NCBI RefSeq assembly: GCF_964213995.1
Contig: NC_135806.1
Location: forward strand, 21,390,001-21,454,000
Length of the DNA: 64,000 bases
DNA from: Mustelus asterias
Lineage: Eukaryota
Direction of reading: 5' to 3'
In this document: piece after piece, positions 1 through 64,000 of the stretch
Numbering within the stretch: the first letter of the stretch is position 1
Layout of the letters: every line of letters starts with the position of its first letter
The notes under the pieces: generated by a model
What the model was told of the DNA's origin: nothing
What the model saw: the letters and a program-made list of their open reading frames with translations, nothing else
Database searches by the model: none
Position numbers and translations under genes: made by a program

Positions 1-2780
1 GTATTATAGACCACCCAATAGTCAGCGAGAATTGGAGGAGCAAATCTGCAAAGATAGCAGACAACTGCAGGAAACATAAAGTTGTGATAGTAGGGGATTT
101 TAATTTTCCACATATAGATTGGGACTCCCATACTGTTAAAGGTCTAGACGGGTTACAGCTTGTAAAATGTGTTCAGGAAAATTTTCTAAATCAATATATA
201 GAGATACCAACTAGAGAGGATGTAATATTAGATCTCCTATTAGGAAACGAGTTAGGACAAGTGACGGAAGTGTGTGATGGGGAACACTTTGGTTCCAGTG
301 ATCATAACGCCATTAGTTTCAACTTGATCATGGATAAAGATAGATCTGGTCCTCGGGTTGAGGTTCTAAACTGGAAAAAGGCCCAATTTGAAGAAATGAG
401 AAAGGATCTAAAAAGCGTGGATTGGGACAGGCTGTTCTCTGGCAAGGATGTGATTGGTAAGTGGGAGGCCTTCAAAGGAGAAATTTTGAGAGTGCAGAGT
501 TTGTATGTTCCTGTCAGGGTTAAAGGCAAAGTGAATAAGAATAAGGAACCTTGGTTCTTGAGGGATATTGGAACTCTGATAAAGAACAGAGAGATGTATG
601 ACATGTATAGGCAACAGGGAGCAAATAAGATACTTGAGGAGGATAAAAAGTGCAAGAAACTACTTAAGAAAGAAATCAGGAGGGCTAAAAGGAGACATGA
701 GGTTGCATTGGCAGACAAGGTGAAGGATAATCCTAAGAGCTTCTACAGGAATATTAAGAGCAAAAGGATAGTAAGGGATAAAATTGGTCCTCTTGAAGAT
801 CAGAGCGGTCGGCTATGTATGGAACCAAAAGAAATGGGGGAGATATTAAATGGGTTTTTTGCATCCGTATTTACTAAGGAAACTGGCATGGAGTCTATGG
901 AAATAAGGCAAACAAGTAGGGAGGTCATGGAACCTATACAGATTAAAGGGGAGGAGGTGCTTGCTGTCTTGAGGCAAATCAGAGTAGATAAATCCCCAGG
1001 ACCAGACAGGGTATTCTCTCGGACCTTGAATGAGACTAGTGTTGAAATTGCACGGGCTCTGGCAGATATATTTAAAATGTCGGTATCCACGGGTGAGGTG
1101 CCGGATGATTGGAGGATAGCTCCGTTGTTTAAAAAATGCTCAAAAAGTAATGCGGGAAATTATAGGCCGGTAAGTTTGACGTCAGTAGTAGGTAAATTAT
1201 TGGAAGGTGTACTAAGAGATAGGATCTACAAATATTTGGATAGACAGGGGAGAGTCAACTAGGGAGAGTCAACATGGCTTTGTGCATGGTAGGTCAAGTT
1301 TAACCAATCTATTAGAGTTTTTCAAGGAGGTTACCAGGAAAGTGGATGAAGAGAAGGCAGTGGATGTTGTCTACATGGACTTCAGTAAGGCCTTTGACAA
1401 GGTCCCGCATGGGAGGCTAGTTAGATCATAGATACCCTACAGTACAGAAAGAGGCCATTTGGCCCATCGAGCCTGCACCGACCACAATCCCACCCAGGCC
1501 CTACCCCCACATCCCAACATATTTGCCCACTAATCCCTCTAACCAACACATCTCAGGACACTAAGGGGCAATTTTAGCATGGCCAATCGTCCTAACCCGC
1601 ACATCTTTGGACTGTGGGAGGAAACCAGAGCACCCGGAGGAAACCCAGTTAGGAAGGTTCAGTCGCTAGGTATACATGGAGAGGTAGTAAATTGGATTAG
1701 ACATTGGCTCAATGGAAGAAGCCAGAGAATGGTAGTGGAGGGTTGCTTCTCTGAGTGGAGGCCTGTGACTAGTGGTGTGCCACAGGGATCAGTGCTAGGT
1801 CCATTGTTGTTTGTCATCTATATCAATGATCTGGATGATAATGTGGTAAATTGGATCATCAAATTTGCTGATGATACAAAGATTGGAGTTGTAGTGGACA
1901 GCGAGGAAGGTTTTCAAAGCTTGTAGGGGGATTTGGACCAGCTAGAAAAATGGGCTGAAAAATGGCAGATGGAGTTTAATGCAGACAAGTGTGAAGTATT
2001 GCACTTTGGAAGGACAAACCAAGGTAGAACATACAAGGTAAATGGTAGGACACTGAAGAGTGCAGTACAACAGAGGGATCTGGGAATACAGATACATAAT
2101 TCCCTAAAAGTGGCGTCACAGGTAGATAGGGTCGTAAAGAGTGCTTTTGGTACATTGGCCTTTATAAATCAAAGTATTGAGTATAAGAGTTGGAATGTTA
2201 TGGTGAGGTTGTATAAGACATTGGTGAGGCCGAATTTAGAGTATTGTGTGCAGTTTTGGTCACCTAATTACAGGAAGGATATTCATAAGGTTGAAAGAGT
2301 TCAGAGAAGGTTTACAAGGATGTTGCCAGGACTTGAGAAACTGAGTTACGGAGAAAGGTTGAATAGGTTAGGACTTTATTCCCTGGAGCGTAGAAGAATG
2401 AGGGGAGATTTGATAGAGGTGTGTAAAATTATGATGGGTATAGATAGAGTGAATGCAAGCAGGTTTTTTCCACTGAGGCTAGGGGAGAAAAAAACTAGAG
2501 GACATGGGTTAAGGGTGAAGGGGGAAAAGTTTAAAGGGAATATTAGGGGGGGGCTTCTTCACACAGAGAGTGGTGGGAGTGTGGAATGAGCTGTCAGATG
2601 AAGTGGTGAATGCGGGCTCACTTTTAACATTTAAGAAAAACTTGGACAGGTACATGGATGAGAGGGGCGTGGAGGGATATGGTCCAGGTGCAGGTAAGTG
2701 GGACTAGGCAGAAAAATGGTTCGGCACAGCCAAGAAGGGCCAAAAGGCCTGTTTCTGTGCTGTAATGTTCTATGGTTCTA
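1..2780 (+). mobile_element. CR1 (HER1-like) LINE ORF2: end of APE endonuclease, reverse transcriptase and 3' UTR; disrupted
   Basis: ORFs 84-1262, 1579-1926 and 1933-2589 contain GDFNFP, SDHNAI, NYRPVSLTSVVGKLLE, GVPQGSVLGPLLF, KFADDTK and RPNLEYCVQFWSP. Ends in a ttctatg tail. Frameshifts and a SINE insertion are present. Confidence 0.95.
1425..1646 (-). mobile_element. 5'-truncated HE1-type V-SINE inserted in the CR1 RT
   Basis: V-domain and CR1-derived tail. Flanked by the direct repeat agttag (1419-1424 and 1647-1652). Confidence 0.9.
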
Positions 2781-2888
2781 AAGTCGGGTGGGCTGAGGTC
2801 GTAAGATCACAGCTTATGTGCGTTTACTTCTTTCGTGACTGAAAAATGGTAGGAACTTCAGGGAAATATACATGAGAAGTACACTCAC

Positions 2889-3056
2889 CTGTACTGTGAT
2901 AGACAGCAAGGTGTTTCCCACCAAAAGTAGTGCACTAAAACTAGTAACTACACCCGTGTTGGTCAGTAATTTCTGTTGGACAGCACTACATTGGTTCAGT
3001 GATAATAATGAGATCAAGAATCTGTGAAGGAGGACTGCAAATAACCTGATGACTGT
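2889..3056 (-). other. Candidate 168-nt spliced exon; product unknown
   Basis: Minus strand shows ttccttttcctgttttggtacAG| ... CAG|GTGAGT. The phase-0 frame is open (TVIRLFAVLL...LSITVQ). No recognisable homology. Confidence 0.3.
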
Positions 3057-3489
3057 CTGTACCAAAACAGGAAAAGGAAACCATACAATATAATTCCTAT
3101 TCTTGTTGAAGTTACGTATTGAACACCGTAATGGATCAACTTAAATAAATCAGGTAAACATATGTATATGTTATGATATGATATAAATGTACCTTTAAGG
3201 ATGCAATCTTAAACTACTATCAATCACGACTACCGAGACCGGATGTGACATAACAACCCCATTAACCTGCACTCAGAATCCAACAGCAGATGTAGAACTC
3301 AGTCATGTATACATAACTTCCTCGTCAACACTGTATCTATATGGTCTTACCTTTAAATAAGGAACCACATTATTGTTTTAGCAATCATTATTTTATGATT
3401 AGTAAGTTTAAATTGAATGTAAGAATATAACAATACTTTGCATTTATATTACACACACACAATATTATGCTGATGTGTTACAGTTTACT

Positions 3490-3778
3490 CGGAGTCAGAG
3501 TTGCTGTGGCAACATGCTCTTTGACATGCATGCCATATTGTCTAGACTGTGGATAGTGATGGGAGAGGCTCCAACTTTTCTTCTATCACATGGCTGAGGA
3601 ATCTCTCTAACCTTTACTGCCAGCCAACGGCATCTATTGGAAAGATTTGTAGGTTGATAATCAATTTCTTTGGTCGCATAATAAACACACCAACCTTGCC
3701 TGTCCAGTCCTGGGATGGAACTGGAACCCAGACCTTCTGGTTCAGAGACAGGTATGCCCACTGTACCATAAGACCTCC
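3490..3778 (-). mobile_element. Old tRNA-derived SINE
   Basis: The reverse complement begins ggaggtcttatggtacagtggg...ctgggttccagttcc, with A-box and B-box-like motifs. Confidence 0.55.
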
Positions 3779-3989
3779 CATACGGTATATATAATTGATT
3801 GGTATGCTCTCGGCCCAAATAGAAAGTAGGTATTGCTGGATCCGGTGCTGGGAAAGGTGGTGTACCAAGTGACCAAGTGTGAGCGGGGGAGCAATTGGGT
3901 AGGAGTGATCATATCATAAGCTCATAATACAGAAGAACAAGGACCAATCCAAATTAGTACAAAAACAAAATACTGTGGATGATAGAAAT

Positions 3990-5990
3990 CAGAATTTAAG
4001 AATTAGATTAAAGATTCTTAAGGTACAAAGTACATTTCAACTCAAATAAAAGGTAAGGAAGCCAAAGGCCTAGCTTCTTGGATGAGGAGGGCAATAGGGA
4101 ATATGACGAAGGTGAATTTTTCATGCAATAACCAAGTTGAATATAACATGTTGAGAGAGGAAGTGACGGAGTCAAACAAGGCTGGCAAAGAGAGAATATG
4201 ATAATAGAATGGCAGGTGACATAAATGGAACCAAAAAATCTTCCACCAATATCTAAATACTAAGCAAGCAGTAAGAAATGGAAGGGTCCTATTAGGGACA
4301 AAGGAGATGATATACGTTTAGAAGCAGAGAGAAAAGGTGGAATATTTAATGAACGACGCAATGTGTATTGATATTTATTATGGAAGAGGAAGCTGACAAA
4401 TATGTGGAGATGTTAGGTGTAAAGGATGGTGTGAAAATTCAGCAGCAAGAAGTACTCATAAGTGCTTAAAGTAGGCAAGTTGTTTGATCGGATGGCTTGC
4501 ATCAATGTTGCTAAAGAAAGTGGAGATGGAGAGAAGGGAAAGGCTTACCATAATTTTTCAATCTTTCCTGGATTTTGGGAAGTGCCAGTCCAAAGATGTG
4601 CGGGTTAGGTTGATTGGCCAGGTTAAAAATTGTCCCTTAGAGTCCTGAGATGTGTAGGTTAGAGGGATTAGTGGGTAAATATGTGGGGGTAGGGCCTGGG
4701 TGGGATTGTGGTCGGTGCAGACTCGATGGGCCGAATGGCCTCCTTCTGCACTGTAGGGTTTCTATGATTCTAACTAGAGGAGCAAATGTGAGATTAATTC
4801 AAGAAAGGGCACTAACTACAGGACAGTCAGTAATATCAGTGGTGGGTAATATTTTGAAATCTTTAAATAGGGAAAAATTATCAAAAGGTACTTGGGTGGT
4901 TTTGAGTTAATGAAGGAGACCCAGTGTGGCTTTGAAAAAGGCAGATCATACTTGACGAATCCAATTGAATGTTTTGATGGAGTAACTGAGAGGTTGATGA
5001 AGGGAAGGTGTTGTCTGTATGGGTATTACAAAAACATTTGATAACATACCAAACAAAACTGGCCCATGGAATAGGAGAATCAGTGTCAGCTCGGATGTTA
5101 AAAAAAACAGAGAACAGTGCATCATGGTAAATGGTTATTTTTCAGATTGGAGGATAGGCAGTGGGGTTACCCAAGGTTCAGTGCTCGGTCCAATGCTTTT
5201 TGATAAATATAAATGACAAATGATGGTCACAATTTTCCCAAATTGGATCGAAGTGCCCATGCTGTCAGGAAAACAGGAACGTTTCCCACTGACGCTGGCA
5301 GCATCTGTCAGGTGGGATTCATCCACTGAAAGATGTTAATAAGCTACTTTCGAGCAACCCGCCAGCTAGCCCCGCTGTTCAGAGACCAGGCCGCCATTTT
5401 TAAAGGGCACCCTCCCCAATCTTTGCGCTCAGAGACAGGCACCCCTCCCCCCCCCGCCCCCCCCCAACCCCCACCAAAACTGAAATAGTGTGCCCCTCCC
5501 CACTGTCCAGGGGAGCGCATGGCAACCCCTCACCAATGAGGGGCATTCACCCCTCCACATCACGTACGCATGAGGGTGATCTGAACTGACTCCCTCTCAG
5601 ACCCCACCACTCAGGCCCCAGGCTCCTCCAGATCCCCTCACTCAGCACCCCCAACTTCCCTCCCAGACAGATGGTATGAGAGGACAAAACGGTACAAGAA
5701 ATACACAGACGGTGCTAGAGGACACATTTATGTAAGGGCAAGAGCTGCAAGGAGAATGAGAGGGAGAAATATTTTACCCACTGAGTGGTAATGGCCTGGA
5801 ACTCCATTCTCACAAGGGTGGTGGAAGCAGAAACAATCAATGATTTCAAAAGGAAATTGGATAGGTGCTCAAGGTAAATGGACTTGCAGGAGTAACAGTA
5901 GAACAGGAGAATGGGATTGACTGGGTTGTGATAATGAGAGCCAGTGTGAACCTGATGGGCCAAATGGCCTCTTTTTATGTCTTAAATCTA
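3990..5990 (+). mobile_element. Degraded CR1 LINE carrying an HE1 3' half (~4587-4772) and a MITE fragment (~5224-5670)
   Basis: SGVTQGSVLGPMLF near 5160 and a CR1 3' UTR (gatgggccaaatggcct) near 5960. Confidence 0.8.
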
Positions 5991-6017
5991 TCTTTCTCAT
6001 ATATCAGTTTTTTTAAT

Positions 6018-6283
6018 GTTTATTTATTAGTGTCACAAGTAGGTTTACATTAACACTGCAATGAAGTTACGGTGAAAATCCCTTAGTCGCCACACTCCGG
6101 CGCCTGTTCGGGTACACTGAGGGAGATGCGCCTAACCAGCACGTCTTTCGGACTGTGGGAGGAAACCGGAGCACCTGGAGGAAACCCACGCAGACACGGT
6201 GAGAGCATGCAGACTCCGTACAGACAATGACTGAAGCCAGGAATCGAACCCGGGTCCCTGGCGCTGTGAGGCAGCAGTGCTAA
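6018..6283 (-). mobile_element. V-SINE with a non-CR1 3' tail
   Basis: tRNA head and V-domain, then a tail ...gattttcaccgtaacttcattgcagtgttaatgtaaacctacttgtgacactaataaa. The same type occurs at ~19250-19466, 24024-24295, 39820-40093 and 62090-62350. Confidence 0.85.
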
Positions 6284-6619
6284 GTATTGGAGGTTGTGGG
6301 TGATGAACCTGATATATGTCACAATCGGTCAGATAAATGTTTCCACCAGTGATTTGGGCTGTAACCCAGTTGTGACATTGTTACTCTCTGGTTATCAGGT
6401 CAGATGTATTTGTGGAGATTCTTAACCAATTACAACTTCTGTTTAAAAGCTTTATGAAGTATGAATAGAAACCAGTAATCTAATCTGGGATTTCAGATGG
6501 TATCAAAAATAAATGAAGCTTGAGTGGCACTTACAACTACCTATATTTCTAATAGGCACATCATCCAGCGAATTGTGAACACAAAATTCCCTTGATAGCT
6601 CATGTCAACTCCACTCTGA

Positions 6620-6890
6620 CTGGATTTGGTAGCACTCTCGCCTGAATCAGACAGTTGCATGCTCAAAACACACATCAAGAGTTGAGCACACACTCCAGTC
6701 TGATATTTTAGTCAACGCTGAAGAAGAGCAGAAGTGTCAGAGGTGCAATGTTTTGGATGAGATGCAGAAATATGCTATGTCTTCTTCTTCTGGTAATTCA
6801 GAATGTCACAAAGTCCTGTGGCACTACTGGAAGAAGAGCAGCAAGTTCCTGTGGTGTCCTGAGCAAAATTTCTGCTTCAACCAAAGTAGT
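6620..6890 (+). mobile_element. SacSINE1-like DeuSINE (ancient)
   Basis: tgtcagaggtgc...ggatgaga and ggcactact-gaagaagagcag...ggtgtcctg match the Deu-domain pattern. Related copies lie at ~17600-18080 (-) and ~28000-28375 (-). Confidence 0.7.
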
Positions 6891-7487
6891 CTTGGATCAA
6901 TTGCAATTTCCTTCAGTTAAACATTGGAAAGATCAAAACAATCGCCATTCGCCCCATGATTAGCGATGTACCTTTCTCAATCAATCACTCACCTCATCCC
7001 AACACCTCCACTACTGCAATAAAAACAGAAAGTGCTGGAAATACTCAACACATCTGACAACACCTGTGAAGCAAGGTGAATGCTCCAAGTCAAATATGGC
7101 TCTGCTTCAGAACCCCCACCATTGCCTCATTCTGAACAAGGCTGTTCACAATCTCAGCAGACTATTTGAGCTTTCATCTCTATAGCATTGGGTGCCACCA
7201 CTCCTACCCCTCAAAGCATCTTCCAATAATATCCAGACACAGCTACATTGCTCTCTTTGGGGGTGCCCCATTCTCCAAACTCTATAAATGTCAGCTCACA
7301 TAAAACTTTGCTGTCAATTTGCTATATTGTCGTTCATTCTGCATCTTTATCATCCCTGTGGTTATAGCTTAATAATTGCATCTGGTCCTCCATCATCACA
7401 AACTGAAAATTCCCATGGTTTTAAAAACTCTTCATGGTTTATTTCCTCTTATATTTCGAACCCATTCTTATCCCACAGTTCATTAAT

Positions 7488-8458
7488 CGGGGCGATTCTC
7501 CCATTTTACTGGTGCTCTTTTAGCGCAATGGGCCGGGAGACTCTAATGGTGGCTGATTCACGCTGGGCATCCGGGCCTCCATCAGTCTCCCAGTGCCGGA
7601 TTTCCCGCACTGTATGCTCTGCACCAGATATCGGCGCGGAGCTGTCTACTATATGCAGCAGGTAATTTAAATCTAATGTAAATCCTATTAGCGGGCCCGA
7701 GACTGGAATCTCCAGGCCCACTAACCTCTCCCCCCGCTCTGCCCTGCCAGGGGTGGTTCACTTCAGTGGGGTTTACTGTAACTCCCCACTTGCAGGGAGT
7801 TAGCGGCTCCACACTGCTGGATTGAAGGGGGGCCATCGAGGCCCACCAGAGGGTTGGGCACCAGGAGGGTGTCCCCTGGGCATTCCCACTTTAGCAGTGC
7901 CTGCCTGGGCCCACTGGCACTGCCCAGGGGTCACATAGCCAATGCCAAGGGGGCATCTTGGCACTGTCCACCGGGCATGGGGCAGTGTCAAGGGGGTGGA
8001 GCCTGATGGGAGGGGCCGGGGCCATCGGTGCAGGTGGGGGCTCCCATTGCCACTCTGTACTCAGGATCGGCGGGGGAGGGATGAGGGCCAGCCTACTGGA
8101 GGAGTTGCGGCTGCGGGGGGAGTGGTGAAGACTGTCAGTGGTGGGGGAGGGTGGGGTGGTGGGAGATTGAGGTGGGTCGGGGAGGGGGGAGGTGGCGACG
8201 GTCGGGGCTAGGCCCAGACATGTTCAGGGAGCCAGCGATCAGGCCATGGGGGGGGGGGTCACATGGCTGGCCAGCAATCAAGCTCGCTCAGCGCTATGCT
8301 GCCAGCCTCTCTAGCAGGTATAGGCCCCACTCCCTGGTTTCAAGAGTGAATCACAGAGTGTGGGAGATTCATTTTGAAACTTCTGAAAAAACAGCGGGAT
8401 TTACTCCAGTTTTCATGGAAATCCGGCACTTAGAATTTTTTGGGGGAGAATTCCACCC
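7488..8458. mobile_element. GC-rich PIF/Harbinger-type non-autonomous DNA transposon (MITE)
   Basis: Terminal inverted repeats ggggcgattctccc and gggagaattccaccc. Internal ggcactgcc/ggcagtgcc motifs are shared with the copies at 15428-16002, ~32870-33545 and 44772-45754. Confidence 0.75.
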
Positions 8459-8534
8459 AAAAGCTCTATTTTCATCCCAACCTTCCCCTCTCCTCACCCA
8501 GTTTTGTCAGCTTCCTGCATGGCACTCTGACATT

Positions 8535-8885
8535 TTTTTTATTCATTGGTAGAATGTGAGCATCGCTGGCTGACCAACATTTATTGCCCATCCCTCGCTG
8601 CCCTTGGAGTGCAGTTAAAGGTCAAACATTGCTGTGGTCCTGGAGTCACATGTAGAGCAGGCCAGATAAGGATAGCAGATTTCCTTCCCTAAAGTACATT
8701 AGTGAACCAGATGGGTTTTTCCTACAATGGTTTTGTGGTCATCAGCAGATTGTTAATTCCAGACATTTTTTATTGAATTCAAATTCCACCACCTGCTGTG
8801 GTGGGATTCGAACACAGGTACCCAGAACGTTAGCTGAATTTCTGGCTTAATAGTCTCGCAATAATACACTCGGTCATCCCCTCCC
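8535..8885 (-). mobile_element. tRNA-derived SINE with an L2-group LINE tail
   Basis: B-box gttcgaatcc on the minus strand. The tail ccaacatttattgcccatccc is shared with the LINEs at ~37875 and ~58610. A second copy lies at ~27130-27490. Confidence 0.75.
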
Positions 8886-8964
8886 ATGGACTAAACATCT
8901 ATATGTTTTAATATTAAAGCATGTTGAGTCCAAAACAAACAGAGGCTAAGCTTCTTTTGCCCAG

Positions 8965-9360
8965 ACATAGAATATTAAGGAGAGAGCTGTTTGACGTCTT
9001 TTAAGATGACCGACGCATTTGAAAGGATAAATCGAGAGAAAAGAAAAAATCCTCTGGGAGATGAGTCCAGAACAAGGAGGCAAAACCTGAAAATTAGGGT
9101 TGAGCCATTAATGGGTAAAATTAGGAAGCATTTCTTCACACAAAGTGGAGTGGAAATCTCAAATTATGTTTGCTGAGAAAGCTCCGACAGCTAGATAGAT
9201 TGAACATTTTAAAAATGAAGTTGGTATGTTTTTGCTTGCCAAGGGTATCAAAGGTTGTCATACCAAGTCGACTTGATGGAATTAAGATATAGATCAACCA
9301 TGATCTAACTGAATTATGGAACAGGCTTAAGGCACTGAATGGACTATTGTGTTCCTATGA
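8965..9360 (+). mobile_element. CR1 3' end fragment
   Basis: RKHFFTQSGVEI followed by a CR1 3' UTR ending in gttcctatg. Confidence 0.8.
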
Positions 9361-9687
9361 AACACTAATTGATTCAACTGGGGAAGAGCAAACAGAAAAC
9401 TCCAATTTACAGAGTTTTGTGAGAACAAACCAATCAGAGTTTTGTAGAAGACGTTATCCTGGAGCAGAAACTACTTGGACCACAGAGAAATTGATTCGTT
9501 CTCACACTGAAATAGAAAACCCTTCAAAAATCTTGAGGGAGCACAGCTTCATCTCAGAGATGCGAGTGAAAGGTTTGAATGTTTTACAGTAACCTCAGGA
9601 TCAAATAATAGCTGTGAACCCAAATGCTCATTAAGCCAAGCAACCACCTCAGTCTGCATCTGGGTATTAGACCTTGGCTTGCAGATG

Positions 9688-10374
9688 ATCAACAACTAAT
9701 GAAGCAGAAAATAACTTCCTCCAACAAGTTCAGGGGTGATCATGGGGTGTTAAAGATATGGCATTTAGTTAACATATCCACAGACATATTTTCAGTGACA
9801 TCCCCATCCCTTCCTCATGTGGTATGTTCCAAAGTAAGTTCTGTGGAGAATTCAGTGGAGAACAGTCCAAAATTTGAAGCATTTATCGTCATTTGATCAC
9901 TGACCTTGCTACTGTTTGTGAGATCTTCCTGTGAACAAATGCTCTTTATAGGTTATTCACAGTGGCACAGTGGTTAGCATTGCTGCCTCACAGCGTCAGG
10001 GACCCAGGTTCGATTCCAACTGGGTCAGTGTCTGTGTGGTGTCTGTGCGGATCCGATAAGGGTCTATTTAAATCATAGGATCCCTACAGTGCCGAAGGAG
10101 GCTGTTTGGCCCATGGAGTCTGCATCAACTCAGCATACCCAGATCTTACCCAGGCCCTATCCCCATAACCCCACATATTTACCCTGCTAATTCCCCCTAA
10201 CCTACACATCTTGGGACACTAAGGGGCAATTTAGATGGCCAATCAACAGCTAATGAAGCAGAAAATACCTCCCCCCAACAAGTTCGGGAGTGATCAGGGG
10301 GTGTTTAAAGATGTGGTATTTAGTTAACATATGCACAGGCACATTTTCAGTGACTTCCCCCTCCCTTCCTCATG
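9688..10374 (+). repeat. Diverged ~132-bp direct repeat (9688-9819 and 10242-10374)
   Basis: atcaacarctaatgaagcagaaaata...cccttcctcatg occurs twice. The second copy sits inside an HE1 SINE. Confidence 0.9.
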
Positions 10375-10505
10375 AGGCACCCAAAGGAAACCCATACTGA
10401 CACGGAGAAAACATGCAAACTCGACACATACCGTCACCTAAGGCCGGAATTGAACCCGGGTCCCTGGTGCTGTGAGGCAGTAGTGCTGACCATTGTGCCA
10501 CCGTA
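10072..10505 (-). mobile_element. HE1 V-SINE carrying a foreign insert
   Basis: Tail, V-domain and tRNA head are recognisable. A SINE head on the + strand lies at ~9957-10050. Confidence 0.85.
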
Positions 10506-11053
10506 CCGTTCTTTGGAAAATGGTCCTTCCTTCTCCTGATTCATTCATCATTGATTAATTGCCGTAATGAAGTTATTAATTATGTGATGCAATGCTGCTC
10601 ATTACGCAAAATAAATTTGTTTCTGTATGTATATAAATTATAGAACAATTCACTTCAGAAAATAGCTGGATTAACATTGCTGTTCTTATACTTACAAAGC
10701 ATTTGGAGATATCTGCATAATTCTGCAACAAGAGTTTAGCTTGTCATCCGAATTGTAAACTGGCTGACAAATGTTAACATTCCCACTTTACATAAAATTG
10801 TCATCGAAATGAAAATTAGCCATATTTGACAGGTAATAAAGTCCCTTTCAATTTTTTTTTAAACCAGGGAATCATATTTGATGTCCTGTCAGTTTGGAAT
10901 AAATATCTTTTGCCTCTTTTTGATGTGTTTCACTGTTGTACAATAAAACGAAGGAATGGAATGCTGAATCAATATCAGCATATTTGCATGTACAAAATTT
11001 TTTTGCTCAACTCTCACGAGATCTCCTGCAACATTACACAAAGTTTTGGTTAC

Positions 11054-11909
11054 TGTTGCCTTCAGGTGCAGAGTCATTTTAGTTAGTTTGCTTTCAGACT
11101 CACCGGAAACTTAAGTACTAATATAATTGGTTTTTCAAACTCATCGCATTTGTGTACTGTGCCTTTAAGAAAAGTATTTTAATCGTGTTTCACTGCAGGG
11201 TATTTCAAGCAGGCATTTTATTGGTGCTGTGTTTTCTGTAACCGGTGTCCTTTATTGTTGCTGAGGCAGTGTAATTGATATCATATTGATTTTAATCTGG
11301 ACTAATGCAGTGTTCTTTGGTTTTAATGTGTCCCCTGGGATAGCTGAGTGGAGCCAGATTGGGGTTGATTGACAGTTTATCTCTCGGGTCAACTATGCTT
11401 CACAGAAAAGTCCAGTTTTAGTTTAATTTTGGTTGCTGCCAAAAGCTGGTGGAAGAAGGCAGTGTCCCTCTGTCTCTCTCGCTCTTCAGAGGTTTTTTGA
11501 AAGTTCCAAGACTGGAGAGTCTTGGAGATTTGATCAAACATTCGGAGGACCAATTCCATGGGTGTTGCGAATCTGAAGATCCAGCATCATGTGAGCATAC
11601 TTGCTTTTTGTGCTATGTTTGAAGACGGGTGTAGGCCTGTGGGATGGTTTTTAATTTGGAACAACAGAGATAGGTGTTAGGTGTTATACTGTGTCATGTT
11701 CAAGTCTTGTAATTAGTATAAATTATGCTAATTCATTTTTTAACTGTGTTCTTAAATAAACTTTGATTGATAAAAGCTTTCAAGTGGGTCATTTGAATCA
11801 TACCAATGGTGAAACACCTTCTGCTCACCCATGCCAAAATCAAACATAAAACTTAGGGTCTATGCTAACTTCACTAAACACCTTGGAGTTTCTGGCCTGG
11901 GTCTTAACA
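11054..11909 (+). mobile_element. Probable solo LTR (Gypsy-like)
   Basis: Begins tgttg and ends ctggcctgggtcttaaca, with AATAAA near 11757. No clear TSD. Confidence 0.45.
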
Positions 11910-13399
11910 GTGTAATTATTCATAACTCCAAGTAAGTTGATCCAGGATTAAAACCACTGGTAAGGGATGGAAATGTGTGTCAAATTTAAAAGGATGTGAA
12001 AATTAAAGGGCAGGGGGTATTATAAGGAGAGGGACTGAAATGCAAAACCTTTATGATGAGCTTTAACAAGTATCTAAAACCAGCCACAACCACTATCAAT
12101 GCTGAAGGGGTATGGAATTTAGGAGGTGGCAGGGAAAGGAACCTGAAGGGACAGGCATGACTCTACACACAAGTGGAGAGGTGGTGCTACATGAGAAGCT
12201 TTCAAGAACTTTCCTTCTGCCATTCTACAATAGCATCCCATCGATCGGAAAAAAAGATGCAGCCAAGTTTCGAGCCGTGGCTGACTGTTTTAACTAAAAA
12301 TTGCTGCGTGGAAGCCACTGGTATGCTTGTAGCAGATGGCAGAAGTTGGCATCTTGCCCTCACGGGAATCAGACGCTAATTTAGACTTAATTTAACTTAA
12401 TTTAGACCTTACCACAGTCATTCCCGGGTTGTTCGACCAAGGTCCAAAGAAATGGTCAGTGGCATCTCGGAGGTCAACAGATAACACTGGTTGCTGATCA
12501 CCATTGCTGCTTTCAACATGTAAAGGAAATACTTGCTTAAGAACTGTTCATCTCCAACATCATCCAATTGTGGTGAATGATTATCAAGCAGAAAAAAGCA
12601 ACTCTGTTTCTCAATCCACAGGCATTGCCTGTTTTCTGGGATATTCTGTTTTTATTTCAGATTTCCAGAATCCACAGTGTTTTGCTTTTGCGATACTGTG
12701 TTTGTGAAGGATGAGTCTTCACGAACAGCTAGCAAAGTATGGAACGCCATCTCTTCTCAGCACATAATGGGATGCAGGGTGTGGGTTGGAGAACGCAGAA
12801 CATCTTGTCTGGCTTGCTGCCATGAGAATTCTGGAGGCAAATGCTGTGAGATTTAAAGTGTGATCATGACAAATGACATAAATAGCAGTCACTGGAACAA
12901 AGGCGAAACGACAGCAAGGGAGAAGAGCAAGAACAAGAAAGCCTTCAAAAGTCCTACTCCACTTTAGATTAGAGGAGTGAAAGCCCTTCTGCAGCAGGTC
13001 CATCCAAAATTGCCATCTCATTTAATGTATGTGCCAGAAATTTGCTCTTCGACATGTCTGCAGACTGGGAAATGCCAGAGTGCCATTTTAAATAAGAAAT
13101 ATAACCCCCAAATAAAACCACACAGATTTGAGGTGAATATTATACACCCACTCAAGGCCGAACCAGAAAATAAAATGAGCCTGACATACATAGTCCATTG
13201 GTAAAATGAATTGCTGTCAGATTAACTCCCTGCTAGTGCCACCAATTTAGATGTCAAGACAAAACTGGTCTCTGTTAGTCAGAAGATACAGGATCGGCCA
13301 CAAGGTTGCCACAATTTTCTGACACGGGTGATGTGATTCTCAAAGTGACCGTGCCTGTTTAGGTGAAGGAGGGAAACAATTTGGTACACAGACCTCAGT

Positions 13400-14240
13400 C
13401 AGAATCTGAGGCGAGGAAAGAGGCGGGCAGGCCTGAGAATTAGGAGGGTTGGCACCAGGACCAACACAAAACACCTTCTGGCCTTGATGGGAAGTAAGTT
13501 CTGGGCGGAAAGAGCCATGGTTGATATTCCCACCCTGCCTCCACCCGAGTCCTCAAGTGGCCAATTAATGACCATGTAAGGTCTTCCCGCCTCCGCTGAA
13601 AGCTTCCCAGTTCCAGACTGGCATGCCGAAACATAGGCTGCAGGACCAGGAAAATCTGTGCATGTCAGCTGGAGAGGTGGTCCCTCAATCTGCACTAATC
13701 TGTGCATGATCGAGGGCATGGACAAGAGGAGAGTGGGGGCGTGACTGGTGACAGCCATTCCTCGGCCCTTGCTGCATTGGGCCATCTCCCCACCCACCAA
13801 GACCGCCCCCTCCTGGAACAGCATTTACCTTTTTCCTGGGTTACTCCATGATCTTGGGACTCTGGGGTGGGGGCGGGGTGTTGTTATGGCATCAGCCACA
13901 GTCTCCTCCTTTGATTGGTCGGATGCTCTTGGCGAGCAAGAGGTTTCGTTCGAGGATCCTCAATCCGGATGTGGTCCATTGTATCTACTGTCCATCAGGT
14001 TGTTAAGTGGAAAGCTGCATGCCTTCCTCCAGACTAGGGAGCCACCTAATCGGGAGCTGTATTGAAGAATATTGCTACAATTTAAAGAATGGTAAAGTGA
14101 CCACCAGGGCCGAGAGAGCATGGAAGATGCATCTCTGGAGACATTAGTGGTGGAAGCAGGCTGAAGGAGAGACATGGAAGTTCACAGATGGCCCTCAGGG
14201 AACATTTTCAGAAAGGAATGGGAGAGAAGTCAACTCCTGG
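13400..14240. mobile_element. Harbinger-type element remnant with possible Myb/SANT ORF relic
   Basis: Shares motifs with the elements at ~38290-38900 and ~55920-56605. The translation DASLETLVVEAG*RRD near 14125 resembles the N-terminus of Harbinger Myb-like proteins. Confidence 0.45.
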
Positions 14241-14265
14241 ACCCAAGGGCCTGGCATCAACCGAC

Positions 14266-14540
14266 TCATAGAATCTACACTGCAGAAGCAGGCCATTTGG
14301 CCCATCGAGCCTGCACTGACAACAATCCCACCCAGGTCCTATCCCCGTAACCCCATATATTTACACTCCTAATCCCCCTGACACTAAGGAACAATTTAGC
14401 ATGGCTAATCCACCTAAACCACAAATCTTTGGATTGTGGGAGGAAAGCAGAGGAAACCTCACACGCGAGGAGAATGTGCAAACTCCACACAGACAGTCAT
14501 CTGAGGCCGGAATTGAAGCGGGTGCCTGACGCTGTAAGGC
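14266..14540 (-). mobile_element. HE1 V-SINE split by a Rex1 insertion (remainder at ~15265-15300)
   Basis: The head sequence gctgtaaggca|...|ggcagcagtgcgaaccactg continues across the Rex1 element. Confidence 0.85.
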
Positions 14541-15263
14541 AAAACAAATGAGACCATCATCGACTTCAGGAAGTGTACTGGAGGGAACGCCCCTGTCTAC
14601 ATCAATGGGGACGAAGTAGAAATGGCCGAGAGCTTCACGTTTTTAGGTGTCCCGATCACCAACAACCTGGACTTGTCCCTCCATGTGGACAGTATACTTA
14701 AGAAAGCCCACCAACACCTTTACTTTCTCAGGGGACTAAGGAAATTTGCCATGTCTGCTACAACTCTCACCAAGTTCGACAGATGCATCATAGAAAGCAT
14801 TCTTTCTGGCTGCATCACAGCTTGGTATGGCTCCTGCTCTGCCCAAGACCACAAGAAACTACAAAGGGTTGTGAATGAAGCCCAGTCCATCACACAAACC
14901 AGTCTCCCATCCGTTGACTCTGTCTACACTTCCCGCTGCCTCAGAAAAGCAGCCAGCATAATCAAGGACCCCATGCACCCCAGACATACTCTCTTCCACC
15001 TTCTTCCGTCGGGAAAAAGATACAGAAGTCTGAGGTCATATACCAATCGACTCAAAAACAGCTTCTTCCCTGCTGCCATCAGACTTTTGAATGGACCTAT
15101 CTCACATTAAGTTGATCTTTCTCTACACCCTATCTATGACTGTAACACTACATTCTCCACTCTCTCCTTTCCTTCTCTATGAACGGTATGCTTTGTCTGT
15201 ATAGCGCAAGAAACAATACTTTTCACTAATACATGTGACAATAATAAATCAAGTCAAATCAAA
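14541..15263 (+). mobile_element. Rex1/Babar LINE, 5'-truncated
   Basis: ORF 14622-15110 (FLGVPITNNL, KKAHQHLYFLR, IESILSGCITAWYG, RLKNSFFPAAIRLLN) and a 3' end acatgtgacaataataaatc(aaatc)n. Confidence 0.9.
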
Positions 15264-15427
15264 CGGCAGCAGTGCGAACCACTGTGTCACCGTACTGCCC
15301 CCCTCCTCCATAACCTCAAGAACACATTGTTCCCTGCTACATTCTGCACCCTATCCTTTCCTTCTCCCCTATGTACTCTATGAATGGTATGGTTTGTCAG
15401 TATGGTGCGCAAGAAACAAGAAACAAT

Positions 15428-16002
15428 AGGCCTCTCCCCCTTGGCAATGCCCACTGGGCAGTGCCAAGGGGGCGGGGCCTATTGTGGGCTGACCCTATGG
15501 ATGATCGGTGCGGGTGGTTGGTCCTGCTGCCATTTTGCAGATAGGATCAGGCACTTTGCCCCTTGGGCAGTGCAAGGGGGCACAGGCTGGCACTGCCAGG
15601 GTGCCCATGCCCAGGGGCACCACCACCTGCCGCCCGACCCCCTGGGGGGCCCCCGATTGCCCCCCCTTCATTCCGGCGGGGTCTCCCATTAGTTCCCTGA
15701 ATGTGGGGAGCTAGTCTGAACCTCGCCGCAATGAAATGGTAGGGTGGGAGCTTCATTCGGGACCTGAAAGATCCCAATAATTAATAAATATACATATTTA
15801 AAATGCATGCAGAAAAGATTTAAATTACTTACCTGCTTTACCGTCGGTTTCCAGCGTGGTCTGACCGGCAACTATTCGCCGGCTCTGGGAGATGTGCATG
15901 CGTTCCAGGCATAAGCGCAAATCCCTGTTCAAGGCCGCAGATGCGCATCTCCCACCGCGACCCGACAGAAAAATTGTGGGTCGCAATGGGAGAAGCGTGG
16001 CC
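15428..16002. mobile_element. GC-rich MITE inserted in a Rex1 3' UTR fragment (~15325-16052)
   Basis: Flanked by AAT on both sides. The Rex1 tail resumes after it. Confidence 0.7.
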
Positions 16003-16509
16003 AATATTTATTACTATATACCAATATATGTGACAATAATAAATCAAATCAAAGCAGTGCTAGATAAAAATCTAATGGCCTGATGTGGATGGTCAATTGC
16101 AATGAATGCACCTTAACATGACATCTTCCACACACCTCACCACCAGCCACTCCATGCGCCACACCTCATCACTCTCCCTGCAGCATTCCCTTATGCCCAG
16201 GACTTACGCCTCACTTGTGCCTAACGTCTAGGCGTTCCAGCTCACTCTCACCCCTTACCAATGCTGCTTGCCTCATACCTACCTCCTTCCGCCCGAATAT
16301 TCCTCCAAGAGGAATATCACCTAAATGCAGCACCACGCGATCACTGACCTTCCGCCCTCTCTTTCTCATCAAATAGATGGCACACAGTAGAAAGAAGCAG
16401 AACGCACAGGCGGGAAGGACAGACACTCTGAATTCAAAGTTTATTTTTGCATGAGATCCATTTTCAGTTGTCTTGATAAAACTGCAGAATAACATTCCTA
16501 AAGACACTT

Positions 16510-16632
16510 GGGGTGGAATTTTCCCATCCCACCCGCCACGGGAATTGAAGTGGGTGGGACACAGACCATGTAAAGGTCCGTTGACCTCGGGTGGGATGCT
16601 TTGGGGTGAATGCGACTGGAAAACTCCACCCC
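16510..16632. mobile_element. Short Harbinger-type MITE
   Basis: TIRs gggtggaattttcc and ggaaaactccaccc. Similar 120-200 bp elements lie at ~17000-17195, 17728-17940, 37533-37630, 39115-39241, 50193-50315, 57845-58020, 59168-59290 and 61448-61560. Confidence 0.7.
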
Positions 16633-18315
16633 ATTGTTATGTTTTTACTGTCAGAAAATATAAATAATGACATTGCATTAAGCTATTCAGTTGTGCTTGT
16701 TTAAGAAACATAACTGCATTTTAGCTGGTAATTGAAATGTAATCTAACCAGTGTCATTATGGGCACATCGGAGGCAAAATTTCCCCATTTATGCTCAATT
16801 GTGTATTTAACTGAAGTTCAAAGTTTTGCATTTTCCAGTCCGACTTGTAAGGTTTGCATCCACATTTCCTGAGCCCAGGAAGGGGCAATAGCTGAAGAAA
16901 GAGCAAGGGATGGATGATAAAGAAGCATTTGGTAATATTTTTAGTACAAATGAGTAATACTGGTAATGTTGAAACTAGGAATGAAACATGATTGCCGACA
17001 TCTTGCTGCCATTTACGCCGGCAGGATTGTCCCATTGACAGCATAATTCCACCTTGGGTTTCCCAGGGTTGAGGGGTGCATTCAATGGGAAACCCTGTTG
17101 GCAACAGCGGGACCATCAGATCCCACTGCCAATGAGCAGCGTACCGCCTCCCCCCACCACCAAACACACTGTGGAGAGGGAGGAAAATCCCACTGGTTAT
17201 CTTGTGCTATTTTGTTTGAAGCAGTGATGGAAAAATGCTCAGTTATTCAAGGTACTTCAGCAATTTTTAAAAAAGAATAATTGACAGTATGATATTTATC
17301 AGTCTTGATTTCACCCTCAGCTGCAAAGCAACAGCATTTATCTTCAACCCAAAGAAAGCTACTACAAGGAGCGACCAATCTTTCTGGCATGGATTTCCCC
17401 CTTCCCAGCACTACTTTCATTCTGGAGTCTGCTCAAGGGAATTTCTAGCATTTAGCAACAGGCAGGTCATTAAGCAACCAAACAACCAATCACATTGAAG
17501 GATTCTCACAACCAGCAATCCAGGAAGTAAAATCCACTTATCATTATTAAATTTTCATCATTTTGTTTTGGCAGCTGAATAAAGTTTGTGAGTTATCCAT
17601 GGGAATAAGGTGGAAACTGAAATATTACAAATAAACTACCTGTACTTCAAAATAATGCCATGGTGTCTATTGCATCAACCTTAGAGGACAGATAAGTGTT
17701 CAGTTTAACATTCCGTATGAAAGACAGCGGGTGAGATTCTTTGGCCTCCCAGCCATGTGTTTCCCGACGGTGCAAGATGGCGTGCTGTTCACTGGCGGCA
17801 AGATTCTCTGGTCCTGCCACGGCCAATGGGATTTCCCATTGATGTCACTCCACACCGCCATGGAACTTGCGGGCGGGGATGCTCTGCTGGTGGGATCGGA
17901 GAATCCCGCTGACGTGAACAGCCAGAGAATTCCAGCCGGCATCTCTGATGGTGCAGCCCTCTCTCAGTACTGCATTGGAATGTCAGGCTAGGTTTTGTGT
18001 TCAATTTCTGCAGTGGGATTTTCAACCGCGGTGTTCTGACTCAGAAACACGAGTGCTGCCCACAAGCTAAGACCGACAGTGAAAAAAATCAGATTTGAAA
18101 TTATCAGCTGGCTGAAGGAGTAGAAGTGAAGGGAGCTTCTCCAAATGGAAAAGGATCTTTCGGAATTACAACACTGTCAAACTAAAGGTATTGTAGTAGG
18201 GCTAACCCAGAGAGTGTGGGCCGCAGTGGGAGAGGAATGAATGGAAAGGGTTAAACACAGTAAGAAGTCTCACAACACCAGGTTAAAGTCCAACAGGTTT
18301 ATTTGGTAGCAAATA

Positions 18316-18352
18316 CCATCAGCTTTCGGAGCACTGCTCCTTCGTCAGATGG
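18316..18352 (-). ncRNA. Antisense-arm hammerhead motif with G at the predicted cleavage position
   Basis: The reverse complement reads CCAU-CUGACGA-A-GGAGC-AGU-GCUCC-GAAA-GCUG-AUGG. Confidence 0.6.
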
Positions 18353-18373
18353 AGTGGATATCTGCTCTCCACT

Positions 18374-18410
18374 CCATCTGACGAAGGAGCAATGCTCCGA
18401 AAGCTTATGG
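18374..18410 (+). ncRNA. Minimal hammerhead ribozyme motif (PLE-type)
   Basis: CCAU-CUGACGA-A-GGAGC-AAU-GCUCC-GAAA-GCUU-AUGG: catalytic core, stem II, palindromic stem III and stem I (CCAU/AUGG). Confidence 0.75.
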
Positions 18411-19466
18411 TATTTGCTACCAAATAAACCTGTTGGACTTTAACCTGGTGTTGTGAGACTTCTTACTGTGCTTACCCCAGTCCAACGCCGGCATCTCCAC
18501 ATAAGGGTTAAACAGACAGCACTGTAGTATCCACACTCACTGCAGGCACACACATGACAAATTACAAATAACTACACCCCAGATGGCACGAACACACAGC
18601 AACAATGAGAATTGATATCACTTATCAAGGCTCCAAATGTCTTGGGGAGCCATTGTGCCTGTGGAAAACTAATCAAATGTCAGAGAGATGGGACAATTTA
18701 ACATACCATCAAAATCAGTTTAGCAAACACATGCTTTGATATTGTAAACAGATAGACAGAAAATGTCCAGAAAATGATTAAAGTTAAAGCAGAAAGGGAC
18801 AGGGCAATGGATTCGCATAATGTGATCAAAAGCAGAACTGTAACCAATTCAAAGTAACAATCTGATGACCTAATCGAAATGCAGCACTTTGTAACGCAAA
18901 AAAGAATAAGAATATGTAAGAACTGATGATTAGCAGAGTAGCTCGGAAGCAAGCTGTTGTTACACGAGTTCTGCTCTCCCTCACGCATGTTGAATAAAGT
19001 TGTTTTTGTTGAAGTTTTACATGGTCTCGGAAGACTCAGTTTGTTCATTCCCTCCTCCAGGTATCAACCTGTTAACTATTTGACTCGCTATAGATGCTAT
19101 CTGACCTGCTGAATATTTCTAATATTTCCTGTTTCTGTCACAACTAAACTGTTTAGATGAACATCAGTGCATTCCAGTACCTTGGAAAATTAACCACAGA
19201 AATATAGGAGGACATAGCAGGGCTAAAAGAGGAAAAGATGAAACAAAGTGAGTTTATTTATTAGTCACAAGTAATGCTTACATTAACACTGCAATGATGT
19301 TACTGTGAAATTCTGGCGCCTGTTCGGGTCAATGCACATCTTTCAGAACGTGGGAGGAAACCAGAACAACCGGAGGAAACGCAGACACTGGGAGAATGTG
19401 CAAACTCCACACAGACAGTGACCCAAGCCGGGAAACGAACCCGAGTCCCTGGCGCTTTGAAGCAGA

Positions 19467-20012
19467 GTGTGGCAGTCCTTACTTGAGAAAGGATATACTG
19501 GCACTGGAGGAGGGTGCAGAGGAGATTCACTCTGTTGATTCCGGAGTCGAGAGGCTTATGAGGAGAGACTGAGTAGACTGGAGCTATACTCATTGGAATT
19601 CAGAAGAATGAGGGGAGATCTTATAGAAACATAAGATTATGAAGGGAATAGATAAGATAGAAGCAGGGAAGTTGTTTCCACTGGCGGGTGAAACTAGAAC
19701 TAGGAGGAGGCATGGCCCCAAAATAAGGGGGAGCAGATTTAGGACTGAGTTGAGGAGGAACTTCTTCACCCAAAGGGTTGTGAATCTGTGGAATTCCCTG
19801 CCCAGTGAAGCAGTTGAGGCTACCCCATTGAACGTTTTTAAGGCAAGGATAAATTTTTGAACAGTTAAAGGAATTTAGGGTTATGGTGAGCGGGCAGGTA
19901 AGTTGAACTGAGTCCACGAAAAGATCAGCCATGATCTTATTGAATGGCGGAGCAGGCTCAAGGGGCCAGATGGCCTACTCCTACTCCTAGTTCTTATGTT
20001 CTTATTATGTTC
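19467..20012 (+). mobile_element. CR1 3' fragment inserted into a V-SINE head
   Basis: RRNFFTQRVVNLWNSLP and a gttcttatgttctt tail. The SINE head resumes at ~20013-20035. Confidence 0.88.
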
Positions 20013-21465
20013 TAACCATTGTGCTACCATGCCGCCTTCTCCACTCTCCTGTTAGGAGATCCTGTACAATTCCGGTGGTGCATTTTTGCCATCTTATTTA
20101 ACACAGGACATTAATAATCCTAGATAGGACTTCGCTGAAAGTTCTGCAAAGTGTCTCCATGGCCCCTCAAGATTTTTAAAGTATCGTTCTAGGATTGAAA
20201 GCCAATTTCACATTATTTAACTCAGGCAAAGTATATTTCAAAGATGCCTTTTCTATTAACCAAGCAACACAGGAACAACTTGGAGATGCCTGCCATGAAG
20301 TGTTCAATTCTCTCTATCAGCACTTATCTGCAGGACTCATCAATGTTTATTCAGCTGTTCCCCCTTTTAAGGAGTCAATCAGCACTGCTTTTACTGGAGT
20401 TTGATGTCATATACCTACTACTTTGAATGGAAAAGTTTGAATCAGTCCTCGCACTGGAGACTTAATTATGTAATCAAGCCATATAGTTCTGCAGACACAA
20501 TTTCAGGGTTGTGTTCCACCATCCCTCCTGTTTGATTCGAACCCTCACGTCTCGGAATAGCCTTGGTTTCATCAGTAAATATTACCAAATGTGTTCGACT
20601 TCAATGCATGTATAATTGAAAATATACCACGTACTTTGTTCCACAGTAGCGATACCAATGCATATATTTTTCAAAAGTCAATGAAAAGGATCGTTTGACT
20701 CCTCAGACCACATTGAGCCTCAGGTTAGTGAAAGTTAGTGAAATGAGGCAGGTTTCCCCCTCACGATCACTGAACCAGACATCGACACATGCTTGTTAAG
20801 GCCAATATTTGGGTCACACACCCATTGGAGTTAAACAGCCACTGTCAAAAAGACACACAATTCAATATCAGTACAACTGACGGTCAAGATGTACTACCGC
20901 TCACTTGAATGGTCTACGGAAAGAGCAGTGTCATGGAGCTACAACATAGTGAAGACTCCAGGTCTAACTTGGTCTAACTGGTCCACAAGTGAGGGCTCCC
21001 TTAACCTGAATCAATAACAGATTCATCAGGAAAGGTCAGGAGGAAACACTGAAGGGAGATCTAAGTTTCTTTCCCGCCGACAGATGGAAAGGGGGCGAGC
21101 CGGTAAGATCGCGAGAGAGCAGAAAAATCGGGTTTGCGCCTGATTACTCAATTCTTGTGATCTTACCAGCACCGGATATCCAGCAAGATCAGCCTCGTGC
21201 CCGAAAAGAGTGCAAGACTGATTGTAATGTTTAAATTCCATGGTAAGTGGAATTGTCTGGGCTCATTTGTCTTCAAGGCCTCACGGACAAAGGTCCTCAC
21301 CAGCGAGGGTCACCTACGGTCCCCATCAACGGCGACCTGTTATGATGGTTTTGCCAGTTGGACCGGAAGCCATTAAGGCCCCCCCACTGTTGGCACTACC
21401 AAGGCGTGTGGTCTGAAGGTGGGCCTGAGTGAGGGTCTAAGGGGTAGGTAGTCTGAGTAGTGGGT

Positions 21466-22500
21466 CTTTTTGATTTGAGTTATTATTGTTACATGTATTA
21501 GTATACAGTGAAAAGTATTGCTTCTTGTGCGCAATACAGACAAAGCATACCGTTCATAGAGAAGGAAAAGAGAGAGTGCAGAACATACTGTTAGAGTCAT
21601 AGCTAGGGTTCAGAGAAAGAGCAACCTAATGCACGGAAGGTCCATTCAAATGTCTGATGGCCGCAGGGAAGAAGCTGCTCTTGACTCGATTGGTACGTGA
21701 CCTCAGACTTTTGTATCTTTTTCCTGATGGAAGAGAGTATGTCCAGGGTGCGTGGGGTCCTTAATTTTGCTGGCTGCTTTTCCGAGGCAGCAAAAAGTCT
21801 AGACAATGTCAATAGATGGGAGGCTGATTTGAATGATGGACTGGGCTTCGTTCACGACTCTTTGTAGTCTATTGTGGTCTTGGACAGACCAACAAAAACA
21901 GAAAAATGCTGGAAAATCTCAGCAGGTCTGACAGCATCTGTGGAGAGAGAATAGAGCCAATGTTTCGAGTCTAAATGCCCCTTAGAAGCACTTCATAATG
22001 ATGGATGTCAGAGCCACCAGATGATAATCATTAAGGCACGCCGTCTGGCTTTTCTTTGGTACTGGGATGATTTTCGTTTTCTTGAAGCAGATAGGGATCT
22101 TAGATTGGTGTAAAGAGAGGTTAAAGATGTCTGCAAATACCCCCACCAGCTGATCTGTGCAGCACCTAGGTGCTTGTCTGCTTCCCATGGATTCACCTTT
22201 GAGAAGGCTGCTCTGATATCAGCAATGATGATCTTTGATACAGGTTCGTCCGAGGCTTCTGGGATGGAGGGCGTGCTCATGCTGACCTCTTGCTCAAAAC
22301 AGGCATAGAATGCATTGAGCTCATTGGGGAGGGGTGCATTGGAGCCGGCAATTTTATCTGCCCTAATCTTGTAGCCGGTTATGTCTTGCAGACCTGGCCA
22401 TAGTCAACGGGAGTCCCTGTGGCCAGCCTGGGATTCTAGCTTGGTCTGATACTGTTTTTTGGCACCTTTGATGGATTGCCACAGATCATATCTGGCCTTT
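21466..22500 (-). mobile_element. Rex1/Babar LINE, internally deleted, with a PLE-type repeat at ~21890-21983
   Basis: Minus-strand [17 protein letters not shown] and [17 protein letters not shown], plus the Rex1 3' UTR. Confidence 0.85.
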
Positions 22501-23569
22501 TTTGGAACAGCCCAATGGCTATTGACAGCAGCCTGACCAGCAGTCAGTAAAGGAACACACCCCATCCCACAGAGAGTACATGGAATATTCCTGGGCCTGG
22601 GGACAGCACATGCAGCCCTCTAGGACCTCCCCACAACAAGCAGAAAATTTCCAAGCCCTGCCTCCAACCTCCTCTGCACTCCAGGGACTGCAGCTCCATA
22701 GCACTTACCTCCTTACTCGTGTTCCACTCCAGGTCTTGACTTTTATACAGCTGTTGTAATTCCTGCCAGCGTGGCGTCATGCCAGAGTGGGGGGGGATGC
22801 TAGCGGGGTGGAGATTCTAGTCATGGATCCACGAGGTATGTAAACGCATGCTGATGTCTGTTACGCTGAATTTCAGCGTGGATCCGTTGACGGGAAAAAA
22901 CTTAGGCTTGGAGATGCACTCAAGGCCGGATGCCCAGCGTGAATCGCGCAAATCGGCCGCCGCTTGAATCTCTTGGCTCGCCGCGCTAAAAAAAAAAATC
23001 AGCACAGCGGGATGGGAGAATACCCCCCCATAAACTCTCTATTTCTGTATTCTGCAGTCAATTCCCCTCACAATAAACAACATTCTATTAACCTTTCTAA
23101 TTACTTTCGACTCATAGCTTTTTGTGATTCATACGTTAGGACACCCAGATCCCTCTGCACCTCAGCGCTCTAAAATCTTTCATCATTTAGATAACATGCT
23201 TCATTTTTATTCTTCTTGCCAAATGGACAATTTCACATTTCTCCACATTATACTCCATGAAACTTCCACATTATGCTCCAACAACAACATGAGGATTTCA
23301 TTTTACACAGCAAGTGGTTAGGATCTGGAAAACACAACGCAAAAGTGGGGTGAAGGCCAATTTAATCATGGTTTTCAAAAGAGAATTGGACAATTATGTT
23401 ACAGAAAAAAAATCTTCAAGCCTCTACTAATAGGTGGGTAGTGGAACTAGCTAAGTAGTCTGTACAGAAATCCAGCACGGTCATCCAGTACCTCTAATAG
23501 TGAAATATCTGTTACATCTATCACAAGAGGTGGGATGCAGCATGAAATGGAGTGTGATAATATTGAGAA

Positions 23570-23895
23570 TCATAGCACTACCTCCTCACAGCACCAGGGA
23601 CCCAGGTTCAATTCCAGCCTTGCGTTATTTCAGTGTGGAGTTCACACATTCTCCCTGTGTCTGCACGGGTTTCCTCCAGATGCTCCAGTTTCCTCCCACA
23701 GTCCAAACATGTGCAGATTAGATTGATTGGCCATGCTAAATCACCCCTTAGTAACCCAAGATGTGTAGGTCAGGGAGATTAGTGGGGTAAAGATGTGGGG
23801 TTGCAGGAACAGTGCCTGGGTGAGATGTCCTGTTGGACAGTCAGTGCCGACCCGATGGGTCGAATAGCCTCCTCTGCACTATGCGGATTCTATGA
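23570..23895 (+). mobile_element. HE1 V-SINE
   Basis: tRNA head, V-domain and CR1-type tail ending attctatg. Confidence 0.85.
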
Positions 23896-24439
23896 ATCTT
23901 TGTTCATTAACGGACACCTACTACTCAAAAAACCATTTTTCCTGAAAGTAAACATGAAAAAATTCAACCTTTTGAATCCCACTTTCATCCAGTTCAAGCC
24001 TTAAAAAAATACAACTAACATTAAAGTTTATTTATTGGTCACAAGTAAGTCTTACATTAACACTGCAATGAAGTTACTGTGAAATTCCCCGAGTTATCAT
24101 AGTCCAGTGCCTGTTCGGGTCAATGCACTTAACCAGCACATCTTTCAGACTGTGGGAGGAAACCGGAGCACCCAGAGGAAACCCACGCAGACATGGGGAG
24201 AACGTGCAAACTCCACACAGACAGTGACTCAAGCCGGGAATCAAACCCGGGTCCCTGGCGCTGTGAGGCAGAGTGCTAACCGCTGTGCTACCGTGCATGT
24301 TCAATGATTGAACTGTGCTGGACCACTGGGAATTTTAAAAAATAAGAAACCAATTCAGGTCAATTGCATTGTCAAAAAAATGTGGCATAAAACAGGTTCA
24401 CCTATAACCGACTGCAAATTTGAGACTCAATGGAGGTAT

Positions 24440-26742
24440 AAGGGGGCAAAGCTTGACCTCATCTTGGGAAATAAGGAAGGGCAGGTGTCAGAAGTGTTAA
24501 TGAGGGATCACTTTGGGACCAGTGACCATGATTCTATTGGTTTTAAGATAGCTATGGAGAACGATAGGTCTGGCCCAAAAGTTAAAATTCTAAATTGGGG
24601 CAAGGCCAATTTTGATGGTATCAGGCAGGAACTTTCAAAAGTTAATTGGGGGAGTCTATGGGAAGGCAAAGGGACGTCTGCTAAGTGGCACGCTTTCAAA
24701 AGTATGTCAACCAGAGTTCAGGGTGAACATATTCCTCTTAGAGTGAAGGGCAAGGTTGGTAGAAGTAGGGAACCCTGGATGACTTGGGATATTGAGGCCC
24801 TGGTCAAGAAGAAGAAAGAGGCACATGACATGCATAGGCAGATGGGATCAAGTGAATCCCTTGAAGAGTATAGGGGGTGTAGGAGTAGAGTTAAGAGAGA
24901 AATCAGGAGGGCAAAAAGGGAACACTTTTTTGGCAGATAAGGCAAAGGAGGATCCAAAGAGCTTCTACAAATACATAAAGGGCAAAAGAGTAACAAGGGA
25001 GAAAGTAAGGCATCTTGAGGATCAACAAGGTCATCTATGTGCGGATCCACAAGAGATGGGTGAGATCCTAAATGAATATTTCTCATCAGTACTTACTGTT
25101 GAGAAAAGCATGAATGTCAGAGAACTTGGGGAAATAAATAGTGATGTCTTGAGGAGTGTACATATTACAGAGAAGGAGGTGCTGGAAGTCTTAAAGCGCA
25201 TCAAGGTAGATAAATCCTAGGAGATTGTGGGAGGCTAGGGAGGAAATTGCGGGTCCCCGAGCCGAGATATTTGAATCATCGATTGTCACGGGTGAGGTGC
25301 CTGAAGATTGGAGAGTGGCAAATGTTGTGCCTTTGTTTAAAAAGGGCTGCAGGAAAAAGCCAGGGAACAGCAGGCCAGTGAGCATCACATCTGTGGTGGG
25401 TAAATTGTTGGAAGGTATTTTGAGAGACAGGATCTGCAGGCATTTAGAGACGCAAGGACTGATTAGAAACAGTCAGCATGGCTTTGTGAGTGGAAAATCA
25501 TGTCTCACAAATTTGATTGAGTTTTTTGAAGGGGTAACCAAGAAGGTAGATGAGGGCAGTACAGTCAACGTTGTCTACATGGACTTTAGCAAGGCCTTTG
25601 ACAAGATACCCCATGGTAGGCTGTTGCATAAGGTTAAATCTCATGGGATCCAGGGTAAAGTATCTAAATGGATACAAAATTGGCTTCCTGACAGAAGCCA
25701 GAGGGTGGTTGTAGAGAGTTGTTTTTCAAACTGGAGGCGTGTGGCCAGCGGTGTGCCTCAGGGATCAGTGCTGGGTTCACTGTTATTTGTCATTTATATT
25801 AATGATTTGGATGAGAATATGGGAGGCATGGTTAGTAAGTTTGCAGATGATACTAAGATTGGTGGTATAGTGGACAGTGAAGAAAGTTATCTCCGATTAC
25901 AACGAGATCTTGATCAATTGGGCTGACGAATGGCAGATGGAGTTTAATTTAGATAAATGCAAGGTGATGCATTTTGGTAGATTGAACCAGGGCAGGATTT
26001 ACTCAGTTAATGGTAGGGCGTTGGGGAGAGTTGCAGTTCAAAGAGATCGAGGGGTACACGTTCATAGCTCCTTGAAAGTGGCGTCACAGGTGGACAGAGT
26101 GGTGAAGAAGGCATTCAGCATGCTTGGTTTCATCGGTCAGAACATTGAACACAGGAGTTGGAATGTCTTGTTGAAGTTGTACAAGACCACACTTGGAATA
26201 CTGCGTGCAATTCTGGTCACCCTATTAAAGAAAGGATATTATTAAACTAGAAAGAGTGCAGAAAATATTTACTAGGATGCTACCGGGACTTGATGGATTG
26301 AGTTATAAAGAGAGGCTGGATAGACTGGGACTTTTTCCTCTGGAGCAGAGGAGGCTGAGGGGTGACCTTATAGAGGTCCATGAAATAATGAGGGGCACAG
26401 ATCACCTGGATAGTCAATATCTTTTCCCAAAGGTAGGGGAGTCTAAAACTAGAGGGCATAGGTTTAAGATAAGAGGGGAGAGATACAAAAGTGTCCAGAG
26501 GGTCAATTTTTTCACACAGAGGGTGGTAAGTATCTGGAACAAGTTTCCAGAGGTAGCAGTGGAGGCGGGTACAATTTTGTCTTTTAAAAAGCATTTAGAT
26601 AGTTACATGGGTAAGATGGGTATAGAGGGATATGGGCCAAATGCGGGTAATTGGGATTAGTTTAGGGGTTTAAAAAAAAAGGGTGGCATGGACAAGTTGG
26701 GTCGAAGGGCCTGTTTCCATGCTGTAAACCTCTATGACTCTA
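24440..26742 (+). mobile_element. CR1 LINE ORF2, 5'-truncated and frameshifted
   Basis: LDLILGN, SDHDSI, YMDFSKAFD, GVPQGSVLG, KFADDTK and FFTQRVV motifs, ending ctctatgactct. Confidence 0.95.
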
Positions 26743-28589
26743 AGTACCAATACCTCTCAGATTTTCAGTGGTATAATAGTCGTTGCATGGATGACTGGTA
26801 ATCGCTGATTTCTCACATGATTGTACATTAAATAAGGGAGATTGCATACTATGCTTGATTGAAAGTGCTTAGGGTCTAAACTGGCCAAACACATCAGTAA
26901 GGCTCCAGTGAACTTAAACGCAAGTAAAGCAGCGTCAAGTCTTACACTCAGTAAAAAATCAGAACTTGGCAGCAGATTCAAAGAGAAAGGCAAACTTCAC
27001 TTGTGACGTGTTTGTATCCAAAAATGTAAGAAATGAAAATAATAATACAGTCCAATTTCATAGCAGTTCATCAGTTTCCTGGCAAACTGGTGGAGCAGCA
27101 TGAAGCAGTGGCAGATACCACATCACCTTTTTCTTTATTCATTCGTGGGACATTGGCGTCGCTGGCTGGCCAGCATTTATTGCCCATCCCTATTCGCCCT
27201 TGGAGGGCAATTGAGGGTCAACCACATTGCCGTAGCTCTGGAGTCACATGTAGGCCAGACCGCGTAAGGACGGCAGATTTCCTTCCCTAAAGGACAGTAG
27301 TAAACCAGATAGGTTTTTCTGACAATTGACAATGGTTTCATGGTCATCGGTAGATTTTTCATTCCAGATATCTTTTACTGAATTCAAACTCCACTATCTG
27401 CCCAGGCAGGATTCGAACCCGATGTCCCCAGAACATTCACTGAGTCTCTGGATTAATAGTGTGGCGATAATACCACTGGGCCATCGCCTCCCTCCCACCC
27501 ACCCCCTAATGAGACCAGGCAAAAGACATTTAGAAAAAGCCACATGAAGTTAAGAATAATAAAATTCTCTTTAATCTTCTCCAATTTAAAAATAGCATTC
27601 AGATTTTGAATGCTTTACACCCCCTTTGTCGGCCAGAAGCTGTGAAATATGTTTGTCATGGGTGTTGATGCGAGATAAAGCCATATGGGGGGGAACATGA
27701 TGTGAAAAATGCCCAATTGACAGGCTAAATGGAAGATTAGTGACATTACAGAGATTGGATACAGTAACTTAATGGTAAAATATGAGGGAATTATCCAAGG
27801 AAATTATATCATACCCTACTTAGTGAAGTTCATGGACTGCATCTGACCTCAAAAGGAAGTCATGGGGAACTTGCACAGAGGTCACCAGAGAAAGGAGAAG
27901 TGCTGAGAAATACCAAGTGGGAATGTTGCACAGATTAAGATAAGTAGAAACAGGAAAGGTAAGAAAACCCGTAAAACTGCACACCAACTAAAAAGACGTG
28001 AAAGAAAGGCTTGCATTTGTATAAAGCACCATTCACAACCACAGGGGATCCCCAAGCACTTTTTAAACTGCAGTCACTATTGTAATGTAGGAAATGTCAA
28101 ATTGTACACAGCAAGAATTCACAAAAAAACAATGATTGTGACGAGATAAACTGTTTGTTTGATATTTACTGAGAGATAATTAGCCAGGACACTGGAAGAA
28201 TGCCTCTGCTCTTCTTCAAACAATGCTTCGGGTTCATTTACACAGGATCTCCATCTTGTCTGAAAGACCGCACTTCCAACAATGCAACACTCCCTCAGCA
28301 CATCAGAGATGTCAACCTGGATATGTACATGAGCCTTTGCAGTGAGCATAACAGCACAGCCTTTTGACTCAAACGAAAGTTGGCACGTTCAATATAGCAA
28401 ACAAGTTGGTCAGGTCAGAGAAAAAGTCATAGTTACAATTGCATGAACATAGTAAGACTCAGAAAGGACTCTGTCCAGGAAGATGGATAGCCATTTTTGT
28501 TGGAAAGATGCCTATAGGAAGCTGAATTATTTATCAGGAGCAAAAGCAGTGCACATTGGAAAACTATTAAAAGGACGATTGAGGGGACA

Positions 28590-29122
28590 TTTAATTTGAT
28601 TTGATTTATTATTGTCACTTGTATTAACATACAATGAAAAGTGTTGTTTCTTGCGTGCTATACAGACAAAACATACTGTTCATAAAGAAGGAAACGAGAG
28701 AGTGCAGAATGTAGTGTTACAGTCATAGCTAGGGTGTAGAGAAAGATCAACTTCATGCAAGGTAAGTCCACTCAAAAGCCTGACAGCAGCAGGGAAGAAG
28801 CTGTTCTTGAGTCGGTTGGTACGTGACCTGAGACTTTTGTATCTTTTTTCCGAAGGAAGGTGGAAGAAGAGAATGTATGGGGTGCGTGGGGTCCTTACTT
28901 ATGCTGGCTGCTTTGCTGAGGCAGCAGGAAGTGTAGACAGTGTCAATGGATGGGAGGCTGGTTTGTGAGATGGATTGGGCTACATTCACGATCTTTTGTA
29001 GATCCTTGTGGTCTTGGGCAGAGGAGGAGCCATACCAATCTGTGATACAATCAGAAAGAATGCTTTCTATGATGCATCTGTAAAAGTTGGTGAGAGTCGT
29101 AGCTGACATGCCAAATTTCCTA
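28590..29122 (-). mobile_element. Rex1/Babar 3' fragment
   Basis: RKFGMSATTLTNFYRCIIESIL and a (gattt)n tail. Confidence 0.9.
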
Positions 29123-29359
29123 GGACCCGGAGATAGTTGTCCATAAAGCACTGAATAACACAGGAATTAATCATCTAAGTCACATTCAGAAGGATTCTTC
29201 AAAACTCAAAAAGAGAACAAACAAAATAATATCCTCTGGTATCCCAATATCTGATGAAGGAAGGGATTTGATGAAAACTGAGGATAAAAATAAGTGGCTA
29301 GTAATTTGGTGTGAAAGTTATGTCACTTGCTAAATAACTGAGAACATTTTCTAAACAGT

Positions 29360-29675
29360 AATCATAGAATCCCTGCAGTGCAGAAGGAGGCCGTTCAGCC
29401 CTTTGAATCTACACCAACCACAATCCCATCCAGACCCTATTCCCATAACCCCATGCAGTTACTCTAACTATTCCCCCTACACTAAGGGGCAATTTAGCAT
29501 GGCCAATCCACTTATCCCACACATCTTTGGACTATGGGAAGAAACCGGATCACCAGGAGGAAACCCACGCAGACAGGGGAGAACGTGCAAACTCCATACA
29601 GACAGTGACTCAAGGTTGGAATTGAACCCGGGTCCCTGGCACAGTGAGACAGCAATTCTAACCACTGTGCTGCCC
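29360..29675 (-). mobile_element. HE1 V-SINE, full length
   Basis: Head, V-domain and tail are all present. Confidence 0.9.
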
Positions 29676-30905
29676 ACCAGTAAGGACTGGTGCAGAAGAG
29701 ATGGGCTGTATCTTTACAAAGTGCATACAGCAAGGCTTGCAAGCATTGAGGCAGCAGTTGAGAATAATTGAAACTAGACTGTGAGGGAGAAAGGGTAGAT
29801 TGGCGGGAATTGAGGGGTGGAACATGGATCCTACAGGATAATGAGCAAAGTGTGATGTGTCAGCAGTGTCATCAAAATAAGGTTAATTTCCCCATCCTTA
29901 AAAGGAGTTCACCAAAAAACTTTTATGTTGCATTCACGTGAATCCGAATGTAGTTCTGAATTTAGGTTATTATCAAAGGCATGTCTTCAACATTGACTCA
30001 CTCTCTGTTCAGATCACATGATTGAGAACAGGGCTCAAATGTAACCACTGCAACATCCCTGAGATGCCAGCAGCAGCAGGAATGGCTGCTGACGTTGGGA
30101 CCTTATTTTCACTCCAAACCCAGCCCCCAGATAGTCTCCATTACCCCGACACAAAGGTGGACTTAATATTGCTCCACTGGTATTCAGTGCCAACTTGTCA
30201 TCCTTCAAAACCTGTGTCATTTTAGCGATGATGGGAAGGAGGGGAGATGGGAGGAATTGGGAATTCCCCCTCCCATCCCTTTGTCATGTTAAGCACCAAA
30301 TGGTTGTAGTTACAGACACTCTGTCCATCACAAGGGAATCCCTGTAAATCAAAGATTAACAGAGACAGAATAGAGACCATGCATTCCCAGCTGCTTTGGA
30401 GAGAAATCACTCCAAAAGGCACACATGCATCATATACTTGAAATGGGAACAGAACTGGAGGCAAATACGATAAGAGAAGGACATGGCAGGAACATCAGAA
30501 CAAGAAACATGCACTTAAATTTAATGCAGCAGTATAAAGCTATAATGAACGATAATTAAGGAAGAACAAATTAAGTCAGAAAGGAAACTAGTGTCATCCC
30601 CATAGAGCAGAACAAATAAAGAAGTTGCTGCTGTGGGAAGTTGACCTATTTTGTTTGAGCATCTTTAATGTGAAAATAATATAGCAACACCCGGGGCACA
30701 GTCCAGACTCCCAGTTCAGAATAAGCGTCAGGAATCATAGAATCACTACTGTGCAGAAGGAGGCCATTCGGACCATCGAGCCTGTACCAACTCTCCGACC
30801 TAGCATCTTATACAGGTCCACCCTCCTGCTTATCCGAGTAACCACAGTAAGAAGTTTAACAACACCAGGTTAAAGTCCAACAGGTTTATTTGGTAGCAAA
30901 AGCCA

Positions 30906-30942
30906 CACAAGCTTTCGAAGCTCGAAGCCCCTTCTTCAGGTG
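30906..30942 (-). ncRNA. Minimal hammerhead ribozyme in the Penelope terminal repeat
   Basis: The reverse complement reads CAC-CUGAAGA-A-GGGGC-UUCGA-GCUUC-GAAA-GCUU-GUG. Confidence 0.75.
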
Positions 30943-31151
30943 AGTGGGAATTCTGTTCACAAACAGAGTTTATAAAGACACAGACTCAATTTACATGAAT
31001 AATGGTTGGAATGCGAATACTTACAACTAATCAAGTCTTTAAGAAACAAAACAATGGGAGTGGAGAGAGCATCAAGACAGGCTAAAAAGATGTGTATTGT
31101 CTCCAGACAAGACAGCCAGTGAAACTCTGCAGGTCCACGCAACTGTGGGCG

Positions 31152-32526
31152 TTACAAATAGTGTGACATGAACCCAACATCCCGGTTGAGGCCGTCCGCG
31201 TGTGTGCGGAACTTGGCTATCAGTTTCTGCTCAGCGACTCTGCGCTGTCGTGTGTCGCGAAGGCCGCCTTGGAGAACGCTTACCCAAATATCAGAGGCCG
31301 AATGCCCGTGACCGCTGAAGTGCTCCCCAACAGGAAGAGAACAGTCTTGCCTGGTGATTGTCGAGCGGTGTTCATTCATCCGTTGTCGCAGCGTCTGCAT
31401 AGTTTCCCCAATGTACCATGCCTCGGGACATCCTTTCTTGCAGCGTATCAGGTAGACAACGTTGGCCGAGTTGCAAGAGTATGTACCGTGTACCTGGTGG
31501 ATGGTGTTCTCACGTGAGATGATGGCATCTGTGTCGATGATCCGGCACGTCTTGCAGAGGTTGCTGCGGCAGGGTTGTGTGGTGTCTTGGTCACTGTTCT
31601 CCTGAAGGCTGGGTAGTTTGCTGCGGACAATGGTCTGTTTGAGGTTGTGCGGTTGTTTGAAGGCAAGAAGTGGGGGTGTGGGGATGGCCTTGGCGAGATG
31701 TTCGTCTTCATCAATGACATGTTGAAGGCTCCGGAGGAGATGCCGTAGCTTCTCCGCTCCGGGGAAGTACTGGACAACGAAGGGTACTCTGTCCACTGTG
31801 TCCCGTGTTTGTCTTCTGAGGAGGTCGGTGCGGTTTTTCGCTGTGACGCGTTGGAACTGTTGATCAATGAGTCTAGCGCCATATCCTGTTCTTATGAGGG
31901 CACCTTTCAGCGTCTGGAGGTGTCTGTTGCGATCCTCCTCATCCGAGCAGATCCTGTGTATACGGAGGGCTTGTCCGTAGGGGATGGCTTCTTTAACGTG
32001 TTTCGGGTGGAAGCTGGAGAAATGGAGCATCGTGAGGTTATCCGTGGGCTTGCGGTACAGTGAGGTGCTGAGGTGACCGTCCTTAATGGAGATGCGCATG
32101 TCCAAGAATGCAACCGATTCCGGAGAGTAGTCTATGGTGAGCCTGATGGTGGGATGGAACTTGTTGATGTCATCATAGAGTTGTTTCAGTGATTGTTCAC
32201 CATGAGTCCAAAGGAAGAAAATGTCATCGATGTATCTAGTGTATAGCATCGGTTGAAGGTCCCGTGCGGTGAAGAAGTCTTGTTCGAACCTGTGCATGAA
32301 GATGTTGGCATATTGAGGTGCAAATTTGGTCCCCATGGCTGTTCCGTGTGTCTGGATGAAGAACTGGTTGTTGAAGGTGAAGATATTGTGGTCCAGGATG
32401 AAGCGGATGAGATGTAAAATTGCATCTGGAAACTGGCAGTTGTTGGCGCTGAGCACTGAGGCCGTTGCAGCAATGCCATCGTCATGGGGGATGCTGGTGT
32501 AGAGTGCCGAGACATCCATTGTGAGA
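31152..32526 (-). CDS. PLE reverse transcriptase plus GIY-YIG endonuclease (N-terminally truncated, uninterrupted)
   Basis: TMDVSALYTSIP, GTAMGTKFAPQYANIFM, RYIDDIF, Cys linker PCRSNLCKTC and VVYLIRC...WYIGETMQTLRQRMNEH. Confidence 0.92.
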
Positions 32527-32869
32527 TATCCGAGTAACCCCATTAACCATTATCTTTGGATAATAAGGGTCAATTCAGCATGGCCAGTCCACCTAACCTG
32601 TACACCTTTGGAATGTGGGAGTAAACCGGGAGCATCTGGAGGACACCCACGCAGACACGAGGAGAACATACAAACTCCACACACAGACAGTCACCCAAGA
32701 CTAGTGAGACAGTTTGTTCTGACATGAGAACAGGAAGAGGCCTTTCAGCTCCTTAAACGTCAAAACAGGAATACAACATAACGGGGATGAACCTGCTTTG
32801 CATTGATTTGAATGTATTTAAATATTATCAACCAGGCCCTTCGCCAGGTATTGACCCCTCACCACATAT

Positions 32870-33545
32870 TGACACTCCGCCAACATGACGTCACATCTGT
32901 GCAGTTTACATCGGGTTCACATAGACGTGAACCTGTCGTGGGGGTCTCCCCGGGATGCAAAGATATGTATAGCCCCTGGGGAGAGAGACATGGCCAGGCA
33001 GTGGCCTGGCCATGCTCTCTGGCACTGCTAGGTTGGCAGTGCTAGGTTGGCACCATGCCAACCAGGCAGTGCCAACCTGTGCCATGAGCCAGAGTCCAGT
33101 GGGGGCCTCATGGGGGTGGATTAATTTTGATGCGGTGGTGGCTGGGACCAGACGGAGGAGCTGGGGATGCCCGCAATGGCCGGTGGCATGAGGAGAGTTG
33201 GGTGCCAGCACAGACTGTGGAGTGGGTTTGGAGGTGGGGGAGGGGGGAGGAGAATGGGCTGATGATTTGCGGGTGGGGGGTGCCCTGAGACCACCATGGT
33301 GGGCTGTTGGGGAGGTTTATACAGATTATGATCGAGGTGCCCCTTAAAGATGGCGCCCGATCTCTGTGCAGCTGAGTTCTGCCTGTCTCTGCAGGTCTCA
33401 CCTTGCTGTGAAACACATCCCTTTGATTTTTTTTTTGGTAGAGTGTTGTAAAATCTGGAGAGTAAACCAACTGTTTCTCTGGAGAGAAACACACCGGTTT
33501 TCTCGCCGGAAATAACATTCTGCCATTTTGTGTTAAGGTTTAGCC
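32870..33545. mobile_element. GC-rich MITE fragment
   Basis: Homologous to the 44772-45754 and 5224-5670 elements (aagatggcgcccgatctct, ggagagtaaacc motifs). Confidence 0.65.
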
Positions 33546-34414
33546 CATTAATCCTGTTCAGTCTAAAAGTCTCAAGATTAGCTATTGAGAACAGGTAGTA
33601 TTTAACTCTGATGGTATTTAACTTTGAGTGCTAATAGATAAGAATTGGGGGAAAAAATGCCTTATATTATGAGGGGAAAGATTGTATTCAGTTTTGAAGT
33701 TGATAACAAAACGGATCCAGACCTATAAGTCTCACCCCATTATGATTATTCGCAGTAAACTTCAAAATTGTCTGCTTGAGAATCGTCTCAGAGAAAGAAA
33801 CGACCTGAATTAGAGGGGGGATGTTCTGATTGACAACCCTGCTAGGACATTTTTGAAGTGACATCTCAAGTGGAACTTCACTGACAAAAAACATTGCCAA
33901 GGTCTACATGTGAACCCACAAGGATAAGCTGGGTGAAACTCAGGAACATATGAAAACTGACAGAAGGGAAGATGAAGGATTGATATTGTAGTGTGGTAAT
34001 AGGGGAAAAGGCAAGTGCCAAGCTCCGTGATCCATGTCAAGATCTGTACAATTTCTAATTTGCACTACGAAATTTGATTCCGATCAGTGTTGCAAGCTAG
34101 CAAATGTCGGAAAGTACCAAACCTGGAGGGCCAATTGAACCTGAAGAGTCAAGGAAAGAAGTACAAAATAATTTATGTAAAGATATACATGGATAGAACA
34201 ATAGAAAATTAACTTCCGTACCAATTCATGTAAAACACATAGTGAAGCACTGACTGAAACACTGAATTAGTTTCAATGGAATTGAAAGGGAGTTTAATGG
34301 ACCTAATATTCAACATTTCCAATCACTGCAATACAACAACCAATAAATCAAACAGAGTGCTAAATAAAGTAGTCAATATGGTAGACTACAAAGCAGAGGA
34401 AGTCACATATAACA

Positions 34415-34776
34415 TATAAACATATAAGATGATTAGAGGTTTAGATAGGGTGGATAGTGATAGCCTTTTTCCTCTGATGGAGAAATCCAGCACGAGGGGG
34501 CATGGCTTTAAATTGAGGGGGGGTAGTTATAGAACCGATGTCAGGGGTAGGTTCTTTACCCAGAGGGTGGTGAGGGATTGGAATGCCCTGCCAGCATCAG
34601 TAGTAAATGCGCCTAGTTTGGGGGCGTTTAAGAGATCCGTAGATAGGTTCATGGACGAAAAGAAATTGGTTTAGGTTGGAGGGTCACAGTTTTTTTTTAA
34701 CTGGTCGGTGCAACATCGTGGGCCGAAGGGCCTGTTCTGCGCTGTAATGTTCTATGTTCTATGTTCTATGTTCTAT
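34415..34776 (+). mobile_element. Young CR1 3' end
   Basis: GRFFTQRVVRDWNALP and a (ttctatg)n tail. Confidence 0.9.
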
Positions 34777-34911
34777 ATTTAAACAATGCTCTGGTGAGAT
34801 TATTCAGAAATGACTGTGTCCAGTTCTGGTTACCAAGCCACAAGAGAGACATTGAAATTCTAAAAGCAGTTCAGAACAGAGCCAGAACACTGAACTCAAG
34901 CATCAGAGAAC

Positions 34912-36930
34912 TTTTTGAAATTTATTTTTATTGAAGATTTTTCCCATTTTTACAAACAATGCAGCAGACCTTCAAGGATTGGTACAGTGCGGCATAATCA
35001 TTTACATACAGAAAGAGACAAGAGAGCACCAACACTGTTGGTTCGGATTATTCATTATTTATTACAGGCTGCGCCTTCAAAGATACAAACAATGAAAGGG
35101 TGTTTCAGAGACTGGGCGGAAACACGGTAACAAGATAAAGCCATGAGTACATGACATAACGGCACACGCTCTTACTTACAGGATACTAGAGATGGAGCCA
35201 CGTAACTTACATTCCAGGATTCCCAAAGTAGCTACTGCCATTATGTATTCAGCCAGGTAGAATATAGAATATTGACACAGGTGTAGAAAAGGCTGATCAA
35301 CCAAAGATTCTTGCACCATGCTTTGACATGAACTAAAGCATACTTGCCCCATCTCCAGCTATATCAGGGATGTCATTGACATAAAACAATGCCTTTTCCC
35401 AGGATATGTGCTCTGTCTGTACCTTTACAGGAGTCCATTGGAGATTCTATGACCCCATAATAACACAATTACTGAAACAAACTACGCAATGCCATTCATT
35501 CTAAGGGGGTTTTCTGCACCAGCTGCGAGGACTCATTGGGCCATAGCCACAAACTCTACAACAAACCACCCACCCACCTCCCTGCAATGGCATGACTCAC
35601 ATTGGCCATGACAGGAGTAAAGTATACCACATAGTATATGCCACCATTATATATGCAAGGACTATGAGAAGAAAACACAGAAAAATATTGCACAGTCCGA
35701 GTGCCATACAACCTACCCAGTGCACTCCAACATTTTCAAGCTCTTTAAGGATATTGAACTAAGATTAAACTTTTACACAGGACCAGAAGCAATGCAGGTA
35801 GTCTCCTGTGCCACCTTGCATCCCTGGCAAATGAGGATATAGTAGGATCAAATCTGTGTCTTCAGCTTGGAGTAATTAAAGGAACACGCTGAGGAATTCA
35901 TTCCATTATAAACAAATGGACATCCCTGGTTTTCAAAGGATAATAGGCGACATTCACCTCAGCTCATATACTAGATCACCCCTGTCAACTTGATAAATAA
36001 CATCACAAAATCAAAAATGGAGTGCAACAACAATGGGTAAAGTCCAGGACTAGCGATGAATTGCAGATAATGAATCCAAATTATTGCCATCCACAGAATT
36101 TAGAGGAGAATTTAGTAGGATTGCCGAACAGCCTTAAGGATGTGTCAGGTGTCACCCTCAGGGTAGCACTATAAAGCAGGGCATCCTGCATTCAGATAGC
36201 TCTCAGACACTTTCCAGTTTCATCGCAGCCTCTGCGACCAAAGCTATGAAAACGCATGATTACCGGCTTCAAGTTTCTGTGTGTCCAGATCACCAACAAC
36301 CTGTCCTGGTCCCACCACGTTGACACTATAGTTAAGAAAGCCCACAAATGCCTCTGCTTTTTCAGGAGGGCGAGGAAATTTGGCATGTCCACTACAAATC
36401 TCACCAATTTTTACAGATGCACCATAGAAAGCATCCTTTCTGGTTATATCACAGCTTGGTATGGATCCTGCTCTGAACAAGACCGCAAGAAACTACAAAA
36501 GTTTCTGAGCAAAGCCCACTCCATCATGCAAACTAGCTTCCCATCCATTGATTCTGTCTACACTTCCCACTGCCTCTGAAAAGCAGCCAACATAACCAAG
36601 GACCCCACGCACCCTGGACACACTCTCTTCCACCTTCATGCATCAGGAAAAAGAAACAAAAGTCTGAGGTCCGTAACAATCAACTCAAGAACAGTATCTT
36701 CCCTACTGCCATCAGACTTTTGAATGGACCTACCTCATACTAAGTTGATCTTTCTCTACACCCTAGCTATGACTGTAACACTACAGTCGCAAGAAACACT
36801 ACTTTTCACTGTCTACTAGTACATGTGACAATAATAAATCAAATCAAAAAATCAAATCATTTTATCCCAAACTTAACCAGATATCTTCCAGGGACATAAT
36901 AGTTTTCGCTCCAAGGTTAGGTACTTATGG
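34912..36930 (-). mobile_element. Degraded L1-clade LINE 3' part, interrupted by Rex1
   Basis: Minus-strand CQGCKV..GDYLHCFWSCVK (CCHC C-terminal knuckle) near 35770-35830 and an A-rich AATAAA end near 34920. Confidence 0.6.
36262..36860 (+). mobile_element. Rex1/Babar 3' fragment
   Basis: FKFLCVQITNNLSW...TIESILSGYITAWYG and an aaatc tail. Confidence 0.9.
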
Positions 36931-37377
36931 GCTGTGTATCAGGATAAATGAAAGCTTTAAAAGATGAGTAGTTCCAGAGCTCACGGGAACACAGTACTCA
37001 CATCACATGACCCCCCGAGAACAGTTTCTTGAAGGAAGATCAAAGAAATGTGGGCTATTTAACTTTGAAAGAATGTTTATAAGATGTATATAGGTTAGAA
37101 AAACTCTGGAAAAGATAAAACTGGAACACTACTTCAAACCGAATCATGACAGGACAAGCAAACATAAGATTCAAAGTGACAAAAGACAAATTGAGGACTA
37201 ATTTTAGAATGTTATTCACACAAAGCTTCAACAGATTAAATGGATTTTCGGATGGAATAATGGAACCTAAAAATCCCGGAATAGCATAAAACAAAGTGTA
37301 AACTGACATGAAGGAATTGCATAAATTAAGATGGGTCCATGTCTTTCCACATCCTATGATCTGAATTAAGAACGTAA

Positions 37378-37810
37378 GATCATAGAACCTGATGTGCAGA
37401 AAAAGGCCACTCAGCCCATCGAGACTGCACCCGCTCTGTGACAGAGCATCTTACTCAAGCCCCATTCCCGTAACCCTACCCCCAAATATTTACCTCACTA
37501 ATCTCCCTAACCTACACAGCTTGGGACACTAAGGCCAAAACCCTACCACCTCCTACCGATCCCAGAGCAGGCGAGGTTCCCAAAATGGAAATCTCCATTG
37601 GCCTTGGGCGGGATCTTACAATCTCGCCCGAGCGATTTTGCATGGCCAATCCACCTAACCTGCACATCTTTGGACTGTGGGAGGAAACTGGAGACCCCGT
37701 AGGAAACCCATGTAGACACGGGGAGAACGTGCAAACTCCACACAGACAGTCACCCAAGGCTGAAATTGAACCCGGGTCCCTGGTCTGTGAGGCAGCAGTG
37801 CTAACCGCTG
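37378..37810 (-). mobile_element. HE1 V-SINE with a short MITE inserted at ~37533-37630
   Basis: The SINE sequence cactaagg|...|gcgattttgcatggccaat is interrupted by the MITE. Confidence 0.8.
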
Positions 37811-37874
37811 CACTCATACATACATGAAAACAGGGACAAAATAACATTTAAAAAGATTTGATTGTTACTAATTA

Positions 37875-40800
37875 CTTTATTCATTTGTGGGATTTGCGTA
37901 TTGTTAGTGAGGCTATCATTTGCTGCCTATCTCTAACTGTCCATCAGAAGGTGGTGAGTTACAACTTGAAACGCTGTAGACCACATGACATTGAAGGAAT
38001 GCCAATATGGTTTCAAGTCAGAAAGGTGTGGGGCTTGGAGGGAACTTGCAGGTGATGGTGTTCCTCTGCTTACCTTGTCCTTCTAGGTGGTAGAAGTCAC
38101 AGGTTTGGAAGGTGCTGTTCAAGAATCCTTGATTTTTGCAGTGTGCCTTGCTGAGATTGTGCATTGGGAGTGGAAGCAATGCATATTGAAGATGATGCCT
38201 TTTATCTTCTAGACGGCCAGTTAAAGATAATATTGAGTCAATCGTTGCTCAGTCTTATATTTATATGCAGACTGAAATATCACAAGCATGTGTGTCCTAG
38301 CTCAAGCCAGATCACAGAGTGCAAACTACTCTGATAAGTTTGGTGTCAGGGACAGGGGCTTGGGGGGAGGGGTGAGGGGTTGGTGTGGTGTTCGTGGGAG
38401 TGGGGGAGGGTGATGGGTGAAAACACTTTCACCTTACCGCTTACACCCTAGATAATCCAAAGTGGGAAGTCTGATGGGCCAATTGGGGCACTTAAGAAGG
38501 TAATAAATGCCCACTTAAATGCCCACTCATCCTACTGCGATATTAAACCTATGGTTGGCCTGGGGACCTAGGCATTGGGAAGGTGAAGGGGGCTCGAGGT
38601 GCTGACAGTCAACTAACTGCCCTTGCCAATGAGCACCCTCCCTGTGATCCACCTCACGCCATCACTCACCTGTGTCTGAGTCCGTTCTTAATCGGAGGCC
38701 TCGGGTGGGATAATACTGGCAGCAGCCACCGCCTCCCCACTGACGCTGCTGAGGATAGAGGAGCTGCCAGCTTCTTAGTGGTCAACACCTCTCAACAGGC
38801 AGGACTTTCATCCCAAGGGCCCTTGATCCCAGGGAATGACTTGGGGGCGACATGGGGTCTCACTGTTACTTGAGCCAGTGGCCAAGTGCCCCATCGCCTC
38901 CACCAGATTTCTTCTTCACCCCTACAGTATTAGTTAATGCTTTCTCACATGTGCAAAAGTACAAAACCCAATGAATTCCCGCCACTTGCACATGGTTGAA
39001 CAGAAGGATACACAATCAATAATGGATGGCTGCCAGTCAAGTTGACTGCTTTATCTGATGCTGCTGCATCCATCCAGGCATTTCAGAACTATTCCATTAC
39101 ATTCCTAACACACTGGCCGGAATTTTACCAGCGCGCCCGCCCTGATTTTGGGGGCGGGCGAGGCTCGGAGAACGGCATTCTCCATTGGCCTCGGGTGGGA
39201 TTGTACGAACCTTGGGCGGACGTGCTGGTAAAATTCCACCCAGTATCTTGTTGATGGTGAACAGGCATTGGGGAGTGAGGAGGTGGGTTACTCTCTTGTA
39301 GCCACAGTATTTATATGACTGGTCTATGGTAACCCCACCGATATGGCAGTGGAGGATTCAGCAATGGTAATGCCATTTGAACATCAAGGGAAGATGGTTA
39401 GATTCAATCTTGTTGGAAATAACTGTTATCTGACACTGGTGCAGCACAAATGTTACTTGTCGCTTATCATCCAAAGTGTAAATGTTCAGGTCTTGATGCA
39501 TGCAGACACACTGCTTTATATCTGAGGAGTTTCAAGTGTTACTTAACACTTTGCAATAATTAGCAAACATCCCCACTTCTGACCTTATGATGGAGGGAAT
39601 GTCATGGGTGAAGCTGTTAAAGATGGTTGCGCCTGGGACACTACCCTGAGGAACTCATTCAGCGATACCCTGGATCTGAGATAATTGGGCAACAATCACC
39701 TTCCTTTGCGTTAGGTATGCCTCCAACCCCAGTTCCCACTGACTTCAGTTTTATCAGGGCTCCTTGCTGTGGCATACAGCCAAGTGCGCCTTGACCTCAA
39801 GGATAGTCACACGCACCTCAATTTATTTATTCGTGTTACAAGTAGGCTTACATTAACATCCAATGAAATTACTGTGAAAATCCCCGAGTCACCACACTTC
39901 AGTGCCTGTTTGGATATACTGAGGGAAAATTTCACCAGCACGTCTTTCGGACTGTGGGAGGAAACCAGAACACCTGGAGGAAACCCACGCAGACACGGGG
40001 AGGATGTGCAGACTCCACACAGACAATGACCCAAGCTGGGAATTGAACCCGGGTCCCTGGCACTAAGTCAGCAGTGCTAACCACTGTGCTGCCCAATAAC
40101 ATGGTTCTCTGGTTTCAGTTCTTTTCTCCATATTTGAACCAACATGACCAAAGAGATTTGCAATTCAGTGGCCTTGATGGAATCCAAACTGAGTATTGGT
40201 GAACAAATCATTGACGAGGGAGTGCAGTTTGATAGCACAGTCAATTATGTCTTCCATCACTTTACAAATTAAGAGTGGACTGATGGGATGCTATTTGGCT
40301 GGATGCATTTTGTCCAGATAATACCTGGGCAATCTTGCTCATTGTAGATTCCAGTGCTGTAGCTGTACTGACACAGTTTGGATAGGGATATGGCTTGTTC
40401 TGAAGCACAAGTGTTCTACAGCCAGGACATTTCAGGGCCCATAAACTTTGTCAACCAGTGTCATCAGCCATTTCTTGATGTCATGTGGAGTGAATCAAAT
40501 GGGCTGAAGATTCATGTTTGTAGGAGGAGGCCAAAATAGATCATGCAACTCAGATTTTCTGGATGATGATTTAGCAAATGCTTCAGCCTTCTGTTTTACA
40601 TGATGTGCTGGATTCCCTGATGATTGAGGATGGGAATATTTGTGAAACGTCCTCCTCCAGTTAATTATTTAATTGCCACCAGCATTCATGACTGGTTGTG
40701 ACAGGATAGCAGAGCTATGATCTGATGCATTGGTTGTGGGGTTGCTTTGTCCCATCTCTCACATGCTGCTTCTGGTGTTTGATATGACTGTAGTCTCATG

Positions 40801-40940
40801 TTCTAGCCTCACCACATTGGCACCTCATTTTTCAACATGCCTGGTTTTGCTCTTGGCATGCTCTGCTAAACTTTTCATTGAACCATTGTTGATCTCTTGG
40901 CTAACGGTTGAGAGGGGTATGCTAGCCATGAGTTTATAAA
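37875..40940 (-). mobile_element. Ancient L2/CR1-group LINE with nested MITEs and a SINE
   Basis: Minus-strand RT motifs (VPQGSVPG...INDLPSIIRSEVGMFAN-like) near 39560-39655. The 3' end is shared with the tRNA SINE tails. Confidence 0.75.
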
Positions 40941-41522
40941 TTGTGGCTTTGTCATTTAAACTGCGGCATGTTGATTCAAGAAGACTTGAAAAGCGGTGTA
41001 AATGCTGACATTCACATAGTCAACTGCCAACTGAAGCTGGAATCTGGCCATTTACTGAATAACTTCCACAAAAATCTTAGTTTGTGCATGCATTGGTGCT
41101 GCTAACGTAGATAATGCATCGCACTTGTCCTGCTCAGTTGTGCCTCTGCATTGCAATGGTCAGCAGTATTGCATTCTTGAATCATGTCATCGTCTACAAA
41201 ATGTGGAGAACCATAAAAATACAGATGTCTAAAAGGAGACTAGAATTTTTAATGAGGTAATTGGCTATGCTGATAGATTTATTAAGAATTAATTGCGATG
41301 GTCATGTATAATTGCATATAGCTTGAGTGCACAGAGAACTGTTGAGAAGAGCCATAAAACAACTTTGATGACTTGCACCCAGGGGAGAGGAGGAGTGATA
41401 GTTTCTGGTGCTGCAGTGAGGCAGAGGATAGTTTCACAAGCAAATTCCAATGGCAAGTTTAGCTTGCTACCATGTTAGTGTTTCAAACAGATTGTACCCA
41501 TCCAAAGTGTGCCTGTCCTGAA

Positions 41523-41689
41523 NNNNNNNNNNNNNNNNNNNNNNNNNNNNNNNNNNNNNNNNNNNNNNNNNNNNNNNNNNNNNNNNNNNNNNNNNNNNNN
41601 NNNNNNNNNNNNNNNNNNNNNNNNNNNNNNNNNNNNNNNNNNNNNNNNNNNNNNNNNNNNNNNNNNNNNNNNNNNNNNNNNNNNNNNNN
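41523..41689. other. Assembly gap
   Basis: Run of N. Confidence 1.
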
Positions 41690-41700
41690 AAGAGGAAAAC

Positions 41701-41766
41701 ATATATATGTGTGTGTGTGTGTATGTATATATATATATATATAAAATATATATATATATATATATA
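41701..41766. repeat. (TA)n/(TG)n microsatellite
   Basis: Directly visible. Confidence 0.95.
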
Positions 41767-42633
41767 AGCACCATACATTCAAAGAGGAAAACAGACATTT
41801 TGAATCAAGCTTTCCATTTGCTGCAGGCAGTCTCCTGAAAGCTGCTGGTTAAATGAGAAATCTTTACATGCTGTGGGAGGTGGAATGGAAAGGGGATGTT
41901 TCACAACCTCACTGTTACAGCAGACACAGATGATCCTGCAACCACATGTCTGAACCATCACAAAGACCACCTCTGTGGTATTGTCTGACTCCACCATTGC
42001 CTCAGTCTATCACTGCTGAAACCTTCCTCCGTGACTTTGATCCTTATAGTTTGACTACCTTTTGTTACAATCCCTGTGGCACAGTGGGAGGGGGGCAATA
42101 AACCAAAACAAACAAATTTACTGAATAGGCCCAATATGAAGAAATGACAAAGATTCCACTTTTTGTAGCTTTTAGCTTAAAGCAAATTAAAACTATTTCC
42201 AAATTAAACCTAAATTAACAGGTAGATAATATTTCAAATAAAAAGGTAAAATGCACTTTAAATAAGCAATATAACAATGATACATCTTATGCAACCATGA
42301 ACACCTACATCACCTCATCATGTAGCTTAGGAGTTCCGGAATTATGCTGTTCTTTATTCATGCAGGGTAGGTCAGAAATTTTATTCAACAGCAGTTTTCA
42401 TCTTTGAGTTTCAGAGGTATGATTATCATCAGCAAGGCTCACTCTCCCTTGGGCCCTGATAGTCCTGTAGGTTTCCAGAATTCCATTTCAACCAACCAAC
42501 AGAACCCCAGTTTAGAGTTTGGCAACTTCTTGGAAAACACACAGTATTTTAGCACCATACAGCTTTACAGGCTTGGGACCGTTTTAACGAGCTCACAGAG
42601 TACTGGCAAGAGCCCCTGTCTCCAAAAAGAAAT

Positions 42634-42953
42634 AATCATAGAGTCCCTACAGTACAGAAGGAGGCCATTCAGCCCATCGAGTCTGCATCGACCACAATCC
42701 CACCCAGGCCCTATCCCCATAACCCCACACATTTACCCTCCTAACCCCCCGACACTAGGGTTAATTTAGCATGGTCAATCAACCTAACCTGCACATTTTT
42801 GGAGTGGGAGGAAACCAGAGCATCCGGAGGAAACCCACGTAGACACGGGGAGAATGTGCAAACTCCACACAGATAGTAACCTGGGGCCCACATTGAACCA
42901 GGATCGCTGGCGCTGTGAGGCAGCAGTGCTAACCACTGTGCCACCGTGCCACC
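42634..42953 (-). mobile_element. HE1 V-SINE, full length
   Basis: ggcacggtggcacagtggttagcactgctgcctcacagcgccag head with a CR1-type tail. Confidence 0.92.
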
Positions 42954-42957
42954 CAGC

Positions 42958-44113
42958 ATTTGACTGCGTTAAAAAGGTGCTGTATTTTTACAGTTTTTTG
43001 TTGTTCCTTCAATCTTACAGGTGATTCGAAGGACATGTCACTAAAGCAGAACAAATGCAAACACAAATGATTTGTATTCAGTGGCAAAGGACAGAACAGA
43101 AAAAAAAGACTGACTTCTTTTTGACTGATTTGCTTCCTATCCTTACAAGAATGCTCTATGTTTCCCTTTCTCTCTGTGTCTGCTTTTGCTTTGTGTCTGT
43201 ATCTGTGTGCTCGTCACATTGACCCTTATCTCCTCTGCTTGCAGCTCTCCTTTGTATCTGCTCGCCACATTAGTGCTTTAACTTTCTTCCTGTTGGTACA
43301 GATTCCAGGTCAATACTCATTATGTTACATGGACCAGTATTGTTTATTAACACAGAATATTACAGCTAATCCTTTTGAAATGACATAAACAGTTAAAAAC
43401 ACCTTTTCAAACATTCTTAAAAACAGTTACAGATTCCATGCCACTGAGAGGAAATTACAACCTTTCCTTCCAGTGCTGTTTCTGGGTCAAAGCTTGTCAC
43501 ACAATGCACACCTGGCCAACCTCTCATCTTCACCCTCTGAAAACTTGAAGTAATCTAAACCTTTGCTGTCGTGTCCTTACTTGCAACTTGTCCCATTCAT
43601 CCATGACTCCTTTGTTGCTGGCCTACACTTGCTTTCTCTTATTGCACCAATCTTAACATTTACATTCTAGTATTCGAAACATTCCATGGCCTCACCCCAC
43701 TTCAACTTTGGAATCTCCTCCAGCTCCACAACCCTGTGAGATATATCTGCCCTCCTCAAACTCTGGCCTCTTGAGCATCCCTAATTTGCATTGCCACATC
43801 TTTGATGGCTTTGGAATTCCCACCCAAAGCCTCTCCACCTGTCCGCCACTCTTTCCTCTAATCAAACTAAACTCTTGACCTCTTCTGCTGCCTGGCAGAA
43901 TATCTTTTGCGACTGGCCATCAAATTTGGTTCGATAAGGCTCCCAGGAAATGTCTGAGGATATTTGACTGCGTTAAAAAGGTGCTGAGTTTTTACTGTTT
44001 TTTGTTATTCCTTTCAGTCTTACAGGTGATTCGAAGGACATGTCACTAAAGCAGAACAAAATGCAAACACAAACAATTTGTATTCAGTGGCAAAGGACAG
44101 AACAGGAAAAAAG
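42958..44113 (+). repeat. ~150-bp direct repeat (42958-43108 and 43962-44113)
   Basis: atttgactgcgttaaaaaggtgctg...ggcaaaggacagaacag is present twice at high identity. Confidence 0.92.
43490..44005 (+). mobile_element. L2 LINE 3' fragment
   Basis: Degenerate L2 C-terminus (HI.P.L..LH.L-type, ctttggaattccc) and a gttaaaaaggtgct tail. Confidence 0.6.
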
Positions 44114-44510
44114 GTGCAGGAGAATGTCTAATCCAGTACTTAGCTACATACATTCAGTGATGATAGAAGTGTATAACAGATTTAAATGAAGAGAGTGAAG
44201 GATAAATCAAATCTGGAAGTATTCATGGACACGTTTAAGGAATATTTAACACATTTGAAGAACATTGTATCTGGAAGACACGTTTAATAACAGGTTTCAA
44301 GTTGAAGGAGAAGGCACTAATCAACATATAATTGATTTATAGCAAGAGGCCAAGTGTTGCAGATATGGATCCATGAAGACAGTCTCATTAAAGATTGAAT
44401 TACAGTCATGATAATAGATGATCAAGTTGGTGTTTGCAGAGATTAAATCTATCGTACTCCAAGAGAAGCTTAAACAAAGCTACAGAATCTATGCTGCTGC
44501 AACTTTTATA
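44020..44510 (+). pseudogene. Gypsy-type gag remnant
   Basis: DKSNLEVFMDTFKEY, KNIVSGRHV, QVEGEGTNQHIIDL, AKCCRYGS and DSLIKD match the Mag-like Gypsy gag pattern, with stops and frameshifts. Confidence 0.65.
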
Positions 44511-44689
44511 TGATGAAAAAAGCTGACATTGGTATGTCTAGTTTGACTATGCACTGGCTAGCCTCCTGGGGTATTGAGGGGAGAAATGAGGTTCCTCCCA
44601 GGATAGATCTTTGTCAGTAGATTAATGAGATATGTTCCATGGTGTGGGACTCATGGCCATAATTGCAATTTGGGTTATCCCTTGTCTTT

Positions 44690-46590
44690 CATGGAATACG
44701 TGGCTGTGTTACCAATGCACACAGTAGTATATTAGCATGGATAGAGGATTGGCTAACTGATAGAAGACAGAGGGCAGAATTTTATGAGAACGATTCTAAG
44801 TGTCCACCTCGCGTGAAAATGGAGAATTCGGGACCTGTTTTTTTACTTGAGTTTTCACGCCCAATCTGACAGACTTAGACATTGAAAAAATGGTGTAGAC
44901 TGTTTCTTGCTGCTGCAGGCAGTGGGCTGGGCTTAATTTTCCGGCCAGCTTGTAGAGGGAGCTACTGCACATGTGCAGACCTTTGATGCTGCGCATGCAC
45001 AATTTCAGCAGCAGGGATCTGAGAGATAGAGATCGAGCTGTCAGACCCCTTCTGCCGGAGCCAGCCTGAACCAAAAACCCTCCGTGCAATCGTGGGGGCC
45101 CGTGGCCATTTGCGAGCCCCACAATGCATGGCCATCTAGCCCCCGCCACCTAACCCTCCACTGCCCAGGCCTATCATGCCCCCGTCCTCCCGATCCGAGT
45201 GGCAGCGGCTCCGCTCCCCCCAATCTGATCGCATCTGAGAGTGCGCAGCAGCTCCCCCCCCCTCCCTCCCCCCTCCAGATCAGGCCACCACTTTCATGCC
45301 CCGGCGGGCAGTGCCAAGGTGTCTTCTGGGCAGTGCCCAGGTGCCAGGCTGGCACTGCCCAAGGGGCACTCCCCCCTTGCCCTCAGCCTTCCCGGGGAGC
45401 CTCAATGGCCTCTGGTTCCACAGCGAGGCCAACATGGCTGTTCCCTGTTCATGGAGAGCAGGTGTTTTCCTCGCCAGGGCAAACCTCTCCCGGCGAGGCC
45501 ATAAAGGCAAGTGAGCCTGGACGATTCAGCGCCGGGTTCGCTAATACCATGTAAATCTGGATTTAAATGAATTTCAGTACATTATTCAGCCTCTCGCTGG
45601 AAATGGGAGAGAGGCTGACCTCGCCGGAAATCCGGCTCTCGTAAAATCAAGAGAGCCCAGAAATCGGGTGTGATCCTGCTTTCTCGGCTCTCACGTGATT
45701 TTACCAACTCACTTCGCCCATCGATGGGTAGGGAAAGCCAGTAAAAGTCCGCCCAGAGAGTCAGAATAATAGGTGCATTTTCAGGGTGGCAATCTGTAAC
45801 TAGTGGAGTGCTACGCGGATCCATGCTGGGACCATAATTATTTACAATAGATATTAATGACTTGGATGAGTGAAGTTAATGTAATATTGCCAAGTTTGCA
45901 GATGACACAAAAATAGGTGGGAAGGCAAGTGGTGAGGATGACACAAAGAGTCTAAGAGGGATATAGACAGATTAGGTGAGTGGGCAAAATCTTGGCAGGT
46001 GGAAAATAATGTAGGAAAATGTGAAGTGTTGCACTTCGGCAGGAAGAATAAAGGAGCCGAGTGCTATTTAAATGGAGAAAGGCTGCAGAAAGCTGCAGCA
46101 CAGAGGGATTTGGGGCTCCTTGTGCATAAGTCACAAACAACTAGCACATGGCTCAGCAGGTAATTGGGAAGGCAACCTTATTAACACATAGGATTCTCAG
46201 GGGCCTTGACAGGATTAATGTTGAGAGGATGTTTCCTCTTGTGGGTGGGTGGGTGGCAGGGTGGGGGGGGGGGGGGGGGGGGGGGGGGGAGTTCTGTGAC
46301 CAGAGGACAAAATCTCAGAACAAGGGGTTGCACATTTGAAACAGAGATAAGGAGGAATTTCTTCACTCAGAGGGTAGTGAATCTGAGGAACTCTTTACCA
46401 CAGAGCGCTGTGGAGGTTGGGTCATTAAGTTGAGATCGACAGATTTTGAATCAGTAAGGGAATCATGCGTTATGGGGACAAGGGAAAGTCGAGTTGAGGA
46501 TTATATCTGATCACCCATGATTTCATTGATAGGGGGAGCAGACCTGATGGGCCAAATGGCTTGCTTCTGTTCCTATGTCTTATGGTTTTA
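44690..46590 (+). mobile_element. CR1 RT 3' part interrupted by a MITE
   Basis: WIEDWLTDRRQR|VRI continues across the MITE. KFADDTK and RRNFFTQRVV follow. Confidence 0.88.
44772..45754. mobile_element. Complete PIF/Harbinger-type MITE
   Basis: TIRs gggcagaatttta and taaaagtccgccc, with the 3-bp TSD AGA. Confidence 0.85.
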
Positions 46591-47679
46591 TGCATTCAGT
46601 TGACTGTAAACATCAAGACGATGGGACTGTAGTCTTTGGTTTCAGGACGGCAGTGATTTTGAAATAACTGCAGGCATATGTATCCCAAGGTCAAGGGATT
46701 TGGAGCTGAATTTGGCAAGCCACGTGCATCCATTTTGGCCCTGGTTCTCGAGGATTTCTGAGTCAGTGCCACTGATCCCATTAGTCTTCTGTTTCCAGGT
46801 TGCTATTGATGCTGTGCTTGATGAAGGTCACTGAAAAGGTGGTAGGTAGAGTGGCTTTTTCCAGTGAGAGCTTGAGAAGCTTTCTCACTCCAGTTTTCAG
46901 TGATGGTCATTACGTTTGAGTTGGTTCCAAGGTAGGCCACAAAGGCATTTTCATTGACCTTTGCATCTCATGGGGTGGGGATTGGTTGGGGGGGGGGGGG
47001 GGGGGGGGAGGAGGAGGGATGGTGTTTAGGGATCAGTATGGTAGTGTCAAACTGGCAAGCCAGAGAAGCAAGTTCCAGGACTTTCTGCTAGAGTGTCAGG
47101 AATCTCATTTTTTTTTGTACTTTCTTTCCATCATGCTAATTTGTCTTTGTCTGGGGAATGTACATTGCTGTGTCTGGGTCTTGAGTGACATTAAACTTTG
47201 AAGTGACATATAACATCTATGCAATACTGGCAGTGTTATCTGAAACACGCCTGGCACAGAGATCATTATGCATGAAATTTGTCAGACCAAGCTGTACAAG
47301 AACAGTTCATGGATTGTAATTACTGTATTAAATTACATCGGGGAGAAAGTGTGGGCACATGGCCAAATATACATGCGGTTTAAAAATAACAAGCAAATTG
47401 CTAAGCTAAGCAATGTTAAAGTAAAAAAAAATCCATTCAGAACTAAACAAAAATAGAACACTTAAAGTGAAAAGCAGTCAGAATGAGAACAAACTGGTTT
47501 TATGGATATGATTCAAATTGGAAATTCTACTGAATGAAAAGTAAATGTTAAAATAAACAGCAATCTGTATGCTTAGGCATGGGAAGCTAATCTAACACTG
47601 CGGCATGATCAACTTACAAAGAACGAAATACTACAGTGAGCTAGCTTACTGAAATGTAGATCTGGGAGCTTTAAAAATG

Positions 47680-48008
47680 GGCTGCACGGTGACACAGTGG
47701 TTAGCACTGCTGCTTCATAGCACCAGGGACCTGGGTTTAATTCCAGCCTTGGGTCACTGTCTGTGTGGAGTTTGCACGTTCTCCCCGTGCCTGCGCGGGT
47801 TTCATCTGAGTGCTCTGGTTTCCTCCCACAGTCCAAAAATGTGTCGGTTAGGTTGATTGGTCATGTTAAATTGACCCTTAGTGTCAGGGGGATTAATAGG
47901 GTAAATACATGGGGTTACAGGGATAGGGCATGGGTGGGATTGTTGTTGATGCAGGCTCGATGGGCCAAATGGCCTCCTTCTGCACTGCAGGGATTCTATG
48001 ATTCTATG
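47680..48008 (+). mobile_element. HE1 V-SINE, full length
   Basis: Head, V-domain and an attctatgattctatg tail. Confidence 0.92.
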
Positions 48009-48019
48009 AGCTCAGAAGG

Positions 48020-49360
48020 CTGAAACAGAGAGTAGGACAGTTTCGTAAAGTGAATGAAAGTGGGCAGCAGTCTTCCAGAGGTTCTGTCTGGAACCACTTT
48101 GTTCACTGTAAACTAATGAGAATATTGGGCAAGAGGGAGTCACAGCCAAATTTGCAGATGATGCTACAATATAAAAACAGTGAATAATTCTGATTACCAA
48201 AAGAAGCTTTCATAAGAAAAGTCACAGTGGAATTAGCAACACAGAAAGCTGGACGAGCTTAAAAATTTGGGAGTTCAGGTTGAAGGAGTAATTTGACAAG
48301 GAAGCACTCAATGAATGGTAGGACATTAGAAAGTTCTGTGGAACAAAGGGACCTTGGTGTGTTTGTCCAAAAATTGCTGAAAGCAGAAGGGCATGTTAGT
48401 AGGGTGATCAAAAAGGCATCAAGGACACTTGCCTTTATCAATTGAGGCATAGATTACAAAAGCAGGGAAGTCATGTTGGAGTTATAGAACTTTAGTGAGG
48501 CCACAGCTAGAGTACTGTGTACAATTCTGATCACCACATTATAGGAAGGATGTGATTGCACTGGAGGGGGTGCAGAAGAGATTTACCAGGATGCTGCCCA
48601 GGATGGCACATTTAAGCTATGAAGAGAAATTAAATAGGTTTGGGTTGTTTTCGTTGGAGCAGAGAAAACTTGAGGGGCAACCTGACTGAGGTGTACAAGA
48701 TTATGAGAGGCATGGACAAAGTGGATAAGGAGCAACTAACTATTCACCTTAGTTGAAGGGGACATAGGTTCAAGGTGAGTGGCAGGAGGTTTGGGGGAAT
48801 GTGAGGAAAATCTTTTTTACCCAGAGGATGGTGACAGTCTGGAATGTGCTGCCTGGGAGGGTGGTAGAAGCGGGTTGCCTCACATCTTTAAAAAAGTATC
48901 TGGATGAGCAGTTGGCACATCATAACATTCAGGGCTATGGGCCAAGTGCTGGCAGATGGGATTACGTTGGAGTCCAGGTGTTTCAAATGTGTCGGTGCAG
49001 ACTCGATGGGCCTCTTCTGCGCTGTATGATTCTATGGTCAGAAGCAGCACTTCGAGTGGACAAGGCCACAAGAAAAGCTTGTATAATACTAGATGTTATC
49101 TACAATATCCAAGTTGAGATGTAATGCTGAACTTATATAAAGCCTTGGAAAGAGCACAGTTGGAGTACTCTGTGGATTCCCCTCGATAAAAGGAGAATGT
49201 TGAGAATGTGCAATTGCAGATTCACTAGGATACTGCCAGGTATGAGGGAATACAAATTTAAATGAAAACTTGAACAATTCAAGGTTTTCTTATCCCAGAA
49301 AATAAGGTTAAAGGATGATTTGATAGAGGTGTTTAAAATTATGACAGAATACAACAGATA
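48020..49360 (+). mobile_element. Older CR1 containing a younger CR1 3' part (~48260-49035)
   Basis: KFADD near 48150, RPQLEYCVQF and RKIFFTQRMV. The older copy resumes after 49035. Confidence 0.8.
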
Positions 49361-50699
49361 GAAACAGATTTATTTTTTGTTTCTGGCATACACTGGGCAC
49401 TCAGTCCATTCCATCTGCTTGTTGATGTTGGTGGGACAGTGATTAGGCTTCATTTAACTGCAAGAAGCAAGTTGTCCGCGTAAGCCATGCTGTTAATTGG
49501 CAATCACCCATTTGGAAGACTGGACAACCTGGTGAGGTAGAAAGTAAAATGTGCCTGGAGCGACATATTAAAGTCAAGGCTGAAAAATAAAAGGGTGACT
49601 ATGAAGGAAAGAGACAGTGGAGCAGGAGATATAAATTCCAGAGACACGGAAATATCCCAAAAAATAGCATGGATTTAAATTTAAAGGAACCTTTAAGCAT
49701 TAAAACTCCAAAAAACAATGAAGCAATATTACCAGGCCTACTTTCAACTTTATGATTCTTTTAGCTAGAACTGCACACTCCATGATTTGTGGGCAGATTG
49801 AGGAAGCTGCAATGGCAACATTAATTAATACAACAATGGGGTTTGAGTCCCAATTTCATCCATTAGTCAGGCACCTATTTTAGCAGGCACCAGCATTAAG
49901 TCAGTAAGCTATTTATCTTTGGTTGTTTCCAAGACACAGAGCAATCGGGAGATGTAAATTGCCACCTCCCCGTGCCCTCCACCCCAACCAGTTTTGAATG
50001 ATCAAGGGATCTACAACAATGGACAAAAGACAAGAGTAATGGATTTAAGCCAACAAATAGGATAAACCCTTTCTTTAGAGGGAGTTGTGAGGTTGTGTTA
50101 CAAAATACCAACGTTCATGATTGAAATAGTGACCGTGGCAAAATTTAACACTAACATTTAACACTTCAATGGTTAGATACACTTTGAGAGTCAGGACAGG
50201 ATTTTATGGCCTCATTCGAGCAAGATCGGAAATTCCCACCTGAGATCAATGGACATTTCCACTGTCCGCCCCTTGCCTGCTCCAACTCCGTGGCGGGTAA
50301 GGCGGTAGAATTCCAGTGTCAGTGTAGACTTGATGAGTTGAATGGCCTCCTTCTGCACTGTAGGGATTCTATGGATGGGGAAGTATAGTGATATGGGAAC
50401 AGGGAAATCACTTGAGATTAGGGGTACTACTGGCAGGCAAGATTTAAAAAAACATGGACTGCAACTTGTTGCAGTGCTATATTTTCACCATTATTATGTG
50501 GAGTGTTGATTTACTCTGAGTTAAATATTGAGCTGACAGGAAAATATAATATCATGTGAATATACATACAAATGACAAATCCCATCATTTCACATTTTGG
50601 AACAAGTACAATCAGGTCTTGAACTTTGAATTTATCTTCAAGAGGAAATGACCACCAGAACTAATGTAGTAACCAGTGATAAATATCGAAAAGTGAAGG

Positions 50700-53600
50700 A
50701 GAAATATGCTGACGTATAGATAATTGTGGATGAGAACGGCCATTTGGTCCATCTTAGTTCATGCCTCCAGAAAGATGCTAACGTTCCTCACTGCAACATC
50801 AAACTAATTCAGAAATTATTCCAGAGGTAATGCTTCCAATAATATTTCCATGATTCCATTTCATGTATTGATACTTTGAAAAGAACTGCTGCCTCATTGC
50901 AACTGGTGATGGTCTTGCAATTAAACATAAAATCATTTACCACATTTTTCCAATATAATTTACTATTTTATCTATCTCCATAAAATCACCTTTCAGATGC
51001 CTCTTTTCAAAGCTGAAAAATTCCAAGCTTTCTGCTAAGTCAAGTATCTATCTTTCACGATCAGACATGAAACTTCGCATTCCCTCCAGTGTTTGAATGT
51101 CTTACTTGTGTCTTTAGAAGCAGAACTGGACACTGTATGCAAGATGTAGCCTAATCAGAGTACCCTATAGTTTAATGATATCATCTAATTTGTATTCTAT
51201 TCTTGTGGTGATATTGTTTCACATTCTATTGGTTTTGTGTATTGTTGCACTGAATTAGTTGGATTTGTTGAGCATTGAGTCTAAGGCTGAAATTTTTACT
51301 GCCGGGTCAGGAGCACAGATTCGGGACATTTCCCAGCTCCACAAACTCAACCTTGGAGGGAGTACCCAGAGGTTCCCTGGGAGTAAAGCCAGGTGACGCC
51401 AGAATGAGGGTGGAGGCTGCTAGGTGCGGAGGTGAGCTGGATGGAAGATCAGACTTGGTGCCCCAGCACTTTGTTAAAGTTTTTGAAAAAAAATAGTCCA
51501 ATAGCCCACCTCACCTGCCCCGCCCACCCCAACCCCCAGTCCCAACACACTCGCCATCCATTCTCAATGCTGAACCAGTCATCTCATGCCTCCACCCCAC
51601 ATGGTCCCGCACACCCTCTACCCAATCGCATGACCTCTCATACCCTCCCTGCCAACCTAGGCCCTCCACCCACTCCCCCAATGGCCCCTCTACATTCGAT
51701 GCTATCTGATGTCCCTCTACCTACCCCTTCCAGCCCCATACCAAACCATGTCTTCCACTCATCCCATGTCCTTTTATTGAACCTATGGCAACTTAGTGTA
51801 GACTCATGCCCCCACCCACTACCCTTTGCTCTTATACCCTCCATGTCAACTCATTTTGCATCCACCATGGGAAAACTATAGGAGCCAAACTAACAAAGTA
51901 ATTTGTCTATTGATGATGTCATGATTTTTTTAAAAATGAAAGTCATTCAATGCATTAAAATTCTTTCAACTAATCATTTATGAAAACAATCATTTTGGAT
52001 GTATAACTACTTGGAGCTGTCAGTGAAACTTTGATTTCATTTCATTTATTGTCACGTACTCAGATTCAGTGAAAAGTATTGTTTCTTGTGTGTTTTACAG
52101 ACAAAACATACTGTTCATAGAGTACATAAGGGAGAACGAAAGGAGAGGGTGCAGAATATAATGTTACAGTCACAGCTAGGGTGCAGAGAAAGGTCAGCTT
52201 AATATATGGTAGGTCCATTCAAAAATCTGATGGCAGCAGGGAAGAAGCTATTCTTGGGTCAGTTGGTAGGTGGAAGAAAGAATGTCCAGGTTGAATGGGA
52301 TCCTTGATTATGCTGAGTGCTTATTTAACAGGCATTCCACTGTGATAATATTGGGTTGCAAAATGCAGCACAAATCCAATAAATATAACTCTAAGGCTTT
52401 TGCCAACAGACAGAGTAAAATAGCAAGCACTGTTTTTTTTTTAATTTATAATTTTTTTTAATTTAAAGCCCAGCAGCGTTGAGTCTCATGAAACCTTGGA
52501 CCTGTCCAATCTCATCAAATCAGTCAAAGCTTATTGAATCTGTCAATGAGGTTTGACAGACAATAGACAGCTTGAAAGCGAGTTGATATTTTGACAAGCT
52601 TAACAGTTATTTGATAACTTTTACAGTTCTTTGACATCATGACAGTTCTTGGACAGCTTTGACAGCGCAGTTAGTGCACTTTTAAATGCACATTCATGCC
52701 TAATTTAACAATTGCAAAAGGCACCTGGCCTCTCCCAAAGGTGTCATGGGGGTCAAGGGGCACTTTACTCTCCAAAATGGTATCCTGGCTATCCAAATAA
52801 ATCCACAAAGTTCAGACCTGCTCCTACCAGGTCGCATCTGCACACTTTGGGTTTTAGACAACAACCTCATCAAAATCACACAAATTGTACCTGCTGTTGA
52901 TTTAAATGAGTGCTGTTTAGAATCTGCCCCCATCACCTCTGACAGAGGCCATGTTCAGGGGTGGAAGTTCTGGATTCAGGCCTCTGCACAATTTTCACAT
53001 GAAAATTCAGCCCCAAGATTCCCAAACTCTCCAGTAGCTTCATTCTTAGCCATTTCATTCAAGTGTACTTTCCCTTCCTCAGTACAGATCATTACATTTG
53101 TCAATACTAATTGCCAGAAACATTAACATATTTGAATTAAATCTATATAGCTGACTTTTGGATTGCCTTCTGATTCTCTTGTACTTTGCTAATATCTGAC
53201 AAATTGTATTGTGTTTCCTATGGCCAAGCCATTGATCCACAATATCTGTGTGGAGTTTGCGCATTCTCCCTTGTGTCTGCGCGAGTTTCGTCCGCGTGCT
53301 TCGGTTTCCTCCCATTGTCCAAAGATGTGCTGGTTAGGTGGATTGACCATGCTACGTTGCTCCTTTGTGTCAGGGGAACGAGCTAGGGAAAATGCATGGG
53401 GTTTTGGGGAAAGGGCCTGGGTGGGATTGTGGTCCTTCCACACTGCTGGATTCTATGTTCTATCTGAATTGAAATAAGTAATGATGCCAAAATACCACCT
53501 TATCTCTTTTATATTGTACCTGTTATTATGTTTGTGTCTTTGATCAGTTTCTTATCAACATTTATGATACCACCAGTCATCCTCACCAGTTTGAACCTTT

Positions 53601-54460
53601 CATATGAAGCTTTATAAAATTCCTTCTGGAAATCCAGGTACAACACAAAATTCATCCTAGAACAGTTCATACTAGGTGTTACTTCCTTAAAGATGTCAAG
53701 AAGATTGGTCAGACAGGACAATCCCCTTCTTAACCTACATTAGCTGCTGTTCTCAAAACGGTCAGTCCTCAAGCATTATTCCAGATGATTGATTCAATCA
53801 TTTGGAATGGAATTGTCGATTAATGGATTTTTAGTTGCCTCTATATTTTTTGTCCCTTTCTTGGAAATGGGCACCAGAATAATGATTTCCAAATTGCCAG
53901 TACTTTCCTGATGTCCAGTCTCTCTCTTGCTCAGAATGACTGATGCTTTCCAAATTTCATTTAGTTTTCCTCAGCATTCAGTGATGACTACCATCCTTCC
54001 TTTGGGATTTATTTGGTTTGATCCATTAGCCTGTTTAGAACTTGCATCTAATTTATATTGAAAGCATCAACTTGCTTAGGTGCTCGTTTGGGGACGAAAT
54101 CTTGCACACCTTCCCTTGTGAGTACTTGGAGGCAATAATTATTAATATTTTTTAATAGCTTGAGTTCACATTGTATGTTTCTTCCCTCTTGTCTGACAAC
54201 ATACTTCCAGTTAAAAGTACTGAAGGAATTTCTTCTCGTCATGAATGTATCTGTAGTTATGCATTTTCCAGGTCTTGGTTTTCCCTTCTGATCACTTTTT
54301 AAAAATGTTTCTACATGTTCCTCCAATTATCCCAGTGAATCCCTTTCCTTCCAGAGGATTTGAGAATATTGTCTCTCCAAATTTCAGTTTTGATTTGTTT
54401 TGGGATGTACAATGTGTAAACAGAACATGGTAAATGCCAGGTGTTAAATACCCGTCAAGG
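50700..54460 (-). mobile_element. Ancient CR1 interrupted by a long Harbinger-type MITE (~51285-53035, itself carrying a Rex1 tail at ~52030-52320) and a SINE
   Basis: Minus-strand SCLTNLLDIF...VLYLDFQKEF near 53600-53720 and a CR1 3' end near 50740. Confidence 0.65.
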
Positions 54461-54479
54461 AAAACACCAGTCGCATTTT

Positions 54480-54825
54480 GAGACACAGTGGCACATGCTG
54501 CCTTTCAGTGCCAGGGACCCAGGTTCAATTCCGGCCTTCAGTGACTGTGTGGAGTTTGCATGTTCTCCCAGTGTCTGCGTGGGCTTCTTCTGGATGCTCC
54601 GGTTTCCTCCCACAGTTTAAAGATGTGCAAGTTAGGTGGATTGGCCATGCTAAATTGCCCTTTAGTGCCCCAAAATGTGTAGGTTAGGTGTGTTGGCCTT
54701 GGTAAATGTGCAGGGTTGCAGGGATAGTGCGAAGGGTTGAGTCTGGGTAAGATGCTCTTTCAGACAGTTGGTGCAGACTTGATGGGCTGAATGACCTCAG
54801 TCTGCGCTGTAGGGATTCTGTGATT
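54480..54825 (+). mobile_element. HE1 V-SINE
   Basis: Head, V-domain and tail are present. Confidence 0.88.
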
Positions 54826-54859
54826 CAATTCTCCTGGCTGAAATAGAATAAAGGTACTT

Positions 54860-55700
54860 GTGAAATTAAGGTGAAAAAAACCAAGCCAATGGGTCAGCAG
54901 TAGAATGCTAGCATTGAAACTAAATGGTGAACACAGGAGAATGTGGGAAGCATCTTGGAACATCCCTTTAGGTGCCATGTAAATGCAAAATAATGATCCT
55001 GAATATTCAAACAAAGTTACAAAAACATTATTCATTGCTGACTATGGAGAACGTGGTGTCTGAAATCTTGATCCTGTTTTCCGTAAATTCTGGAAGCTGG
55101 TTCAGTTGGATGAAGATACTAAAGTTTTGCAAATTTAATAGTTCCTTTGGCAGTTATCTGTTTATCAGAATGCCTTTTGGAATCCTCTTGGCTCCAAAGT
55201 TTCCAGTAGAATGTCAAAAATGATAGCTGATAATTACAGAGTGGACATTATTATGGATGATATCTTGATCTGGGACAATAACAAGCTGAAACATTGAAAA
55301 GTCTGACTATGCATAACATAACATAATGTAACATTGCATTGAATAGGAATAAGTGCAAGTTTAATATCTAGAAAGCCCATTACAATAGTATACACAGTCG
55401 AAGGTCTGAAGACTATTCATACCCAATGCACTGAGTTAAAACTTGAGATCCCTGATCACAAGAATTTCTGGTTTACAATGAGATCCAACAGTATAGGAAA
55501 TCCAAGTTGAATTAACTATTAAAGAAGGGCTTATGTTCCAAAGCCACAAAGCTATTGTGCATGCTGCCTGGGGAAAGTGTATCAAAGTCACCAAGGAATT
55601 GAACAATCCAAAGTCTCCAAGATGTCTTGTTTTGATCTCGTACATCAGCACAATTTGAGGATGCAGTGAGTCATTGGCCAAGATTCAATACCTAACCAAA
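54860..55700 (+). pseudogene. Gypsy pol (RT) remnant
   Basis: FCKFNSSFGSYLFIRMPFGILLAP and IIMDDILIW (YxDD) motifs. Confidence 0.75.
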
Positions 55701-58609
55701 GATTCAAGGAAAGCATAACATATTCTAGCAGAATGTTGCAACCAATGATCAAATTAGCACTTTGTCATAACAGAGTACTTCTCAAATTCACTTGAATTCA
55801 TTAAGTTTATCAATACTAAGTTCAAATGTGATTGCATGTTGCAGCAAGTGGCAATGTGATAGATACAGTATAAAAGCTGTTTCAGGCAAAGTGTTGATAA
55901 TGCCTATCAATTCAAACATGCAGGCTTCCACGCAACCCCCAGCTTAAATATCAGGGACAAGGTCGTTACTATTTAGCTGGCTCTTCCCTCATTAATTTTT
56001 CCTTGACTTAGTACAAGGCAGGACTTCCATCCATCTCCAGGAGGAAGTCCTGCCCAGAGAGCGGCCTGCCAATCAGAGGCTGGCAGCTTTGCACATCAGC
56101 AGCACCCGGAGGAGCAGTCGCCACTGTTAGTGTTGCCGAAGGAGATGGTGAAGAGCATTGGTCTTGGACATTCGGTTATATCTGGCCTCTCACTGGATCC
56201 GAGTTGACAGGCCATGGTGAGGGGGGATGTATGTATGGCAGGATATGGATGTGGGAGGGTGGTTGTGGGGAGGCCAAACTGTGGGGATGGACCTCCCATT
56301 GGCACTGGGTGCCAGCAAGAGGCACAGTCCCCTTTAATCATTCTGCAGGATTAAACCTACCAGGCTATATATGTTGAGTGCCAGCACTTGTTAAATCAGA
56401 GGCACAGTGAGATGAGGCTCTTAATTGGGCCATTAATGGCCCAACTTAGGGCCTCAAATGTGCCATGGGTAGGTAACCCACCCACCACTAGTCTTACTTT
56501 GGTGATTGTGGACTGGGGCATGAGTAGGGCACACTGCCAAAGTATTCTAATTTACAGGTTCACCAGGCGACTTTCCCACCTGTGGGTGGCCTGTAAAATT
56601 CAGGTCCTAACGTTAGTGCCAAACTGCTTACAATCTGCTGAAAAAAAAATGTACAGTTGACAACTTTGATAAAAGAGCAAAGCATTAGGATATACATCCA
56701 GCTCTACAGGCATGAAGATGCAGTGGTAGTGTGTTAATGGGCCATGGATCAAAATTAGTTCCCATTTCAGTACAACTGTTTCAATGGCACCGATCAAAGA
56801 AGATTCATTAAATCTCACGTACATCAAAAGCAAGATTTTAAAAATTCTGTGTTTGAGGATCTTGCCCGTTAAAACTTACCAGTTGGCACAGAGTGGGTGT
56901 ACATGTCCAAGAAAAATGAATTCATGGCAGCTGTTCTGTGCAAGACATATGTGTCAAATTATATTCATAAAATGAGAAGCAGAAGAGGTCCCTTCAATAT
57001 ACCTGAAAATTTGGGGTTAATGTCAAGAGGAGATAATTGAAAAACTAGATATCAAAACAAATTAAGTGGAAATTAGTAAATATTCACTGGAATACCCAGG
57101 TAAACCAGAGACTGTGAAGAGTTAATAAGAAAAGAGATGCCAAACCAAAATTCTTGAAAGAAATGAAATGTTATAATAGGTTAAGAAGTTGTATAAAGTC
57201 ATGTAAAAGTCAGCGATGAAATTGTAATGTAAAATTGGTGAGCAGGAGGCTTCTGTCAGGTTGCAATATTTTGTTTCAATGCAAGTCGCCTGAAATTGGC
57301 CAATTTTGTGCAAAGGTTTGAAGAATCTCAAGCATAAATTACAAAGCAAACCACTGGAGTTTCCAAGATCTTTCGCACTATTTGAAAAGAAAGTTACACC
57401 AGCTGACCCTAATCCCCCAGACCCAATTAATCACCAAGAATATGTCACTGATTACCCCATTTTGTAGGCTGTGAGGAGCTTCTTAAAATTGTTTTTTTTG
57501 TCTGAAGGACACCAAAATGTCCTTTGAAAGAAACAATTTGAAAAGCTTCTAAATGTATTATATACTTTCATTTTCGAAGTTACAGTACATCAGTGTAAGT
57601 CATTTTCAGTTATTTAAAATCAAGGTACTCACAGGTGGTGAATTAGGCATTCATGACAAAGATATTTGTGATAAAGTCATATTCAGCTGTTTTAATAAAA
57701 TGGCACCAGAATACCACTGAAATACATCAAGGAATATATTTTACGCAAAAAAGGGTTTCAAAACCATTGCACCCAAAGTAGAAACTCTTGGTCCACGTAC
57801 CAAGCGAAGGAAATTGACAATTTTAATGAAATTCAAAACATGTTGGGTGGGATATTTCTCCCTCTCTGCAGCATGTTTCATGGCAGCAGGGAGTGGCGCG
57901 TGTTCGCTGGTGGTGAGATTTTATGGTCCCATGGTTGTCAATGGAGTTTCCTGTTGAACACAACCCTCGCTACGACAGGGTGATCTCGCTGGCGTAAACG
58001 GGAGTAAGATTTTGGCGGGCTGCTGTTGCTTCCAAGAAGTTGATTTTCAAGTAGGTAACAAACCTTCAGAAGGACCTCAGCTTAATGATCCAGAGTGCAA
58101 TGGCAACACCTCCCTCACTTCAAAGCATAGCCGAGGCCTCGAGTTACTGAAAGTGTTTGTGTTTTCGTGAAACTTCCCTGCTGTATAATTTTACAGTTAG
58201 AAGAAACCTGTAACTTTCTAGTGGAGTTGGATGGAATTAAGTGGCTGAACAATACTGATTAGGCAGTCAGAGTGGTGCTTGCTGCATATGTTGTTTTTTA
58301 AAAAATGACTGAACATATTCAATGCAGCTGTTTACAGTTTGCTCATTAGTTCAAAATCAAAATTGCAGCATATTGGACATGCCAATAGTACAGCAGTTTG
58401 TGGGAGGAGGTACATTCATTGCCATTTACACAAATATATAATTTAGACATATCTCAGCTCCCCCATGGATTAGCAAGTTAATTGTACGTAATGGAGTCAT
58501 TGAGACCAGATTTGAGCTGAACCAGCTGATTTTAAATGAGGCACAAGTTGGGATGTTAAAATTGGCACCAATAACTCTGGATGCAAAGAAAGAAGCCACC
58601 TTTTTGAAA

Positions 58610-59890
58610 TATCCATTTGCAGCATATGGGCATTTTTGGCTAGGCCAGCATTTATTGCCCATCCTTAGTTACCCTGGAGAAGCCGTTGGTGAGTTACCTT
58701 CTTTAACTGCTGCAGTCCCTGAAGTGTAGGAATACCCACAATACTGCGAGGGAGGGAGTTCCAGGATTTTGAACCAGCGACAGTGAAGGAACAGCAATAT
58801 ATTTCCAAGTCAGGATGGTGAGTGATTTTGGAGAACTTCCAGGCGGTGGTGCTGCTCTCAGGTATCTGCTGCCCTTGTCCTTCTAGATGGTAGCAGTCAT
58901 GGATTTGGAAGGTGCTGCCTAAGCAGTATGGCGAGTTCCTGCAGTGCATCTTGCAGATGGCATACATTACTACCACTGTTCATCAGTGATGGAGGGGATA
59001 CCAATCAAGTGGTTTTGTCCTGAATGGTGTCAAGCTTCTTGAATGCTGTTGGAACTACACTCATCCAGGCTAGTGGAGACTATTCTACCACACTCCAAAC
59101 TTGTGCCTTGTAGATGGAGGACAGGCTTTTGGGGATCAGCAGGTCAGCTACTCGCTGCAGGACTCCGAGGCCGGAATTTTACCGGCCTGCCCACCATCGG
59201 AATTGGAGTGATGAAGGGTGAAGCATGTGAAGGTTAATTGACCGAGCGTGGGATTTTATGGTTTTGGGACAAGCGAGGACATAAAATCCCATCTCTAATC
59301 TCTGACCTACTCTTGTAGCCACAGTATTTATGTGGTTCGTTCAGTTTAGTTTCTGGTCAATGGTAGCCCCAGGATGTTGATAGTAGAGCATTCAGTGGTG
59401 ATAATCCCATTAAATGCCAAGGTACAATGGTTGGATTCTCTCTCGTTGGAGATTGTCATTGCCTGGCACTTGTGGGGCATGAATGTTACTTGTCAGCCCC
59501 AGCCTGGATATGGTCCATTTTTTCTGCATTTGGGCATGGACTGCTTCAACATCTGAGGATCATGAATGATGCTGAACATTCCTGTGGTGAACCACTGTAA
59601 TACTGTCTGTATATGGGATATACCTGGGCACGCCCCTGCTGCTTCAATCCGGGGCTCTGCCCTCCTCGGGGTATAAAGGTGGCTGCTCGCCACCCCTTTT
59701 GCCTCAGTTCGGGTTAGCTATCGGTTTGGGAGTGCTTCTGTTCTTGTTAATAAAAGCCTGTTATTTCGCAACATCTAGTCTTTGCATGAATCAATAGTGA
59801 ATCAATTCCCACTTCAAACCTTATGATGGAAAGAAGGTCATTGATGAAGCAGCTGAAGATGGTTGGGCCTAGGATACTACCTTGAGGAAT
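58610..59890 (-). mobile_element. Ancient L2/CR1-group LINE 3' part
   Basis: FTVAGSKSWNSLP and PQGSILGPTIFSCFINDL on the minus strand. Confidence 0.8.
59583..59804 (+). mobile_element. Solo LTR, 222 bp
   Basis: TG...CA ends, 5-bp TSD ATTCC (59578-59582 and 59805-59809), TATAAA near 59672 and AATAAA near 59749. Confidence 0.85.
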
Positions 59891-61099
59891 GTTGTGATTT
59901 TTGTTTGCTGCTCATTGACCACCATTGGAAGTACACATATGGCAATAGGTGAAGCCACCTAACTGTGAGGCCAGTCTCCCCGTTGAATTGCCACCTAATT
60001 TCCTTGCTTTACATTCATGAGGCAGATATGCCAAGCTGGGAAATTTCCCAACTTGACACATTCGCCTCTGGAAAACAAGTGCAACAAATTGTGGGATCCT
60101 CCTTCGGGAGTGGGAGTGGGACTGGGGTTGAGGGTTGGCAGATGTGGGATGCAGTCATGCCCACCACTCCCGCTTGCAGATTGGAGGTGGCCACAGGGGC
60201 TGTCAAGTGCCAAGGAAGGCTGTTTAAAAGCCACATCTCAGTTCTGAGATTTTGTTGCAGTTGTTTTCATAAACATTTCTGACCTCTGTCCCTCACCTGT
60301 CACACCCCCTCATTCCCATTTATGCCAACTCATGCCCACTGATGTCCTACCCAAACCCAATGGTCTCTCAGCTTCATTGCCAACCCATGCCCACTACCAT
60401 CCCCATGGCCCCTTTTATCCGCTGTACCAACTCATGTCAATTCATGCCCCGTGCCACCATTTGCCCTTGCACACCGACTTGCCTAGTATCAACTATGAGC
60501 AGACCTCAACAGCCATGCTGAGATGAAGTGAATTTTTAAATATTCCACCAAATACTTAATCCATTATTAAAACAAACATTTTTATTCATAATCCTATGTC
60601 AAAGACCTCTGAGCTATCAATCAAAATGTGAAGTTACAACTTGCCCCACACTCCGCACACACACTCCACTGTGTTAATGCTAGATTTTGTAAAGCGGCCC
60701 ATCATTAATCATACTTGTAATGAAAGCAATTGGGGTTACATCAACAAGCAACTATTGAAACTACTAAACCAGACATTTTTCAATGCTTCAAGACACAAGC
60801 AGGTGGGCATTTTAATTTTTATAGGGCTGGCCATTTAAATAACTTGACAGCTTGAGATTTCTCCAACTCTCACATGCATGCATGCATGCACAAGCAGTTT
60901 TTTTTCAATTTTAAAGGGCTGGTCATTTGAATAAATTTGCAGCTTGACAGTCTGCAGACGTTTTACACCCCATCAGGCCATTTATGATTTTTCTAAAGAT
61001 TTGTAACTCCCATATTGCAAGATAAGGCCCTTACTCCAGTGAAAATGGGGTCTTTTGAACTCAGCACTTAGTTCAAATGGCCCTGCCTGGGTTGGGGTT

Positions 61100-62940
61100 T
61101 CCAACATGTGGGAGTCACAACATCCTTCCCGAAGTATGGTATTCAGAATTGGTCATAATATTCTATCTGCAGCCTCACTCATGTTTTATAAAGGTTAGAA
61201 TAATTTCCTTGACTTAACATTTTGGGCTTAATTTTTGATTCCCTAAATGTAGAATCAGAGCAGGAGGAGCCCAAAATACCAGCTAACATGGCAATCTTGG
61301 GGCACCACTATCAGGCCAGACATTTTGTTGAGGTAGGAACAGGATCCGAGTAGGCCAATCACCCTCAAGATGCAGGCAGGCAATTAGGTTCATTCAGAGT
61401 CTTGTTAAAGGTAACCTTATAGAGGCTGACTGGGATTTCCGAATCCATGGGCGGAATTTTCATGGAATCATAGCAGGCAGGCATGGACCATAAAAAGGTC
61501 CATTGACCTCAGGTGGGATTTCCTGACCTTGGGGTGATTGAGGCTGGAAATCCCACCCCATGAGTTTCAATTTTGTTAACCTGTATTGTGTGTGTTACTT
61601 TAATAAAGTTGTTCTTAAAATCCACATGGGCAACATGCCTTGCCTTAACTTCATCAAATTTCTGTGTTATTTAATTTTTTAAAAAATCAATTAGGTTAGT
61701 CAAGCACAATCTGCCATGAACAAATCCATGCTGACTTAAGCTCAAGCCTCTCCAAGTTCCTGTTGATTTTTTTTCTCCTGATTATTATTACTAAAACCTT
61801 ACCTGCCATTGATGTTAAAATGGCTGGTCTGCAGTCATTAGGAAATGCCCTTACATCCTTTTTGAGAAAGACTGTCACGTTTGCCACTCTCTGATCCCAA
61901 GTCACTTATCTTGTATTTAGGGAAGATCAGAAGATTGTGGCAAGATCTAGCAACCTGGCATGTAAACCATTCAATTAGGCAACTTATCCATTTTAAGCAT
62001 AGCTAGCCTTTTATGTACATTCTGCCCATCAATTTGCACTCAATTCATCATCTCTATATCTCTGTTTATACTGATATTTTCAGCAACCTCTTGGTGGCAT
62101 AGTGGTTAGCATTGCTGCCTCAGAGCTAGGTTCGATTCCTAGCTTGGGTCACTTTGTGCGTAGTCTGCACGTTCTCCCCGTGTCTGCATGGATTTCCTCC
62201 CACAGTCTGAAAAACATGCTGGTTAGGCATAATGGCCATGCTAAATTCTCCCTCAGTGTACCCAAACAGGTGCCTGAGTGTGGCGACTTAAGGATTTTCA
62301 GTGGCTTCACTGCAGTGTTAATGTGGGCCTGCTTGCTACATTAATAAACTGATTGAATATTCTAGCCTTGCACTGTGCCTCTAAGCATATAGCCCTAAAA
62401 GGAACTGCTCCATCTTTAACTACCCACTTACTATGTACCTGTTGGTATAAGATTTTGGGCCTCCCTTTAATGTTAACTAACATTCTATTTTCACATTCCA
62501 TCTCTTCCAGTCTTACTCGCCTCTTCATCTTCCCTCAACTATTACGCTTGGCCAGGTTCTCATTTAACATGAAGCATCCATCCCCAATTTCCTCGTCATC
62601 CAATGAGTTCTGATTTGGATTCCTCTGTTTCCCCCTTTTTGGGATGTACCTAGTCTGTACCTGAATCATTTTTTTCTTGAAAAACTGGAATAGGTCAATG
62701 GGTGATTTTCTTTTGTCATTCTTGGTTTCCATTTTACCCTGGCTCGATCCCCTCTCAACTCAAGTGAAGTTACATTTCTTCCAACTTAGCAGTTCTACAT
62801 TAGGTTGACCCTCAATCTTCTCCTTTACCAAAAATAAATCTAACGATATGACCATTGCAGCCAGAATCTCTGGAATTGAACCCTTCCTCCCTCAGTAACA
62901 CATCTGGACAGGATAATTTTTCTACTTCGAGTATCGCCAA
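61100..62940 (-). mobile_element. Degraded CR1 LINE with nested SINE and MITE
   Basis: VANVTVFLKK...DCRPAILTSMAGKVL on the minus strand. Confidence 0.75.
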
Positions 62941-64000
62941 CCTTTTTAGAAGCTTCCTCTTTATCCTATGCAATTTATCGACTAGCTGCTCCATAATTGT
63001 GAATAAATCTTTGAACTATTTGATTTATAGAAAATGGCTATGAGAAAGATTATAGATCTACTCCCACTACCAGAGTTATATTTAGTTGATTAAGTCACCC
63101 ACTTGTACAGACAAATTATGCCAAAAGAGTAACAGCAGCCATTCTAGATGGAACTATCAACATATTTTGAATGGTAGTGCTCCCAGGATGTCAAATATGA
63201 CAGTTTATTTGCAGTTCTTCTCACCTAAATTTTATGTAGCCAATGAAGGTAAAATATTCAGTAATTATATGGTGAATATTTCAAAATGCAGTTTTAAAAA
63301 ATAAGTTTTACAATGCCTCAATACTAGCATGGTAGCTACCAAAACATGTCTTGAAGGGAATGAGGTAATGTATGCTAATGTGGCAATTATTCCTCCACTA
63401 TATAATATAATAGTTTTATTAGGAGTTTACATTGAATCATTTGGTCATATTATTGAAAAAATAGACCTTTTATCAAAGCTTTTCATCTTAAACTCATTGG
63501 GAAAATTTTAGACAAATTCAACATGTAAAGGGAACAACAATTTATACTATTTGAGGAGAGAGTGTCATTGATTGGTAATTGGATTCCGATGACTGGAGGT
63601 ATTGCCATGAAGAATGCCCTAGTTGATGGTAACTGACAGTTAACTGCCAAGCATTGTTTGAAAATTTAAACCAGGCAGCTTATCTCTGATGGGTCAAGGC
63701 ATTGCTCAGAAGAATGAACCAGTTAGTGACTGCTTCCTATTTCATTTAGCTGAAACTGGTGCAGTGTGTACATGTGCTGCCTTCAAAGAACATTTCAATA
63801 TTAATGTTAAATTATGAAAATATGTAGCCTCCAGCACCCACAAAAACACCACATGTGCCCAACTAGATGGTTGTTAACATGTTTTTTTTTTGCACGCTGA
63901 GGATTATTTGGCAAATGTCCAATTGTGGAATCACTTGTAAGGTTGGACACTATGGCTGGGATTCTCCAGCCATTTACAGCCCCGCTGCCGTTGCCAGTGA

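Follow-up and report, generated by a model that had tools for sequence, protein, structure and literature searches.

Insertions of endonuclease-bearing (EN+) Penelope-like elements (PLEs) show a recognisable architecture. In the accounts given for Adineta Pen2a/Pen2 (PMC3846280), for form C of D. virilis (PMC2377424) and in the general scheme of PMC8557442 (Fig. 2), a 5'-truncated copy is joined head-to-head to an inverted copy, with a tail of 30-40 nt on one arm, a target site duplication (TSD) round the whole insert and microhomology or a palindrome at the junction. The formation of these inverted termini is called undefined in PMC8557442. For a PLE protein studied in vitro, nicking and extension of both target strands is described, with reverse transcription starting at two sites that delimit the tail (PMC11167929); nothing on how the inverted arms form was found in the parts of that paper drawn on here. 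PLE terminal repeats also carry hammerhead motifs. Minimal hammerheads (min-HHRs) of metazoan PLEs are described, with dual copies ~100-700 bp apart on opposite strands among them, and dispersed motifs are tied to truncated PLEs (PMC4209133). According to the same source, their monomers showed no cleavage and their dimers low cleavage (Cervera and de la Pena 2014, PMC4209133), and the hammerhead of PAc, a PLE of Anolis carolinensis, is reported to cleave only with the protein present and to be dispensable for insertion in vitro (PMC11167929).

The window analyzed here is the whole 64,000-nt stretch of NC_135806.1 from 21,390,001 to 21,454,000, and the genome searched comprised 3.68 Gb. The unit under study occupies 18258-18502 of the window and is flanked by two 12-bp direct repeats (18246-18257 and 18503-18514, unstranded) that are 100% identical. 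It consists of 245 bp (101+9+101+34), and the perfect 12-bp TSD, the unit size and the 9-nt loop reported in a first-pass annotation of this DNA were all borne out. The right arm (18368-18468, plus strand) carries the 3' terminal repeat of a PLE (pLTR end) in sense orientation and is followed by a 34-nt tail (18469-18502, plus strand), which is present on this arm only and unpaired in the fold. The paired part of the left arm spans 101 bp (18258-18358), with mismatches to the right arm at 18320 and 18334. It belongs to an inverted copy of the same terminal repeat (18258-18369, minus strand), 94-96% identical to the copies L098 and L095; its start lies 35 nt in from the tail end, and it extends ~146 nt into the element. 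The loop (18359-18367, unstranded) is not foreign DNA but the parent's upstream sequence on the left arm, the parent being continuous through it in L028, and the arms are joined via a 2-nt overlap at 18368-18369. The inverted arms and the tail had been recognised before to within two bases, the lengths of 103 bp and 32 nt given for them taking in two bases of the TSD that pair by coincidence with the first bases of the tail.

The predicted fold of the unit is a 101-bp hairpin with 2 mismatches, a 9-nt loop and a 34-nt free tail, with folding energies of -188 kcal/mol for the plus strand and -201 kcal/mol for the minus strand. A 91-nt piece centred on the junction gave a folding z of -8.07, i.e. 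beyond chance. The folding supports the previous expectation that a read-through RNA would form a hairpin of ~100 bp. There was no tandem array at the locus, and no empty site among the matches listed when four contig sets were searched for the joint across the element.

The right arm and tail are 97.8% identical to both pLTRs of the near-full-length copy L098 and 99.3% identical to the end of L095, which bears an ORF. In L098/L099 the tail ends immediately before the ATG of the ORF. This near-full-length locus (C1:29530440-29534671) belongs to the unit's subfamily, carries tails on both of its head-to-head arms and has an ORF broken after 335 aa. Full elements among the fetched copies read pLTR-ORF-pLTR, several of them with an extra inverted arm, and open frames of at least 900 aa were present in 10 of the 91 ORF matches listed. 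The intact frames are held by a sister subfamily, with 87% identity between its pLTR and that of the unit. An RVT_1 domain was recognised by Pfam in both the ORF located in the window and the full ORF. The GIY-YIG score of the window ORF was 20.8 bits against a cut-off of 22.6 and was absent for the full ORF, the motif being read by eye; a PDB search with the ORF gave 0 matches. The 913-aa frame of the sister subfamily contains a CX4CxxC linker. A CX2-5CxxC linker between RT and EN is described in PMC8557442 for Neptune and Nematis and as absent in Penelope/Poseidon. The motif in the parent ORF supports the earlier Neptune-type assignment.

A 5'-truncated copy of the sister subfamily lies in the window itself at 30844-32526 (minus strand). 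It contains the RT/GIY-YIG ORF's end, the 3'UTR and the hammerhead end, has no tail, ends at the internal start site and is flanked by a 13-bp TSD (30831-30843 and 32527-32539). The copy has a stop-free frame of 465 aa and is 98% identical to many genomic copies, and the family looks recently active. At ~30947-30975 (minus strand) a TATAAA of this subfamily was seen by eye ~29 nt upstream of an initiator-like CCACT, on the 5' side of the hammerhead; the TATA motif is absent from the unit's subfamily.

The CUGACGA...GAAA core noted previously in each arm was located at 18378-18402 on the plus strand and 18348-18324 on the minus strand. The right-arm motif, a minimal type I hammerhead at 18374-18410 (plus strand), has a layout that matches the min-HHR traits given in PMC4209133, with stem I at 18374-77/18407-10, the core at 18378-84, an extra A at 18385, stem II at 18386-98 and GAAA at 18399-402. 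The core, the extra nucleotide after position 9, a palindromic helix III and a covarying helix I are all present, together with the 4-bp helix I and the G10.1-C11.1 listed for PLE minimal hammerheads. The palindromic helix III needs a dimer, and the cut is predicted after 18406. Taken by itself, the loose core pattern carries little weight, with 16 matches in the window vs 4.1 expected, and the hammerhead reading is based instead on covariation: among 209 motifs drawn from the fetched loci, some of which overlap, the closing pair of helix I is U-A in 151 and C-G in 54. An Rfam scan of the window gave no hammerhead match at E<=1 and 6 microRNA-family matches, all under the gathering score. A (TG)n(TA)n run adjoining 167 N at 41523-41689 yields spurious microRNA matches.

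The left-arm minimal type I hammerhead (18316-18352, minus strand) has a G at position 17 (18320), which occurs in none of the 209 other motifs. Under the NUH rule, a G at this position does not cleave. The CUU triplet of the right arm fits the rule and the left triplet with G17 does not, so that, judged from sequence, the left hammerhead is probably non-cleaving. The proposal that a transcript of either strand would carry a hammerhead is correct for the core only. Read-through RNA of the unit has a single sense core, enclosed in the 101-bp hairpin, and self-cleavage is predicted to be unlikely because this sole core needs a dimer partner and would be locked in the hairpin. Arm ends showed no peak where cleavage is predicted, at 96 nt from the end of the tail, the bins from 70 to 139 each containing 5-10 ends. 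The hammerheads would travel as passengers of the terminal repeat.

The unit is one member of a very large population. The 32-nt tail pattern had 9,070 exact genomic copies, vs 0 for the reversed control, and the hammerhead anchors of the unit's subfamily group had 40,534 exact copies. Similar short foldbacks, searched with a looser pattern, numbered 2,086 genome-wide and hold about one tenth as many arms as there are anchors. All position-sampled sets were taken from the start of contig C1. From the first 100 tails listed there, 90 were fetched and 89 used (L092 was not orientable), and these comprised 59 inverted-plus-tail copies, 20 solo copies and 10 others. The arms of the 59 inverted copies ranged from 34 to >1,600 nt, with a median sense arm of 155, in a continuum up to ORF-containing copies, and the unit is the short end of this continuum. 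The start of their second arm lies 22-38 nt in from the end of the tail; a TSD of at least 8 bp was found in 51 of them, with a mode of 12 bp and lengths mostly of 8-16 bp. Target-junction microhomology was short and noisy in the 33 copies with a TSD of at least 9 bp. The first 100 hammerhead anchors, inspected by eye, included 17 head-to-head pairs with spacings of 31-2,371 bp; the spacing in the unit is 29.

The junctions were mostly private to each copy. The exact 39-nt junction of the unit was present at 2 loci genome-wide. The second, L122, is 92% identical and has a different TSD, and since it carries the markers of another subfamily in both arms, independent recurrence of the join on a different parent is most likely. 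Among the first 50 short foldbacks by position, 46 distinct junctions were counted by eye, the repeated ones being one palindromic join found three times, one short join found twice and one complex join found twice. Thirty copies with one identical sense arm had many different junctions and lengths.

The two arms of a copy are coupled in length. Their lengths agreed within 10 nt in 22 of the 59 copies (for example 992/993, 400/398 and 236/238), compared with a permutation mean of 3.8 and a maximum of 13 in 20,000 permutations, and the Spearman coefficient was 0.74. They are coupled in sequence as well, the median divergence between arms of the same copy being 0.019 vs per-copy means of ~0.05-0.2 to other copies (43 copies). 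About four of these 43 copies (L038, L040, L041 and L120, by eye) have arms with different subfamily markers, which suggests two RNA templates in one event; single-template fold-back is therefore not the sole route. Perfect or near-perfect palindromic junctions were observed in L047 (centred on loop II), L104 (on the helix III palindrome), and L097 and L110 (on other self-complementary words). Several junctions contain short copies of nearby sequence, which we take to resemble polymerase-theta joining.

Arm ends also pile up at one side of the hammerhead. In a sample from 60 of 87 planned regions, 16 of 70 anchors (14 insertions) had the arm end 2-10 nt upstream of the anchor and none at 11-18 nt, and further upstream the loss was ~0.4% per base. 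The Poisson probability of the pile-up was 2e-4 at 0.8% per base, a rate set after the fact. A degenerate pattern located 1,761 such arm ends across the genome; they fall on several bases and not on a single one (first 100 by eye), and the unit's own arms end at +1 and +12, flanking the pile-up zone. Arm ends were frequent throughout 70-139 nt from the tail and fell after 140, and instead of a spike the pile-up may mark where a broad zone of high loss has its 5' edge. The accumulation of ends immediately 5' of the hammerhead points to this size class as a preferred by-product, for which either a transcription start or a pause of the RT could account. Sought as the trace of a cap and counted by eye, a G stood before the arm in 12 of the 20 ends in one class, and in the neighbouring class likewise in 12 of 26. 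A splice acceptor was disfavoured as the cause, the commonest variant having no AG there. A cluster of 8 ends at 165-167 nt was left out of the count as an alignment artefact, the sequence of the element running on upstream. No published truncation hot spot of this kind in PLEs was found in the literature searched.

The unit is very probably a single integration product of an abundant EN+ PLE with a Neptune-type linker and not an independent element. It shows every feature of a PLE insertion that was tested, i.e., an inverted 5'-truncated copy, a one-sided 34-nt tail and a TSD round the unit, with the arms meeting head-to-head between the 12-bp repeats, one ending at the tail and the other 35 nt inside it. 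The first-pass annotation had offered an extreme 5'-truncated inverted PLE insertion as one of its two readings, and this is the one supported by arms that correspond to the parent's terminal repeat and by junctions and arm lengths that vary among copies. Weighing against a by-product, no copy of the unit's own subfamily was found to have its ORF intact: that of L098 breaks off after 335 aa, L095 is 5'-truncated, and none of 30 loci reaches more than 16 nt into the ORF. When arms >200 nt were considered alone, lengths agreed within 20 nt in 5 of 21 copies against a null of 2.3 (p = 0.068), which is not significant and also counts against this reading. The complex junction shared by L156 and L157, the copies with differently marked arms, the sub-threshold GIY-YIG match and the lack of an empty site among the matches listed weigh on the same side.

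In the mechanism that we propose for such a product, the RT-endonuclease would make a 12-nt staggered cut, as extrapolated from the description in PMC11167929 of a protein from another clade. Each 3'-OH would then prime cDNA synthesis on element RNA, with starts at the tail end for one cDNA and ~35 nt further in for the second, which would account for both outer ends of the unit. The two cDNAs would usually be primed on one template and would not stop independently, because the lengths and sequences of the arms are coupled. One cDNA might fold back on a short microhomology, copy itself and anneal to the other, a route that we favour slightly; the other route, to which we give just under an even chance, is that both cDNAs would run off the same template end and then be end-joined.

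A stronger version of the integration-product reading, which we offer tentatively and consider doubtful as it stands, is that PLE replication yields the mini-foldbacks as a short, programmed product, akin to strong-stop cDNA. It is suggested by the pile-up of arm ends in one zone together with the coupled arm lengths. The 5' end would be fixed in many templates, at a distance of ~140 nt from the end of the tail and 12-20 nt upstream of the core of the hammerhead, and would most plausibly be the pLTR transcription start. Synthesis primed at the tail of the 5' pLTR would run off there, followed by fold-back or end-joining, and the result would be thousands of uniform ~245-bp hairpins mimicking a MITE family. 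If this is true, about ten thousand natural reaction products are available, enough to settle how PLE inverted termini form.

Another explanation grants that most foldbacks are by-products and supposes that a small share were re-copied later, by way of tail-primed read-through RNA, or that ectopic gene conversion spread them. L156 (C1:50425824) and L157 (C1:51897046) share a complex 20-nt junction in the same orientation to the tail, although their TSDs differ, and they are 94.6% identical and 1.47 Mb apart on C1. A complex junction between different TSDs implies that rare re-copying or conversion occurs, and on these sequences either is possible for this pair. However, their junction occurs only twice genome-wide and is the one such pair in 50 loci, and the unit has no such sibling, as L122 differs at subfamily markers in both arms. 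We consider this explanation unlikely, with a small but real chance.

For PLE palindromes joined head-to-head, self-priming with antisense RNA as the template has been proposed (Arkhipova et al. 2013, PMC3846280); it would produce the mirror arm and accounts for near-equal arms and for palindromic joins such as those of L047, L097 and L110. It is nevertheless improbable here, since alone it does not explain the offset of 22-38 nt between the tail end and the start of the second arm seen in 59 copies, which instead agrees with the second of the RT start sites on sense RNA described in PMC11167929, nor does it explain copies whose arms differ in markers.

The other reading offered previously was a self-propagating non-autonomous family, retrozyme-like or SINE-like, in which the whole foldback would be transcribed, processed by the hammerheads and reinserted by the PLE protein. 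The abundance of the foldbacks is in its favour: the 40 best BLAST matches were near-full-length at 91-100% identity, 30 that were inspected had their own flanks, 2,086 foldbacks are of comparable size, and pLTR sequences are described as mobilisable in trans (PMC3846280). The best-match list, however, is biased toward likeness to the query. Many copies with an identical loop junction and different TSDs had been predicted for such a family; sought genome-wide, the exact junction of the unit was found at its 2 loci only, on different parental haplotypes, and the 46 distinct junctions in 50 foldbacks and the varied junctions and lengths of the 30 copies sharing a sense arm also disagree with it. 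The locus has no tandem array, and the opposed cores are unable to form the cis dimer that min-HHRs require according to PMC4209133. Differing loop junctions are also the outcome that the first-pass annotation had set down as counting against such a family. This reading is largely refuted, and we consider it very improbable. A DNA transposon of the MITE or foldback type, bearing terminal inverted repeats, is practically dismissed, for although the unit is small, non-coding, near-palindromic, TSD-bounded and numerous, its ends are asymmetric with a tail on one side only, size and centre differ per copy, TSD length varies (mostly 8-16 bp), and the identity of its arms, a retroelement pLTR, with an RT-encoding parent refutes it.

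Several other repeats were observed in the window. Two decayed LINE-type RT fragments, 68% alike, lie at 1543-2781 and 24308-26743, with an RVT_1 match at 25210-25923. Five related repeat fragments, 76-86% alike, are found at 14538-15263, 21469-22403, 28590-29166, 36266-36850 and 52030-52272. The ORF at 14538 matches ALKBH8_N, a domain known from LINE C-termini. A SINE-like repeat of ~300 bp has >15 copies or fragments in the window, including 42634-42955, 47678-48004, 29360-29670, 14263-14541, 23573-23904 and 54484-54828. A 63-nt near-palindrome (89%) at 15423-15485 is unrelated to the unit.

As a single locus the unit is ordinary, being one among thousands of truncated insertions with a layout already described for PLEs. 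The population is more useful than the locus, since coupled arms, mostly shared markers and the pile-up of ends constrain the step that forms the inverted terminus. The units also call for caution in annotation, being neither MITEs nor retrozymes although they resemble them. Near-perfect hairpins of ~100 bp, at least 2,086 in number, could supply double-stranded RNA, if transcribed.

Compared with retrozymes, the unit is likewise short, non-coding, PLE-related and equipped with a type I hammerhead, as described for metazoan non-LTR retrozymes (PMC7229834; bioRxiv 10.64898/2026.07.22.740005). Retrozymes in these accounts are head-to-tail tandem repeats with a canonical hammerhead per unit, their definition asking for one in at least two consecutive units, and are expressed as circRNA, whereas here there is one head-to-head pair with minimal hammerheads and no fixed monomer; tandem units and fixed-monomer propagation are both absent from the unit. 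Symmetric TIRs, a uniform size and a fixed TSD length, the features of MITEs, are absent as well. The in vitro system of PAc (Frangieh et al. 2024, PMC11167929) shares with the present element the two RT starts that define the tail, the nicking and extension of both strands as reported there, and a hammerhead in the pLTR near the ORF start. PAc belongs to the Poseidon clade, however, and its tail is placed ~111-118 nt inside the ORF, while here the tail ends just before the ATG.

The min-HHR pairs of PMC4209133 differ from those of the unit in spacing, the cores here being ~30 bp apart, and in the G17 of the left core. The main-text passages of that paper considered here name fish, coelacanth, Xenopus and reptiles and not this family, which its supplements may list. 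No paper on the family was found in the literature searched, in which subscription titles are thinly covered, and a preprint supplement may list it. The closest match is with the published EN+ PLE insertions, from which the unit differs in that its arms are cut to the last ~135-146 nt; it has no ORF because both arms are cut to this length. The TSD is 12 bp in the unit and 8-10 bp in Adineta as given in PMC3846280, and the copy number, with 40,534 hammerhead anchors in the subfamily group, is far above that of the insertions described in these sources. Hence, the layout of the unit and its opposed hammerheads are already in print (PMC3846280, PMC8557442, PMC4209133), and the coupled arm lengths and the pile-up of arm ends 5' of the hammerhead go beyond the published accounts found.

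Follow-up and report, generated by a model that had tools for sequence, protein, structure and literature searches.

A minimal type I hammerhead motif in the pseudo-LTR of a Neptune-type Penelope-like element from the shark Mustelus asterias

Minimal hammerheads of Penelope-like elements and the shark locus

Minimal hammerhead motifs (min-HHR) in the pseudo-LTRs (pLTRs) of metazoan Penelope-like elements (PLEs) were described by Cervera and De la Pena (2014; PMC4209133). In vitro, an S. mansoni motif on its own showed no cleavage in that study and dimers cleaved weakly, and families full of compensatory changes, opposite-strand motif pairs and single motifs on truncated elements were already documented; the dimer model is also stated in a review (PMC6765202). 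Minimal Penelope hammerheads with covariation and a palindromic stem III have been in print since 2014, and the shark family considered here is a new instance of them. Frangieh et al. (2024; PMC11167929) studied PAc, a Poseidon element from Anolis carolinensis, and reported that the motif cleaved only with protein, that core mutants abolished cleavage, that hammerhead mutants still inserted in vitro, and that RNA-seq gave no read with either end at the cut. The endonuclease-bearing Neptune/Nematis PLEs, with their CX2-5CxxC linker, were defined in a preprint (bioRxiv 2021.04.23.441226) that also describes Naiad elements thriving without hammerheads; this source and PMC3846280 treat inverted truncated copies, a one-sided tail of 30-40 bp and the linker as standard anatomy. 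Animal non-LTR retrozymes, derived from PLE pLTRs, have been reported in one chondrichthyan (bioRxiv 10.64898/2026.07.22.740005).

The window, a 64,000-nucleotide stretch of the M. asterias genome, contains three hammerhead copies, termed here copy A and the right and left arms of copy B. Copy A and the right arm of copy B fit the 2014 consensus (CUGANGAH, G10.1-C11.1, GAAAN-palindrome-NU-H; PMC4209133) letter for letter. The turtle Chrysemys picta bellii, shown in Fig. S3 of that paper, shares with the shark copies the GCU U following GAAA, a 5-bp stem II, a stem I ending in CAU/AUG, and CCAAAUAAA just downstream, but differs from them in the letters of stem II and loop II. Among the rows of Fig. 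S3 and Table S1 of PMC4209133 that were consulted, none is from a shark and the names shark, Callorhinchus and Squalus gave no match; the present family adds a host group to those rows. As in the Neptune/Nematis elements, the window element combines a reverse transcriptase (RT), a CX2-5CxxC linker and, C-terminally, a GIY-YIG domain, and its insertions show 5' truncation, an inverted truncated copy and target-site duplications, with no difference found; the one-ended tail measures 32 nt in the window and 30-40 bp in Neptune/Nematis (bioRxiv 2021.04.23.441226). PAc is similar in that a hammerhead lies upstream of two element ends with a tail between them, but PAc belongs to another clade and its ORF starts in stem II, whereas no long ORF starts inside the copy A motif; the protein-assisted cleavage reported for PAc is a candidate property of the window element (PMC11167929). 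Retrozymes share the type I hammerhead and the PLE-pLTR origin but are built of head-to-tail tandem units, each with a hammerhead, in contrast to the coding-element 3' end and head-to-head stub of the window (bioRxiv 10.64898/2026.07.22.740005); a retrozyme identity was rejected, as no direct (head-to-tail) tandem copies occur in the window. No report of hammerheads in shark Penelope elements, or of chondrichthyan Neptune-type elements, was found in the literature searched, a weak negative given that most subscription papers and repeat databases lay outside the search. The motif is read here, with a probability of about 0.88, as a minimal type I hammerhead ribozyme in the pLTR of an abundant Neptune-type shark PLE, cutting as a dimer and with its core under selection.

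Three hammerhead copies and the insertions that carry them

Copy A occupies positions 30906-30942 on the minus strand, a strand that the preliminary description of this DNA had not given, and is recognized by motif pattern, covariance model and individual letters as a minimal hammerhead of type I form, in which a short helix I closes the 5' and 3' ends and helix II is a hairpin. Read from 30942 to 30906, it comprises a 3-bp stem I (CAC at 30942-30940 with GUG at 30908-30906), core positions C3 to A9 (CUGAAGA, 30939-30933), an extra A (30932), stem II (GGGGC at 30931-30927 with GCUUC at 30921-30917) around the 5-nt loop UUCGA, G12 to A14 (GAA, 30916-30914), the AGCU palindrome (30913-30910), and U17 (30909), with the predicted cut at 30909/30908. 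The right arm of copy B (18374-18410, plus strand) reads, over 18375-18409, CAU, CUGACGA, A, GGAGC, the 3-nt loop AAU, GCUCC, GAA, AGCU, U (U17, at 18406) and AUG, with four pairs in stem I and GGAGC/GCUCC as stem II. Its mirror arm, absent from the preliminary description, is a third minimal hammerhead on the minus strand (18352-18316), which carries a G at position 17 (18320) and a loop II unlike that of the right arm. Stem I measures 3 bp in copy A and 4 bp in the B copies, and stem II 5-6 bp.

The motif pattern matched these three sites in the window and none in 100 shuffles, and a covariance model, whose training set included the three, recovered the same copies at approximately 40 bits with nothing else above 12 bits. 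Core positions C3, U4, G5, A6, N7, G8, A9, G12, A13, A14, A15.1 and U16.1 are present in all three copies, as are the extra A between A9 and 10.1, the G10.1-C11.1 pair and the AGCU palindrome, while a true helix III is absent. Position 17 is the expected A, C or U in two of the three (U at 30909 and 18406) and G at 18320. A G at this position blocks hammerhead cleavage. An Rfam scan of the window returned no hammerhead family among nine matches at E values up to 5.

Copy A lies on the sense strand of a pLTR, 213 nt from the stop codon of the ORF to C3, and its sequence, position and association with this ORF are direct observations. The ORF (31152-32526, minus strand) is 5'-truncated, with 457 open codons up to the stop, and encodes an RT (RVT_1, Pfam E value 2.6e-9, above the cut-off), the zinc-finger linker CRSNLCKTC at residue 327, before the endonuclease, and a GIY-YIG domain whose score of 20.8 bits (E value 4.7e-4) falls under Pfam's cut-off of 22.6. 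In an alignment of 23 sequences, C327, C332, C335 and H394 are invariant, C370, C374 and H410 nearly so, and the GIY-YIG residues Y366 and Y379-G381-T383 are conserved. A single ORF with RT and C-terminal GIY-YIG, a CX2-5CxxC linker and a CCHH motif points to the Neptune/Nematis type, the assignment to Neptune following the linker motif rather than a tree with named references. The nearest named protein relatives are from sharks (Mustelus 93%, Scyliorhinus 85%, Heptranchias 83%), followed by turtles at 41-44%. Between stop codon and hammerhead lies the 3' UTR part of the pLTR (30943-31151, minus strand), and beyond the motif a 3' end common to all three copies (30843-30905, minus strand) with AAUAAA at 30890-30885, in which 57 of 61 aligned bases are identical to the copy at 18410-18470 and where contig coverage is deepest. 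The element spans about 30843-32526, is 5'-truncated and open to the stop, and is flanked by a 13-bp target-site duplication, the left copy of which (30831-30843, plus strand) shares one base with the element end and the right copy of which (32527-32539, plus strand) adjoins the 5' truncation. It was inserted in a SINE-like repeat (30729-30842 and 32540-32700), copies of which are numerous on either strand of the window. Elsewhere, related open frames and repeats occupy the intervals 708-2707, 24308-26660 and 48813-48965; these are probably pieces of a different retroelement family.

The B copies have no attached ORF, the only Penelope ORF match in the window being that of copy A, and are tied to the copy A family by the common 3' end and the tail. 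They lie in a fold-back insertion (18256-18470) of two head-to-head, 5'-truncated element ends with 101-nt arms, which differ at 2 of 101 positions, one in loop II and the other position 17. The right arm alone is followed by a 32-nt Penelope tail (18471-18502, plus strand), and the same 32 nt appear as a loose end at 30838/30843 in the contig alignment. A 12-bp target-site duplication encloses the whole (18246-18257, sharing two bases with the element end, and 18503-18514, both plus strand). The fold-back is predicted to form a hairpin of -191.5 kcal/mol, which would hide both B motifs upon transcription, so that these two are probably silent in place; this mini-insertion of 18256-18502, with its tail and 12-bp duplication, would give a near-perfect 101-bp hairpin if transcribed and is a possible source of double-stranded RNA. 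At the tail-less ends, the flanking target DNA is similar to the beginning of the tail: beside the left arm (18242-18255), 10 of 14 positions match, a level reached by 6e-4 of window 14-mers, and beside copy A (30835-30842) 5 of 8 match (background 0.027), or 6 of 14 (0.11). This likeness could reflect microhomology-assisted priming at an internal RT start, seen in two cases and at lengths chosen post hoc; the anole study calls such priming non-homologous (PMC11167929).

Conservation of the fold beyond and within the shark family

The preliminary description had taken the motifs at 30906 and 18374 as hammerheads of two Penelope subfamilies that covary in both stems and whose fold has been preserved by selection. 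All of the base changes it listed are present, with 5 of 32 positions outside loop II differing (2.1, N7, 10.3, 11.2 and 1.1), and a letter-by-letter comparison confirmed that the core, apart from N7, and the AGCU palindrome are unchanged. The covariation holds for stem I, in which pair 1.1-2.1 has changed on both sides (A-U versus G-C), but not for stem II, in which the changes at 10.3 and 11.2 affect two different pairs, one side each, and give G-U. Both are transitions, and stem II is weaker in copy A than in copy B (-2.8 versus -5.8 kcal/mol). The G-U pairs were accordingly rejected as covariation, the changes being one-sided; they were also rejected as private decay of copy A, as U at 11.2 accounts for about 35% and G at 10.3 for about 98% of the depth in the large contig set described below. 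The probability that none of five substitutions would fall among 13 core positions of 32 is 0.058, and conservation over approximately 60 nt downstream is close to that of the core (57/61). With a single compensatory pair, one-sided transitions, this p value and so conserved a neighbourhood, the two copies alone suggest selection on the fold but do not show it; the support for a selected hammerhead fold in Penelope-like ends comes instead from family variants and distant Penelope-like loci.

A profile of 23 proteins yielded 79 metagenome loci (from the best 80 of 445 confirmed) and nine from prokaryote assemblies, and these 88 loci lie at 24-47% identity. A hammerhead descriptor produced 22 sense-strand matches in 20 loci versus one antisense match; 20 shuffles gave 0-1 matches each, and the antisense count is the better control because the shuffle walk can end early. 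A rescan in which no palindrome was required or rewarded covered the 45 loci in which the ORF end is near-complete and is followed by 300 nt of downstream DNA, and 16 of them carried a match 150-991 nt behind the ORF, the other 29 giving no strict descriptor match. Among the 19 downstream matches listed, the A15.1-U16.1 segment is self-complementary (4, 6 or 8 nt) in 18, and position 17 is A, U or C in all. Fifteen rows, namely the three window copies and 12 relatives, were aligned after omission of duplicates (L022, L084, and the second pLTR copies of L010 and L021), of six matches with a longer stem III (L045, L047, L060, L064, L068 and L070) and of the antisense match L034. Covariation across families is directly visible in this alignment: 98.7% of cells pair, the covariation score of 1.03 was reached by none of 500 shuffles, slid structures scored 0.10-0.20, and RNAalifold predicted stems I and II unaided with a covariation term of -4.1. 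The G10.1-C11.1 pair is present in all 15 rows.

Since the descriptor demanded stems I and II, their pairing is partly by construction, and the independent result is the 15.2-16.2 pair, which is Watson-Crick in 15 of 15 rows and of four types (UA 6, GC 5, CG 3, AU 1). Counting about nine lineages in a quick tree with unlabelled members, and one chance in four for each, the probability of such complementarity is roughly 4e-6. Closely related loci illustrate the change, L005 and L008 (79% protein identity) carrying AGCU and AAUU, respectively. A covariance model further recovered, at E values below 0.02, five distinct full-length motifs that were absent from its training set and did not repeat any of its rows (L085, L080:80, L040, L039 and L016), and the palindrome is present in four of them and not clearly in L016. 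Positions 15.2 and 16.2 are neighbours with no loop between them and can pair only with another molecule or copy, so the earlier proposal of a palindromic stem III serving dimer pairing is supported at the level of sequence by this complementarity in four forms.

An alternative is that selection maintains the fold in the role of a binding or folding element, serving the element's protein or the initiation of reverse transcription just downstream, with cleavage marginal or dispensable. The anole data agree with it, as hammerhead mutants left in vitro insertion unchanged and cleavage needed protein (PMC11167929), as do the success of Naiad elements devoid of hammerheads (bioRxiv 2021.04.23.441226) and the 60 nt downstream that are conserved like the core (57/61). 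It would not, however, account well for the retention of the catalytic letters and of a non-G position 17 across lineages at 30-45% protein identity, nor for the covarying palindrome, and it is considered improbable, though the likeliest of the alternatives.

Variation among members of the shark family themselves was drawn from four of 23 listed sequencing runs, aligned to 30825-31165, comprising 39,825 contigs of run X1, 23 of X11, 15 of X13 and the raw RNA run X23, which had no reads on this interval. Letter shares in X1 are weighted by contig depth and unphased, and a site was called variable when another letter reached at least 3% of depth. Variable sites amount to 0 of 13 in the core, 4 of 6 in N7 plus loop II, 2 of 18 at the other motif sites (stems etc.), and 15 of 182 in the 3' UTR. 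N7 plus loop II thus differs from the core (Fisher p = 0.004) and from the UTR (p = 0.001), whereas the core compared with all non-core motif sites gives p = 0.07. The preliminary description had proposed that a core mutating at the background rate would speak against it; the comparison with the UTR gives p = 0.6. Variation is concentrated where the fold tolerates changes, and in a family as young as this one a lower variability of the core than of the background is not demonstrable. Two stem variants convert G-U into G-C (11.2 U to C at 65% and 11.3 U to C at 23%), and with 10.3 G to A (A-U) at 2%, the pair 10.3-11.3 is seen as A-U, G-U and G-C. The CpG at C11.1-G12 shows no variant at 3%, whereas the loop II CpG varies.

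The division into two subfamilies gains indirect support from letters of the 18374 type that recur in other contigs, including loose ends from another organism (X13), and at least a third type exists. This third type, seen in loose ends of X1 and X13, joins an A-type stem I to a B-type stem II, has A at position 17, and keeps the core and the palindrome. Over the common 3' end, depth, which is no measure of copy number, is approximately five times higher than it is over the A-type motif; type A therefore appears to be a minority of ends.

These patterns bear on a second alternative, in which the shark family merely inherited a fold that is no longer selected, few changes and transition bias producing the rest. 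Both stem II changes are indeed transitions that give G-U unaided (A to G, C to U), stem II of copy A has become weaker (-2.8 versus -5.8 kcal/mol), and neither the two-copy core test (p = 0.058) nor the comparison of core with UTR (p = 0.6) is decisive. A by-product of this kind would not, however, explain why variable sites cluster in N7 plus loop II (4/6 versus 15/182, p = 0.001), why the C11.1-G12 CpG lacks a variant at 3% while that of loop II is variable, the two-sided change in stem I, or the core and palindrome of the third type, and this explanation is regarded as very unlikely.

Proposed dimer cleavage and its possible genomic traces

Dimer pairing, cleavage, help from a protein and a role in the life cycle are proposed as part of the preferred reading, that of a dimer-cutting ribozyme under selection. 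Two motifs present in a tandem or read-through transcript would pair via their AGCU palindromes to form a 4-bp intermolecular stem III, probably aided by the element's own protein, and each would cut after position 17, so that the precursor RNA is trimmed. Master copies that keep transposing would be the target of selection, which may explain why subfamilies vary at N7, loop II and pairing-compatible sites of stems I and II while the core is kept. The window copies would be passive insertions, one on a 5'-truncated element with no tandem partner and two in a fold-back stub. Weak activity is expected, because the AGCU duplex contributes only -2.5 kcal/mol and in unconstrained co-folding it is stem II rather than stem III that forms between molecules; free folding of copy A likewise did not give the hammerhead. 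Cutting as a monomer, in which either a clamp provided by protein or distortion of the A15.1-U16.1 pair takes the place of stem III, would suit a copy A that has no tandem partner in the window and the protein dependence of anole cleavage (PMC11167929), but it leaves the four-form 15.2-16.2 complementarity and the 6- and 8-nt palindromes unexplained, conflicts with the inactive single S. mansoni motif (PMC4209133), and is the least probable alternative.

Possible traces of cleavage were observed among the contigs of X1. Of the 12 joints listed for this run, three contain a piece that stops precisely at 30908, the base directly following the predicted cut, and continues through 8-10 T into 30870 or 30872; on the RNA strand, the T run is a poly(A) located 13-15 nt below AAUAAA. 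Such joints would be left if a polyadenylated 3' fragment cut by the ribozyme were reverse-transcribed, by template jump or from a small circle. It is nevertheless doubtful that they are fossils of in vivo hammerhead cleavage in shark genomes: the three contigs, all at single-copy depth, could derive from one locus, the orientation of the joint is not given, no pile-up of contig ends is listed, and the six best-supported loose-end places shown for X1, from a list with 305 further rows, do not include 30908. If junctions proved to be enriched at 30908 genome-wide, they would constitute evidence from sequence for cutting by minimal Penelope hammerheads in cells, something that anole RNA-seq could not see (PMC11167929), and such poly(A)-to-cut-site joints, if confirmed in a full assembly, would bear directly on whether weak ribozymes cut there. 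With a very large, young copy set and at least three hammerhead types, the shark family is good material for asking whether weak ribozymes cut in cells and what for.

Exact DNA patterns matched nothing in viral contigs, metagenome contigs or prokaryote genomes, and viral contigs yielded no relative in a search with the protein profile either. Several loci with Penelope-like RT (L080 and L081-L086) come from bacterial metagenome-assembled genomes, with hammerheads in L080, L084 and L085; they are probably eukaryotic contamination of the bins, L084 being 99% identical to the metagenome locus L012. Motifs occur in both pLTRs of apparently full-length Penelope-like units of 3.4-5.0 kb (L010:30/3449, L021:7/3430, L016:645/5617 and L080:80/3605). 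The distance from C3 to the ORF start is 142 nt in three full-length relatives, L010 and L021 each having a 1049-residue ORF at this distance, and the two L080 motifs differ in stem II.
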